Of a stretch of DNA of 32,000 bases, positions 1 through 32,000 are shown piece after piece. Origin of the DNA: Candidatus Harpocratesius repetitus. GTDB lineage: Archaea; Asgardarchaeota; Lokiarchaeia; Sigyniarchaeales; Promethearchaeaceae. A program made the position numbers and the translations under genes. Positions within the stretch are counted from its first letter, which is position 1. Each line of letters begins with the position of its first letter. The notes beneath the pieces were generated by a model. The model had not been told where the DNA came from. It saw only the letters and a list, made by a program, of their open reading frames with translations, and did not search any database. The DNA lies in NCBI GenBank assembly GCA_021498095.1, contig JAIZWK010000001.1, positions 2,700,001 to 2,732,000 on the forward strand. The letters run 5' to 3'.

Positions 1-1667
1 TGATTAGGATTAATAGTCTCAGGTAATTCAGCAAATGGTAGCCAACCAATCCATTTCCCTTCTCCTGCACTCCCATTATATGGAAATACTCCTTTTCCAA
101 AGCGTTTATCATCTAAAAGAGAATCGTCTCGAATTGGCACCTTACCAGTCGGACGAATTGCAATATTTCCATATATATCTGCATATATATGATTTTGAGA
201 AGGTAACCAGAAATTCTGTGAAGCAGCATTAAAATCTGCCCGATTTTTTGCATGAGAATATTCATAGAATGCTTTCAATTCCCATGTTACGTTATGAGCT
301 ATCCAACGACAAGCGATAATATTATTTGATTTTATGGAATCTAGTATTGAATCAGTAATAAAATCTGAAAATACAGGGCCTTCTTCGGTAAGTTTAATTT
401 TATATTTTATTGTTCTACCTTCTTTTGTATCAATTGTATAATTAATATATTTGTATGGTGTGATTTTTCCATCTTGAATATAATGGGTTTCATTTACAGA
501 AGTATAATAATACCAATCCATACTATCAAAATAAGTATTTGTGAATCCCCATGAAACAAATTGATTTTGGCCGACTAATGGATAGGGTACACCTGGCAAA
601 AAGAAACCCCAAATATTAAATGGATTGTCAGATGCAGAAATCACCAAATGGGCTTGATACCAGATTCCTGGTAGATTCCACTCAAGATGCATATCATTAC
701 AAATAATTGGATAACCAGAGGCGCTCTTATTCCCATCAATTACCCAATTATTCGATCCCAATATAGCACCTAACTCTGAACGAGTCTGCTCTTGTGGAAA
801 TTGCGATAATTTGTAGTAGAGAGCATTTATAGATGATGAAAGAGGAATACTATCGTTTAAATTGGAAAATGTTTGATTCAGATGTATGAACTCATAAGTA
901 GAAAAATTTCCATAATTCGGACAAACAGGTATCTGATAAGGTCGGGGAGATCCCAAAAAGAAATTATATGCTTCAATTCCCATTTTCTCGACGATTACTA
1001 AATGATACAAATCTTCTAAACTCCACGTAAGGTCTTCAGCCATATATTTTCCCATACTGATTGTATCGATTACGGTCCAATGTTCCATATTTATGTCCAA
1101 TAATTGAAATTCTAATGGTAAAGTAGGTGTATTATCGATATAATAATTAACTCCATCCGCAAATCTTTCTAATTCTTGCAAAATCGTATTTATTTTAGGA
1201 TCAGTGTTTGCTCCTTGAACTAACGCTTTGTATGTTTTTACAGAATAATAATCTTTCAACATTGCTAAATTATATTTATCAATTTCTAGTAAATCTTCTC
1301 CCAGTATTGCACTCATATTTCCACGTGTAAGTGAACGTGCCATTTGCATCATGAACAGTCTATCTTGAGCCATACAGTATCCCAAAGCAAACATTACATC
1401 ATTTTCAACTCTCCCAAAAATATGTGGAATGCCGTAATTGTCTCTATAAACCGTAACTTGATCTTCTAATGAAGAATCAGAAATTATCATAGTATCTTCT
1501 ATTTCCATGGGTATTTCCCAAATACTTTGCCCTGGAAAAAATAATTTACCCATTGGGGCTAATCCAAGCAATGGCACCGAAAAAAAACCAATTATTAGAG
1601 CTAAAATCCCTAATACAACACTACCTCTTATTAAATCTGTTTTTTGCATAATTATCTGCTTTTCCAT
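1..1667 (-). CDS. Penicillin acylase family (Ntn-hydrolase, S45) protein with N-terminal membrane anchor; 3' end runs off the window
   Basis: Not in the ORF track because it is truncated; translated by hand. M(EKQIIM)QKTDLIRGSVVLGILALIIGFF is the hydrophobic anchor. It is followed by VTVYRDNYGIPHIFG, FALGYCMAQDRLFMM and GSNNWVIDGNKSASGYPIICNDMHLEW, with the nucleophile Ser codon at 753-755. The start is 1667 or 1649. Confidence 0.92.
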   Translation of the reverse strand, partial: MEKQIIMQKTDLIRGSVVLGILALIIGFFSVPLLGLAPMGKLFFPGQSIWEIPMEIEDTMIISDSSLEDQVTVYRDNYGIPHIFGRVENDVMFALGYCMAQDRLFMMQMARSLTRGNMSAILGEDLLEIDKYNLAMLKDYYSVKTYKALVQGANTDPKINTILQELERFADGVNYYIDNTPTLPLEFQLLDINMEHWTVIDTISMGKYMAEDLTWSLEDLYHLVIVEKMGIEAYNFFLGSPRPYQIPVCPNYGNFSTYEFIHLNQTFSNLNDSIPLSSSINALYYKLSQFPQEQTRSELGAILGSNNWVIDGNKSASGYPIICNDMHLEWNLPGIWYQAHLVISASDNPFNIWGFFLPGVPYPLVGQNQFVSWGFTNTYFDSMDWYYYTSVNETHYIQDGKITPYKYINYTIDTKEGRTIKYKIKLTEEGPVFSDFITDSILDSIKSNNIIACRWIAHNVTWELKAFYEYSHAKNRADFNAASQNFWLPSQNHIYADIYGNIAIRPTGKVPIRDDSLLDDKRFGKGVFPYNGSAGEGKWIGWLPFAELPETINPN

Positions 1668-1761
1668 TTTTTTTTGTTTAGTTTGAGCATTTAAATTAAG
1701 TATATTTAATCAAATAATTAATAAAGATTGCTCTTTGGAATTAAAAATATTTTAAATTTAA

Positions 1762-2050
1762 GAGGTTCTAGCAACTTCTTTATTTTTGACAGAATTCCCA
1801 TTTTAATCCTTCATTTTCCGACAATAATCAAATTTATCCAAGAATTATTTCAGTCGGCAAAGATGAACTTTAAAAAATATAATTATGGGTTGATTTTTGA
1901 CTATTTTTAATCAAATTATAGTTGAAAATGATAAAAAAAGTTCTAAATTTTTGATCGACAAATTTCAAATTTGGATGGAATATTGGTAAATGCGTAAATT
2001 ATGCAGGATTTTTATTTTTTTATTAATCTATCAAATGTTGATAAAGGCTC
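1762..2050 (+). mobile_element. 289-bp MITE-like element, copy A
   Basis: TTAA flanks both ends (1758-1761 and 2051-2054). The imperfect TIR is GAGGTTCTAGCAAC versus GAGCCTTTATCAAC (10/14). It differs from copy B at 16 of 289 positions with no gaps. Confidence 0.9.
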
Positions 2051-2074
2051 TTAAAAAAGATCGATAAATTAGGC

Positions 2075-2113
2075 AAAAAAAGGAAAAAAAGAAGGGTTCA
2101 AATCGAGAACCCT
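2075..2113 (-). terminator. Hairpin followed by U-tracts on the minus strand
   Basis: Stem AGGGTTC (2093-2099) pairs with GAACCCT (2107-2113) around a 7-nt loop. On the minus strand it is followed by TCTTTTTTTCCTTTTTTT. Confidence 0.45.
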
Positions 2114-2496
2114 CTATTCAAGAGATAAAAAATGTTTGTGATTGTTATTATTGAAAGGTGGGATTGGATAGTATTTATTTCGTTTAAGTTAGGGTTGTTT
2201 GCTGATATGCAAGTTAAATTATTAAGAAGCACCAATGGAAAATATTTTGCGTGAATGACCTAATCCAAAATCATAAGATCAACACAACTATATAAATTTT
2301 CAGTAAATCAATTAAAATTAGCCCAATATTGAAATTGTAATATGATATTTGTATTCATTAAAATGAAAAAGATTTGATAAATTTTCAAAAACAATGATCA
2401 ATTAAATCTTTATTTTTTTTTTTGATATTCTTTCTTAATTTTATGAATCTTGTATTAGTAACCATATGTTTTGTCAGTCAAAAAACCATTTTTGCT

Positions 2497-4153
2497 TGTC
2501 ACAATTTGTCATCATATTCACATCATATAAATATAAAAAAAAGGATTCTTATTCTTTAATCCTAAGTCGAATTATACAGGAAGTTTCATAAGCAACTTGT
2601 TTTGGTGATAAATATAAAGTTCCTGTCCATCAGCAGATTCTCTGACTAGGATCTGCTGTCCTTTCATCTTGTACGAGATATAATAATATTTTCCTTTATA
2701 TCCAAATGATCCGTTATAAGAAATCTTTCTCGTTTGAGTTTTATTTCGTGAACTACTTGAAGGACTTTTAGAATGAGAGATAATACACTGTTGGCCACGA
2801 AAGATATCGATTTTTGATGGTGATATCCATATTTCTACTTCTAAACCTGCATATCCAGGCGGAATAGCAAATTGTTGTCCATGATAACTTATTAAATTTG
2901 ATTTCGTTACTTTTCGTGTTTCTCTTTCAACAATCCATCTATCCCAATTAAGTTGTACCTCTAATGGGCGATCAATTCGATTTTGTTTCCCAAAATAGAC
3001 TTTACTTGGTGAACTACGATTTGGTAAACCTCGATGTCGATGTTTTGTATTGTAAAATTCTATCCATTTTTGAAGCATTTGATTGAACTCTGTCAGAGTA
3101 ATGGTTGGATCTTGCTTAATTTGATATCGAACTTCAGATAGAAACATAGTTTTAACCGTTCCAAAGAAACGTTCGAGCTTACCTTTGGTTTGTGGATGTC
3201 GGGCACGCGCAAACACAGGTCGAATATCCAATAGTTTAAGAATCCGTTCATATTTTGATCCTAAATTTCCAAGAATATTTTTGAACTGAGTGCCATTATC
3301 CGCCAAGATCTCTAATGGACGACCGTACTTAGAGATTGCTTGCCGCAATAACTCAATAACATGTCCTGATTTTTGATCAGTTGTGTAAAAAGCGGCAACA
3401 ACAAATCGAGAACAGTCATCAAGCAAGGTGAAAAGAAAGAGGGACCCTAAATGACCAATTGTCTGAGCACCAGCAATGTCAATTTGCCATAATTCATTAG
3501 GACTCTCTCGTTCAAATGCATTATAACCCCTGCGGTATTCCGTCGAAATTCTTCCTAGTCCTTTCTTCAATAAATGTCTTCGAATTGAAGTTAACGAGGG
3601 AATTTTCGAAAATCCTTCTTTGATAAGCAAATCAGAAATGATTTGTGCAGTTCTCTTGCTATTTTCTTGTTTTAAATCAACAATCCGATTCCATACTTCA
3701 TTAGGAAATATAGAACGCTTTTGACATAGATTTGGTTTTTGAGAACGACGGGAAATATTCCCACTTTTTGCGATTTTGAGCCATCTGTACACCGTTCGAA
3801 TAGAACAGTGTTCCATGTCAGCAATTTCTTGAATAGATTTTTTTTGATGATAATATTGATGCAAAATCCGTTCAATAAGGTTGGTTTTTCCTTGATCCTT
3901 TGATTTTATCATAGAAAAATCCCCTTATCACAAAATATGTGAATAATTAACAGTTAACGCCTAATAAATAATAGATCATGTGAAAAGTGCAGAAGATTGG
4001 GATCATTTTCGTGTTTAAATTTGCATTTTCTTCGATTATGAGATGTCAATTTAATGGTTGTTGTTACAGCAACCGTCAAAAAAAATAAAGAAAAAAACCA
4101 AATTTGTGCCAGTTTTTTGTCAGTCACTAGGTGGTCAACGACAATTGTGGACA
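2497..4153 (-). mobile_element. IS481-like insertion sequence (ends approximate)
   Basis: Single DDE transposase gene. Candidate TGT-initial imperfect inverted ends are TGTCACAATTTGTCAT (2497) and the reverse complement TGTCCACAATTGTCGT (4153). No clean target duplication was found. The CDS looks more GC-rich than its flanks. Confidence 0.6.
2572..3912 (-). CDS. IS481-family/rve DDE transposase with N-terminal HTH and duplicated C-terminal Mu-transposase-like beta-barrel
   Basis: HTH: SIQEIADMEHCSIRTVYRWLK. Catalytic motifs: ELWQIDIAG (D1), ILADNGTQF (D2), HPQTKGKLERFF (E). Also YNTKHRHRGL and two TRK(V/I)..SY.G repeats at the C-terminus. Confidence 0.9.
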   Translation of the reverse strand: MIKSKDQGKTNLIERILHQYYHQKKSIQEIADMEHCSIRTVYRWLKIAKSGNISRRSQKPNLCQKRSIFPNEVWNRIVDLKQENSKRTAQIISDLLIKEGFSKIPSLTSIRRHLLKKGLGRISTEYRRGYNAFERESPNELWQIDIAGAQTIGHLGSLFLFTLLDDCSRFVVAAFYTTDQKSGHVIELLRQAISKYGRPLEILADNGTQFKNILGNLGSKYERILKLLDIRPVFARARHPQTKGKLERFFGTVKTMFLSEVRYQIKQDPTITLTEFNQMLQKWIEFYNTKHRHRGLPNRSSPSKVYFGKQNRIDRPLEVQLNWDRWIVERETRKVTKSNLISYHGQQFAIPPGYAGLEVEIWISPSKIDIFRGQQCIISHSKSPSSSSRNKTQTRKISYNGSFGYKGKYYYISYKMKGQQILVRESADGQELYIYHQNKLLMKLPV

Positions 4154-4474
4154 TTCATAAAAAAACTGAATTCTTATTTGGTTTTATACTGTCATTTCTT
4201 AATGGTTGTTAACAAATCTTGTAAATATCGGTGATTAATTTCTTGAAATTCTTTAGAATATGTAAATTTACAAATATCCTTGAGATTAAGCCAATTTCCA
4301 TATTATCATAATTTGAATCAAAAAAGTAGGTTTTTGGCACATATTTATAATTAAAATGCCCTTTTATGGGAAACTTTAAGTATGAATTCATGTTCATGTA
4401 AATTAATCAAACACTGACACCTTTGAAATATTCTTTTAGAACGGAATGATTAATATTACGGAGATTTTATTGTA

Positions 4475-5548
4475 ATGGCAGAAAATAAAAACCTAACTCC
4501 AAATGAAGAGCGAGTACTGTATGGTATCGTCCAATTCCCAGAAAAAAATGATAAAGAATTAGCTGCATTACTTCAGATGAAAGACTCAACCTTAACATCT
4601 ATAAAAAAAAGGCTGGAGCAAAATGAATTTTTTTCATATCATTTCATTCCACAATTGAATCGTTTGGGTGTTGAGCTTTTAGGAATCATCTTCACTTCTT
4701 TCAATCCAACTATTGATTTTGAAGAACGAGTAAGAATTACTAAGGATAAAATTGAAAGTGCACAAGAAATATTTTATTCCGTTGGTGCCCCTGAGATGGG
4801 TTTTTCGTTGAGTTTTACTCAAAATTATAGTAATTTTTGTGCAATAAACGAAAAAAGAACTGAAACATTTGGTGAAAAAGGTTTATTAGAAAAAGAATTC
4901 CCGCGAGAAGTAATTTTTCCCTTTCAAATTAGTTCCATTGATGAATTTTTTGATTATTCACGTTTATTTTATCATCATTTTTCACATTCTTTACAAGGAA
5001 TTACACTACAACCATCAATTACTAAACCATGGTTTAGTCCTCAATCAGAAATTACATTAAATGATAAAGAAAAAAAGGTTTTTATTGCCTTAATTGAAAA
5101 TCCTAAGGCGACTATGCAAGAAATAGGAGAAAAAGTAGATCTTTCAAGACATACAGTTGCTAGAATGAAAAAGAAATTCTTTAATGAAGATCTAATTCGA
5201 ATAAAAGTCATTCCAAATTTAAAAAAAATTGGTTTTAAACTTTTAGTCTTTTATCACTTAAAATTTAGTCCAACTGCAAAAATAAATAAAGATATCATAC
5301 AGCAGTTAAATTCTCCTTCAACTCTTTTCTGTGCACATCGAAAATTTACTGCAGTAATTATCAGTGCTTATCCGGAATATTCTGCATATAAAGAAGATAA
5401 AGTTCGAAAATTAACGTTTTTGAAGGAAAATAATATCTTAAATTATACACCTTCGCCTCGAAAATATGTATTTGAACAGATGCAGGTTATCAAAGATTTT
5501 ACTTTTTATGATATAACAAAAAAGATTCTTGGATTTCCTTTAGAATAA
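4475..5548 (+). CDS. Transcriptional regulator with two winged-HTH (Lrp/AsnC/MarR-like) modules
   Basis: Internal duplication: LTPNEERVLYGIVQFPEKNDKELAALLQMKDSTLTSIKKRL...PQLNRLG and LNDKEKKVFIALIENPKATMQEIGEKVDLSRHTVARMKKKF...PNLKKIG. Confidence 0.8.
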   Translation: MAENKNLTPNEERVLYGIVQFPEKNDKELAALLQMKDSTLTSIKKRLEQNEFFSYHFIPQLNRLGVELLGIIFTSFNPTIDFEERVRITKDKIESAQEIFYSVGAPEMGFSLSFTQNYSNFCAINEKRTETFGEKGLLEKEFPREVIFPFQISSIDEFFDYSRLFYHHFSHSLQGITLQPSITKPWFSPQSEITLNDKEKKVFIALIENPKATMQEIGEKVDLSRHTVARMKKKFFNEDLIRIKVIPNLKKIGFKLLVFYHLKFSPTAKINKDIIQQLNSPSTLFCAHRKFTAVIISAYPEYSAYKEDKVRKLTFLKENNILNYTPSPRKYVFEQMQVIKDFTFYDITKKILGFPLE

Positions 5549-6088
5549 TTAATTTAGACGATCAATTAAATCCGATGTATAAGATATCCAAAGCTTGATA
5601 TATGATCGAAATTCATCCATATTTTTAAATTCAACTTCAATCAAGTTAAAATCAGCAGGCAATACCTTAATATTTGGGTTCACTCTAAAGAATCCTTTTT
5701 TTAAAACTTCAAAAAGGTATTCAGAATTATTCATATTGCATTCGATTTTGAAAACTAAATTTGATTTTTTTGTTTTTTGATTAGATTGAGTTTGTTCAAT
5801 TGAAGTTAATAATTTTTCAAAATTTTTATTGATTATTGGAGGATTTTCTTGAACATCTTTTAATTTTCGAGAAATAATTTCTGAATCTGCAATTTTTTCA
5901 AAAATATTTTGATAACGTGCGATAAAAAGAAAACCTTCTTCAATTCCTTCAATATAGAAAGGAATTTGATTGGCATGATAAAGATTATTCAAATAATCAA
6001 AATGTTTATGAACACCTTTGAAAATAATGGGAAAATTACTTGAAATTTTAAGCACTATAGGTTCTTCTACTTTATTTCCCTCATTCAT
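5549..6088 (-). CDS. Hypothetical protein
   Basis: 179-aa ORF with host-like composition that abuts the convergent regulator gene. No motif recognised. Confidence 0.6.
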   Translation of the reverse strand: MNEGNKVEEPIVLKISSNFPIIFKGVHKHFDYLNNLYHANQIPFYIEGIEEGFLFIARYQNIFEKIADSEIISRKLKDVQENPPIINKNFEKLLTSIEQTQSNQKTKKSNLVFKIECNMNNSEYLFEVLKKGFFRVNPNIKVLPADFNLIEVEFKNMDEFRSYIKLWISYTSDLIDRLN

Positions 6089-6202
6089 TGTTTACCCTCT
6101 TTCATTTAGGGTTATCTCGCTCAATTTAAAAAATTTTTGGGAATTTTTATTTTAATTAAAAAAAAATAATCGTTTTGATAATAATTATCATCTATTTTAT
6201 TT

Positions 6203-6400
6203 TTAGCCTCCACCAAACATATGTAAAGCTAATACATTATCACCATCTTTAATTTGTGTTTTTTCATATTCTTCTGGAGGTATATAAATATTATTAATTT
6301 TTACTACAATTTCTGGGAATGTATAACGCTTTAATTCCAAAAGCTTTTTGACTGTTAAACCTTCAAACCATTCAAAATCTCTATTATTAACTTGAATCAT
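6203..6400 (-). CDS. ThiS/MoaD-family (ubiquitin-like) sulfur carrier protein
   Basis: MIQVNNRDFEWFEGLTVKKLL...VVKINNIYIP...IKDGDNVLALHMFGGG: 65 aa with a C-terminal di-Gly. The likely start is ATG at 6400. The longer track ORF extends into element C. Confidence 0.9.
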   Translation of the reverse strand: MIQVNNRDFEWFEGLTVKKLLELKRYTFPEIVVKINNIYIPPEEYEKTQIKDGDNVLALHMFGGG

Positions 6401-6457
6401 TTTATTCTCAAGTAATGAAATAATTGAAAATTCATAATTTTTACCACAATATCTTAA

Positions 6458-6746
6458 GAGGTTATAGCAGAATTCAAAAAATTGAAGGAAATCCGAAAAT
6501 CTTGCATTGACTATCCACAAAACCCAAATCTATCCCAATTTTAAATTTGTCGAAACATCGTTTAAGAAAAAAATATATAATTAAGTCAATAATTCAAAGA
6601 AAAATGATGGAAATGTGAAATTCTTGACCGCATTTAAGGGTTTAAAAGTGCCGACTCAAATAGTAATTGGATGCGCAGGAGTATTGTCGAAAATATTGGC
6701 CCAAAAGATAGAATTTGATTAAGATAAAAAAAATTGCTAGAGCCTC
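6458..6746 (-). mobile_element. 289-bp MITE-like element, copy C (divergent subfamily, opposite orientation)
   Basis: TTAA flanks both ends (6454-6457 and 6747-6750). The TIR is GAGGCTCTAGCAA versus GAGGTTATAGCAG (10/13). An ungapped alignment to copy A gives 160/289 (55%), with conserved blocks at identical offsets. Confidence 0.85.
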
Positions 6747-6784
6747 TTAAAATCAAATTAATAATTTTATAAATAAAAAGATAA

Positions 6785-7073
6785 GAGGTTCTAGCAACTT
6801 CTTTATTTTTGACTGAATTACCATTTAATTCTTTCATTTCCCGACAATAATCAAATTTATCCAAGAATTATTTCAGTCGGCAAAAATAAACTTTAGAAAA
6901 TATAATTATGGATCGATTTTTGACTATTTTTAATCAAATTATAGTTGAAAATGATAAAAAAAGTTCTAAATTTTTGATCGACAAATTTCAAATTTGGATG
7001 GAATATTGGTAAATGCGTAAATTATGCAGGATTTCTTTTTTTTTTTTAATCTATCAAATGTTGATAAAATCTC
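6785..7073 (+). mobile_element. 289-bp MITE-like element, copy B
   Basis: ATAA flanks both ends (6781-6784 and 7074-7077). The TIR is GAGGTTCTAGCAAC versus GAGATTTTATCAAC (11/14). It is about 94% identical to copy A. Confidence 0.9.
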
Positions 7074-7128
7074 ATAAAGAATTGAAAAAAAAATTGAAGA
7101 AGTAATAATAAAAGAACATAAAATGATA

Positions 7129-9300
7129 TTATTGTAATGGCTTAATGATTTCAATTAATTCCGGTAAATCCATTCCAATCTTTTGTAAATGTTCAATTGT
7201 AGGAACTCCATTCTTATTCCAACCACGGCGTTCATAAACTGCATCCATCAATTTTTCATATTGTTCAAGTCGGTATTTTCTAACAATAGCAACTTTTTCC
7301 GCAATGGATTTTCCCGTCGGATCAATACCAATCAGTTCTTTCATTTGTTTATCGTATCTTTCTTCCCGGGATTTATATTCTTCTTCAGTAACAGGTCCTA
7401 CTGCACGATACGGAACTGCATCGTGTTCTCTAAGTCCTTTTCCTAAACGAATATTAAAAATACGTTGAAAATTATAGACACGCTCTGATTGCAAAATTAA
7501 TTTTTCAGGTGTTAATTTCTCACCTGTCACTCCCTCATATATCCAGCAATAATTCTCTACATGCTCAGGAACTTTTGCTGCCTCAGTAGGAGGATAATTC
7601 TTATTACTTGGGGGGGTTATATCGTTCCATGGTAATTTGCACAATCCAACTAAGCCAAACCATGTACGAAACATGGGAAAATAATGTAAAGCTTCAGCTT
7701 TATCCTCAAAACTTGGTATTTGGTTGTTTACTTGATCCATAAAAATCAACCATGCTTCATCATGCTGAGGACCCTTATTAGTAAAGCCGTATCCTCCTTG
7801 TTGAGCGAGAGATTCTTTACTTTGATATTCAGAATATTCCAATCCTTTCTGTTCCATACCAATATCATTTACGAAATTTGGATCAGCGCCATATTTTTCA
7901 ATAAATAATTTTTTCATTCTGAGAATCCCCTGACCAATTACAACACCAAAACCTTCGCCTCGAGCCATTTGATGCAAAATCTCTAAAACGGCAGCGCTGT
8001 TTCCGAATTTAAGTTCAATTCCACCTGTTATTTCAGAATTAAGTATACCATTTTCGTAACATTCCATCGCAAATGCAGTGCTGGTGGCAAATGAAATTAT
8101 ATCAATACCGTATGTATCACAGTAGAAATTAGCTTCTAAAATAAACTGAGGATCAAAACAGCCTAAGTTTGCACCTAATCCTGCAGCATTTTCATATTCT
8201 GGCCCATCAACAGTAACCTTTTGACCCGCATAAGGCCCAGTCTTTAATTCAAATTTATCTGCAGCTTTAGAACAAGCCATTGAACACCCGTACCAGCATC
8301 CATCAGGCAAACCTTGAGTTAAGTAATTGTCACGAAACACATTGGAATATATCTTTTTTGCATCTGGATGGCCTCCAAATTTAAAGTTGTGAGTGGGGAG
8401 CAAATCATATTCATCCATAATTTCAATAATATTTGCAGTTCCAACTTGGCGCATTCGATTTTGTTTATCGTCATATTGTTGAATTTCACGATGCAATCGT
8501 AATCCTGCCTTGTTAATTAATGCTTTATTAACAGGATTGTTAAGATTTCCTTTAGTGGCTTTATTTTTGATTACAATTGCTTTAATCTTTTTATCTCGAA
8601 ACACACGGCCAATTCCACCCCGTCCCGCTTGTTTTACTCGAACTACTTTTCGACGAGGATCGTAAAATGAAAAGTTCAGCATTCCCATTCGAACAAATTC
8701 TGCGGCTTTTCCAGATGAAACGACAGAAATATTTCTTTTATCATATTCATCATCAGCGTACATTTCGGTTAGCTGTTCCGCCAATACATGACTATCAATT
8801 GCTTCTAAAGGAGCTTCTTCAATTTTTATTGAACCTGATGTTCCATCAATGAAAATTATTATGTCATTTTTTGCTTTTCCTTGAATTTCAAGTGCATCCC
8901 AGCCAGCAAATTTTAGAAAAGGTCCAAAATATCCTCCTACATTACTATCAATAACAATATCTGTTAATGGTGAAATCGATACAAGTAAAGATTTACCCGC
9001 CCCAGGATATTGAGTAATACCACAAATTGGTCCAGTACCGATGACAATCTCGTTTTCAGGATCATGCCATTTTGTTGTATTTTTAACTGCTTTCCAGAGC
9101 AAATATAAACCAAATCCTTTTCCTCCAATGAATTTTTCTTTCATTTCTGGAGTAACATCTTTTGATTCAATAACATTATTAGAAATGTTAATGTAAAGTG
9201 TTCGATTGCAATACCCTTTTTCAATGGGTCGTAATTCATAATTCCACTCTTTTAACAAAGTTCGGGCTTCTTTTAGTTTTTTAATACTTTCATTCTCCAT
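7129..9300 (-). CDS. aor: Tungsten-containing aldehyde:ferredoxin oxidoreductase family enzyme
   Basis: FIGGKGFGL, DSNVGGYFGPFLKFAGWDALEIQGK, QAGRGGIGRVF, CWYGCSMAC, DGPEYE, CDTYGIDIIS, MEQKGLEYSEY, GPQHDEA, VGLCKLPW, YERRGWNKNGVP. The start is probably MENESIKK at 9300. Confidence 0.93.
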   Translation of the reverse strand: MENESIKKLKEARTLLKEWNYELRPIEKGYCNRTLYINISNNVIESKDVTPEMKEKFIGGKGFGLYLLWKAVKNTTKWHDPENEIVIGTGPICGITQYPGAGKSLLVSISPLTDIVIDSNVGGYFGPFLKFAGWDALEIQGKAKNDIIIFIDGTSGSIKIEEAPLEAIDSHVLAEQLTEMYADDEYDKRNISVVSSGKAAEFVRMGMLNFSFYDPRRKVVRVKQAGRGGIGRVFRDKKIKAIVIKNKATKGNLNNPVNKALINKAGLRLHREIQQYDDKQNRMRQVGTANIIEIMDEYDLLPTHNFKFGGHPDAKKIYSNVFRDNYLTQGLPDGCWYGCSMACSKAADKFELKTGPYAGQKVTVDGPEYENAAGLGANLGCFDPQFILEANFYCDTYGIDIISFATSTAFAMECYENGILNSEITGGIELKFGNSAAVLEILHQMARGEGFGVVIGQGILRMKKLFIEKYGADPNFVNDIGMEQKGLEYSEYQSKESLAQQGGYGFTNKGPQHDEAWLIFMDQVNNQIPSFEDKAEALHYFPMFRTWFGLVGLCKLPWNDITPPSNKNYPPTEAAKVPEHVENYCWIYEGVTGEKLTPEKLILQSERVYNFQRIFNIRLGKGLREHDAVPYRAVGPVTEEEYKSREERYDKQMKELIGIDPTGKSIAEKVAIVRKYRLEQYEKLMDAVYERRGWNKNGVPTIEHLQKIGMDLPELIEIIKPLQ

Positions 9301-9341
9301 ATTTTTACACCTTTGTTTAATCAATTATTAATTTTTGCCAA

Positions 9342-9746
9342 TTAAGCTTCATCAGGAATTTTCTTAATATATAATGCCTCTGTTGGGCAATTCTTCACAC
9401 AGACACCGCAAGCTACACATTTAAACGGCTCTTGTAAGTCATCATGAAAAAATAAGGCATTTTCAGGACAAACTGAAACACAAATGAAGCAACCTACACA
9501 CATCTTTTTGTTAATTCGGACTACTCCATTTTTGGCTCGAGTTATAGCTTGAGCAGGACATACATCAATACAAGCACCACATTGAGTACAGGTTATAATT
9601 TGATGCGGATCTGAATCATTATTTGCTTCAATGATACGTAATGCTGCTTTCAAAGGATTTTCTTCCTTGAAATAAAGATTACTGCATGCTTCTTCACAAG
9701 AATGGCACGCTACACAATTTTCTTCAATCTTAGCTAATAATCTCAT
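9342..9746 (-). CDS. 4Fe-4S dicluster (polyferredoxin) small subunit associated with AOR
   Basis: Four Cys clusters: CVACHSCEEAC, CTQCGACIDVCP, CVGCFICVSVCP, CVACGVCVKNCP. It lies 41 bp upstream of aor on the same strand. The start is probably MRLLAK at 9746. Confidence 0.9.
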   Translation of the reverse strand: MRLLAKIEENCVACHSCEEACSNLYFKEENPLKAALRIIEANNDSDPHQIITCTQCGACIDVCPAQAITRAKNGVVRINKKMCVGCFICVSVCPENALFFHDDLQEPFKCVACGVCVKNCPTEALYIKKIPDEA

Positions 9747-10033
9747 CTTGGGAAAACCTCCACAAATGTTTGAGGTAATATGCTCTTCTTCAAAAAGATT
9801 TTTGTCACGCATTAGAAATATAGATATAATCTGTTTTTTATAATAAATTCAAATAATTGATTTGATCTTAACCATTATGATCATATTTATTTTTTTTTTC
9901 ATTACCATTTTTTATAATGTTTATACAATTGATCATTTTCCAAAATTTCTAATATTAGTGCGCTTTTTACTAAATCAGCTTAAAATAGACGGCTGTATTA
10001 ATAGCTAAATAACTGCAAATATGAGGATGTTTA

Positions 10034-11302
10034 ATGGAAAATTCAAATAATAATGATCTTCCTATCCAAGAAAATTCTAATGATGGGGAGAAAAAAAGAA
10101 GTAGGTTTAGTAAAAAAGAAGAAAAAAGCAATGAACCTCCAAAAGATCCAACCAATCTTAATTTTCAAGATATATTAGAAAAAGAACTAGGAATCATCAA
10201 AGTTTATGATTACGCCATCAATAATGCATTAGATTTAATTTTTCAACCAAAATTGATTGAAAAATATGAGCAGGAACTAATTATTCCATTAATTGGTGGA
10301 GAAACCGAACCTGAAACTGCTGACGGAGGAAGATTGTTTCTTCGAGAAGAATTTGAACGGATTAAAGTTGGAGAAAAAGTAAAAACAATTATAAATTCTG
10401 CAGAAGAAATTGCTAAAAAGCATGGAGTGAAGACCCATGTAAATAAACAAATTGGAACATTTAGTATTATTCTAATGGTTATCTCCATGGCTTCATATTT
10501 TATAATAGGAACAATTTTTGGGCAAGAAAATAGTACAACATGGTCGATTCCTATTTTTCTTTTAATGTGTTTTGGGCCTCAATTTTTACGTTCTTGGTTA
10601 ACTAAACGATTTGAAAAATTCAAAGAAGCACATAATTCCGAGGTTTTTGAACTTCAGAGCGAAAATATACAAGATGTTCGTGTTTTCATTCAAGATATTA
10701 TTGATGATGTAAGAGATCGTTTAATTTCAAACAATGTTGCTTTAGAGAAAATTCAATTTGTTTTATTTTCTGATGGATATACAAATGTGAGTTTTGTCAG
10801 AAATCAAGGAGGAACTAGAGGATCACCTCTTAGAGCTGTATATCAATTCGAATATCCAGAAGGAATGAGCCCAAGCACTTCACATCAATATGGCATTAGT
10901 GGAATTCCAGAAGATGATGAAAATGATCTTTTTATTTTTCTTAAAAATGCTAAATTTGATGAAGAAGGACGATTATATGAATTTAATCAAGAAATTCCAG
11001 TAAAAAGTGATTATAAATTACCAGAAGCTCTATTAAACGCTTCAGAATTTTCTACAATTGATAATCCTGATTTAGTTATACCTGAATTTAGCACATTTAA
11101 CAAAATTAAATGTGAGTGTAATCATTCAATCCAATTGAAATCTATGAAATCAAGTCAATCCACCTTACATGACAATTTTGAGTTCTACTTATTAATTGGT
11201 AAAAATTGTCCAAAATGTGGAAAAAATCCTTACATTCTTTTAAATTCTCCAGGAAATGAATCAATTCCCAGTGGATTGAAACGTATTTTTGGTGAAAATT
11301 AA
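10034..11302 (+). CDS. Hypothetical membrane protein with two TM helices and a C-terminal Zn-ribbon-like motif
   Basis: Hydrophobic segments IGTFSIILMVISMASYFIIGTIF and WSIPIFLLMCFGPQFL. CECNH...CPKCG near the C-terminus. Confidence 0.7.
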   Translation: MENSNNNDLPIQENSNDGEKKRSRFSKKEEKSNEPPKDPTNLNFQDILEKELGIIKVYDYAINNALDLIFQPKLIEKYEQELIIPLIGGETEPETADGGRLFLREEFERIKVGEKVKTIINSAEEIAKKHGVKTHVNKQIGTFSIILMVISMASYFIIGTIFGQENSTTWSIPIFLLMCFGPQFLRSWLTKRFEKFKEAHNSEVFELQSENIQDVRVFIQDIIDDVRDRLISNNVALEKIQFVLFSDGYTNVSFVRNQGGTRGSPLRAVYQFEYPEGMSPSTSHQYGISGIPEDDENDLFIFLKNAKFDEEGRLYEFNQEIPVKSDYKLPEALLNASEFSTIDNPDLVIPEFSTFNKIKCECNHSIQLKSMKSSQSTLHDNFEFYLLIGKNCPKCGKNPYILLNSPGNESIPSGLKRIFGEN

Positions 11303-11330
11303 AAAAATGATTAACATACGTTAAAGTAAT

Positions 11331-11354
11331 TGATTTTGATTTTGATTTTGATTT
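11331..11354. repeat. (TGATTT)x4 microsatellite in a convergent intergenic T-rich region
   Basis: TGATTTTGATTTTGATTTTGATTT read directly from the sequence. Confidence 0.8.
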
Positions 11355-11381
11355 TTCTTCTTTAATCTTCTTTAATTTTTT

Positions 11382-12767
11382 CTAATTTTTTGAATTTCTC
11401 AATTTATGGTATTTTAGCATTATTTTTAATGCTCGAACACCGCGTTCCACTTCATTTACAAATACGGGAATATGTAACTCATTGCCAATCTGTACAATTC
11501 GTTGAGCTCCTTCTTCTTCCGCTTGAATCAATATTGTAATTATGGGTTTATCTGGATAAAGACGCTTAATTGTTTTAAAAATACCAAAATCAAATTCAAT
11601 TTCGGTAAAAAATTCTAATGCTAAAAATAACGATCCTACATTAGGATCTTTTAATAAAGATTTACTAGCATCAAAATAAACTTGACAAACTTGAGTTCCA
11701 ATGAATTCTTTTGGAGGCCAATAATCTACAGGGTTTCCAAGTTCACAAGTCGATCCTCCAATATTTTTTAAAATGTATTTTCTATTTTCGTCATGAAGTG
11801 ATGCTAAATGAATCCCTTGAAGTCGCATCTCAGCTATTAGAAGATTTATCGCGCCAGATGATGGTCCAATGATACCCACTTGATCATTTTGAGGCGTTGG
11901 GCACCATAAAAAGAGTTTTGCAAATTCAAATAATTCAATGTAATTTTCAACTGAAATTGCTCCCGCCTCTTGTATTTCATTAAAATTTGCTTGGTTTTTT
12001 CCGACATACTTAATTAAAACTGGCTTTTTCCCTCGATAGGCATGCATTACATCAATAAATTCATGAGTAATTTTTTTCATATACAAAGTTATAACTTGAG
12101 TTTGAGAATCATTAAATAAAAATTCAAGCATTTGAGCTTCAGTAATTTGGAGTTGTTTTCCGATATGAAAAACCTTAGAAAATGGAACAGGTTGTGGTAA
12201 ATTCCACCATCCACATGCCCCTGATAATCCACCACTTTGTGCTAAAAAACTTACTCCCGATTTCCATCCTTGTTTTCGGCTGATCTGAATAATATGTGAA
12301 CGAATTGGGATAATTGATGATGTAAAACCCGACAAAAAATCAATGATTCCAATCATCGAAGGTCCTAACATCTTTATATGATATTTATCAAGAATAGCTT
12401 TAATTTTCTGAGACAATTTCAGATATTCTTCTTTTGTTGTTATATATGCTAAATCAGTTTGGAGTAAAATATAATGAATTTCGGCTTTACCTAAAGTTTC
12501 TAATATTTCAAGCAAATTATGCCTTGTTAAAATAATCGCCAAATCTGGACGAGGTTTAATTGTTCCAATCTCATCAATACTATTTATGGTTGGAATTCCC
12601 ATTAACGATTTTGTATAAGGATGAACAATTGAAATATGAGCATGATAGCGCGCTTCTAATAAATTTTTAAGCACAATACCATTAGCCGTATATTCATTTC
12701 GAGAAGATCCGATGATTAAAATTGAGTGAGGCGCAAAAAATAGAGAAAGATCTTGATAAATACCCAT
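11382..12767 (-). CDS. NDP-forming acyl-CoA synthetase (ACD) alpha-subunit-like CoA-binding protein, lacking the phospho-His segment
   Basis: LFFAPHSILIIGSS (CoA-binding), MLGPSMIGI, SFLAQSGGL, FSKVFHIGKQ and GNPVD are present. The SHTGxLAG motif is absent. Confidence 0.85.
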   Translation of the reverse strand: MGIYQDLSLFFAPHSILIIGSSRNEYTANGIVLKNLLEARYHAHISIVHPYTKSLMGIPTINSIDEIGTIKPRPDLAIILTRHNLLEILETLGKAEIHYILLQTDLAYITTKEEYLKLSQKIKAILDKYHIKMLGPSMIGIIDFLSGFTSSIIPIRSHIIQISRKQGWKSGVSFLAQSGGLSGACGWWNLPQPVPFSKVFHIGKQLQITEAQMLEFLFNDSQTQVITLYMKKITHEFIDVMHAYRGKKPVLIKYVGKNQANFNEIQEAGAISVENYIELFEFAKLFLWCPTPQNDQVGIIGPSSGAINLLIAEMRLQGIHLASLHDENRKYILKNIGGSTCELGNPVDYWPPKEFIGTQVCQVYFDASKSLLKDPNVGSLFLALEFFTEIEFDFGIFKTIKRLYPDKPIITILIQAEEEGAQRIVQIGNELHIPVFVNEVERGVRALKIMLKYHKLRNSKN

Positions 12768-12880
12768 AAAGAAACTAGGATTGAGATAATCTTAAGTTTT
12801 GCTTTCTTGAAAATGAAGAAATTCAGACTTATGGAAATAAAATCACATAAATTAGAAACCCCCATTTTTTAAAAATTAAT

Positions 12881-12967
12881 GGTGAAGTAGCTCACCTAAA
12901 GGTAATAAAATTACCAGCTGCAGGTCAAAGACCATAACTATCCCTTAATAGGGATAGTTTATTTCCT
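12881..12967. ncRNA. Candidate structured RNA: four consecutive hairpins followed by a T-tract
   Basis: GGTGA/TCACC (12881-12896), GGTAAT/ATTACC (12901-12915), GGTC/GACC (12923-12933), and a 10-bp perfect stem AACTATCCCT/AGGGATAGTT (12936-12959), then TATTTCCT. It forms a locally GC-richer island in an AT-rich spacer. Confidence 0.4.
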
Positions 12968-13208
12968 AATTAATTAATCATTTTATATATTAATATAAAA
13001 ATTAAACCAAAGAGAAATATTTTTGTCGAGAGTCTTCATGTATATTCTTTATTAATAAAGGATTTTTTCATTTTATATCCATCTTGATATTTTTTCATCA
13101 ATTCTTTTCATTAATCTTCTTCATTAGCTTTTCCCCGCTTTAATTCCAAAAAAATTTTATTTCATGATGAATTTATCTTCATAATAAATACTTCAATATG
13201 TGAATAAC

Positions 13209-13796
13209 ATGGCTAAACGAAGATGGAAATGCTTCTCAGTTTTCAAGGTAAAAGGTTACCAAAAAAAACGAAGTCGGTCTCACCGACGTGAATTCGTTCG
13301 TGGGGGAGCAGATTCTAAAATTACTCGATTTGATATCGGCAATCGCAAACAAATTGATTGGGACGTCAAAATTGGGATGATCTCCGATCATAATATTAAT
13401 ATCAGTCATTTTGCACTCGAAGCTGTTCGAACTTCAATAAATCGTCGTCTTATTAAAAAAATTGGGCGAGCAAACTTTCACCTGAAGATTCGCAAGCATC
13501 CTCACACTACATATCGCGAGCACGCGATGATGTCCTTCGCTGGAGCGGATAGGCTTTCATCTGGAATGCGTAACGGTTTCGGTCGACCGGTTGGAAAGTG
13601 TGCGCGCACTCGAGCAGGCGATATAATTATGGAATGCGGTTGTGCGATGAAGCACGTAGAACAAGTAAAGCGTGCTTTTCAGATTGCTGATAAGAAACTT
13701 TGTACAACCACAAAAATTGTGATTTTAGACACAAAAGATGAAGATATGATTGCTCGAATTCCATTACCACATATCAGCAAGTTTGTGACCGTTTAA
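13209..13796 (+). CDS. rpl10e: 50S ribosomal protein uL16 (L10e)
   Basis: REFVRGGADSKITRFDIG, ALEAVRTSINRRL, FHLKIRKHPH, AGADRLSSGMRNGFGRPVG. The start is ATG at 13209 (MAKRRWKC). Confidence 0.95.
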   Translation: MAKRRWKCFSVFKVKGYQKKRSRSHRREFVRGGADSKITRFDIGNRKQIDWDVKIGMISDHNINISHFALEAVRTSINRRLIKKIGRANFHLKIRKHPHTTYREHAMMSFAGADRLSSGMRNGFGRPVGKCARTRAGDIIMECGCAMKHVEQVKRAFQIADKKLCTTTKIVILDTKDEDMIARIPLPHISKFVTV

Positions 13797-13985
13797 ACAA
13801 GCAAACAAATTAATAAGTGAATGAATCGTAAAAAGCAAGATGCTTTTAATATTAACGCTTTTTTTTATTTTATTTTAAAATATTAATATTCTTTTAGATC
13901 TATACCAAAGAAGAATAGAAAGAAGCAATTTATTGTTATATTCTTAAAAAAAGATGTATAATTAGTAAAATAAGAAAAAAATCAG

Positions 13986-14900
13986 TTAACTTTCTAAAAC
14001 GAACTCTTCAGATTCAATTTGTTTGTTTTCGCATTCAAATAAATGATCTTTTGTATGATGTATAAGGTATAAAGAGCCACCAGCAACTATACCCCAAATA
14101 AAAAGCCAAATAACATGTCTAAGTAGTTCATTAGTTAGCATTTCAATTCCTTCAAAGAATAATCCTGCAGTTATATTAATTGCGGCATGTGCTAAAGTTG
14201 GCATCCAAATGCTTTTCGATTTTAAATATAGAAAACCTTCAAACAAGCCCATAAAAATAGTTGAAAGAGGCATAAGAACAAATGCGCCTAATATTGGATT
14301 ATCTGGGAAATTATAACCCATAAGAATAATAGGTATGTGCCAAAATCCCCATATTAATCCTGTGAGAAGAAAGCCTTTATTTATTCCGAATTTATTCAGT
14401 AATTTTCCTTGTAAATAACCGCGCCATCCAAATTCTTCTCCAAAAGTATATATCATTCCGAATAATGCTCCAAATATAATCGTTATAATAATATTTAGCA
14501 CGAAATAACCAATTTTCTGTGGATGTATTCCTAACAATAGCCCGACTTCATTCCCAATTATAACTATTCCATCTTTAAATTGAAATAAATTTTCAGATAT
14601 GACGCCCCAATTAAAAATCACAATTATTCCAGAGGAAAGGAATACGACTAAAAGTGGTGTAAAAATTGCAATTATACTTAACCACCATTTACTTAAGCCC
14701 CAACCAACATTTTTAAAACCTTCTTTTGTAAGTATTCGAAATCCAACAGCTGTTAGCGCTGGAAACCACATCAATATCAAGGCAAAAGATCGAAAATTTT
14801 TTGATTCAATTCCACCAGTAAAAAATATAATTAATTGAAGCGCATAGCTAAGCGAAAATAACACAATAATATAGATTAAGTAGTTCTTTTTCAATTTCAT
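13986..14900 (-). CDS. CPBP/Abi (type II CAAX, Rce1-like) intramembrane metalloprotease
   Basis: FGEEFGWRGYL (EE..R motif), WGFWHIP and LAHAAIN, with multiple TM helices. Confidence 0.9.
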   Translation of the reverse strand: MKLKKNYLIYIIVLFSLSYALQLIIFFTGGIESKNFRSFALILMWFPALTAVGFRILTKEGFKNVGWGLSKWWLSIIAIFTPLLVVFLSSGIIVIFNWGVISENLFQFKDGIVIIGNEVGLLLGIHPQKIGYFVLNIIITIIFGALFGMIYTFGEEFGWRGYLQGKLLNKFGINKGFLLTGLIWGFWHIPIILMGYNFPDNPILGAFVLMPLSTIFMGLFEGFLYLKSKSIWMPTLAHAAINITAGLFFEGIEMLTNELLRHVIWLFIWGIVAGGSLYLIHHTKDHLFECENKQIESEEFVLES

Positions 14901-15128
14901 GTTAATGCACTTATAATAGAAGAATTATAACTAATATTGATATTATTGTTACTATTTTGCTTTTACATATAAGAAAATTGGCAACCAATGATTATCACAT
15001 ATTTTTTTAGGATGATTTCCAATGCAAAAATTACATTTTTTGCAATGATGAACGTTTTTTATCAAATCTAAAAAAGTATACAGAAAATAAATATGCAGAA
15101 AGTAAAAAAAACTTTGAAAATGGAAAAA

Positions 15129-15854
15129 TTACACATTTTGGAGGATGTAAGGAGCATATTGGACAAAAGGTTGGCGATTTTTAGAAGACCGTGTTTTAAT
15201 TGCTAATTGAGGACAAAGATTTATACATCCCATGCATCCGACGCATAAATTTTCATGAAAGATAGGAGTATTATTAGTAGATGGGGAAATAGCCTTAGAA
15301 GGGCAAATTTTAGTGAAACACAATTTACATTTTGAACATTTGTTTAGATCAACTTTTTTTTTCCCCACAAAAGCTTGCATCTGCCATCTATATGTTGAAA
15401 TTGTTCCAACAATAGACAATAAAAAGTATTTTTTAGGAGCTTGTTTACGTAAACTTTCTAATTTTTCAATGGATAAATTTCCTTGATCTTGGATTAATGT
15501 CGAATAAATAAGATCAATTCCTCCTGAATTTTTAAGGGATTTAAACATTGAATATGGACCATTACCAAAATTTCTACCGCTTGTAAGAAATGTAAAATAT
15601 GGAATGTTCGGCAGTCTTAACTTAGATAAAAAGGATGTAACTACTCGTGGTGCGCGCCAAACCCAAACTGGAGAACTGAATCCAATTAAGTCGTATTTTA
15701 ATAAATCAACCTTCAAATCTTTAACTAATCTTTTAAGTTCAACAGTGCAATTATGATTTCTCAAATATTCTCCCAGCTTAGAAGCAAAATAGGCTGTTGA
15801 ACCTGTTCCTGAAAAATAAATAATACAACTTTGAAAGATTTCATTTTTGCTCAA
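15129..15854 (-). CDS. EFR1-type flavodoxin-ferredoxin fusion
   Basis: IIYFSGTGSTAYFA (FMN loop), YDLIGFSSPVW, CSKCKLCFTKICP and CVGCMGCINLCP. Confidence 0.85.
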   Translation of the reverse strand: MSKNEIFQSCIIYFSGTGSTAYFASKLGEYLRNHNCTVELKRLVKDLKVDLLKYDLIGFSSPVWVWRAPRVVTSFLSKLRLPNIPYFTFLTSGRNFGNGPYSMFKSLKNSGGIDLIYSTLIQDQGNLSIEKLESLRKQAPKKYFLLSIVGTISTYRWQMQAFVGKKKVDLNKCSKCKLCFTKICPSKAISPSTNNTPIFHENLCVGCMGCINLCPQLAIKTRSSKNRQPFVQYAPYILQNV

Positions 15855-15944
15855 AAATTTTTAGTGAAGAGTAAAAAAGAATCTCATTAAAGCCTTTTGA
15901 AAAAAAAGCGGTAATTTTTAACAAGATAAATAGTTAATTATTCT

Positions 15945-17243
15945 ATGGGAACCATGGAAAAGAGCACTGATCTTGTGAATAAAATAAATAAAAATACTAG
16001 CGATATTACTAAGTATCTAACTGAGTTAAATTCAATTTTAGAAATGAAAGCCGAAATGTTGTGTAATGGGTTGGAAATATCTGAATCAACGATCAAACAA
16101 ATTCAATTAAAAGGTATTTCATTTGATTTTGGAAGAAAAGGAGGAGCAGGACCTGCAGGTGGGCGATATTTCAAATTTTCAAATGGTTCCATATCAAACA
16201 CACCATTATATCTCTCTCCATCAAATTATCCTAATTTTGAAATTGTTGATATTACATCTGATTTGAGAGTGATTTTAAAACGAAAAGAAACCCAATTATC
16301 CATAAATAATAATAAATTACCACATAAGGAAAAGTCTCAAAATGGACAAAATAGCTCAAATTTATCAAATTTAGAACTTTATTTGATTCCTACACCAAAA
16401 TTCTATTCTCTTTCAAACAAGGAAGGTATTCCATTTAAAAAAATTGCTTTAATGCATGGTAATCATACTTTAGCCACAACCGTACATCAACGCTGTCGCT
16501 ATTGGCGAGGGAATCAACAATGTAAATTTTGTGGACTAGAATTATCGCTGGAGCAGAACGCAACAATTGAGTTTAAAACTGCTGAACAGATAATTGAGAC
16601 AATTACGATGGCGAGGAAAGAAAATCCTGAATTTGTACGCCACTTAACTCTAACAATTGGGACACAACCAGAACTAGATAAAGGTATGCGCATTTATCAA
16701 TCAATAGTTCAAAAACTTCATCAACAATTCCCAAACATTCCTATCCATATTCAAATTGAGCCTATGCAAGATGTAAAATGGTATCAAATTTTAAAAGATG
16801 TGGGGACAAGTACAATTGGAATTCACTTGGAAATATTAGATGATATAGTTCGCCAGAAGATGTGTCCTGGAAAAAGTAAAATAACAAAAGAGGTATATTA
16901 TCAACATTGGAAAGAAGCAGTGCGTGTTTTTGAGCCAAATCAAGTAAGTACATTTATTATTACTGGTTTTGAAAAGGATATCGATAAATTTAAACAAGAA
17001 TTAGATAAAATATTACAAATTGGTGTTTTACCTGTAATAACACCAGTAAGAATTATTCCTGGAACAAATTTATCACCCCATCAGACTGATGTAAATAATT
17101 TTTTGGAGATTTTACGGTTTGCTGCTAAGAAATGCATTGAATACAATCTAGATCCTAGAAAAAATGTAGCAGGTTGTATTAGATGTGGGGGATGCAGCCC
17201 TTTAATCGATGCATACAAAATTGAAATTTTGAGAGAAAACTGA
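15945..17243 (+). CDS. Radical SAM protein, MSMEG_0568-like family
   Basis: GRKGGAGPAGG, PTPKFY, IPFKKIALMHG..LATTVHQRCRYW...QCKFC (CX8CX2C), IGIHLE, QVSTFIITG, and C-terminal AGCIRCGGCS. Confidence 0.8.
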   Translation: MGTMEKSTDLVNKINKNTSDITKYLTELNSILEMKAEMLCNGLEISESTIKQIQLKGISFDFGRKGGAGPAGGRYFKFSNGSISNTPLYLSPSNYPNFEIVDITSDLRVILKRKETQLSINNNKLPHKEKSQNGQNSSNLSNLELYLIPTPKFYSLSNKEGIPFKKIALMHGNHTLATTVHQRCRYWRGNQQCKFCGLELSLEQNATIEFKTAEQIIETITMARKENPEFVRHLTLTIGTQPELDKGMRIYQSIVQKLHQQFPNIPIHIQIEPMQDVKWYQILKDVGTSTIGIHLEILDDIVRQKMCPGKSKITKEVYYQHWKEAVRVFEPNQVSTFIITGFEKDIDKFKQELDKILQIGVLPVITPVRIIPGTNLSPHQTDVNNFLEILRFAAKKCIEYNLDPRKNVAGCIRCGGCSPLIDAYKIEILREN

Positions 17244-17285
17244 TTAATTTAATTAATTGATTGTTTTTTCAAAGCATTTATATAA

Positions 17286-18029
17286 TTATTTTGATGCAAT
17301 TTCTTCAAGAATAATCTTGTATTCTTCATTTAATTCATTTTCAGAAAGGTCATTTGATTGAATTCTTTTTTTTAGATTAAAGTAGAATTTTTCTAATATT
17401 TCTAAAACAGCTTTTTCTGAATATATTGGTCGAGTTTCTATATGAGTCGGTAAACGATCTTCCATAATGAAATTATCTACATTTTTCAATTCTCCATGTA
17501 TACCCATAAGTTCAATCAATCTATCACTAAATTCTCTTGTTAAGTGGTGTTCAAAATCGCAAGCAATTTTGTTTATTTGTTCAGGATTAGTCATTCCTAA
17601 AATACGGTTTAGGAAAATTTCCATTATACTATGGTAAAATACGACTTCTTTTGCTCGTTTTCGCCCAATATCGGTAAGACGAATTCCCCTTCGCGGTTTC
17701 CAATCAATTAATTGAGCTTTCGATAATTTTTCTAACATATTCGTAACAGATGGTGCTTTTACTTGAAGTCGTTTAGAAATTTGATTATTTTTTACCCACC
17801 CTGCGGGATTTCTTAATGAAAGACGGTAGATGCATTCAAGATATTCATCAAAACTTTCAGAATATTCAGAATTGCGAACAGTAATTCCTTTATAGGAAAT
17901 TTGAGAAGAATTCTTTTGTTCTGACAAAGAAGAAGGATTAGAGGAATCATTCTGTGATGATGAGGAAAATTGAGATGAAGAAGATGGAGTTTTTGAAGTG
18001 GAAGTTGATTTTGAATGCTTTTTCGTCAT
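17286..18029 (-). CDS. DtxR/MntR-family metal-dependent transcriptional regulator with Ser-rich N-terminal tail
   Basis: SESFDEYLECIYRL, ISKRLQVKAPSVTNMLEKL, GIRLTDIGRKRAKEVVFYHSIMEIFL and ACDFEHHL. Confidence 0.9.
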   Translation of the reverse strand: MTKKHSKSTSTSKTPSSSSQFSSSSQNDSSNPSSLSEQKNSSQISYKGITVRNSEYSESFDEYLECIYRLSLRNPAGWVKNNQISKRLQVKAPSVTNMLEKLSKAQLIDWKPRRGIRLTDIGRKRAKEVVFYHSIMEIFLNRILGMTNPEQINKIACDFEHHLTREFSDRLIELMGIHGELKNVDNFIMEDRLPTHIETRPIYSEKAVLEILEKFYFNLKKRIQSNDLSENELNEEYKIILEEIASK

Positions 18030-18087
18030 ATGATGATTTGAAATATTCCCATTTAAAAAAGATTTGTATTACAAAAATTAATTATTA

Positions 18088-18786
18088 TTAAGCAAAATAA
18101 TGGAATCCTCCATCTTTATAATCAAGAATCCCTTGGAATTTAAACCAATTTACTAACTCTTTAGTCTTAGCTAAGGCATATTCAACGCTTTTTTTTGGTA
18201 CGGAAGCAATTCCACAAGCTACAATTAGAATAGAATGGGTGGAATAGGTGATTTTTGTCAATTGAGAATCTCTGTAAGGAAATTGTGACAAAATGATATT
18301 ACGAGAATCAGTCAATATAAGCGTATCTATAGGTAATTTTACCGTTTTTTTTCCTATTGGAGTAAATCTTTCTCCAGTTAGGGAAAATCTAAGTTGTAGA
18401 GGTGGTTGAATTTGATCAACATCATATGCACCCATTGGAATAAAAGAAAGCGCGCTAGCCCAATTATAAGCATCAACAACAGGAGATATCTTTGGAAGCG
18501 ATTTTTTCCTGATAATACGGCGAACTAAAGCTTCACTTGAAGGACGTATTTTAGTGGGATCAACATGTAACTGCCGCCAGTAAAATCTACGATAAGCTTG
18601 AAAAATTGGTTGATTTTTAACTTCTTCAATGCTCATTTCTTGATTGATTTGTTGATTTATAGATGAAGTAATTGGCGAAAAATCATAGTCATGTTTAAAA
18701 ATACGAAGATCGTTGATTTCCCAAGTTATAAGAAAAAGATTCTCATCTTGTTGATGTAATTGTTGTGAAAATTCAATTGATATCAT
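18088..18786 (-). CDS. B3/B4 domain (PheRS-beta editing-like) protein
   Basis: AYRRFYW...VDPTKIRPSSEALVRR, LPKISPVVDAYNWAS, PMGAYDVDQI and FPYRDSQLTKIT. Confidence 0.88.
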   Translation of the reverse strand: MISIEFSQQLHQQDENLFLITWEINDLRIFKHDYDFSPITSSINQQINQEMSIEEVKNQPIFQAYRRFYWRQLHVDPTKIRPSSEALVRRIIRKKSLPKISPVVDAYNWASALSFIPMGAYDVDQIQPPLQLRFSLTGERFTPIGKKTVKLPIDTLILTDSRNIILSQFPYRDSQLTKITYSTHSILIVACGIASVPKKSVEYALAKTKELVNWFKFQGILDYKDGGFHYFA

Positions 18787-18809
18787 AGTTATCGTTACTG
18801 TAATCGTTT

Positions 18810-20081
18810 TTAGAGTAATTCTTTAATTTTTTCTATTGGCTCTCGATCATACAAGAAATAATCAAATGCATCTTGGAATTTCCGTATAATTAACCGGGGA
18901 TTTCCTTGTGTCTTTTCATAAATCAAGCGAAAAAAATCAGAATCCCATGGAAAATATTCAGATATTTTTGAAAATTGTAATCCTTTTTGTTTGCAATATT
19001 CCTTAATTGCTGATTCATAATATTTCTTTAAATCATTCATAGAAAATGGAAACAATATGATTGAAGTAATAGATTCTGTAATATCAGTAATAGGATCGAA
19101 ATAAGCCATTATTTCGGCTTCATTTTTAGGTTTAATTGTAAAAACTAAATGAATATTGGGAAAAACAGTAAAAAGTTGATATAAATCTTGGAAAAAGTCA
19201 GGAATCTTGCTTAAATTTAAAGCCCGATTTTCTTCATTGATCGGACTTTTTTGACTTTTTTGATTTTCTAATCTCGACGATTCTTGATTTACTTCAGTAG
19301 ATTGAAGTGAAGATGAAGGTAATGTCCAATCATCTTCAATATATCGTGGATTATTATAACGAGCCCATGATTCATCCAAATCATCAATGATTAGTAATAA
19401 ACCTTCAGGAATAAAATTTAAAAGAAGTTTTAACAGCTCCATTGCAACAAATTCTGCATTTAAATTGAAAGATAATCCTAAATAGTAAAGTTCGTCTGGA
19501 TCCATGACTTCTCCAAGTAACCATCGTTCGGCAGAATGAGACTTGTCTGGATCTATTGCATGAGTAATTAAACTTCGCATAACATCTTCCAATTCATTTT
19601 TATGTTGACTATGAAGAAATTCGGGACTTTCTTTGGCACGTGCAAGCACTCTTTCAACATTACTTGTTCGAAAAAGGCCATATTTCTTTTCTTGTGCACC
19701 CCAGAGATCAGAAATCTGAATTGATAAATCACGAAGACGTTCTGCACCAAGATTTTCAACTAATTCTGTATAAAGATTATAATAAAAAAATTTTGACTCT
19801 TCAGGTATTTCTAAAAATACTGGAATTGATTTGATCTCTAAAGATTTCCGAAGTTGCCAGCATAAATGAGTTTTTCCAAATCCTACTTTTCCAACAATTG
19901 GGATTATTACATTTTTTTTTGCATTAAGAAGTAAGTCGGCGATATTCTCAATGATATATCTTCGATCGGGAACTAGAGGAAGATTTTCTTCGATATCCAT
20001 CTTTGCGACAAACTTTTCGAAAGGTCCTAATGATGTTTGAAGATGGTGAAGAAATGCTTTCTCAGTTTCCGAATATTCCAT
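18810..20081 (-). CDS. P-loop ATPase of unknown function (possibly DUF2791/BrxD-like)
   Basis: Walker A GKVGFGKT, Walker B LLLIIDDLDE, AERWLLGE, and C-terminal TQGNPRLII. Confidence 0.75.
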   Translation of the reverse strand: MEYSETEKAFLHHLQTSLGPFEKFVAKMDIEENLPLVPDRRYIIENIADLLLNAKKNVIIPIVGKVGFGKTHLCWQLRKSLEIKSIPVFLEIPEESKFFYYNLYTELVENLGAERLRDLSIQISDLWGAQEKKYGLFRTSNVERVLARAKESPEFLHSQHKNELEDVMRSLITHAIDPDKSHSAERWLLGEVMDPDELYYLGLSFNLNAEFVAMELLKLLLNFIPEGLLLIIDDLDESWARYNNPRYIEDDWTLPSSSLQSTEVNQESSRLENQKSQKSPINEENRALNLSKIPDFFQDLYQLFTVFPNIHLVFTIKPKNEAEIMAYFDPITDITESITSIILFPFSMNDLKKYYESAIKEYCKQKGLQFSKISEYFPWDSDFFRLIYEKTQGNPRLIIRKFQDAFDYFLYDREPIEKIKELL

Positions 20082-20161
20082 AAGTAATTCATATTCTCAA
20101 GCGCTAAAAATATATAGGTAAGGGATAATTAAGAAGACTTATTGTAGGAGAAAACATCATA

Positions 20162-20911
20162 ATGGAGACAGAAGAAATCCCCGATCCTATAGTGATCTAT
20201 GATAAATATGCCAAAATATCTCATCCTGGGGAATATAAAGGCGGATTGATAATAAAATTACAAAATCAAATTGTTAAAATGATTTTCTCCGATCATGTAA
20301 TATTAACAGAAAATTCAATAGACATTTCAGGATTGGCTGTAGGAATCCGTAACGGACGCGGATTTTCCTCTGAACAAAATTTGCATTTAAATTCTTTTAA
20401 TGATATAATCTATATTGTCCGTTTGGAACCTGAAATTATTAAAGAATTTGATAATGCCCGATTTTCAGCAATTTATCCAAATATCGTACGCTTAATGCAT
20501 ACTGCTTTACTTTATCATAAATTAGGTTATCGAATAATTGATCATTTAGATTTTGTAGCAGGTGAAATTTTACACCGACCAGTAGCCATTTTAAAGAATC
20601 ATGGATTAATTATCGGGGACCGATTGGTAGGAGATGAAGATATGCATTTAGTCTTCTATGACTGTATTATCATAGGAGGTATACCATATATGGATGAAAA
20701 GGAAAAAGATTTAGATAAATCTGATAAATCAATTGAATCAGAACAAAAGATCCAAGATCCAAGATTCGATGAACATCAATTAGAAAATTCAGATAATATT
20801 CCAAAATCAGCTTCCCTTGAATCAAATATCTTAATTTCTTATGAACATTTCATGATGTTTCCAATTGAGCAGATTGAAACGATATTTTTGCTGGGAACGG
20901 AGAATTTTTAA
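20162..20911 (+). CDS. Hypothetical protein
   Basis: 249-aa ORF divergent from the ATPase gene, with a charged low-complexity insert. No family recognised. Confidence 0.65.
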   Translation: METEEIPDPIVIYDKYAKISHPGEYKGGLIIKLQNQIVKMIFSDHVILTENSIDISGLAVGIRNGRGFSSEQNLHLNSFNDIIYIVRLEPEIIKEFDNARFSAIYPNIVRLMHTALLYHKLGYRIIDHLDFVAGEILHRPVAILKNHGLIIGDRLVGDEDMHLVFYDCIIIGGIPYMDEKEKDLDKSDKSIESEQKIQDPRFDEHQLENSDNIPKSASLESNILISYEHFMMFPIEQIETIFLLGTENF

Positions 20912-20948
20912 ATATTCTTTATTAAAAAATTTTTATCATCATCATTTC

Positions 20949-21791
20949 TTAAAGAAAGAAATCTTCTTGATTTTTATAAAACGCTTCAATTAGCGCATTA
21001 CCTGTTAATTCCTCATCACACACAATTTGCTCTATTCCTAATCTCTTCAAATGTTTAATATTTTCTTCATTTTGTAAATTAACACTTATTCTTACATCAA
21101 TATTTAGACTTTGAATAGTCATTGCAATCAAAACGGCTTCAGCATCATCTTCAACAACAATAATTGTTTGTTGTGCTTTTTCAATTCCAGCTCTTTTTAA
21201 TATTCGTTCTTCTTCAGGATTTCCTCTAATAAATTCAACAACTTTTGGTAAATCAAACGGTCGGTCTGTAATATCTGAAATTAAAACATAATTATGATCT
21301 CCGCCAAGATCACCAGGTAAATTCCTAAGAAAATGTCGTACTTTTGGATTCCAACCTATCAAAATAATATGATTTGAGAATTTAATTTCACGATCCCCCT
21401 TTAATTTTTGAAAAATATGAACATATACAAATTCTACGAATAATAAAGTGATACCTAAACCAATCCACATAAAAATAGTGGTTAATAGCCATGTTCTGAT
21501 ACTACTTGGTGGAACTAAGCCAGAACCAGTATTGGTTAATGTATCTGTCGCCCAATATAAGCCTAAATAATAAGGAATTCCTTCAAGAGAAGAATAAATT
21601 GCAGCTAATATCAGATTTAATGAAAATACAATTATAAATACTTTTAACATTAAACTCCGTGCAATAAATTTCCCAAGTATAATCAATCGCTTCTTAAATT
21701 CTGAAGTTTTTGAATTCATATTTCCTTTTTTAGGTGATGAAAGTTTTTTATTACTTTCTGTTGAAGGATATCTTTCTCTCGATTTAGGCAT
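20949..21791 (-). CDS. Two-TM potassium-channel-like protein with RCK (TrkA_N) domain
   Basis: TM1, then pore helix YWATDTLTNTGSGLVPP, then TM2. RCK domain: NHIILIGWN, FIRGNPEEERILKRAGIEKAQQTIIV, DAEAVLIAMTI. Confidence 0.88.
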   Translation of the reverse strand: MPKSRERYPSTESNKKLSSPKKGNMNSKTSEFKKRLIILGKFIARSLMLKVFIIVFSLNLILAAIYSSLEGIPYYLGLYWATDTLTNTGSGLVPPSSIRTWLLTTIFMWIGLGITLLFVEFVYVHIFQKLKGDREIKFSNHIILIGWNPKVRHFLRNLPGDLGGDHNYVLISDITDRPFDLPKVVEFIRGNPEEERILKRAGIEKAQQTIIVVEDDAEAVLIAMTIQSLNIDVRISVNLQNEENIKHLKRLGIEQIVCDEELTGNALIEAFYKNQEDFFL

Positions 21792-21917
21792 AAATCTTCT
21801 CTTCTATTATAGGGTATTGATTTAAATGTTGATATAAAAAAAAATTGTTTTCCTTTAGATTCTTTGGTTCACTTGAATTCACCTATAAATTCAACTTCTG
21901 ATATATTTAAGAAATCA

Positions 21918-24215
21918 CTAACGTTTTACACATTTCCCCTTAACTATATAAAAAGATTTGCAATTACTACAAAATCCTTCACCAGTTTGATTATTCAAGC
22001 CATGAGTCCAACAAAGAGGACAGATATAATAATAAAAACGATGACCATTTTTTGAAGTGCTAATTTTTACGATGTTAAAAGAGCATATAGAACAAGTTGC
22101 TTTTAGTAAATGTGGAGTTCCTTTTTTTGGCAAACTTAAATATGTTTGGCATTTGGGATCTTCGCATACTAAGAACTTCTTCTTTTTTTGAGGACTTATT
22201 ACTAATTTCATATGATGAGTTTTACATTTTGGGCAAAATGAAGTTGATAAAGCAGGTGTCGAACCTTTTTTTTGAGATGAAATTATATTTGTATTTGTAT
22301 TTGTATTTAAGTTTGCATTTGTTGATGAACTACTTTTTTGTTTAGAAGAAGTGATTATCTTATTATTTCTACCTCTAATTATATTGCCTGTGCTTTGAAT
22401 CGGCTGAATCTTCGAAACAATTTGTGATTTTTGAGCTCGAAATAAATCGAATAACTTTAAAAATTCTAATTTAATGGAATCTACTACATCATTATATTTT
22501 ATTTGCTGATTCTTTACTTCTTCTAATAATTTTTCCACTTTAGCGGTAAAAGATGGTTCTAAAAATGGTTTCCAAATGTTTTTAAGCGCATCAATTAATA
22601 AAAATCCAAAATCCATTAAATATATAGATCTTCCTTTGCGTTGTATATAGCTTCGATCAATTAAAATTTGTATAATCGCAGGTCGGGTAGATTTGGTTCC
22701 AAGATTTTTTTGCTCCATTAATTGTAGTAAACTTGTATCAGTATAACGAGGTGGTGGCTGAGTTTCTTTCTCTTCAAAATTAATCTTATTAATAGGAAAT
22801 TTAGGTTTTTTCAAGTTTGGATCAATATATTGAGTTATCATTGGCATTGGAGCTGAATATTTTGGGGAAAGAAATGGTGCAATAATGTAAAATCCTTGTT
22901 TTAATAAAGTTTTGAATTGTCCAAGAAATTTCTCTCCCTTAATATCGAATAATACCCGTGTTTCAGATTCTTCAGCTTTTTCACCAAACAATGCTAAATA
23001 ATGTCGAGTAATAAGATTATACACTTGTTCTTGCAGTTTATTTTCAAAAACATTAGCTGATGGTTCAAGTGATTTTAGGGGACTTATTGGAGAATGATCT
23101 CCTGCATTTTTGCGTCCTTGTCGAGGGTTTATCCGGTTATTTTTGAATAAATCTCTAGTATAACCTCCGTAAAGCGAATGTGTTAAGAATTTTTGAAGTA
23201 CGCTTTTATGATCATAATTTGGAGAATAAACATCGGAATCTGTTCGAGGATATGTGATTAATTTGTTTAAATATAAATCTTCCAAGGTTTTTAGAGCTTG
23301 TTTGGCGGTGATTTTAAGATTTTTTGTAATTAATTGGAGTGCTCGGGAAGTATTCAAAGGTGTGGGCGGTAATATTTTCTTAGTTTTCATTGAAATTTGC
23401 TCTAATTGTGCAAATTTTTCATTAGATATTGTGTTATATATTCTTTCTGCAATTTTTTTATCAATAAAATTATTATTTTGATGATTTACACGTAAATTTC
23501 TATTTCCAATCTTAAGATCTGCAGAAATACTCCAAAATGGAGTAGGTTTAAAGTTTCTTATTATATCCTCCCGTAAATAAATAAGGTATAGTAGAGAGGT
23601 TTGGACACGCCCAATAGATGCAAATTTAATGTTAAGGGAATTTAGTATGTTTTTCAAAGTCAAAGAAACTTCTCTTGTGGCCGAAAAACCAATAATTGCA
23701 TCAATTTGAGCCCTTGCTTCACCAGAAAATGCCCATGACCATTTTGGAGGAATCAATTGGTTGAAAGCTTGTTGAATTGTCTTTTTTTGAAGATCATTTA
23801 GCCATAATTGTGCCAGTTTTATCTGCGGATTAGCTTGCTTAACAAAAGGAATAGCATCCATTAATCCAATATTACAACCTTCAACATCGGCATCTGTTCC
23901 AATAATACACGTATCACATTTTTTTCCATATTGTTTCAGAGCTGAAATATAAGCACCTGCATAAGTAGTGGGAATTTTTGCAATTGCATGGGGATCGGTT
24001 ATAATATCTCGAGGATCTTTGGCGGTCCATTTTTTATATGGAGCAGTATTTTCATATTGTTGAATATGTCCCCGTAAAGGTAAAACATATATATTTCTTG
24101 AAGGAATTTGATAAACAGATACTAATTTATTCACTTGCACTTTTTTTGTTTGTCCCAATGCTTCAGCAATTGCTTGTGCTGCTTTATTTTTCTCAGAAAT
24201 GATTAAAGTGCTCAT
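21918..24215 (-). CDS. topA: Type IA DNA topoisomerase (topoisomerase III-like) with C-terminal Zn ribbons
   Basis: TOPRIM: LIISEKNKAAQAIA and IGTDADVEG. Also SIGRVQTSLL, active site LITYPRTDS, DHSPISP, MEQKNLGTKSTR, and C-terminal CPKC..CEDPKC..CSIC..CPLC..CSNC. Confidence 0.95.
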   Translation of the reverse strand: MSTLIISEKNKAAQAIAEALGQTKKVQVNKLVSVYQIPSRNIYVLPLRGHIQQYENTAPYKKWTAKDPRDIITDPHAIAKIPTTYAGAYISALKQYGKKCDTCIIGTDADVEGCNIGLMDAIPFVKQANPQIKLAQLWLNDLQKKTIQQAFNQLIPPKWSWAFSGEARAQIDAIIGFSATREVSLTLKNILNSLNIKFASIGRVQTSLLYLIYLREDIIRNFKPTPFWSISADLKIGNRNLRVNHQNNNFIDKKIAERIYNTISNEKFAQLEQISMKTKKILPPTPLNTSRALQLITKNLKITAKQALKTLEDLYLNKLITYPRTDSDVYSPNYDHKSVLQKFLTHSLYGGYTRDLFKNNRINPRQGRKNAGDHSPISPLKSLEPSANVFENKLQEQVYNLITRHYLALFGEKAEESETRVLFDIKGEKFLGQFKTLLKQGFYIIAPFLSPKYSAPMPMITQYIDPNLKKPKFPINKINFEEKETQPPPRYTDTSLLQLMEQKNLGTKSTRPAIIQILIDRSYIQRKGRSIYLMDFGFLLIDALKNIWKPFLEPSFTAKVEKLLEEVKNQQIKYNDVVDSIKLEFLKLFDLFRAQKSQIVSKIQPIQSTGNIIRGRNNKIITSSKQKSSSSTNANLNTNTNTNIISSQKKGSTPALSTSFCPKCKTHHMKLVISPQKKKKFLVCEDPKCQTYLSLPKKGTPHLLKATCSICSFNIVKISTSKNGHRFYYYICPLCWTHGLNNQTGEGFCSNCKSFYIVKGKCVKR
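22286..22308. repeat. (TATTTG)x3.8 in-frame microsatellite encoding NTNTNTN in the topoisomerase linker
   Basis: Read directly. It matches SSSSTNANLNTNTNTNIISS in the protein. Confidence 0.8.
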
Positions 24216-24239
24216 TAATTTATAAACTCCAAGATCCTT

Positions 24240-24329
24240 TTTTTTAATCTAATTTTTTAATCTAATTTTTTAATCTAATTTTTTAATCTAATTTTTTAAT
24301 CTAATTTTTTAATCTAATTTTTTATCTAA
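24240..24329. repeat. 13-bp tandem repeat TTTTTTAATCTAA x6 plus one 12-bp variant that contains the helicase stop codon
   Basis: Perfect copies start at 24240, 24253, 24266, 24279, 24292 and 24305. The variant TTTTTTATCTAA is at 24318-24329 and includes CTA (24326-24328), the TAG stop on the minus strand. Confidence 0.92.
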
Positions 24330-27300
24330 TTTTTGATTTCTAAATCAAATGGAGAAAGTTTCCAGTATCCGTTTGAATTTTTAATATGTAAAAGAAGCTG
24401 GTTATGAATTGATTTAATCTTTTTTGTTTGTGGGGAATTATTTGTTGATTTAGAACATAATGTGGCTGAATCTCCAATAAAAATAATCTTAGTTCGAGCA
24501 CGACTGATTGCAACATTTAACCTACGAAAATCTGAGTTCAAGGAGCTTAATTCATGATCTGGTCTTGAATCCACAAAACTATAGATTATCACTTCTCTTT
24601 CATTTCCTTGAAATCTATCAACAGTATCCACTGTAATATCACTAAAAGATATATTTTTATTACTCATTTGAATTTCTTTAATTTGTTTATTTCTTAGATT
24701 TTTTTGAATAGTATTTACAAATTCAGATATTTTTGCATTATGCGCTCGAAATGCAGAAATTATTCCTATATTTTCTAAAATTTCATTAATTGCAATTAGC
24801 TTAATATTTGAACCATGAAGTGCAGTTAATAATTCTTTGATAATAACTTTGATTGTAGTTATTTCAGTTGTATTGTATTTTGATTCATTTCCAGCACCTA
24901 AATGATTATAGGATGAATCATATCCTTTCAATTGCTTTGTATCTAAGAAAATCATACTGTTAGATGAATTCCAAACAAATTTCCCAAGATTGGAAAGTGT
25001 AAGGAAAATATTTTGGATTTGAGTAGACTTTGGAATAAATTGAGAAAGAAAATCAAACCATGTAAAATCTCCGATATTCTTGCTGTTAATTGTACCAGGA
25101 ATTAATTTATCTTCATAAAATGTGTGTGAAATAAACTGTGAAATCGTTTTATGCATTCTATATTGTGATTGTAGTAATGTAAAATTCGAAGTATTTTGAA
25201 ATCGAGGTAGAAGTCGCTCAAAAAGTGTTTTATTTAATCCAGACTGATAATCAAAATTCAATTTTGCAAATAGTGGATTATTAACTAAATTCTCTAAATT
25301 TTTATCATCATTAATAACTTCATATTGAGTTATTGGTGGTAATTGTTGATGATCTCCTACTAATACTCCTTTTTCTCCTTTTAACAAAGGAATTATTGCT
25401 CCAGGTTCCAAAATCTGCCCGGCTTCATCTAAAATCACCATAGCAAAGAAGTATGGTTCAAGTAATAATGATCCAACCATAGTTGTGGTTGTTGCAACTA
25501 CATCTACATTTTCTAGCAACAAACGCGCTTTTAATGGATCAACAGCTAAAATTTCGTTTTGATCATATAATTTTTTCTTATATGTACATAAAATTTCTAA
25601 ATTATGACTTTTAACAATTTTAGAATTAGAACTATGAACATTGCCGATGCGGATGCATTTGATTTTTGGATAGCGCTGAATCAATTTCTCTACTAAAAGA
25701 TCAACAGCTTTATTTGTAAAAGCACAAATTAACACAGGAATTTTTGGAGGGATATAGCGTTTTCGAGTTTTAAAAAAACGATCCAATGCATTTACTCGAT
25801 TTTTAGGTGGATTTTTGTTTTGTAGGTGATTATTTTGGTACATTTTAAGAAAATAGTGGATGATTTCAGTGATTACTGTTGTTTTTCCAGTTCCTGGAGG
25901 CCCTTGAATTAGTGCTAGTCGTTGAGCTTGTAGTGCACTATTAATAGCTTGTATTTGACTTTGATTTAAGTTATTTTTAGTCTCATTTTTATCTTCTTTT
26001 TCTTTTTCAAACTCAGAAATTGATGGAATTTTTTTAATTAATTTAGGATACTCTTTAAAAAGGAGTAAATCTTTGAGAAGTTGCTCATGACTTTGTTCTG
26101 GATTAAATGATGCTCTGATAAATACATCTAATGCTTGTTTATACTGCCAAATATGATAATTTGAGAAGGAAAAATCAATTCGATATTTTTGTTTTGCAAA
26201 ATCTTTTCCAAATTTTTCTAATGTCTGTGAAGTTTGAACGATAATGATTTCTGAATTGATTTCAGTTATTATTCCACTTATACTACCTACCTTGTACTTA
26301 TTTAATGTCTGTGGGGTGATTAATATATAATCACCTGAGCGAAATCGAGTTTTTTGATTTGAATTGGCAGCTGGTTTAGAAAATTGATATTGGAATGATT
26401 GATTTATCAAATTTTTTGACCTAGATTGTGAACAATCATCAATAATTAAGGTTAATCCCCCAATTGCTACACCTTTCTCTTCTTGAATCTGGATTTCGTT
26501 AAAACTCTTTAGCATATCGCGTTTAACAGCCAAAAATTCGTGATCAATTAAAAATTGAAACCAATCAGCATAAAATCGGATAAGTTTTAGATCTTTTTTA
26601 AATGTAGACTCAGAGATGGAACTTGTTTGAAAAATTATATCATTAATAGTTTGTTCGTTAGTTGATGCGCCAGATTTTAAATTTAATTGATAAAATTTAT
26701 CTTTATATAGATTTAAGTAAATTTTACATATTTTTTTTGCACTGCATTGAGCACAAGGTGTATCTGGTTTCTTTAAAGGAGTAAGTCCGACTAAAAAACT
26801 CCATAATTTATTTCTAATTTTCAATATTCGTAAAAAATCGGGAGATTGCAGCGCTATGGCTTTATTGGATGCGATTTCTTTGTTTTTGTTCGGTGGATTT
26901 AATGAATAATGTGAAAAACGCTCATTTGGGGGATGTCGCGGATATTCAATAAGAATCTCTTCGATATTCCATTGATATAAATCTTGCAAAATTGCCCCAT
27001 AAGTTAAACCTTGATAATATGCAATCATTTGAGATGCTCTTTTACTTCTTCCCGTTTTTGTTTCTATAATAGTACATCGTTCTTGTTTTAAATCTAAAAT
27101 AAATCTATCAATCCTTCCTTGTAATCCAATCACAGGTGATTGAACAAATTTTTCACAGAATATGTCAAAACGTGAAAATTTTTTTTGATAATCTTGCAAA
27201 TGAGTTCTTATAAATTCCAATTCATTTTCTAAAAAGTTTTCATAAAATTCATTAATAATATTCTTTTCTAATTTTCCTAAAATCACAAAATACTGCCAAT

Positions 27301-27895
27301 TTTGCGAGACTGCAATTTGAAAAGCACTTAATATATCTTGTTTAGTGGGAACCCGAAAACCATTTGAAGATTTCAGCTTGGGAAAGAGAATAGCAAGATA
27401 ATCATGAATTAAATTTCCCCACATCATGTATTCATTTGCTTCACTTGCTACATTAAAATAAAGATCAAGAAAGGATTGAATTTCGCAGTATTCATAACCT
27501 CCAATCCAACTAGAATTGATATATGTAAAGTTATCTAAAATGGCATGATAAATTTCCAAATAGCGCTGTCTTGATGGAAGAATCTTAAATATTCCTTTAA
27601 TAATAACCACAGTTATCGGAAAAAACGATTTTGGCAGTTCAGCTAATATATTAGCAATATCTTTATAGACAAACGCAAAAATTTCCTTTCCATTTGCATC
27701 TACTAAAAGAACAGTGGTAAATCCTTTTTCTTTATTTATTTGCAGAATTTTCGATATAGAGCAAAAAAGAGGTTTTTCATAAGTGATTTGTATGTCTCCT
27801 TTTTTATTTACCTCTTTGTTTTCATCTTTATCTTTATATTCATTAAATGTAACAGAAATTGGTTTATATTCTTGAATAAAATGTAAATCATTCAT
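24326..27895 (-). CDS. dna2: Dna2-like nuclease-helicase (putative OB fold, Fe-S PD-(D/E)xK nuclease, SF1B helicase)
   Basis: Nuclease: YEYCEI (Cys1), WGNLIHD, GLQGRIDRF...IIETKTG, YYQGLTYG, CAQCSAKKIC (Cys2-4). Helicase: IQGPPGTGKTT, CAFTNKAVD, ILDEAGQ, VGDHQQLPP, QYRMH, TVDRFQGNERE, RRLNVAISRAR. Confidence 0.88.
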   Translation of the reverse strand: MNDLHFIQEYKPISVTFNEYKDKDENKEVNKKGDIQITYEKPLFCSISKILQINKEKGFTTVLLVDANGKEIFAFVYKDIANILAELPKSFFPITVVIIKGIFKILPSRQRYLEIYHAILDNFTYINSSWIGGYEYCEIQSFLDLYFNVASEANEYMMWGNLIHDYLAILFPKLKSSNGFRVPTKQDILSAFQIAVSQNWQYFVILGKLEKNIINEFYENFLENELEFIRTHLQDYQKKFSRFDIFCEKFVQSPVIGLQGRIDRFILDLKQERCTIIETKTGRSKRASQMIAYYQGLTYGAILQDLYQWNIEEILIEYPRHPPNERFSHYSLNPPNKNKEIASNKAIALQSPDFLRILKIRNKLWSFLVGLTPLKKPDTPCAQCSAKKICKIYLNLYKDKFYQLNLKSGASTNEQTINDIIFQTSSISESTFKKDLKLIRFYADWFQFLIDHEFLAVKRDMLKSFNEIQIQEEKGVAIGGLTLIIDDCSQSRSKNLINQSFQYQFSKPAANSNQKTRFRSGDYILITPQTLNKYKVGSISGIITEINSEIIIVQTSQTLEKFGKDFAKQKYRIDFSFSNYHIWQYKQALDVFIRASFNPEQSHEQLLKDLLLFKEYPKLIKKIPSISEFEKEKEDKNETKNNLNQSQIQAINSALQAQRLALIQGPPGTGKTTVITEIIHYFLKMYQNNHLQNKNPPKNRVNALDRFFKTRKRYIPPKIPVLICAFTNKAVDLLVEKLIQRYPKIKCIRIGNVHSSNSKIVKSHNLEILCTYKKKLYDQNEILAVDPLKARLLLENVDVVATTTTMVGSLLLEPYFFAMVILDEAGQILEPGAIIPLLKGEKGVLVGDHQQLPPITQYEVINDDKNLENLVNNPLFAKLNFDYQSGLNKTLFERLLPRFQNTSNFTLLQSQYRMHKTISQFISHTFYEDKLIPGTINSKNIGDFTWFDFLSQFIPKSTQIQNIFLTLSNLGKFVWNSSNSMIFLDTKQLKGYDSSYNHLGAGNESKYNTTEITTIKVIIKELLTALHGSNIKLIAINEILENIGIISAFRAHNAKISEFVNTIQKNLRNKQIKEIQMSNKNISFSDITVDTVDRFQGNEREVIIYSFVDSRPDHELSSLNSDFRRLNVAISRARTKIIFIGDSATLCSKSTNNSPQTKKIKSIHNQLLLHIKNSNGYWKLSPFDLEIKN

Positions 27896-27928
27896 ATTAC
27901 TTTCGTTCCTTTTGAAAATAATTTTGGA

Positions 27929-27936
27929 TATATAAA
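27929..27936 (-). promoter_or_regulatory. Archaeal TATA box for the dna2-like gene
   Basis: TTTATATA on the minus strand, 34 nt upstream of the ATG at 27895. Confidence 0.5.
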
Positions 27937-27989
27937 TAATATTTGGCTCTGTAATTATTTTTTAAATTGATAAAAGAAGAATTTTCGAT

Positions 27990-28037
27990 TTTTTGCATTT
28001 TTGCATTTTTGCATTTTTGCATTTTTGCATTTTTGCA
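27990..28037. repeat. 8-bp tandem repeat TTTTTGCA x6 in the divergent promoter region
   Basis: Perfect copies start at 27990, 27998, 28006, 28014, 28022 and 28030. Confidence 0.92.
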
Positions 28038-28137
28038 TTTTTTGTTAATTCCAAAATTCAAAATTTTCAAACTATATATTTTTATACTTATCAGTTAAAG
28101 TAATTACCAAACAAGTTAAATATATGAGAGTGATTTA

Positions 28138-29328
28138 ATGAAAAACATCTTTACAAAGGCAGAGAAATTTACTGAACCACAAAAATTCAAAAAACTTGGA
28201 TTATACCCGTATTTTGTTCAATTTAGCGCAACTATTGGGTCACGTACATCTATTCAAGGAAAAGAAACAATAATGCTGGGAAGTAACAATTATATGGGTT
28301 TGACTTCTCATCCAGAAATGCTTAAAGCTGCGAAAAATGCTATTGACCAATTTGGAACTGGATGCACCGGTTCTCGATTACTAAATGGAACACTTGATTT
28401 ACATAATGAAATGGAAGAAAAACTTTCAAAATTTTTAGAATACGATGATACTATCGCATTTTCAACAGGATTTCAAGTGAATATCGGAATTATAGGCGCA
28501 TTGACTACAAAAAAGGATTATGTTATTTCTGATGAAAAGAATCATGCTTCAATTATTGATGGATGTCGCTTATCGAAAGCAAAAACAATTGTTTATAAGC
28601 ATAATGATCCTCAAGATCTTGAAAAGAAACTTCGAGAGCTCCCGAAAGAAGCGGGAAAATTGTTAATTACAGAAGGTGTTTTTAGCATTGAGGGTGATCT
28701 AGCACCTTTAAAAGAAATAACCGAAATTGCTCATCAATATAATGCAAAAGTCATGATTGATGATGCTCATGCAACAGGTGTTCTTGGAGAACATGGAGAA
28801 GGAACACCAAATCACTTGGGTTTGAAGAAGGATGACGTAGACATTCTATCTGGTACTTTTTCTAAATCTTTTGCGTCAATAGGTGGATTTGCATCTGCCT
28901 CTGAAGAAGTAATAAACTATCTGAAACACACTGCAAGAAGTTTTCTCTTCAGTGCATCTATGCCTCCTGCATCTTGTGCCAGCGTGATAAAAGCAACAGA
29001 ATTAATTAAAAACGGCGATGATATGAGGGAAAACTTGAGAAATCTACTTAAACGTTATCGTAAAGGATTAGTTGATGCTGGATTTAACACTGTTTACAGC
29101 GAATCTGCTATTGTACCAATCATTGTAGGAGAACAAGTAAAGAATTTTCAATTATGGCGCGGGCTACTGGATAATGGGGTGTATACTAATCCTTATATGA
29201 TTCCAGCCGTGCCAATTGGTCATGAATTATTACGAAGTAGTATTATTGCTACCCATTCAAAGCGAGATATTGATGAAGCTTTAGAAATCATAGAAAATGT
29301 AGGTCGTTCATTAAAAATTATATCATAA
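28138..29328 (+). CDS. Alpha-oxoamine synthase (PLP class II aminotransferase), serine palmitoyltransferase-like
   Basis: GLYPYF, MLGSNNYMGL, GTGCTGSRLLNGT, FSTGFQVN, NHASIIDG, DDAHATG, GTFSKSFASIGG (PLP Lys) and ARSFLFSAS. Confidence 0.85.
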   Translation: MKNIFTKAEKFTEPQKFKKLGLYPYFVQFSATIGSRTSIQGKETIMLGSNNYMGLTSHPEMLKAAKNAIDQFGTGCTGSRLLNGTLDLHNEMEEKLSKFLEYDDTIAFSTGFQVNIGIIGALTTKKDYVISDEKNHASIIDGCRLSKAKTIVYKHNDPQDLEKKLRELPKEAGKLLITEGVFSIEGDLAPLKEITEIAHQYNAKVMIDDAHATGVLGEHGEGTPNHLGLKKDDVDILSGTFSKSFASIGGFASASEEVINYLKHTARSFLFSASMPPASCASVIKATELIKNGDDMRENLRNLLKRYRKGLVDAGFNTVYSESAIVPIIVGEQVKNFQLWRGLLDNGVYTNPYMIPAVPIGHELLRSSIIATHSKRDIDEALEIIENVGRSLKIIS

Positions 29329-29367
29329 TTATTGGATCGAATTTTTCTTTGTTTTTGTTTTTGTTTT

Positions 29368-29417
29368 TTTAGTTTAGTTTAGTTTAGTTTAGTTTACTTT
29401 ACTTTAGTTTACTTTAA
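29368..29417. repeat. TTTA(G/C/A) x10 pentamer array, preceded by (TTTTTG)n, in a convergent terminator region
   Basis: TTTAG x5, TTTAC x2, TTTAG, TTTAC, TTTAA. It lies between the stops at 29328 and 29423. Confidence 0.85.
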
Positions 29418-29422
29418 TTAAA

Positions 29423-29923
29423 TCAATGAGGAACACCTTTAATATGAAGAAGTAAGTGTTCTTTATCATCTCGATTATTAAATTGCAACCAACCATAATT
29501 TGCATCGATTTTTGCATCTAAATCTTGAATATAGGGCTTGATATCCAGTAAAGGAGTATTATTAAATACATCTAAACCTGAAGTATAGATTCTATTATCT
29601 TCAATTTTTTTCAATTTAACAATAGAAAGCCCTATAGGATTTGGACGATGAGGAGAACGCGATGCAAAAACTCCAACTTTCATATTATCAACCCAAGGGG
29701 GTTGAACGATATTAATATCTCCTTTTTTCTTCAATCGATCAATGTAAAAAATCACAAAAATATAACGAAATTTTTCCAAACCTTGTAGTCCCTTAATATA
29801 ATTTGTTTGAACTTCAATATAGAAAATTCCTTTATCATTTGTCACCGGTTGATATGGTGCTTTTTCGGTATAAGGTGTGTGAATAATGCCAATTGGTCGA
29901 AAAATAATATCCATTTTAATCAT
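29423..29923 (-). CDS. tsaA: TsaA/TrmO-family tRNA (m6t6A37) methyltransferase-like SAM-binding protein
   Basis: FRPIGIIHTPY, GLQGLEKFRYIFVIFY, VGVFASRSPHRPNPIGLSIV and LDVFNNTPLLDIKPY. The start is 29923 or 29914. Confidence 0.92.
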   Translation of the reverse strand: MIKMDIIFRPIGIIHTPYTEKAPYQPVTNDKGIFYIEVQTNYIKGLQGLEKFRYIFVIFYIDRLKKKGDINIVQPPWVDNMKVGVFASRSPHRPNPIGLSIVKLKKIEDNRIYTSGLDVFNNTPLLDIKPYIQDLDAKIDANYGWLQFNNRDDKEHLLLHIKGVPH

Positions 29924-29979
29924 AATATATAAGAACAAATCAATTAAAAAATCAAGTAAAATTTGAAGTTAAAAAAAGA

Positions 29980-30474
29980 TTACTTTTGTTCGGGTGATTT
30001 CCATTTATCTAAATATATTTGGTATTCATCCATTAATCTTTCAATATCAATATCCTTCTTATCTTTGACGTTTTGAAGCGCCATCAATAATATTTTTGTT
30101 TGAAGTAGTTGAAATTCTTGATTTTTTAGATCACTAGTTAATAAAAATCGATGAGTCATTTCATTACTTTTTCTTTGATCTTGCGTCGTAATATCAAGCT
30201 TATCAAGAAAATAACCGAGTAAAATTGTTCCTATTAAAGCAATAGGCACTAAAACAGCTAAAATTAGCCAAATACTAATTGAATCGTATGCATATTTTGT
30301 TGTCATTACAGCAGTAATGGAACTCATTCCTAAAGTTAAATAGGACATACCAAGCTTAAACCGTGAGAGTTGTCTGCCAATGAATGGAGCATTAATTTTT
30401 TTCTTTTTTTGATGAGATTTATCAGAATTTTTATTTTTTAATCCTTTAATTTTCAATTTCATAAGTGTAATCAA
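29980..30474 (-). CDS. Hypothetical two-TM membrane protein
   Basis: Basic N-terminus, hydrophobic LGMSYLTLGMSSITAVM and ISIWLILAVLVPIALIGTILLGYFL, and a helical charged C-terminus. Confidence 0.65.
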   Translation of the reverse strand: MITLMKLKIKGLKNKNSDKSHQKKKKINAPFIGRQLSRFKLGMSYLTLGMSSITAVMTTKYAYDSISIWLILAVLVPIALIGTILLGYFLDKLDITTQDQRKSNEMTHRFLLTSDLKNQEFQLLQTKILLMALQNVKDKKDIDIERLMDEYQIYLDKWKSPEQK

Positions 30475-30509
30475 TAATGCAATAGAATTACAATTTAAAA
30501 TTTTTAGCT

Positions 30510-31013
30510 TTACATTTGATTCTTTAAATTATTTGAAAATGGATTGTGAACAATTATATTTTCTATGAAATAAAATGCTTTATCATTTGTAATAATATTA
30601 TTAATATTATGAAGATTCATTGAATGTAAAATCGTTGAATCGCGCCCACCTATGCTTGTTTTTAAGCCATATTTATATAGAAAATTAAGCGTATTTTCTA
30701 GATCTCCCTGATTAATTATGTCAAAAGAAATTTTAAAGAAAGGAAATTTCGATTTAAGTAAATTTTTTGCAATATTGAAGCCCTTTTCTCCCACTTTTTT
30801 TATTAACAAATGAGATAATTCGATTATGATAAATTCATTAATAAAAAATTCATTATCTGGAATTTTAATCAATTTATCGAAATATATTTTAGTAATTTTA
30901 TGATTCTTGGAATTAGCAACTAAATACCACCAAAGAATATTTGTATCAACGAAATAATCTGTAATATCAATCCAACTCCTTAGAATTCCAAATTTCCTTA
31001 GGATTAATTTCAT
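30510..31013 (-). CDS. vapC: PIN-domain (VapC-like) toxin
   Basis: YFVDTNIL, INEFIIIEL, GGRDSTI and IITNDKAF carry the acidic PIN residues. It overlaps the upstream small ORF. The start is uncertain. Confidence 0.88.
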   Translation of the reverse strand: MKLILRKFGILRSWIDITDYFVDTNILWWYLVANSKNHKITKIYFDKLIKIPDNEFFINEFIIIELSHLLIKKVGEKGFNIAKNLLKSKFPFFKISFDIINQGDLENTLNFLYKYGLKTSIGGRDSTILHSMNLHNINNIITNDKAFYFIENIIVHNPFSNNLKNQM

Positions 31014-31251
31014 CAGGATCTTTTACAGTCAAAATTCCTGAAAAGGAATTAATAAACTCATCTCGAATATTAGAGTTACTGGCTTTTTCTCGATTTTTAA
31101 GAGCATCTAATATAGTTTGATAATTTTCTTTACCAATTTTAAAAATTAATGATAATAATTCTTTTTTTGTTAATTTAATCTTAGTATCGAGATAAATTCG
31201 TGCAATTAATTCATCTAGTTCATTTTGATGATCAAATTTTATTGTTGACAT
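30967..31251 (-). CDS. Putative cognate antitoxin
   Basis: 94 aa, directly upstream of and overlapping the PIN gene, with an acidic C-terminus (FSGIL...DPDEINPKEIW). Confidence 0.7.
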   Translation of the reverse strand: MSTIKFDHQNELDELIARIYLDTKIKLTKKELLSLIFKIGKENYQTILDALKNREKASNSNIRDEFINSFSGILTVKDPDEINPKEIWNSKELD

Positions 31252-31399
31252 AGCAACTAGATCACTTAGTAACCAAGTAACTTTACCCTAAAAAAGATAT
31301 ACATTATAAAGCAAATTTATCGTCTTTAAAAAAGTGTAAACTCAAAATTATCAGTTTTGTTTAATTTGATTGAGTACTTTTAATTATTGATTTAATTTG

Positions 31400-32000
31400 G
31401 TGAAAACATCTATAACAAAAGATAAAGCAGTTCATACTGTTTTTGGAATTGTCCCTTCGCGAAGGTTGGGTCAATCACTTGGTATTAGCCCAATCCCTAA
31501 AAAAACTTGCAATTATTCTTGTATTTACTGTCAACTCGGAAGAACACAGAAATTCACGAAAAACCGTAGTTTATTTTTTCCAATTACCCGTATCATCCAA
31601 GAACTGAAGGAATACTTATCTAGCATTAGTGAAGCACAATATGATATTATTACGATTGTAGGTGACGGAGAACCTACTCTTTATGAAGGATTAGGTGAAC
31701 TTATAAATCAAATTAAAAGTATCCAAAAAAAGCCAGTGGCAGTAATATCTAATGGCTCATTAATGGCAAATAAACAAGTTCGACAAGATTTATCTCTTGC
31801 AGATGTTGTTCTTCTCAATTTTGACAGTTGGGATGAAGAAAGTTTTAAAAAGATTAACCGTCCGTTAAAATTAATTAATTTTAAAAAGCGTTATGAAGGT
31901 TATTTAAAATTTAGAGAAGAATTTTCAGGAATATTATATCTTGAAGTAATGTTGGTCAAAGGAATAAATGATAAGGAAGAACAAGTCTCAAAAATTGCAA
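31400..32000 (+). CDS. Radical SAM Fe-S oxidoreductase (COG0731-like); 3' end runs off the window
   Basis: Translated by hand from GTG at 31400: VFGIVPSRRLGQSLGISPIPKKTCNYSCIYCQLGRT (CX3CX2C), TIVGDGEPTLY and VAVISNGSL. Confidence 0.9.
   Translation, partial: MKTSITKDKAVHTVFGIVPSRRLGQSLGISPIPKKTCNYSCIYCQLGRTQKFTKNRSLFFPITRIIQELKEYLSSISEAQYDIITIVGDGEPTLYEGLGELINQIKSIQKKPVAVISNGSLMANKQVRQDLSLADVVLLNFDSWDEESFKKINRPLKLINFKKRYEGYLKFREEFSGILYLEVMLVKGINDKEEQVSKIA

Follow-up and report, generated by a model that had tools for sequence, protein, structure and literature searches.

Within a window of 32,000 nucleotides from the Lokiarchaeial genome of Candidatus Harpocratesius repetitus (contig JAIZWK010000001.1, positions 2,700,001 to 2,732,000) lie three short non-coding elements, copies A, B and C, that belong to two undescribed families. 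These families are of the ordinary MITE kind, and their architecture is unusually rigid. We consider it very probable that they are recently active MITEs that depend on a DDE transposase acting in trans and that owe their length mostly to rigid multipartite ends.

Copy A (family A, 289 bp, forward strand) occupies positions 1762–2050 of the window and is flanked by a TTAA target-site duplication (1758–1761 and 2051–2054). Its outer terminal inverted repeat has a left arm at 1762–1775 (GAGGTTCTAGCAAC) and a right arm at 2037–2050. Inward of the left arm lies a subterminal module (1818–1857, forward strand) made up of CCGAC at element positions 57–61, ATCC at 75–78 and GTCGG at 92–96, and its mirror image stands at equal offsets from the right end (1955–1994, reverse strand; inverted repeats I20 and I23). 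Copy C (family C, 289 bp, reverse strand) spans 6458–6746, with TTAA at 6454–6457 and 6747–6750, and is 99.7% identical to a copy at genome position 2826805. Copy B, a second family A element of 289 bp on the forward strand, spans 6785–7073 between ATAA duplications at 6781–6784 and 7074–7077; this duplication is non-palindromic and thereby fixes the element ends at GAG...CTC.

When we recomputed the coordinates, lengths and identities given in the initial annotation, they agreed throughout, as did the 4-bp duplications on both sides of each copy. At each of the six ends, the outer GAG..T.TA terminus and an inner box with ATCC at 75–78 and GTCG at 92–95 stood in register. Without gaps, A and B matched at 273 of 289 positions (94.5%), and A matched the reverse complement of C at 160 of 289. 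The annotation had further held that A and C need no gap anywhere. In the middle of the element (101–189) only 37 of 89 positions were identical, as compared with 29.6 ± 4.1 in shuffles (P = 0.048), and register 0 was not the best register. The register can thus be demonstrated only over about 1–100 and 190–289, and the absence of gaps is a statement about the ends and the total length and not about the middle.

A genome-wide nhmmer search found 82 loci, of which 58 were full length, 29 in family A (91–98% identical to copy A) and 29 in family C. The combined end pattern had 105 matches in the genome, as against none for the reversed control. The longest stop-free stretch in the MITEs encoded 35–66 amino acids and differed between families, leaving no conserved coding capacity. 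Among the 52 copies with intact GA...TC termini, 40 were 289 bp long, ten were 288 bp, one was 291 bp and one was 293 bp, all well below the ~600 bp that bounds MITEs. A 288-bp variant, C', comprised five copies identical at 288 of 288 positions and a sixth that was ~92% identical. The same genome also harbored family D, with 47 full-length copies of 312 bp (range 309–313) inserted at AATT, and a 603-bp A::D composite at two loci with differing duplications, in which the D parts were 97% and the A parts ~94% identical; the composite may have transposed as a unit, or D may have inserted twice, independently, into the same AATT. The proposal that these elements are held at exactly 289 bp therefore describes 40 of the 52 intact-ended A and C copies but does not extend to family D, at 312 bp, or to MITEs of related genomes, at 290, 313 and 336 bp.

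The elements had been described as mobile, with duplicated T/A-rich 4-mers at their flanks and bipartite, mirror-symmetric ends, and the genome bears this out. Perfectly identical 4-mers flanked 50 of the 52 intact-ended copies, with a chance expectation of ~0.007 per copy. The most frequent were TTAT (14), TTAA (13), ATAA (11) and ATAT (5), alongside others, and together they defined a palindromic target consensus, T|WTAW|A. Paralogous empty sites carried one TTAA or one AATT, and two C copies, those at 1493874 and 2571863, had exact paralogous empty sites with a single TTAA. In the same-genus genome G002, the orthologous intergenic region lacked both C and B. In run X3, one contig from a closely related strain matched the window up to 6457 and resumed at 7085, skipping 6458–7084, with 32 differences from the window across its 557-nucleotide left segment. 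Each of the five identical C' copies sat at a locus of its own and had a different duplication, and copies 100% identical to one another occurred as three pairs in family A and three pairs in family C. These empty sites, the related strain without C and B and the sets of identical copies show that transposition was recent. A DNA search of 40 relatives, among them two fragmented same-genus MAGs (87–92% complete), did not find family A.

The end architecture recurred in insertion sequences (ISs) and MITEs of other Lokiarchaeia. The ends of both kinds of element were ~96 bp long, imperfectly inverted and multipartite, with blocks at fixed coordinates: a terminal GAGG.T.TA..CA, shared by all families at either end, TT(A/G)A at 25–28, CCGAC at 57–61, ATCC at 75–78 and GTCG(G/A) at 92–96. 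All 16 ends from eight MITE families aligned in register, with the inner box noted at 75–95 at identical offsets. Family D occurred in this genome (G000) and in G002. The search of relatives admitted MITEs of 252–452 bp and returned no matches for reversed controls; seven families from six genomes fell at 288–290 bp (A, C and those of G048 and G054), 312–313 bp (D and that shared by G010 and G006) and 336 bp (G014). A scan of genome contigs with the single-end pattern yielded, among the matches listed, almost exclusively chance hits in unrelated bacteria.

These conserved blocks also bear on an RNA function, which the initial annotation had raised as an alternative. According to this alternative, the elements are, or have become, genes for functional RNAs or regulatory modules of the host, and RNA structure or a role in the host keeps their length constant. 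Nearly all of the copies that we examined were intergenic, and the 313-bp family had conserved blocks in its middle, as might be expected of such modules. However, the elements had no Rfam match, and their minimum free energies were no better than those of shuffled sequences (z = −0.56 and +0.83). Moreover, what is conserved is a set of mirror-symmetric DNA motifs that also occur at the ends of the autonomous IS, and the presence or absence of copies varied among close strains. We regard an RNA or regulatory function as highly improbable.

The annotation had reported no matching transposase in the window. This is correct for the window, and a matching autonomous element lies elsewhere in the genome. 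This element, ISx (genome positions 2233279–2235103), is 1825 bp long, is flanked by a TTAA duplication and is filled by a single ORF encoding a transposase of 496 amino acids (P0001) of the DDE_Tnp_1 type, with catalytic residues D237, D327 and E393, which were invariant across 17 homologues. PF01609 matched residues 292–425 (E = 1.4e-7) and was the sole Pfam match at E values up to 1. The best IS model in NCBIfam was that of IS1182 (NF033551), at 32.3 bits where the cut-off is 270, and no IS5 model in NCBIfam matched. The earlier suggestion of an IS5-like element was nonetheless close, as the partner transposase belongs to the IS4/IS5/IS1182 supergroup. Both ends of ISx had the MITE-type terminus and an ATCC-N13-GTCG box at 75–95, and its left end matched the left end of A at 61 of 100 positions in register, as many as A matched C. 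Going by these shared ends, A, B and C probably borrow the ISx transposase in trans; ISx itself is present as a single intact copy. Two other P0001-like genes (3318266–3319612 and 3573357–3574631, ~33% identical) lacked MITE-type ends, and no IS with family D-type termini was found in this genome. The MITEs and the sampled ISs shared only the terminus and the box at 73–100, with no similarity between their interiors; judged by sequence, the MITEs are not recent deletion derivatives of ISx. Including ISx, the ISs measured 1825–1836 bp, with transposases of 489–505 amino acids. Those of exactly 1836 bp with the box at 75 came from G006, G019, one NCBI MAG and one Logan contig, and their transposases were 37–52% identical to P0001. 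The ISx clade appears so far only in Asgard archaea.

On this reading, insertion cuts the palindromic T|WTAW|A target with a 4-bp stagger, and those 4 bp are duplicated. The transposase, either unaided or together with an architectural protein of the host, would contact both the terminus and the subterminal module, such that an indel anywhere in the terminal 96 bp would abolish mobility and the variant would not be propagated. This end constraint, combined with shared descent from one founder and copying in recent bursts, would leave the majority of copies 289 bp long.

The pattern of indels could be compared with a neutral rate taken from singleton mutations in full-length copies of this one genome, which comprised 228 private substitutions and 16 indels, or ~14 substitutions per indel. 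At that rate, the ends of A and C, with 75 differences and no indel, were depleted of indels (P = 0.005), as was the 313-bp family, which had 111 differences and no indel and was in register throughout (P = 4e-4), with a gap-free middle only 64.5% identical. Indels were thus depleted between diverged lineages, which indicates that spacing is constrained, and selection against indels has statistical support in both comparisons. The most plausible source of the constraint is the geometry of transposase–DNA contacts, and the constant length would then mostly reflect long, multi-part ends with unchangeable internal spacing.

These results weigh against an explanation without any length selection, in which A and C descend from one 289-bp founder and have kept its length through rare indels, descent and chance. 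Within subfamilies, copies are 90–100% identical, and equal length is expected there in any case. Between A and C, the middle is near saturation and its register undemonstrable, and the equal central length could be due to chance, for which a rough random-walk estimate, not formally computed, gave ~0.1. However, the absence of indels in the two comparisons above is poorly explained by rarity at 14 substitutions per indel, and the block offsets are identical in 16 ends of eight deeply diverged families as well as in ISs whose transposases are 33–52% identical to P0001. We therefore consider the absence of selection improbable.

Constrained end spacing, which we continue to favor, does not by itself account for two observations: the equal central 97 bp of A and C, and the presence of unrelated families at 288–290, 312–313 and 336 bp. 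An alternative is that total length itself is selected, in discrete classes of ~289, 312 and 336 bp (steps of 23–24 bp). The linker between the two 96-bp end complexes would then have to be of certain lengths to fit a compact transpososome, looped or wrapped, in which histones or some other architectural protein might take part. The clustering of seven families from six genomes into these classes when 252–452 bp was admitted is consistent with this possibility, as is the in-register middle of the 313-bp family. The 1836-bp ISs point the same way: with transposases only 37–52% identical to P0001, all are exactly this long, and minor length differences in their 5′ region and N terminus cancel each other out. 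On the other hand, the seven families include several related by descent and provide few independent points. The central spacers, at 97, 120 or 121 and 144 bp, do not fall into one helical phase, and the T-tracts gave no sign of a 10.5-bp repeat, with no periodicity at 10–11 bp in the spacer at 12–75. Helical phasing and a chromatin wrap, both raised in the initial annotation, are speculative explanations. Furthermore, variants of ±1 bp have been amplified (C' at 288 bp, D at 309–313 bp), and the 603-bp composite, which may have moved as a unit, occurs at two loci. Selection on total length is thus a real but minority possibility in our assessment.

A more specific version, to which we give a somewhat lower chance still, is that these elements form an Asgard-specific superfamily of ISs and MITEs with a rigid nucleoprotein complex on each ~96-bp end (the terminus plus a dyad, CCGAC-N31-GTCGG, centered on ATCC), in which only discrete lengths are competent for transposition. 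If so, the complex would constitute a 'molecular ruler' for transposon size (~289, 312 or 336 bp for MITEs and 1836 bp for ISs), and DNA wrapped around an archaeal chromatin protein might provide its scale.

Among the prokaryotic MITEs that arose from DDE insertion sequences are the Correia elements of Neisseria and the archaeal MITEs of Sulfolobus and haloarchaea. The elements described here resemble them in being small, non-coding, multi-copy and mostly intergenic, with terminal inverted repeats and short duplications, and in having a candidate IS with matching ends that might mobilize them in trans. They differ in their ~96-bp shared ends, where five or more conserved blocks keep fixed positions, in interiors unrelated to any sampled IS and in the discrete lengths that diverged families keep. 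With IS1182 and IS5 they share the PF01609 catalytic domain, G-rich GAG termini and a 4-bp T/A-rich target. The size range of IS1182 elements in ISfinder includes 1.8 kb, although P0001 scores far below the equivalog cut-off for that family; IS5-family elements are ~0.8–1.5 kb in ISfinder, shorter than the 1825–1836 bp found here. To our knowledge, neither family has been described as having a subterminal module at 57–96.

A resemblance to piggyBac, offered in the initial annotation as an analogy, can be seen in the palindromic 4-bp duplication of the TTAA type and in the short terminal and internal repeats at each end, and piggyBac transposase ranked fourth among the structural neighbors of the P0001 model, a weak match (E = 2.5e-4, TM 0.35) that was surpassed by Tn5 (IS4 family). 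It does not amount to membership: P0001 has no piggyBac Pfam domain (DDE_Tnp_1_7), the target is WTAW (TTAT, TTAA, ATAA, ATAT) or AATT rather than strictly TTAA, and the inner boxes are symmetric, at 75–95 from both ends. Subterminal binding sites or a bend within the end are known from IS10/Tn10 (with IHF), Tc3, the IR/DR ends of Sleeping Beauty, Mu and Tn7. Like these, the present ends combine a terminal cleavage site with a putative inner contact region at fixed spacing; they differ in enzyme family and in host, an Asgard archaeon having histones in place of IHF.

The literature that we searched contained no description of these families and nothing specific on IS1182 target duplications or on length constraints in archaeal MITEs, and the genome paper of the organism mentions only '4% repetitive sequence', not MITEs. 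The elements document ongoing or very recent transposition in a Lokiarchaeial genome, and they identify a probable transposase and define an Asgard-restricted clade of DDE_Tnp_1 ISs whose ends are unusually long and precisely spaced. Their copies are markers of strain-level insertion polymorphism and break short-read assemblies. The system could also be a starting point for a transposon-based genetic tool, with TWTAWA as its defined target, in organisms for which no such tool exists. Finally, the scarcity of indels, together with the length classes that recur, provides a natural experiment on the geometric constraints that act in transpososome assembly.

The window occupies positions 2700001–2732000 of one contig, 4.36 Mb long (31% G+C), and the three 289-bp elements in question all lie between long ORFs. 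The initial annotation had described them as copies with 4-bp flanking duplications and GAG...CTC ends, and we confirmed their coordinates, flanks and identities: A (1762–2050, forward strand) and C (6458–6746, reverse strand) have TTAA on both sides and B (6785–7073, forward strand) has ATAA, with A matching B at 273/289 positions and the reverse complement of C at 160/289 without gaps. Because the ATAA around B is non-palindromic, the element boundaries are fixed at GAG...CTC. The window also holds two tandem arrays, one with ~9 copies of a 13-bp unit, TTTTTTAATCTAA (24214–24343), and one with ~7 copies of an 8-bp unit, GCATTTTT (27981–28042).

Iterated nhmmer searches of the genome identified 82 loci, 58 of them full length (29 in family A, which includes B, and 29 in family C). 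The profile of each family matched the other family with E values of 1e-6 to 1e-9, indicating that the two are homologous. Termini were intact in 52 copies, of which 40 were 289 bp, 10 were 288 bp, and one each was 291 and 293 bp, such that length did not vary widely within the family. The 4-bp duplication was likewise general, with the same 4-mer on both sides of 50 of these 52 copies (chance expectation ~0.007 per copy): TTAT in 14, TTAA in 13, ATAA in 11, ATAT in 5 and others in 7. Extending the duplication by one base at either side gives the palindromic target T|WTAW|A.

Families A and C are mobile and have moved recently. When the flanks of a copy were joined through one copy of its duplication, uninterrupted paralogous sequences were recovered in the genome for some copies, and for the C copies at genome positions 1493874 and 2571863 these were exact empty sites with a single TTAA, of the kind the initial annotation had suggested seeking. 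Five copies of a 288-bp variant of family C, each at its own locus and with its own duplication sequence, were identical at 288/288 positions, and each family contained three pairs of 100%-identical copies. The orthologous intergenic region of a same-genus genome (G002) lacked both C and B. In an independent 2025 sequencing run, a closely related strain was represented by a 12.9-kb contig whose left segment (557 nt) shows 32 differences from the window. This contig tracks the window as far as base 6457, where the TTAA preceding C ends, and rejoins it at 7085 after 63 other letters; the strain occurs at ~55x depth in that sample and lacks both MITEs at the locus (window positions 5900–7600). 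The family-C element at 1493874 interrupts one copy of an unrelated ~551-bp repeat (genome 512244–512828 and ~20–36 other loci), which has 28-bp inverted ends (GGCTATTTTTAATTACGAAGGATCAATT...), has no long ORF and is probably another MITE.

A search for the terminal motif among genome sequences outside the MITE catalogue led to the autonomous element with matching ends that had been sought. This insertion sequence, ISx, lies outside the window (genome 2233279–2235103; 1825 bp, TTAA flanks), and its single ORF encodes a 496-aa transposase (P0001) with a Pfam DDE_Tnp_1 domain (E 1.4e-7). The best NCBIfam match was IS1182, at 32 bits, far under the cut-off of 270. D237, D327 and E393 were invariant across 17 homologues (31–59% identity), and among the structural neighbours of an AlphaFold model (pLDDT 82), all of them weak matches (TM ~0.3), Tn5 transposase ranked first and piggyBac fourth. 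In a collection of 5.8 billion proteins, the homologues bearing a name came from Asgard archaea, the closest (82%) labeled Candidatus Harpocratesius sp. One truncated, frameshifted ISx copy, together with several left or right ends standing alone (genome 88753–89997; 2649060; 3490025; 1877408; 2913465; 3499857), points to past ISx activity and decay. Chance similarity to the right terminus of A also surfaced a 2.8–4 kb repeat family of ~12 copies (genome 1334491–1337303, 1573527–1576343, 2794665–2797808 and ~9 more), which is probably another IS.

Both ends of A, C and ISx align in register, sharing GAGg.T.TAgcaa at 1–13 and ATCC.a.t..ta..T..GTCG at 75–95, which bears out the outer terminus and inner box originally proposed. 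The left end of ISx matched that of A at 61/100 positions, the same as A matched C. This two-motif pattern had 105 matches in the genome, versus 0 for a reversed control, and paired matches were spaced 289 bp (33 pairs), 288 bp (7) or 1825 bp (1, ISx) apart. The same architecture bounds ISs of exactly 1836 bp in four different sources (the relatives' genomes G006 and G019, an NCBI MAG and a Logan contig; L017:1068–2903, L018:1327–3162, L043:1–1836, L044:1207–3042), whose transposases are 37–52% identical to P0001, and single ends occur in G008, G014 and a Sigynarchaeota contig. Across 16 ends of 8 MITE families, columns 1–3, 6, 8, 25–28, 57–61, 75–78, 80 and 92–96 were invariant or nearly so, among them CCGAC (57–61), ATCC (75–78) and GTCGG/A (92–96), with CCGAC and GTCGG forming a dyad centered on ATCC. 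These fixed columns indicate that the ends are ~96-bp multipartite inverted repeats, beyond which the MITEs and ISs compared had no further sequence in common.

As a universal length, 289 bp did not hold; it is one of at least three length classes. A third family in this genome, D (genome 479332–479641 and 46 further loci, all outside the window; L152 is an example), has 47 full copies, 37 of 312 bp and the remainder of 309–313 bp. Its termini (GAGGATATTTTATC / GAGGGTATTTTAAATTT) are similar to those bounding the 1836-bp ISs in G019 and the NCBI MAG, its subterminal module is that of A and C, its target was AATT in 27/40 copies, and it recurs at 312 bp in G002. Relatives carry a 313-bp family (G010 and G006) and a 336-bp element (G014), and G048 and G054, which belong to another family of the order, have elements of 290 bp flanked by AATT and TCTA duplications.

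As a yardstick for indels we used private (singleton) mutations in the three families of this genome, which comprised 228 substitutions and 16 indel events (~14:1). Against this ratio, the alignable ends of A and C had 75 differences and no indels (P ~0.005), and within the 313-bp family the two most divergent members had 111 differences and no indels (P ~4e-4), with register 0 best in every 30-nt window, the middle included. Selection against indels is therefore real, and the sharing of the constrained coordinates with the autonomous ISs places it at the level of DNA and transposition. The alternative of an RNA function found no support: the elements had no Rfam match, their folding energies were indistinguishable from those of shuffled sequences (z –0.56 and +0.83), and no ORF was conserved between families. 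The long, rigidly spaced ends of the IS clade probably explain most of the 289-bp constancy. End spacing does not account for the equal length (97 bp) of the central segments in A and C, whose middles are poorly alignable (37/89 identical, P 0.048), or for the clustering of unrelated families at 288–290, 312–313 and 336 bp. A 'ruler' of total length, either replacing end spacing or extending it, seems rather unlikely, as variants of ±1 bp have been amplified, central spacers have no common helical phase, T-tracts have no 10.5-bp periodicity, and 603-bp A::D composites, in each of which one D copy has the same AATT of a family-A copy as its insertion point, occupy two loci with different duplications.

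As MITEs of a DDE insertion sequence, the elements belong to an ordinary kind, but no detailed description of them appears to exist: Ca. Harpocratesius repetitus FW102 was named for its 4% repeats, and neither its genome paper nor the supplements mention MITEs (PMC8813620). The MITE families are clearly active and, judging from their shared ends, are tied to an IS clade that appears restricted to Asgard archaea, and the discrete lengths into which they fall are a real oddity.

Follow-up and report, generated by a model that had tools for sequence, protein, structure and literature searches.

A rare four-hairpin intergenic element in Candidatus Harpocratesius repetitus, a candidate inserted small structured RNA

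The 441-nt spacer separating the divergent genes for an ACD-like CoA ligase and rpl10e in Candidatus Harpocratesius repetitus (genome G000, a single contig of 4.36 Mb that supplied the reference copy) contains an element of approximately 88 nt composed of four tandem hairpins and a U-rich tail. The element is located at 2.713 Mb of the genome, within the 32,000-nt stretch of DNA analyzed here (the window, in whose numbering coordinates are given unless another locus is named). Its fold has been preserved by compensatory change in one other genome, at a non-syntenic position, and it forms no part of an rpl10e leader. The favoured interpretation, to which about an even chance is assigned, is that the element is a self-contained, inserted and patchily distributed unit specifying a stand-alone small structured RNA, most likely from the plus strand. 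A preliminary description of this DNA had put forward a riboswitch-like leader, a ribosomal protein leader or an independent sRNA. The last of these is the sole survivor, with the qualification that the element looks inserted, that its transcript is putative and that the strand is modestly favoured rather than fixed.

Re-reading of the sequence matched exactly the four tandem hairpins and the linkers TAAA, AGCTGCA and AT of the preliminary description. All of these features are given for the plus strand, with hairpins spanning 12881–12959 and the U-rich tail reaching approximately 12968. Hairpin H1 (12881–12896, GGTGA-AGTAGC-TCACC) consists of a 5-bp stem, GGUGA/UCACC, and a 6-nt loop, AGUAGC, and is joined by TAAA to H2 (12901–12915, GGTAAT-AAA-ATTACC), the pair probability of which is 0.94. 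The linker AGCTGCA then leads to H3 (12923–12933, GGTC-AAA-GACC) and AT to H4 (12936–12959), a terminator-like hairpin with a perfect 10-bp stem and a UAAU loop followed by TATTTCC. The U-rich tail (12957–12968; UUUAUUUCC plus 2 nt, with the counterpart UUAUUUUCC in the second genome) is probably a transcription stop. The surrounding divergent spacer is AT-rich, as originally described, the flanks having a G+C content of 12–25% compared with 40% for the element.

The fold of four hairpins is beyond chance. Folding of a 116-nt slice gave z-scores of -5.6 for the plus strand and -3.7 for the minus strand, with none of 200 shuffled sequences folding as well as the native region, and the minimum-energy structure of the G000 element folded with exact ends was the four hairpins at -28.7 kcal/mol. 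When the whole 4.36-Mb genome was scanned for three GGT...ACC hairpins within 70 nt, only the element and one Gly-rich coding repeat were found.

A single homologue was present on contig 79 of G006 (positions 8074–8158), a genome of the same family and a different genus. The two copies are 76% identical and their similarity begins and ends at the element boundaries. The RNAalifold consensus for the pair was precisely the four hairpins, with all 21 aligned pairs standard in both copies and three of them changed on both sides: the H1 closing pair from A-U to G-C and, among the 8 aligned pairs of H4, one from C-G to U-A and one from U-A to C-G. The outer pair of H4 can also be seen by eye to change from A-U to U-A if the alignment gap is moved. 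Of the 19 substitutions between the copies, the six located in stems are all compensated, the substitution rate being 0.14 in stems and 0.30 at unpaired positions. In 200,000 trials, 19 random substitutions left every pair intact at a frequency of 6.5e-5, a test that is reasonably independent because the hairpins were defined from G000 alone. Two sequences are too few for formal covariation statistics, and in a shuffle control 58 of 500 shuffles reached the observed value. Covariation in relatives, to which the preliminary description had looked, is represented by these compensatory changes in one second genome. Together, 76% identity and strictly compensated stems imply long-term selection on the fold, unlike a dead relic.

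Conservation outside the paired positions is uneven. The H1 loop AGUAGC is identical in both copies, whilst the other loops and linkers vary with the exception of the 16-nt block UUACCAGCUGC(R)GGUC (12910–12926), comprising the 3' strand of H2, the linker and the 5' strand of H3, which is the longest stretch conserved between the copies in the alignments. The stem of H3 is invariant, its loop reading AAA in G000 and ACC in G006, and H4 of G006 is extended by a G-U pair. In H2 of G006 the GGUA/UACC stem is retained, the loop being 2 nt longer than in G000 and the stem 2 bp shorter, which reduces the hairpin from 15 to 13 nt. Between the copies, no reading frame survives the 2-nt indel in this loop, indicating that the element is not coding, and no small ORF is shared by the two loci. 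A 19-codon plus-strand ORF (12813–12872, MKKFRLMEIKSHKLETPIF) ends 8 nt before H1; it has no counterpart in G006 and is probably a chance occurrence in AT-rich DNA.

As GGU...ACC is common to all three of the 5' hairpins, register-shifted pairings are possible. In G000 the pair probability of H1 was 0.56, with a competing nested helix, GUAGC(U)/(A)GCUGC, at 0.42, and for the 5' domain of G006 the fold of lowest energy was a long irregular hairpin that UGGU/ACCA closes, with an advantage of 4 kcal/mol over the three hairpins. The H1 loop sequence GUAGC (12887–12891) is a candidate 5' strand of a pseudoknot whose partner would be GCUGC at 12917–12921. These form five pairs, including one U-G, that are invariant in both copies, with a duplex energy of -4.9 kcal/mol compared with only -2.2 kcal/mol for the minus-strand equivalent. 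The 5' domain may be drawn as an H-type pseudoknot in which S1 is H1, loop 1 is a single nucleotide, S2 is GUAGC/GCUGC and an A-rich loop 3 carries H2. Such a structure, its S2 composed of invariant bases that do not covary, would reconcile the folds of the G000 and G006 copies and would explain the invariance of both the H1 loop and the H2–H3 linker.

Comparison with known RNAs bore out the initial impression that the element is not a tRNA and belongs to no recognized family. The window gave no match to Rfam 15 at gathering thresholds, and when matches were accepted up to an E value of 10 the best of those overlapping the element were DdR6 (19.3 bits, threshold 90), IR_84 (17.4 bits, threshold 51) and L20_leader (14.9 bits, threshold 58.7), all with E values above 1. 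ARAGORN found no tRNA in the window, the tRNA model was absent from matches at E values up to 10, and the hairpins are consecutive, with no closing acceptor stem conserved in G006, unlike a cloverleaf with its acceptor stem, 7-nt anticodon loop and T loop. Over the whole of G000, ARAGORN reported only 21 tRNA genes, including one of undetermined anticodon and one tRNA-Sec, most tRNA genes presumably having introns or unusual structures that escape its detection. Archaeal C/D box sRNAs carry a C box (RUGAUGA) and a D box (CUGA) at their ends with C' and D' boxes inside. Neither box was found within 12881–12968 or in the G006 copy, and the match to DdR6, a snoRNA model, is at chance level. In archaeal H/ACA sRNAs an ACA box follows a hairpin that has an internal pseudouridylation pocket and a K-turn or K-loop, whereas all four stems of the element are uninterrupted by internal loops and no conserved ACA follows any hairpin.

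Identities other than RNA families were also considered. A replication origin or terminus was rejected on the basis of GC-skew extrema at 0.53 and 2.39 Mb, away from the element at 2.713 Mb. The H1 stem GGUGA/UCACC resembles Shine-Dalgarno/anti-Shine-Dalgarno pairing, but the motifs are buried in stems, and a mimic of this kind was discounted; GGTGA is located upstream of only about 4% of long ORFs in G000, where the 3' end of 16S rRNA is GGAUCACCUCCU. No complementarity of 16 nt or more to an antisense target was detected elsewhere in the G000 genome, and the neighbourhoods of the G000 and G006 copies shared no genes and contained no virus or defence hallmarks.

Searches for further copies, suggested at the outset on a genome-wide scale, indicated that the element is single copy in G000, as it is in G006, and that these are the only two of the 154 genomes of the order in which it occurs. 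A covariance model built from the two copies found nothing further in 14 genomes of the family, 151 of the order and a phylum sample of 151, and blastn against all 154 genomes of the order identified no homologue beyond that in G006. Weak covariance-model matches with E values of 0.06–0.9 lacked the conserved loops and look like chance. Exact-pattern scans of viral contigs (two scans) and metagenomes (one scan) produced chance matches that failed the covariance model, whilst a scan of the genome collection with a pattern that was G+C-rich was dominated by chance matches in high-GC bacteria. No longer related element was found in the G000 genome and no diverged copies were found beside the histone orthologues of four relatives. 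The only match in phage and plasmid records by blastn was a borderline one in the Methanosarcina sp. Kolksee plasmid NZ_CP009523.1, where 45 nt of an unannotated intergenic segment (14269–14313) match the H2-linker-H3 region at 82% identity. With an E value of 0.2, a covariance-model score of 8 bits and loss of the hairpins, this match was treated as chance, odd though it is.

Direct repeats of 6 bp lie on either side of each copy in identical geometry, ATTAAT in G000 (12875–12880 and 12969–12974) and TCTTTT in G006 (locus L010, 1496–1501 and 1591–1596), which are possible target-site duplications. In AT-rich parts of G000 the chance of such a repeat is 0.15% (0.0015) at fixed geometry, rising to 5% with generous slack, and the joint chance of both flanking repeats is estimated at about 2e-4. 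The element seems to have arrived by insertion, a reading drawn from the sequence that is based upon these repeats, the absence of the element from close relatives, its patchy and non-syntenic distribution, and the length of the G000 spacer, which exceeds those of congeners by 150–185 nt. No empty site was recovered from relatives, whose spacers are too diverged, the G006 flank being unique. Of the properties expected of a MITE, multiple copies and terminal inverted repeats are both lacking, the ends GGTGAAG... and ...ATTTCCTA not being inverted repeats, and no transposase is encoded near either copy. Contig 79 of G006 (9.8 kb) looks like accessory DNA in the region of the copy, where several ORFs have no Pfam match and one ORF of 260 aa is without a homologue among the genomes of five relatives. 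Immediately preceding the copy is the NYN nuclease gene, for which G010 offers no close counterpart.

No G-U pair is present in any of the aligned stems and stem pairing consequently neither fixes the strand nor excludes a role as single-stranded DNA. Promoters were sought with a BRE/TATA matrix derived from the upstream regions of G000 tRNA genes. H4 is followed directly by TTTATTTCC in G000 and TTATTTTCC in G006, a U-tract as expected of an sRNA gene, and the tRNA genes of G000 have the same kind of 3' tract (TTTTATTC, TTTATTTTG). An independent archaeal sRNA gene would have its own BRE/TATA about 25 nt before the transcript start, and TATA-like strings are suitably spaced upstream at 12847–12854 in G000 (ATAAATTA) and 22 nt before the GG start in G006 (TTTAAATA), both scoring below 4 bits. 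With this matrix no convincing element promoter was detected on either strand; weak sites of 4–5 bits were confined to the minus-strand side, and no site of at least 4 bits lies upstream of the element on the plus strand of G006. Across the genome 0.9% of positions score at least 4 bits, a chance-level frequency. Two pairs can form on the plus strand only, namely the U-G pair of the candidate pseudoknot and, in G006, the G-U pair that extends H4. The U-rich tail, the tRNA-like 3' flank, TTTAAATA, the pseudoknot and the G-U extension, all sequence features, modestly favour the plus strand.

The setting of the element bears on whether it might belong to a neighbouring gene. Distances in the preliminary description hold, with 114 nt separating the element from the start codon of the minus-strand ACD-like gene (11382–12767, start at 12767; Pfam Succ_CoA_lig and CoA_binding_2) and 250 nt separating it from the ATG of rpl10e (13209, plus strand; Pfam Ribosomal_L16). 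The divergent ACD/rpl10e pair is also present in G001 and G002, of the same genus, where examination of the orthologous spacers (256 and 292 nt), a check envisaged from the start, revealed no counterpart of the element. Only the rpl10e-proximal 100 nt of the spacer, including CCAAAAAAATTTTATT, is common to the three genomes. This part contains the rpl10e BRE/TATA promoter (13149–13163, plus strand), conserved in all three, outside the element and approximately 180 nt downstream of it, and the sole site in the spacer scoring at least 8 bits. It follows that the element lies outside the rpl10e transcript. The block TTTTCCCC...CCAAAAAAATTTTATT at 13120–13163, shared by the same three genomes, likely represents this BRE/TATA, and a TTGTCGA(G/C) motif at 13015–13035, also shared by them in otherwise unalignable spacer, may be a regulator site. 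A weak Rfam match to the C/D snoRNA model snR62 at 13160–13229 on the plus strand (30 bits, E 0.3) arises from AUGAUGA at 13164–13170; as it overlaps the 5' region of rpl10e and conservation does not extend to G001 or G002, it is probably chance. In G006 the copy is located 50 nt after the NYN-domain gene and approximately 600 nt from a convergent histone gene, with neither rpl10e nor ACD adjoining.

In favour of a riboswitch-like or ribosomal protein leader of rpl10e are the position of the element, upstream on the same strand, and its combination of a structured domain with a terminator-like hairpin at the end. However, the downstream position of the conserved rpl10e promoter and the occurrence of the gene pair without the element in G001 and G002 led to rejection of both readings. 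The element is likewise missing upstream of rpl10e in G006 and G010, the sequence contains no anti-terminator complement to H4, Rfam offers no match and the homologue is non-syntenic, making a leader function for rpl10e extremely improbable. Regulation of the divergent ACD and rpl10e promoters could alternatively be exerted through double-stranded DNA palindromes acting as operators for a dimeric regulator, since three palindromes with common GGT...ACC ends lie in a divergent promoter region. Against this, the inner spacing differs among the three sites, half-sites drift in a compensatory manner, the G006 homologue sits between other genes and the pair in relatives lacks the element. The reduction of H2 from 15 to 13 nt, shifting its spacing by 2 bp between genomes, also argues against a fixed-spacing DNA operator. 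The earlier preference for RNA stems over such an operator is upheld by this loop-size change and by the compensatory changes in G006, and operators are considered very unlikely.

Of more weight are two interpretations that accept the element as a unit separate from rpl10e. It might be transcribed from the minus strand, as an sRNA or, in G000, as a structured 5' leader in which H1 and a T5 run serve as attenuator of the His-less ACD-like gene. Suitably spaced weak matrix sites on the minus-strand side in G000 (12993–13006, 4.9 bits) and G006 (1640–1653, 4.6 bits) are consistent with this, as are a terminator scan flagging minus-strand H1 followed by ATTAATTTTT as terminator-like, with the T5 run in G000, and the absence of any site of at least 4 bits from the interval separating the element from the ACD start codon. 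However, sites of this strength are as frequent as chance predicts, ACD orthologues in G001 and G002 are without the element, the minus strand in G006 runs into the 3' end of the convergent NYN gene with no U-tract nearby, and neither the candidate pseudoknot nor the G-U extension is available to a minus-strand RNA, which is regarded as unlikely but a live rival. The flanking repeats, differing in sequence and matching in geometry at the two copies, together with patchy non-syntenic loci and the longer G000 spacer, would suit a mobile DNA element that is non-autonomous, or the relic of one. Its hairpins would then function at the DNA level, for instance in single-stranded form as targets of a transposase supplied in trans, with any RNA incidental, and the exclusively Watson-Crick stem pairs are as DNA hairpins would require. 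Single-copy occurrence in both genomes, the lack of terminal inverted repeats, of a related longer element and of a nearby transposase, and the long-term selection on the fold noted above make such an element unlikely, if a possibility to be taken seriously. A block running from a GG start to a U-tract and bounded by 6-bp duplications with no inverted repeats could also be a transcript-sized mobile unit, either a SINE-like retroposed small RNA gene or a new miniature element moved by its hairpins, whose master copy may sit on an unsampled Asgard virus or plasmid. This is a decidedly speculative proposal, and to our knowledge SINE-like retroposition is without precedent in archaea.

Under the favoured interpretation of a stand-alone small RNA, the element would encode a structured plus-strand transcript of approximately 88 nt, inserted as a unit and part of neither neighbour's mRNA leader. 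In the 5' domain of this putative RNA, three short hairpins would share the closing sequences GGU...ACC, and a pseudoknot joining the H1 loop GUAGC to the H2–H3 linker GCUGC, both invariant, may compact them, whilst the strong 10-bp H4 and the U-tract would end and stabilize the transcript. We infer that the invariant loop and the 16-nt linker block might contact a protein or short-seed RNA targets. Asgard small RNAs are almost uncharted, and the element contributes to them a compact candidate whose fold is defined. Should the flanking duplications prove genuine, it would also be an unusual example of one small structured RNA unit having moved between genomes of different genera. Were it merely a rare orphan sRNA or mobile relic, its importance would be local, and it should be annotated as non-coding lest the long ACD/rpl10e spacer be misread as a regulatory leader.

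The element can be placed alongside several known systems. The preQ1-II riboswitch is built as an H-type pseudoknot whose loop 3 accommodates a hairpin, and the candidate geometry of the element, with 5 bp in each of S1 and S2, a 1-nt loop 1 and H2 carried in an A-rich loop 3, is similar. However, the element has no Rfam match at E values up to 10 and no conserved downstream regulated gene, and its candidate pseudoknot consists of invariant bases rather than covarying ones. Its modular layout, a 5' functional domain preceding a strong 3' hairpin and U-rich tail, resembles that of bacterial trans-acting sRNAs of the Hfq/Sm type, from which the element differs in showing no extended seed complementarity to any G000 gene. 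Small structured repeats of MITE-like character are known in prokaryotes, including bcr1 of the Bacillus cereus group, BOX and Correia elements. The element is like these in being a non-coding, hairpin-rich sequence of approximately 90 bp with short flanking direct repeats at differing intergenic sites, but it is present as one copy per genome rather than many, and terminal inverted repeats and a partner transposase were not found. The GC-rich intergenic sRNAs of AT-rich archaea (HgcC/E/F/G type and the intergenic sRNAs of Methanosarcina) differ from it in that the element has no sequence or structure match in Rfam, occurs in two genomes rather than clade-wide, has no recognizable canonical promoter and is flanked by direct repeats. 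Like them, it is a short, strongly folded, non-coding G+C island in an AT-rich spacer, with a U-tract at its end. The element would be a new and rare member of the broad class of structured small RNAs encoded between archaeal genes, and its hint of mobility is unusual.

Follow-up and report, generated by a model that had tools for sequence, protein, structure and literature searches.

The window, by which we mean the whole 32,000-nucleotide stretch of DNA that was analyzed, contains two neighboring genes on the minus strand. The first (24326..27895) encodes P0001, a Dna2-like nuclease-helicase of 1189 amino acids, and the second (21918..24215) encodes P0002, a type IA topoisomerase (archaeal TopA/Topo III) of 765 amino acids. 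A spacer of 110 nt (24216..24325) separates the two. Convergent to the topoisomerase gene, on the plus strand, lies a third gene (20162..20911) for a protein of 249 amino acids without a Pfam family, which is conserved beside the pair and is called protein X here. An earlier note on this DNA had read the 1189-residue protein as having the full Dna2 layout, followed 110 nt later on the same strand by a topoisomerase III-like gene in a probable Asgard genome. All of this holds: both open reading frames are in place, and the nearest named protein comes from Candidatus Harpocratesius sp. (90% identity).

P0001 begins with a β-rich, OB-like domain (residues 35–120; 27536..27793, minus strand), assigned from the AlphaFold model rather than from a fold search with the domain alone. 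It comprises strands 35–37, 43–54, 59–65, 71–77, 94–105, and 111–120 together with helix 78–86, all modeled with a pLDDT of ∼90. The PD-(D/E)XK nuclease domain (26711..27523, minus strand) follows and is matched by Pfam PDDEXK_1 at residues 153–391 (E 1.8e-9). Among 29 homologues, its residues D263 (in GRIDR), E278 and K280 (in ETKTG), Q295, and Y299 show little or no variation. The same is true of the four cysteines that bracket the domain (C137 and C381-x2-C384-x5-C390), a pattern that agrees with a predicted Fe-S staple of the Dna2 type. The C-terminal half carries an SF1B (Upf1-like) helicase core (residues 640–1150; 24446..25978, minus strand), in which AAA_11 (E 1e-43) and AAA_12 (E 7e-39) match residues 642–1143. 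Walker A (GPPGTGKT, 665–672), DEAGQ (823–827), VDRFQG (1092–1097), and the arginine-finger motifs are invariant in the homologue alignment.

The AlphaFold model of P0001 (pLDDT 81.7, pTM 0.85) retrieves the three mouse Dna2 structures 5EAN, 5EAW, and 5EAX as its top three Foldseek matches in the PDB. The alignment with mouse Dna2 extends over ∼1226 columns and covers the full length (E 2e-49, TM 0.65/0.73), whereas the other helicases in the list align to the C-terminal half of the model only. The model supports the view that P0001 is a structural look-alike of Dna2 with all catalytic motifs. The Pfam Dna2 family (PF08696) matches residues 126–242 with 21.7 bits in hmmscan, against a cut-off of 22.4, and a six-frame search yields 22.7 bits against the same gathering cut-off. 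The N-terminal half finds 35 relatives among 1.84 billion representative proteins, none of them a canonical Dna2; a profile built from this half does find the canonical archaeal Dna2 proteins, with E values of 1e-13 to 1e-18.

P0002 consists of a Toprim and a Topoisom_bac domain in Pfam, the latter with E 5e-96. Its best NCBIfam models are those for archaeal topA, with scores below the NCBIfam equivalog cut-offs. The catalytic residues E8, D108/D110/E112, and Y322 (in YPRTD) are invariant across 12 sequences, and P0002 is the single type IA topoisomerase match in its own genome. In a phmmer search of the PDB, human TOP3B reaches 207 bits, TOP3A 137 bits, and Sulfolobus Topo III (6K8N) 120 bits. 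By phmmer bit score, P0002 resembles TOP3B more than it does TOP3A.

On the sense strand, the spacer between the two genes never has four T in a row, and no hairpin resembling a terminator is seen in it on the minus strand. Between window positions 22740 and 25765, the minus strand also lacks any T6. This bears out the earlier note, which had seen no U-tract terminator here. The repeat expansion that it described in the spacer is real, but it is longer than the proposed 78 bp: TRF reports a 13-nt unit in 7.4 copies spanning 95 bp (24240..24334, minus strand; score 183, 98% matches). The repeat starts where the Dna2-like gene ends, overlapping its stop codon, makes up most of the spacer, and has no further copy in the 4.36-Mb genome. 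In relatives, the corresponding spacers measure 11–45 nt and lack the repeat. The 110-nt spacer is an ancestral short spacer (∼20–45 nt) that was inflated by local expansion of the 13-nt unit. The GGAG motif that had been noted (24227..24230, minus strand) precedes the topoisomerase ATG by 11 nt; relatives do not keep it in this form.

Oligo-T is a known signal in archaeal termination. On the sense strand it first appears as a T9 tract (21836..21844, minus strand) ∼75 nt past the stop codon of the topoisomerase gene, and by analogy this tract is a likely termination signal. The intergenic region upstream of the Dna2-like gene (27896..28137, minus strand) contains a TATA-like element, TTTATATA, ∼33 nt before the ATG, from which we infer a putative promoter, and an 8-nt tandem repeat in 6.6 copies with 100% matches (27990–28042, TRF). 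The two genes thus lie on the same strand with a short spacer, no terminator between them, and a T9 tract after the second, as expected of an operon. RNA-seq data from the relative Lokiarchaeum ossiferum point the same way. Two runs yield contigs of 6398 and 6392 nt that cover exactly the Dna2-like gene, the topA gene, and the convergent X gene, with zero cover of the gene upstream. A third run yields a 944-nt contig across the Dna2-TopA junction; all three runs come from one study, and such contigs do not prove one transcript. The Dna2-like and topoisomerase genes are probably co-transcribed. The 3′ end of the Dna2-like gene is AT-rich, however, and may overlap an internal promoter.

The adjacency, which the earlier note had left to a comparison across Asgard genomes, is not unique to the present genome. 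Among the 12 genomes of GTDB family f1 that carry the Dna2-like gene, nine (G000, G089, G094, G203, G204, G205, G207, G208, and G209) have both genes side by side and co-directional, with spacers of 11–110 nt; the cultured species Promethearchaeum syntrophicum and L. ossiferum are among the family genomes with the pair. The deep metagenomic branch L063 has it as well, with a gap of 27 nt, at identities of 29% and 43% and a GC content of 47.5%. The adjacent form is lost in G165, L064, G210, and the deep branch P0027. No such adjacency occurs in the other Asgard genomes that allowed the Dna2 gene and topA to be located (families f5, f14, f22, and f27), nor in the Haloferax, Thor, and Heimdallarchaeota contigs examined. 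In this sample the pair is restricted to a single clade, namely family f1 and one deep metagenomic branch.

Homologues of protein X with 33–46% identity accompany the pair in P. syntrophicum, L. ossiferum, G205, and L063; in all, 14 homologues were found among 5.8 billion proteins. In the rearranged genomes G165 and L064, X directly follows the Dna2-like gene, and all three genes remain within 4 kb. X showed no significant match to an OB or Rmi1 fold.

We conclude that the probable operon of a Dna2-like gene and topA is a real and lineage-specific feature, in which known enzymes are associated in a new way at the gene level. The reading that we favor, with a probability of roughly 0.6, is a lineage-specific two-gene unit of a divergent Dna2-family nuclease-helicase and the sole type IA topoisomerase, with X nearby, that processes replication forks and recombination intermediates. 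By analogy to mouse Dna2, the nuclease-helicase would thread a free 5′ single-stranded end through its Fe-S nuclease domain while its SF1B motor moves 5′ to 3′. In doing so it would expose single strands, or trim them, where lagging-strand flaps, stalled forks, or recombination intermediates occur. Strand passage by Topo III requires single-stranded DNA; the topoisomerase would therefore act next, unlinking or decatenating the exposed intermediates, and co-expression would keep the two enzymes in step, as in RecQ-Top3 and reverse gyrase, which also pair a helicase with a type IA enzyme. Fork and recombination-intermediate processing is the most likely role of such a unit, rather than that of the main machine for double-strand-break resection, and the origin of the unit would lie within the Lokiarchaeia, separate from that of the eukaryotic Dna2/Sgs1-Top3-Rmi1 arrangement.

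The two genes might instead be neighbors by descent only, that is, housekeeping genes in a slowly rearranging block whose co-transcription is incidental and which share no pathway. The synteny indeed extends downstream to unrelated genes (AAA ATPase, B3_4, DtxR-like, and radical SAM) in three genera, so that plain block synteny could explain part of the conservation of the pair. Moreover, TopA is universal, and the sister family f2 (40 genomes) has it with no Dna2-like gene found, so that it does not depend on this partner; some members of the clade have also lost the operon arrangement. However, the pair persists while its upstream neighbors differ between genera, it survives to the deep branch at low identity and different GC content, and its members stay together with X even after rearrangement. 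The very short spacers in relatives also argue against mere descent, which we regard as unlikely although it retains some weight.

A more ambitious variant, in which the Dna2-like protein, Topo III, and a small β-rich X form a physical three-part machine of independent Lokiarchaeial origin, seems to us rather doubtful. If true, this machine would be analogous to the eukaryotic complexes of a helicase, Top3, and an accessory subunit (BLM-TOP3A-RMI or TOP3B-TDRD3), but would contain its own nuclease.

The composition of the locus could also suggest a module for RNA or RNA-DNA hybrids instead of DNA ends or flaps, in which a helicase-nuclease of the Upf1 family would act with a TOP3B-like topoisomerase and a possibly Sm-like X. 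In sequence comparisons, Upf1, Smubp2, and Sen1 give slightly higher scores with the helicase core of P0001 than DNA2 does; the best solved relative of the topoisomerase, TOP3B, is active on RNA and R-loops (PMC10969213); and the C-terminal half of X shows weak matches to Sm-like folds. The latter are not significant, however (E 0.02 or worse), and the full-length fold match of P0001 is Dna2 and not an RNA helicase. The Fe-S PD-(D/E)XK nuclease is of a type that acts on DNA ends, and archaeal Topo III enzymes may all score nearer to TOP3B for phylogenetic reasons. Taken together, an RNA or R-loop function appears very unlikely.

Even less probable is the interpretation that starts from the earlier note, namely that the pair is the prokaryotic equivalent of the eukaryotic long-range end-resection module (Dna2 with Sgs1/BLM-Top3-Rmi1) and a relic of an ancestral unit that eukaryotes inherited from Asgard archaea. 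It draws on the Dna2-like fold of P0001 over its full length and on the conservation of the pair in an Asgard family. In eukaryotes, TOP3A-RMI1-RMI2 stimulates resection by DNA2 (PMC10969213), and Asgard homologues related to eukaryotic Dna2 have been published (PMC12680538), which also reports two origins for eukaryotic Top3. The phylogeny speaks against it. In trees rooted on IGHMBP2-like helicases, with animal DNA2 as the eukaryotic sampling, the animal sequences join the canonical Dna2 proteins of archaea (Heimdall, Thor, and haloarchaea), whereas P0001 falls outside this group, in a sister clade (98 SH-aLRT) with f27 and bacterial-context proteins. An AU test rejects a union of animal DNA2 with the Loki-type clade of P0001 (p 7e-5), a grouping that was named after the first tree had been seen. 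Against mouse DNA2, a canonical Dna2 from the Heimdallarchaeaceae reaches 207 bits, compared with 87 bits for P0001, and the more canonical Dna2 genes of other Asgard families never adjoin TopA.

In eukaryotes TOP3A is the resection partner, and P0002 lies nearer to TOP3B by score. RecQ, for which the earlier note had proposed a search, is not found: RecQ_Zn_bind has no match in the genome, with a control that is positive in eight genomes. The Rmi1 profile PF08585 gave no match, but its control is silent everywhere as well. Elsewhere, the genome possesses a nurA-herA operon and, in a separate operon, a different SF1B helicase gene directly upstream of mre11-rad50. Neither the proposed equivalence to the end-resection module nor the ancestral Dna2-Top3 unit is upheld by these data, the adjacency being restricted to one clade.

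A role of P0001 in anti-virus defence, as a nuclease-helicase like those of Mokosh or Prometheus that chance has placed beside topA, is scarcely credible: P0001 matches PADLOC MkoA with 243 bits and ProA and Hhe weakly, the sister clade in which it lies includes one protein on a bacterial-looking contig, and an Eco57I-type methyltransferase gene follows canonical Dna2 in Thor, Heimdallarchaeota, and f22, but all defence matches are confined to the shared helicase core, P0001 lacks a DUF4011 or DUF3320 domain, and its gene is single-copy, vertically inherited with the family, and fixed among housekeeping genes outside variable islands.

The lineage-specific two-gene unit can be compared with several known systems. 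Mouse Dna2 (5EAN/5EAW/5EAX) shares with P0001, in the same order, an N-terminal β-domain, a PD-(D/E)XK nuclease stapled by four cysteines, a barrel, and an SF1B helicase, at 18% identity in the structural alignment. P0001 differs from eukaryotic DNA2 in that it belongs to the sister clade and its gene shares an operon with that of a topoisomerase. The canonical archaeal Dna2 proteins (Heimdallarchaeaceae, Thorarchaeota, and Halobacteria; PF08696) have the architecture and superfamily in common with P0001. However, they are shorter (∼900–1000 versus 1189 amino acids) and match PF08696 with 45–63 bits, well over the cut-off near which P0001 lies. Next to their genes stands either an RFC-large-like gene or one for an Eco57I-type methyltransferase, and never topA.

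P0002 resembles Sulfolobus Topo III (6K8N) and human TOP3B in combining Toprim with a type IA core that holds the catalytic tyrosine, and in its C-terminal zinc ribbons; its score is higher with human TOP3B than with either Sulfolobus Topo III or TOP3A. The eukaryotic Dna2/Sgs1(BLM)-Top3-Rmi1 machinery similarly couples a 5′–3′ nuclease-helicase with a type IA topoisomerase. In contrast, the Lokiarchaeial link is a genetic one, through an operon, its components are not specific orthologues, and the genome has nurA-herA and helicase-mre11-rad50 operons of its own and no RecQ that could be found. A published precedent for the association of an archaeal type IA topoisomerase with a Dna2 protein is that of Pyrococcus abyssi, whose reverse gyrase interacts with DNA2 in a pull-down, as cited in PMC8185306. 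The Pyrococcus pair joins reverse gyrase to a canonical Dna2 in a hyperthermophile, whereas the locus described here joins Topo III to a divergent Dna2-like protein, as an operon, in mesophilic Lokiarchaeia.

That the gene of the Dna2-like nuclease–helicase P0001 (1189 amino acids; minus strand, 24326–27895) forms an operon in this clade with the following gene of the type IA topoisomerase P0002 (765 amino acids; minus strand, 21918–24215) is well supported. Both open reading frames lie where the earlier note had placed them. P0001 consists of a PD-(D/E)XK nuclease (residues 153–391; PDDEXK_1 in Pfam) and an Upf1-like SF1B helicase (residues 642–1143; AAA_11 and AAA_12 in Pfam). The Pfam Dna2 family scores 21.7 bits against it, slightly below the 22.4-bit cut-off; the score in a six-frame genome search is 22.7 bits. 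Among aligned homologues (sets of 9 and 29), the nuclease residues Cys-137, Asp-263 (GRIDR), Glu-278 and Lys-280 (ETKTG), and Gln-295 and Tyr-299 are invariant or nearly so, as are the cysteines of C381-x2-C384-x5-C390 and all helicase motifs. The nearest named protein (90% identity) comes from Candidatus Harpocratesius sp.

For P0001, AlphaFold gave a confident model (pLDDT 81.7, pTM 0.85) from the 29-row alignment. Its top three fold matches in the PDB are structures of mouse Dna2 (PDB codes 5EAN, 5EAW, and 5EAX), with an E-value of 2e-49, TM-scores of 0.65 (query) and 0.73 (target), and ∼1226 alignment columns; Ighmbp2, Upf1, and Sen1 come next and match the helicase half only. The Dna2 layout previously read from the sequence (nuclease, four cysteines, and SF1B helicase) is present in full, with mouse Dna2 as its best fold, and the proposed OB-like N terminus is consistent with the β-rich domain plus one helix that the model predicts for residues 35–120.

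P0002 carries the Toprim domain and the type IA core (E-value 5e-96), and archaeal topA models are its best NCBIfam matches. The catalytic tyrosine (YPRTD), the Toprim acidic residues, and the C-terminal cysteine pairs are invariant in 12 relatives, and P0002 is the only type IA topoisomerase of its genome. Among solved structures it scores highest against human TOP3B (207 bits), followed by TOP3A (137 bits), Sulfolobus Topo III (120 bits), and bacterial enzymes (∼100 bits). TOP3A–RMI1–RMI2 stimulates DNA2 resection, and RNA and R-loops are substrates of TOP3B–TDRD3 (PMC10969213). In one Asgard family (f12), none of 19 genomes (72–91% complete) has a type IA topoisomerase match at an E-value of 1e-20, while nearly all other Asgard families have such a match.

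The two genes are separated by 110 nucleotides, with a GGAG at 24227–24230, 11 nucleotides before the topoisomerase ATG; the sequence bears out the earlier note on both counts. A 13-nucleotide tandem repeat (7.4 copies, 24240–24334) begins in the stop-codon region of the P0001 gene and has no other copy in the 4.36-Mb genome. The corresponding spacers of relatives measure 11–45 nucleotides (96–105 in two genomes) and none contains the repeat, so the long spacer of the window is a short one that has expanded locally. A second simple-repeat expansion, a perfect 8-nucleotide tandem repeat (TTTTTGCA, 6.6 copies, 27990–28042), flanks the Dna2-like gene on its other side, in the upstream promoter region.

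Oligo-T tracts are an established archaeal termination signal. The sense strand of the spacer contains no run of four or more T, in agreement with the proposed absence of a U-tract terminator, and no T6 occurs on that strand within 22740–25765. The first oligo-T tract is a T9 at 21836–21844, ∼75 nucleotides past the topoisomerase stop codon, a layout that fits a single unit ending past the second gene. A scan for sigma-70 promoters, irrelevant to archaea, returned counts equal to the shuffled expectation.

RNA from a relative, Candidatus Lokiarchaeum ossiferum, agrees with co-transcription of the pair. Its locus is represented in four RNA-seq runs, all metatranscriptomes from a single study of 2025. 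In two of these, a single contig (6398 and 6392 nucleotides, respectively) covers the Dna2-like gene, a 45-nucleotide gap, the topoisomerase gene, and the convergent gene of a small protein, X (locus L042, 2364–8731), and in a third run a 944-nucleotide contig (5616–6559) spans the junction. The divergent upstream gene has zero cover in the first two runs, which makes contaminating DNA an unlikely source of the long contigs, although contigs as such cannot prove one molecule.

To our knowledge, the GTDB family of the window (14 species genomes) holds the only cultured Asgard archaea; the proteins of its two single-contig genomes are named by NCBI as Promethearchaeum syntrophicum and L. ossiferum. 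Within the family, the Dna2-like gene is found in 12 of 14 genomes and the topoisomerase gene in 13 of 14. The adjacency, which the earlier note had allowed might be unique to one genome, recurs: nine family genomes (G000, that of the window, and G089, G094, G203, G204, G205, G207, G208, and G209) have the two genes side by side in the same direction. A deep-branching metagenomic contig (L063, 47.5% GC) also keeps the pair, with a 27-nucleotide gap and at only 29% (nuclease–helicase) and 43% (topoisomerase) identity to the window. In one family genome (G165) and a Promethearchaeota contig (L064), the Dna2-like gene is followed by X, an open reading frame of 440–476 amino acids, and, on the opposite strand, the topoisomerase gene. 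An unrelated gene follows the Dna2-like gene in G210, the locus of G202 is interrupted by contig ends, and another deep branch (P0027) is without the pair. Upstream of the Dna2-like gene, P. syntrophicum and L. ossiferum also share an open reading frame of 1300–1370 amino acids without Pfam family (L005, 3639–7751; L007, 1054–4965) and a Roadblock/LC7 gene, a neighborhood absent from the window.

Protein X (20162–20911, plus strand; ∼206–249 amino acids across homologues) belongs to no Pfam family and has only 14 homologues among 5.8 billion proteins. Its gene is convergent to the topoisomerase gene in the genus of the window, P. syntrophicum, L. ossiferum, G205, and L063, and directly follows the Dna2-like gene in G165 and L064; X remains next to the pair throughout the clade, also where the locus has been rearranged. 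Its predicted structure is all-β (pLDDT 79.8), and the C-terminal half resembles Sm-like folds weakly and without significance; fold searches of the PDB and AlphaFold clusters returned only an uncharacterized homologue and non-significant Sm-like matches. A complex prediction from alignments for L. ossiferum TopA (753 amino acids) and X (206 amino acids) scored 0.00, which counts neither way. A TrkA_N/RCK-domain channel-like gene (20949–21791, minus strand) is inserted between the topoisomerase and X genes in this genus only (G000, G089, and G094); P. syntrophicum has a 109-amino acid open reading frame there.

A functional link between the two enzymes is plausible, because the pair is retained at identities as low as 29 and 43%, rearrangement has left the trio with X together, the genes of the pair are closely spaced, and archaea offer a precedent in the contact of reverse gyrase with DNA2 that PMC8185306 cites. 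The competing view that the pair merely shares in general synteny draws on the unrelated downstream genes, which are also syntenic across three genera; this weakens the functional link, as does the sister family, which has TopA without a Dna2-like partner.

Outside the family, a full-length phylum search with P0001 under-detected relatives (7 of 201 genomes) and was replaced by a profile of its N-terminal half together with Pfam PF08696. With these, Dna2-type genes were found in 21 of 21 genomes of f5 (Heimdallarchaeaceae by protein names), 6 of 7 of f14, and 4 of 10 of f22, as well as in f24 and f27, and not in f2 (40 genomes, same order), f7 (43), or f12 (19). Where both could be placed, the Dna2-type and topoisomerase genes are found on separate contigs or at distances of hundreds of kilobases, and the f2 topoisomerase genes have unrelated neighbors. 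The canonical Dna2 gene, the form of Heimdall, Thor, and haloarchaea, has other company. In Heimdallarchaeum (996 amino acids; L049, 3949–8526) its product ends in a RING-like zinc finger and its convergent neighbor encodes an RFC-large/Rad17-like AAA+ protein; in Haloferax it has no relevant neighbors. In Thorarchaeota, one Heimdallarchaeota genome, and f22, an Eco57I/N6-type DNA methyltransferase gene follows after 0–40 nucleotides (L053, 1528–6206; L070, 5001–9714; L071, 5001–9649), a conserved pairing suggestive of a restriction- or defence-like function in that Dna2 subclade.

The earlier note had further taken the pair as a hint of an ancestral unit akin to the eukaryotic resection module. 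In the genome of the window, nurA (388 amino acids) and herA (528 amino acids) form an operon at ∼2.552–2.555 Mb. A 1717-amino acid SF1B helicase gene, whose product has only helicase motifs in common with P0001, lies directly upstream of Mre11-like phosphoesterase and SbcC/Rad50-like ATPase genes (gaps of 97 and 5 nucleotides; L074, 1433–11026, equal to 4087432–4097025 of contig C1). Double-strand-break resection therefore has likelier candidates in this genome than the pair of the window. Given the SbcC/Rad50-like gene, a Rad50 zinc-hook search without match is not meaningful. Of the suggested partners, the RecQ zinc-binding domain was not found in this genome by a search whose control worked; the RMI1 family search was silent together with its control and is uninformative. 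The nurA–herA genes lie directly behind a 1388-amino acid STAND/AAA ATPase gene (L073, 4504–11439, equal to 2552504–2559439 of C1), apart from mre11–rad50. At another locus (L072, 9857–13840), a 1327-amino acid protein combines an Upf1-like helicase with a Zc3h12a/NYN ribonuclease domain, flanked by two large open reading frames (1253 and 1028 amino acids) without Pfam family.

Residues 1–640 of P0001 retrieve only 35 proteins from 1.84 billion representatives by phmmer, all of the long, divergent Loki-type to which P0001 belongs. In PDB searches P0001 reaches 99.7 bits with Upf1 and 86.8 bits with mouse DNA2, over the helicase part only. Heimdallarchaeum Dna2 reaches 206.9 bits against mouse DNA2, with the next family far behind, and 80% of its length can be aligned with animal DNA2. 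Maximum likelihood trees (LG+C20, quick search), with nuclease-less IGHMBP2-like helicases as the root, place all nuclease–helicases in one clade (support 100) that splits in two. One subclade (support 98) comprises the Loki-type group, f27, and unnamed proteins, one of them encoded among bacterial-type genes on a contig of 68% GC; the other (support 81) unites canonical archaeal Dna2 with animal DNA2, the sole eukaryotic DNA2 sampled, in trees with skewed composition in many rows. The AU test rejects a clade of animal DNA2 and the Loki-type (p 7e-5), for a group named after the first tree was seen. Asgard Dna2 homologues have already been published (PMC12680538); the present data indicate that they are of the canonical type.

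A defence identity of P0001 was rejected, because its PADLOC matches (MkoA, ProA, and Hhe) cover the helicase core only.

Dna2 and Topo III are known enzymes, and we found no description of such a gene pair in the searchable literature; new is the lineage-specific, apparently co-transcribed Dna2-like/Topo III pair with its linked protein X. It provides a testable hypothesis, the cooperation of a 5′–3′ nuclease–helicase with a type IA topoisomerase in archaea. Of the unit envisaged at the outset, a conserved pair in one clade stands, but an ancestral eukaryote-type module is not supported. Asgard archaea possess at least two distinct Dna2-type lineages, each with different gene partners. The one that resembles eukaryotic Dna2 is not that of P0001 and is unlinked to the topoisomerase, which cautions against deriving the eukaryotic resection module from this pair.

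Follow-up and report, generated by a model that had tools for sequence, protein, structure and literature searches.

The window analysed in this study, meaning the whole stretch of 32,000 nucleotides, lies in the closed, 4.36 Mb genome of a Lokiarchaeial archaeon and carries a complete alpha-oxoamine synthase (AOS) gene of the serine palmitoyltransferase (SPT)-like subfamily, P0001, at positions 28138..29328 of the forward (+) strand. According to the ORF listing and the translation, the gene is a single ORF of 396 aa that starts with ATG and has no internal stops, and the listing gave no open frame on the reverse strand over it. The reading frame described in the first-pass annotation is real, as is the Asgard archaeal origin that it had supposed, with the closest named protein (98% identity) coming from Candidatus Harpocratesius. 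Further named relatives recovered through a protein database search belong to Promethearchaeia, Kariarchaeum and Lokiarchaeum ossiferum.

The window also encodes ribosomal protein L10e, an aldehyde:ferredoxin oxidoreductase, TrmO and a Dna2-like helicase. P0001 is flanked by the divergent Dna2-like nuclease-helicase on one side and the convergent TrmO gene on the other, and is alone on its strand, without operon partners; the earlier remark that bio, tdh and ceramide-pathway genes are lacking next to it holds for these flanks. No biosynthetic cluster was found around P0001 or its orthologues, nor did a comparison of orthologue loci across the Asgard clade described below reveal any conserved or informative neighbours. 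On a reading of the sequence, the intergenic stretch at 27896..28137, between P0001 and the divergent Dna2-like gene, contains an A/T-rich TATA-like stretch at about 28072-28088, which is a putative promoter for P0001, and a Shine-Dalgarno-like GAGAGTGA at 28126-28133, 4 nt upstream of the ATG, which may be its ribosome-binding site.

Family, fold and active site

P0001 is complete as an alpha-oxoamine synthase of the SPT-like type, a PLP-dependent enzyme of fold type I. It matches Pfam Aminotran_1_2 (PF00155) at E = 9.5e-64 over residues 44-385, which align to positions 3-361 of the 361-position profile. With 8,000 database proteins matching it at E <= 1e-30, the family match is not one of chance. 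The top NCBIfam model is SerpalmtaseCFB (482.5 bits), with KBL at 398 and BioF at 384, whilst the best PDB match is S. multivorum SPT at 384 bits, ahead of KBL (283), BioF (229) and the sulfonolipid CFAT/SulA structures (28EH 233, 7U7H 218). The AlphaFold model (pLDDT 97) superposes on 8GUH with a TM of 0.96 and an rmsd of 1.1 A, and the 46% identity to the S. multivorum enzyme (3A2B, 8GUH) spans the whole protein, without long insertions. The first-pass assignment to SPT-like enzymes, as opposed to KBL or BioF, is upheld, since the top family, sequence and fold matches are all to SPT and the motifs agree. As in the S. multivorum and Bacteroidales SPTs, the protein is a soluble single domain of about 395 aa with the same set of His, Asp, His, Lys and Arg residues. 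It differs from S. multivorum SPT near the substrate/acyl site (Thr for Ala79, Leu for Phe83 and Leu for Met271), and from the Bacteroidales SPTs in that no DAG-kinase-family gene is adjacent, the host is archaeal and the protein falls in a separate, Asgard-dominated clade.

The curated SPT equivalog cut-offs are all missed (482.5 against 640 bits for NF047600, which is NCBI's Bacteroidota/Bacteroidales SPT model, 409.4 against 500 for NF047599 and 349.6 against 670 for NF047603). This would fit an AOS of the Spt-like lineage that has shifted to another substrate pair, joining a fatty or different acyl thioester to glycine, alanine, threonine or some other amino acid. Its product would then be, instead of 3-ketosphinganine, a non-sphingoid amino-ketone such as a signal, a secondary-metabolite building block or a 1-deoxy/atypical base. 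That few mutations are needed to shift AOS substrate scope (PMC11906848) points the same way, and we regard such a shift as possible but doubtful in view of the motifs and bacterial relatives considered below.

Other features would suit a redundant short-chain enzyme, be it a second KBL, a BioF-type enzyme or a promiscuous KBL/BioF like Thermus ThAOS. The KBL, TIGR01825 and BioF models score 384-407 bits, ThAOS and KBL structures also superpose on the model of P0001 at TM 0.93-0.95, and most relatives are labelled '8-amino-7-oxononanoate synthase' in the databases. None of the curated cut-offs of these models is reached, however, the scores being 398 against 460 bits (NF005394) and 337 against 493 bits (TIGR01822) for KBL, and 384.5 against 426 bits (TIGR00858) for BioF. 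P0001 shares the fold and catalytic residues of KBL (E. coli Kbl, 1FC4) at 34-38% identity, but it has Ser where KBL has a defining Val, GTFSKS in place of GTL(G/S)KA, and no adjacent threonine dehydrogenase (TDH). BioF likewise has the same fold, and here the Ser is common to both; the two differ in the missed TIGR00858 cut-off, in their clades and in the absence of bioB, bioD and bioW from the genome.

All five motifs quoted in the first-pass annotation are present, with GLYPYF at residues 21-26, GSRLLNGT at 78-85, STGFQVN at 109-115, GTFSKSFASIGG at 239-250 and ARSFLFSAS at 266-274. P0001 was aligned with three Bacteroidales SPTs, the Sphingomonas SPT, two genes from Spt-bCerS-CerR clusters, three KBLs and two BioFs. 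YPYF (Y23-P24-Y25-F26; 28204..28215, +), GSRxLNGT, GTFSKSxASxGG and ARSxxFSAS were common to P0001, Bacteroidales SPT and the Spt-like proteins linked to bacterial ceramide synthase (bCerS), and absent in KBL and BioF. The near identity of its motifs to those of bCerS-linked bacterial Spt-like proteins argues against a shift of substrate.

The genome holds three AOS genes, namely P0001, the SPT-like paralogue 2 (C1:1423026-1424159) and paralogue 3. Lys243, the PLP Schiff-base lysine in GTFSKS (28864..28866, +), aligns with Lys244 of S. multivorum SPT and is retained in both SPT-like archaeal paralogues. His136 (28543..28545, +), equivalent to S. multivorum His138, is predicted to stack on PLP and to anchor the substrate carboxylate. 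Within Asp208-Asp209-Ala210-His211 (28759..28770, +), D208 is assigned to PLP N1 and H211 to PLP O3', as the counterparts of S. multivorum Asp210 and His213. Arg366 (29233..29235, +) is the arginine conserved in AOS enzymes for binding the carboxylate of the amino acid, a role known from Arg366 of ThAOS and Arg390 of S. paucimobilis SPT (PMC11906848). K243, H136, D208, H211 and R366 are all invariant across a 92-sequence alignment.

Two further positions bear on substrate choice. Ser79, in G78-S79-R80 (28369..28377, +), corresponds to Ser81 of S. multivorum SPT, and Val fills this column in the KBL references and also in paralogue 3. All KBLs have Val at ThAOS position 79, SPT and AONS have Ser, and the position affects amino-acid selectivity (PMC11906848). 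The serine-side-chain contacts of S. multivorum SPT (the Asn50 equivalent and backbone atoms) occur in KBL too, so the amino-acid substrate cannot be fixed from the sequence of P0001. Leu81 (28378..28380, +) occupies the position of S. multivorum Phe83, a wall of the acyl site (PMC10196870), and is a change specific to the P0001 lineage: the column holds L in P0001 and its 98% and 80% relatives, Y in paralogue 2, L. ossiferum and Aureispira, F in Kariarchaeum, bacterial Spt-like proteins and Bacteroidales SPTs, and M in the Sphingomonas SPT. Together with Leu270 in place of S. multivorum Met271, this substitution of Phe/Tyr at the acyl-site wall counts in favour of altered substrates.

Phylogeny and bacterial relatives

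Two trees were built, one with FastTree (277 rows) and one with IQ-TREE under LG+C20 (112 rows); sampling was biased toward relatives of P0001, and eukaryotic LCB1/LCB2 were left out of both. In each, P0001 and paralogue 2 fall in a 38-row clade (SH-aLRT 95) of which all named members are Asgard, and this Asgard-dominated clade nests in an 85-row SPT-like superclade (SH-aLRT 91). The superclade includes the Bacteroidales and Sphingomonas SPTs and the Rubrobacter and Aureispira genes from Spt-bCerS-CerR clusters. KBL and BioF form a separate clade (SH-aLRT 96) that contains paralogue 3. An AU test of the Asgard clade plus KBL/BioF as one clade was borderline, with a delta lnL of 49.6 and p = 0.0515. 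The phylogenetic check that the first-pass annotation had called for was answered in part, with P0001 set apart from KBL/BioF in both trees, which counts against a short-chain enzyme, and with an AU test just short of rejecting the grouping, which leaves that reading some room. No clade of characterised SPTs encloses the Asgard clade, and the superclade also takes in many fused and PKS-linked AOS enzymes; both observations lend weight to a product other than 3-ketosphinganine.

The nearest bacterial relatives lie in ceramide-type neighbourhoods, which speaks against that alternative. The bCerS family consists of GNAT proteins about 380 aa long; its anchors here were the Sphingomonas spt...lptF-lptG-cerS layout and the Rubrobacter, Aureispira and Latescibacteria loci. 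P0040, which is basal in the 38-row clade and whose contig carries a bacterial-type flagellin gene, has a bCerS homologue two genes away (405 bits), and in a Latescibacteria relative with 50% identity to P0001 about 6 kb separate the gene from bCerS. Ding et al. (2024, ISME J) described an 'Spt-like' clade B, which comprises bacterial Spt homologues with bCerS and CerR nearby (PMC11334938). P0001 resembles this clade in that a bCerS homologue lies a few genes at most from these nearest bacterial kin and that the Rubrobacter and Aureispira cluster genes share its superclade, but differs in that its own genome is entirely without bCerS. No archaeal MAG with Spt-like proteins was reported in that metagenomic survey (PMC11334938).

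Far nearer to bacterial than to eukaryotic SPT (384 bits against 186 for SPTLC2 in the PDB search), P0001 has the look of a gene acquired from bacteria and not of a eukaryote-like hallmark; it is no nearer to eukaryotic SPT than KBL is. Eukaryotic SPT (SPTLC1/SPTLC2, LCB1/LCB2; 7K0I, 6M4N) belongs to the same reaction family, and the present genome has two paralogous subunit-like genes. In addition to its greater distance, P0001 differs from it in having no N-terminal membrane anchor and in that both paralogues keep the catalytic lysine.

Within a sample of 151 Asgard genomes, a P0001-type orthologue was seen only in one of the same genus (G089), whilst the cultured L. ossiferum encodes another clade member, P0031, at 53% identity. 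Such a lineage-limited second copy, without operon partners, could be a decaying or functionless duplicate of the other SPT-like gene. This is highly improbable given that the frame is intact, the catalytic residues are all kept, the model has a pLDDT of 97 and relatives with 61-98% identity recur across independent metagenomes. P0001 is also under purifying selection. Compared with its 80% orthologue, which sits in the same surrounding gene order, dN is 0.17 and dS is saturated, for which reason no dN/dS ratio is given. Duplication may instead have allowed one copy to diverge functionally, a further point for a changed substrate pair.

KBL and BioF roles, downstream pathway and acyl supply

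Paralogue 3 (C1:2355040-2356125, about 373 kb from P0001) falls in the KBL clade (SH-aLRT 97) and adjoins an SDR-type TDH, which makes it the KBL candidate of the genome. The SDR shares 47.8% identity with the dehydrogenase encoded next to kbl in Ralstonia and is the only strong TDH-like gene in the genome. Searches of the closed genome by tblastn with E. coli and Alicyclobacillus queries gave no match to BioB, BioD or BioW at E <= 1e-3, and the BioA matches were generic aminotransferases only (25-28% identity). The KBL role is filled by paralogue 3 and the BioF role is without biotin partner genes, and both are excluded for P0001. We consider a redundant short-chain enzyme very unlikely.

Every known downstream partner is missing from the genome, which would fit a product other than a sphingoid base. 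A 4-sequence HMM of bCerS had no match even at E <= 10 among the six-frame ORFs of the closed genome, and no TLC-type (eukaryote-type) ceramide synthase (PF03798) was found there, the one PF03798 match being a 19-bit fragment with stops that was rejected. A PF09924 (LPG_synthase_C) protein near paralogue 2 (C1:1426895-1427731) was also rejected as bCerS, as it had no BLAST similarity to that family, and a literature search found no paper tying DUF2156 to ceramide. A single one of the Asgard genomes sampled (G123) combines an SPT-like gene with a bCerS-like one, the latter a weak match of 83 bits.

Nothing in the genome reaches the KdsR cut-off of NF049977 for KDS reductase (best 154 against 400 bits). 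The CerR-like matches are generic extended SDRs distant from P0001 and are best matched by the HpnA and OleD models. Two other candidates were set aside: the SDR beside paralogue 2, which scores 43 bits on the CerR HMM and whose L. ossiferum orthologue has no SDR neighbour, and a 'KDSR-like' SDR at C1:3115463-3116335, which is a generic classical SDR (82 bits against the 400-bit KdsR cut-off). A DAGK_cat lipid kinase is present, but is uninformative because the family is also found in 13/14 control genomes.

Acyl supply, on the other hand, has candidates, so that the genome search proposed in the first-pass annotation succeeded on this side only, with bCerS, a TLC ceramide synthase and a clear 3-keto reductase not recovered. 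The genome encodes at least 10 AMP-binding (acyl-CoA synthetase-like) enzymes and one open frame of 3,819 aa with a ketosynthase domain and four ACP domains. Of the 151 Asgard genomes sampled, 23 have this ketosynthase, and these include every one of the 11 with an SPT-like gene (>= 47% identity); the SPT-like gene occurs in 0/128 of the genomes without the ketosynthase. Just three archaeal families are involved, so few independent events lie behind this co-occurrence.

Proposed function and significance for Asgard lipids

From the sequence evidence as a whole, we judge it somewhat better than even (a probability of roughly 0.55) that P0001 is a bacterial-derived, duplicated long-chain-base synthase, with its substrates and product inferred. 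The enzyme would be a soluble, homodimer-type, PLP-dependent AOS of the bacterial SPT (Spt-like) lineage. An amino acid, most likely L-serine, would form an external aldimine with the PLP held by Lys243, His136, Asp208 and His211, and deprotonation would be followed by a decarboxylative Claisen-type condensation with an acyl thioester of medium or long chain, yielding a 3-keto long-chain base of 3-ketosphinganine type. Either the acyl-CoA synthetase-like enzymes or the single giant ketosynthase/ACP megasynthase could supply this acyl donor. The ancestor was probably a bacterial Spt partnered with a bacterial ceramide synthase, which would have entered Asgard archaea and been duplicated in Lokiarchaeia, the P0001-type copy being apparently confined to the Harpocratesius lineage. 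The lack of a biosynthetic cluster at P0001 or its orthologues fits this long-chain-base synthase better than a secondary-metabolite enzyme. SPT homologues do, however, occur in organisms reported to be without sphingolipids (PMC8895605).

A broader and more tentative suggestion is that the megasynthase-owning Asgard archaea (the Harpocratesius family, f5 and f27) may make sphingoid bases from serine and self-made fatty acyl thioesters via SPT-like enzymes. With no bCerS or TLC enzymes at hand, such bases would either remain free or receive an N-acyl group from an unrelated acyltransferase. By analogy with eukaryotic LCB1/LCB2, the two paralogues might act as a heterodimer.

Sphingolipids are one of the three main classes of eukaryotic membrane lipid, and Archaea are, to our knowledge, thought to be without them. 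A literature search found no paper on serine palmitoyltransferase in Asgard. Claims exist of Asgard affinities for eukaryotic sphingolipid metabolism (PMC12872458). The patchy distribution (11/151 sampled genomes), the bacterial-looking origin and the missing rest of the pathway all caution against over-reading P0001. Nevertheless, some Asgard archaea have intact, selected Spt-like genes that appear to descend from ceramide-pathway bacteria, and P0001 is a concrete candidate, open to cloning, for a lipid chemistry in these organisms that builds on fatty acyls instead of isoprenoids. The SPT question is testable now, because the cultured L. ossiferum encodes P0031 of the same clade. If sphingoid bases are indeed made, they would be the first case of sphingolipid-type lipid chemistry among Archaea, and in the very lineage closest to eukaryotes, and would bear on the 'lipid divide' and on the Asgard affinities claimed for eukaryotic sphingolipid metabolism.

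The gene and its surroundings

Positions 28138–29328 (+) of the window hold one ATG-started ORF of 396 amino acids (P0001), with the opposite strand closed, and its product carries a full-length class I/II aminotransferase domain (Pfam, E = 9.5e-64). All five motifs quoted by the first-pass annotation for a serine palmitoyltransferase (SPT)-like alpha-oxoamine synthase (AOS) were found in the protein, at residues 21–26, 78–85, 109–115, 239–250 and 266–274, confirming the observation of an SPT-like ORF. The window (C1:2700001-2732000) has a G+C content of ~30% and belongs to a 4.36 Mb genome in a single contig. The closest named match of P0001 is a Candidatus Harpocratesius protein (98%), with further named relatives in Promethearchaeia, Kariarchaeum and Lokiarchaeum ossiferum, which places the host among the Lokiarchaeial Asgard archaea.

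The gene is alone on its strand, with a divergent Dna2-like nuclease-helicase gene upstream and a convergent TrmO gene downstream. The Dna2-like gene (1,189 aa, PD-(D/E)XK nuclease and SF1 helicase) lies immediately upstream of a type IA topoisomerase gene on the minus strand (together 21918–27895), an order also found in the 80% orthologous locus L013. Between it and the SPT-like gene, an intergenic perfect tandem repeat (TTTTTGCA × 6.6) at 27990–28042 might act in regulation or be prone to slippage. At 30510–31251, a PIN-domain protein of 167 amino acids and an overlapping 94-aa ORF upstream, on the minus strand, resemble a VapBC-type toxin-antitoxin pair in layout. A 446-aa ORF at 2572–3912, with HTH, rve integrase-core and Mu-transposase C-terminal domains and intergenic gaps on both sides, is probably an IS-type transposase.

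Placement among the alpha-oxoamine synthases

The claim that the enzyme is SPT-like, rather than a glycine C-acetyltransferase (KBL) or 8-amino-7-oxononanoate synthase (BioF), was borne out by SPT ranking first among both NCBIfam models and solved structures. The best model was the Bacteroidota-type SPT (482.5 bits), followed by beta-proteobacterial SPT (409), the BioF/Kbl-related TIGR01825 (407), KBL (398) and BioF (384), with none of the curated cut-offs of these models reached. The top structure was S. multivorum SPT (384 bits), ahead of Sphingomonas SPT (311 and 287), the Thermus AOS, ThAOS (291), and KBL (283), and still weaker were cysteate acyltransferases (233 and 218), BioF (229) and human SPTLC2 (186). 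An AlphaFold model of P0001 (92-sequence alignment, pLDDT 97) superposed on 8GUH with a TM of 0.96 and an rmsd of 1.1 Å, with KBL, BioF and ALAS behind at 2–4 Å.

Aligned to S. multivorum SPT, with residue roles taken from the structural paper (PMC10196870), P0001 retains His136, Ser183, Asp208, His211, Thr240, Ser242 and Lys243, as well as Asn50, Tyr52, Gly78-Ser79 and Arg366. The position of ThAOS Val79, which is Val in all KBLs, limits the amino-acid substrate and is Ser in SPT and AONS (PMC11906848), is Ser79 in P0001, whereas the KBL references and the host's third AOS paralogue carry Val there. Near the substrate/acyl site there are three changes (Ala79 to Thr77, Phe83 to Leu81, Met271 to Leu270), and since the residues touching the serine hydroxyl via water are found in KBLs too, the amino-acid substrate is not decidable by sequence alone. 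The main rival reading, an enzyme with a shifted substrate pair, is possible but the less probable one; we favor, at odds slightly better than even (roughly 0.55), an SPT-type reaction in which serine is condensed with a long-chain acyl thioester to a 3-keto long-chain base.

Trees were built with FastTree (277 rows) and IQ-TREE (LG+C20 PMSF, quick search; 112 rows), with sampling biased to relatives of the query and without eukaryotic SPT. Labelled references, drawn from annotated records, were E. coli BioF and Kbl, Bacillus and Ralstonia Kbl (each with tdh adjoining), Alicyclobacillus BioF (bio operon), SPT orthologues of Bacteroides, Parabacteroides and Prevotella, Sphingomonas SPT from a CerR-ACP-SPT cluster, and Rubrobacter and Aureispira genes from AOS-GNAT-SDR clusters. 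The two topologies were concordant, and both placed P0001 in an SPT-like superclade, apart from KBL and BioF, in agreement with the first-pass annotation, whose cautious SPT-like reading is supported as a whole. P0001 and its 61–98% relatives form a subclade, whose sister holds paralogue 2 and L. ossiferum; both, joined by Kariarchaeum sequences and, at the base, a single bacterial one (P0040), make up a 38-row clade (SH-aLRT 95) inside an 85-row superclade (91) containing every SPT reference. The superclade also takes in an Spt-like AOS from a Priestia megaterium plasmid (Bacillota; L018:4998-6212), 44% identical to P0001 and with the YPYF motif, adjoined by methyltransferase and membrane acyltransferase genes.

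KBL and BioF form a separate clade (SH-aLRT 96), and forcing the Asgard clade to join it cost 49.6 log-likelihood units (AU test, p = 0.0515), a borderline value that is no formal rejection. The host has three AOS genes: that of P0001, paralogue 2 (C1:1423026-1424159; 53% identical, SPT-like, 470 bits) and paralogue 3 (C1:2355040-2356125; 41% identical, TIGR01825 492 bits, KBL 447 bits), the last within KBL (97). An SDR/epimerase-family gene forms a divergent pair with paralogue 3 (together C1:2353634-2356125; L008:8608-11129) and shares 47.8% identity (E = 1e-99) with the epimerase-family gene after kbl in Ralstonia, an SDR-type threonine dehydrogenase arrangement. The pair looks like a threonine-to-glycine catabolic one in an Asgard archaeon, so the KBL role is filled by another gene. 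In tblastn searches of the host genome with E. coli and Alicyclobacillus queries, BioB, BioD and BioW had no match and BioA retrieved generic aminotransferases only, leaving no biotin pathway for BioF to serve. A KBL or BioF role for P0001 is unlikely.

Ceramide-type neighbourhoods, acyl supply and missing steps

The bacterial ceramide synthase (bCerS) family was anchored on GNAT proteins of ~380 amino acids in the Rubrobacter and Aureispira clusters, on a Sphingomonas homologue just beyond lptF-lptG and ~6 kb from spt, an arrangement matched in Caulobacter (PMC11324152), and on a homologue in a Latescibacteria contig that also holds a 50%-identical relative of P0001. The P0040 contig, which encodes a bacterial-type flagellin, has bCerS two genes from the AOS (405 bits). 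Because bCerS lies near both relatives, the Asgard clade appears to descend from Spt of ceramide-type bacterial neighbourhoods, the criterion by which 'Spt-like clade B' was recognized in PMC11334938, a study in which no archaeal MAG carried proteins of this type. A radical-SAM gene adjoins the Spt-like gene in these bacteria (L011:8534-9982, L046:8302-9918), SPASM-type and directly upstream in Latescibacteria, B12-binding and between Spt and bCerS in the P0040 contig, and may represent an accessory, hitherto undescribed step in how bacteria make sphingolipids.

In the host genome, candidates for acyl supply are no fewer than 10 genes for AMP-binding (acyl-CoA synthetase-like) enzymes and one open frame, 3,819 amino acids long, with a ketosynthase domain and four ACP domains (C1:866277-872180). 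The bCerS HMM had no match among six-frame ORFs of the closed genome even at E ≤ 10, a TLC-type ceramide synthase was absent, the best match to the Bacteroides KDS reductase model scored 154 bits against a 400-bit cut-off, and CerR-like matches were generic extended SDRs distant from both SPT-like genes. Neither a known N-acyltransferase nor a dedicated reductase that would act on the predicted 3-keto product was found in the host.

Defining SPT-like as ≥47% identity to P0001, a cut set post hoc at a 47%/43% gap in the match list, 11 of 151 sampled Asgard genomes carry such a gene, in three families. Each of these 11 also has a ketosynthase of the 3,819-aa frame type, which 23 of the 151 genomes possess; none of the 128 others has an SPT-like gene. 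The same co-occurrence at family level (3/3 SPT families among 7/27 with the ketosynthase; chance ~0.012 by our own arithmetic, related families not being independent) is only suggestive. The distribution is patchy, with none in the 25 genomes, mostly >90% complete, of a sister family in the same order, and no conserved neighbour gene was found across Asgard clade members. Full-length bCerS homologues occur in two of the 151 genomes, G112 (C28:10104-11207; 282 bits) and G010 (C29:1572-2663; 161 bits), both without an SPT-like gene, and a weak one (83 bits) in G123 (C119:7634-8596), which has one; these could stem from contamination or gene transfer, or the proteins could have a different GNAT function.

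Origin of the gene and its meaning

An 80%-identical orthologue, P0004, keeps the gene order TrkA-like, topoisomerase, Dna2-like, AOS, TrmO and radical SAM, with a dN of 0.17 from P0001 and synonymous sites saturated. P0001-type orthologues are confined to the same genus (G089) in the 151-genome sample, and occur among metagenomic proteins at 61–98% identity. In the simplest history, Asgard archaea would have acquired a bacterial Spt, the gene would have been duplicated within Lokiarchaeia, and the Harpocratesius lineage would have kept both copies by vertical inheritance. P0001 is nearer to bacterial than to eukaryotic SPT, and therefore does not directly support the idea that eukaryotic sphingolipid synthesis arose in Asgard archaea; the gene adds an archaeal member to a kind of enzyme that is already known.
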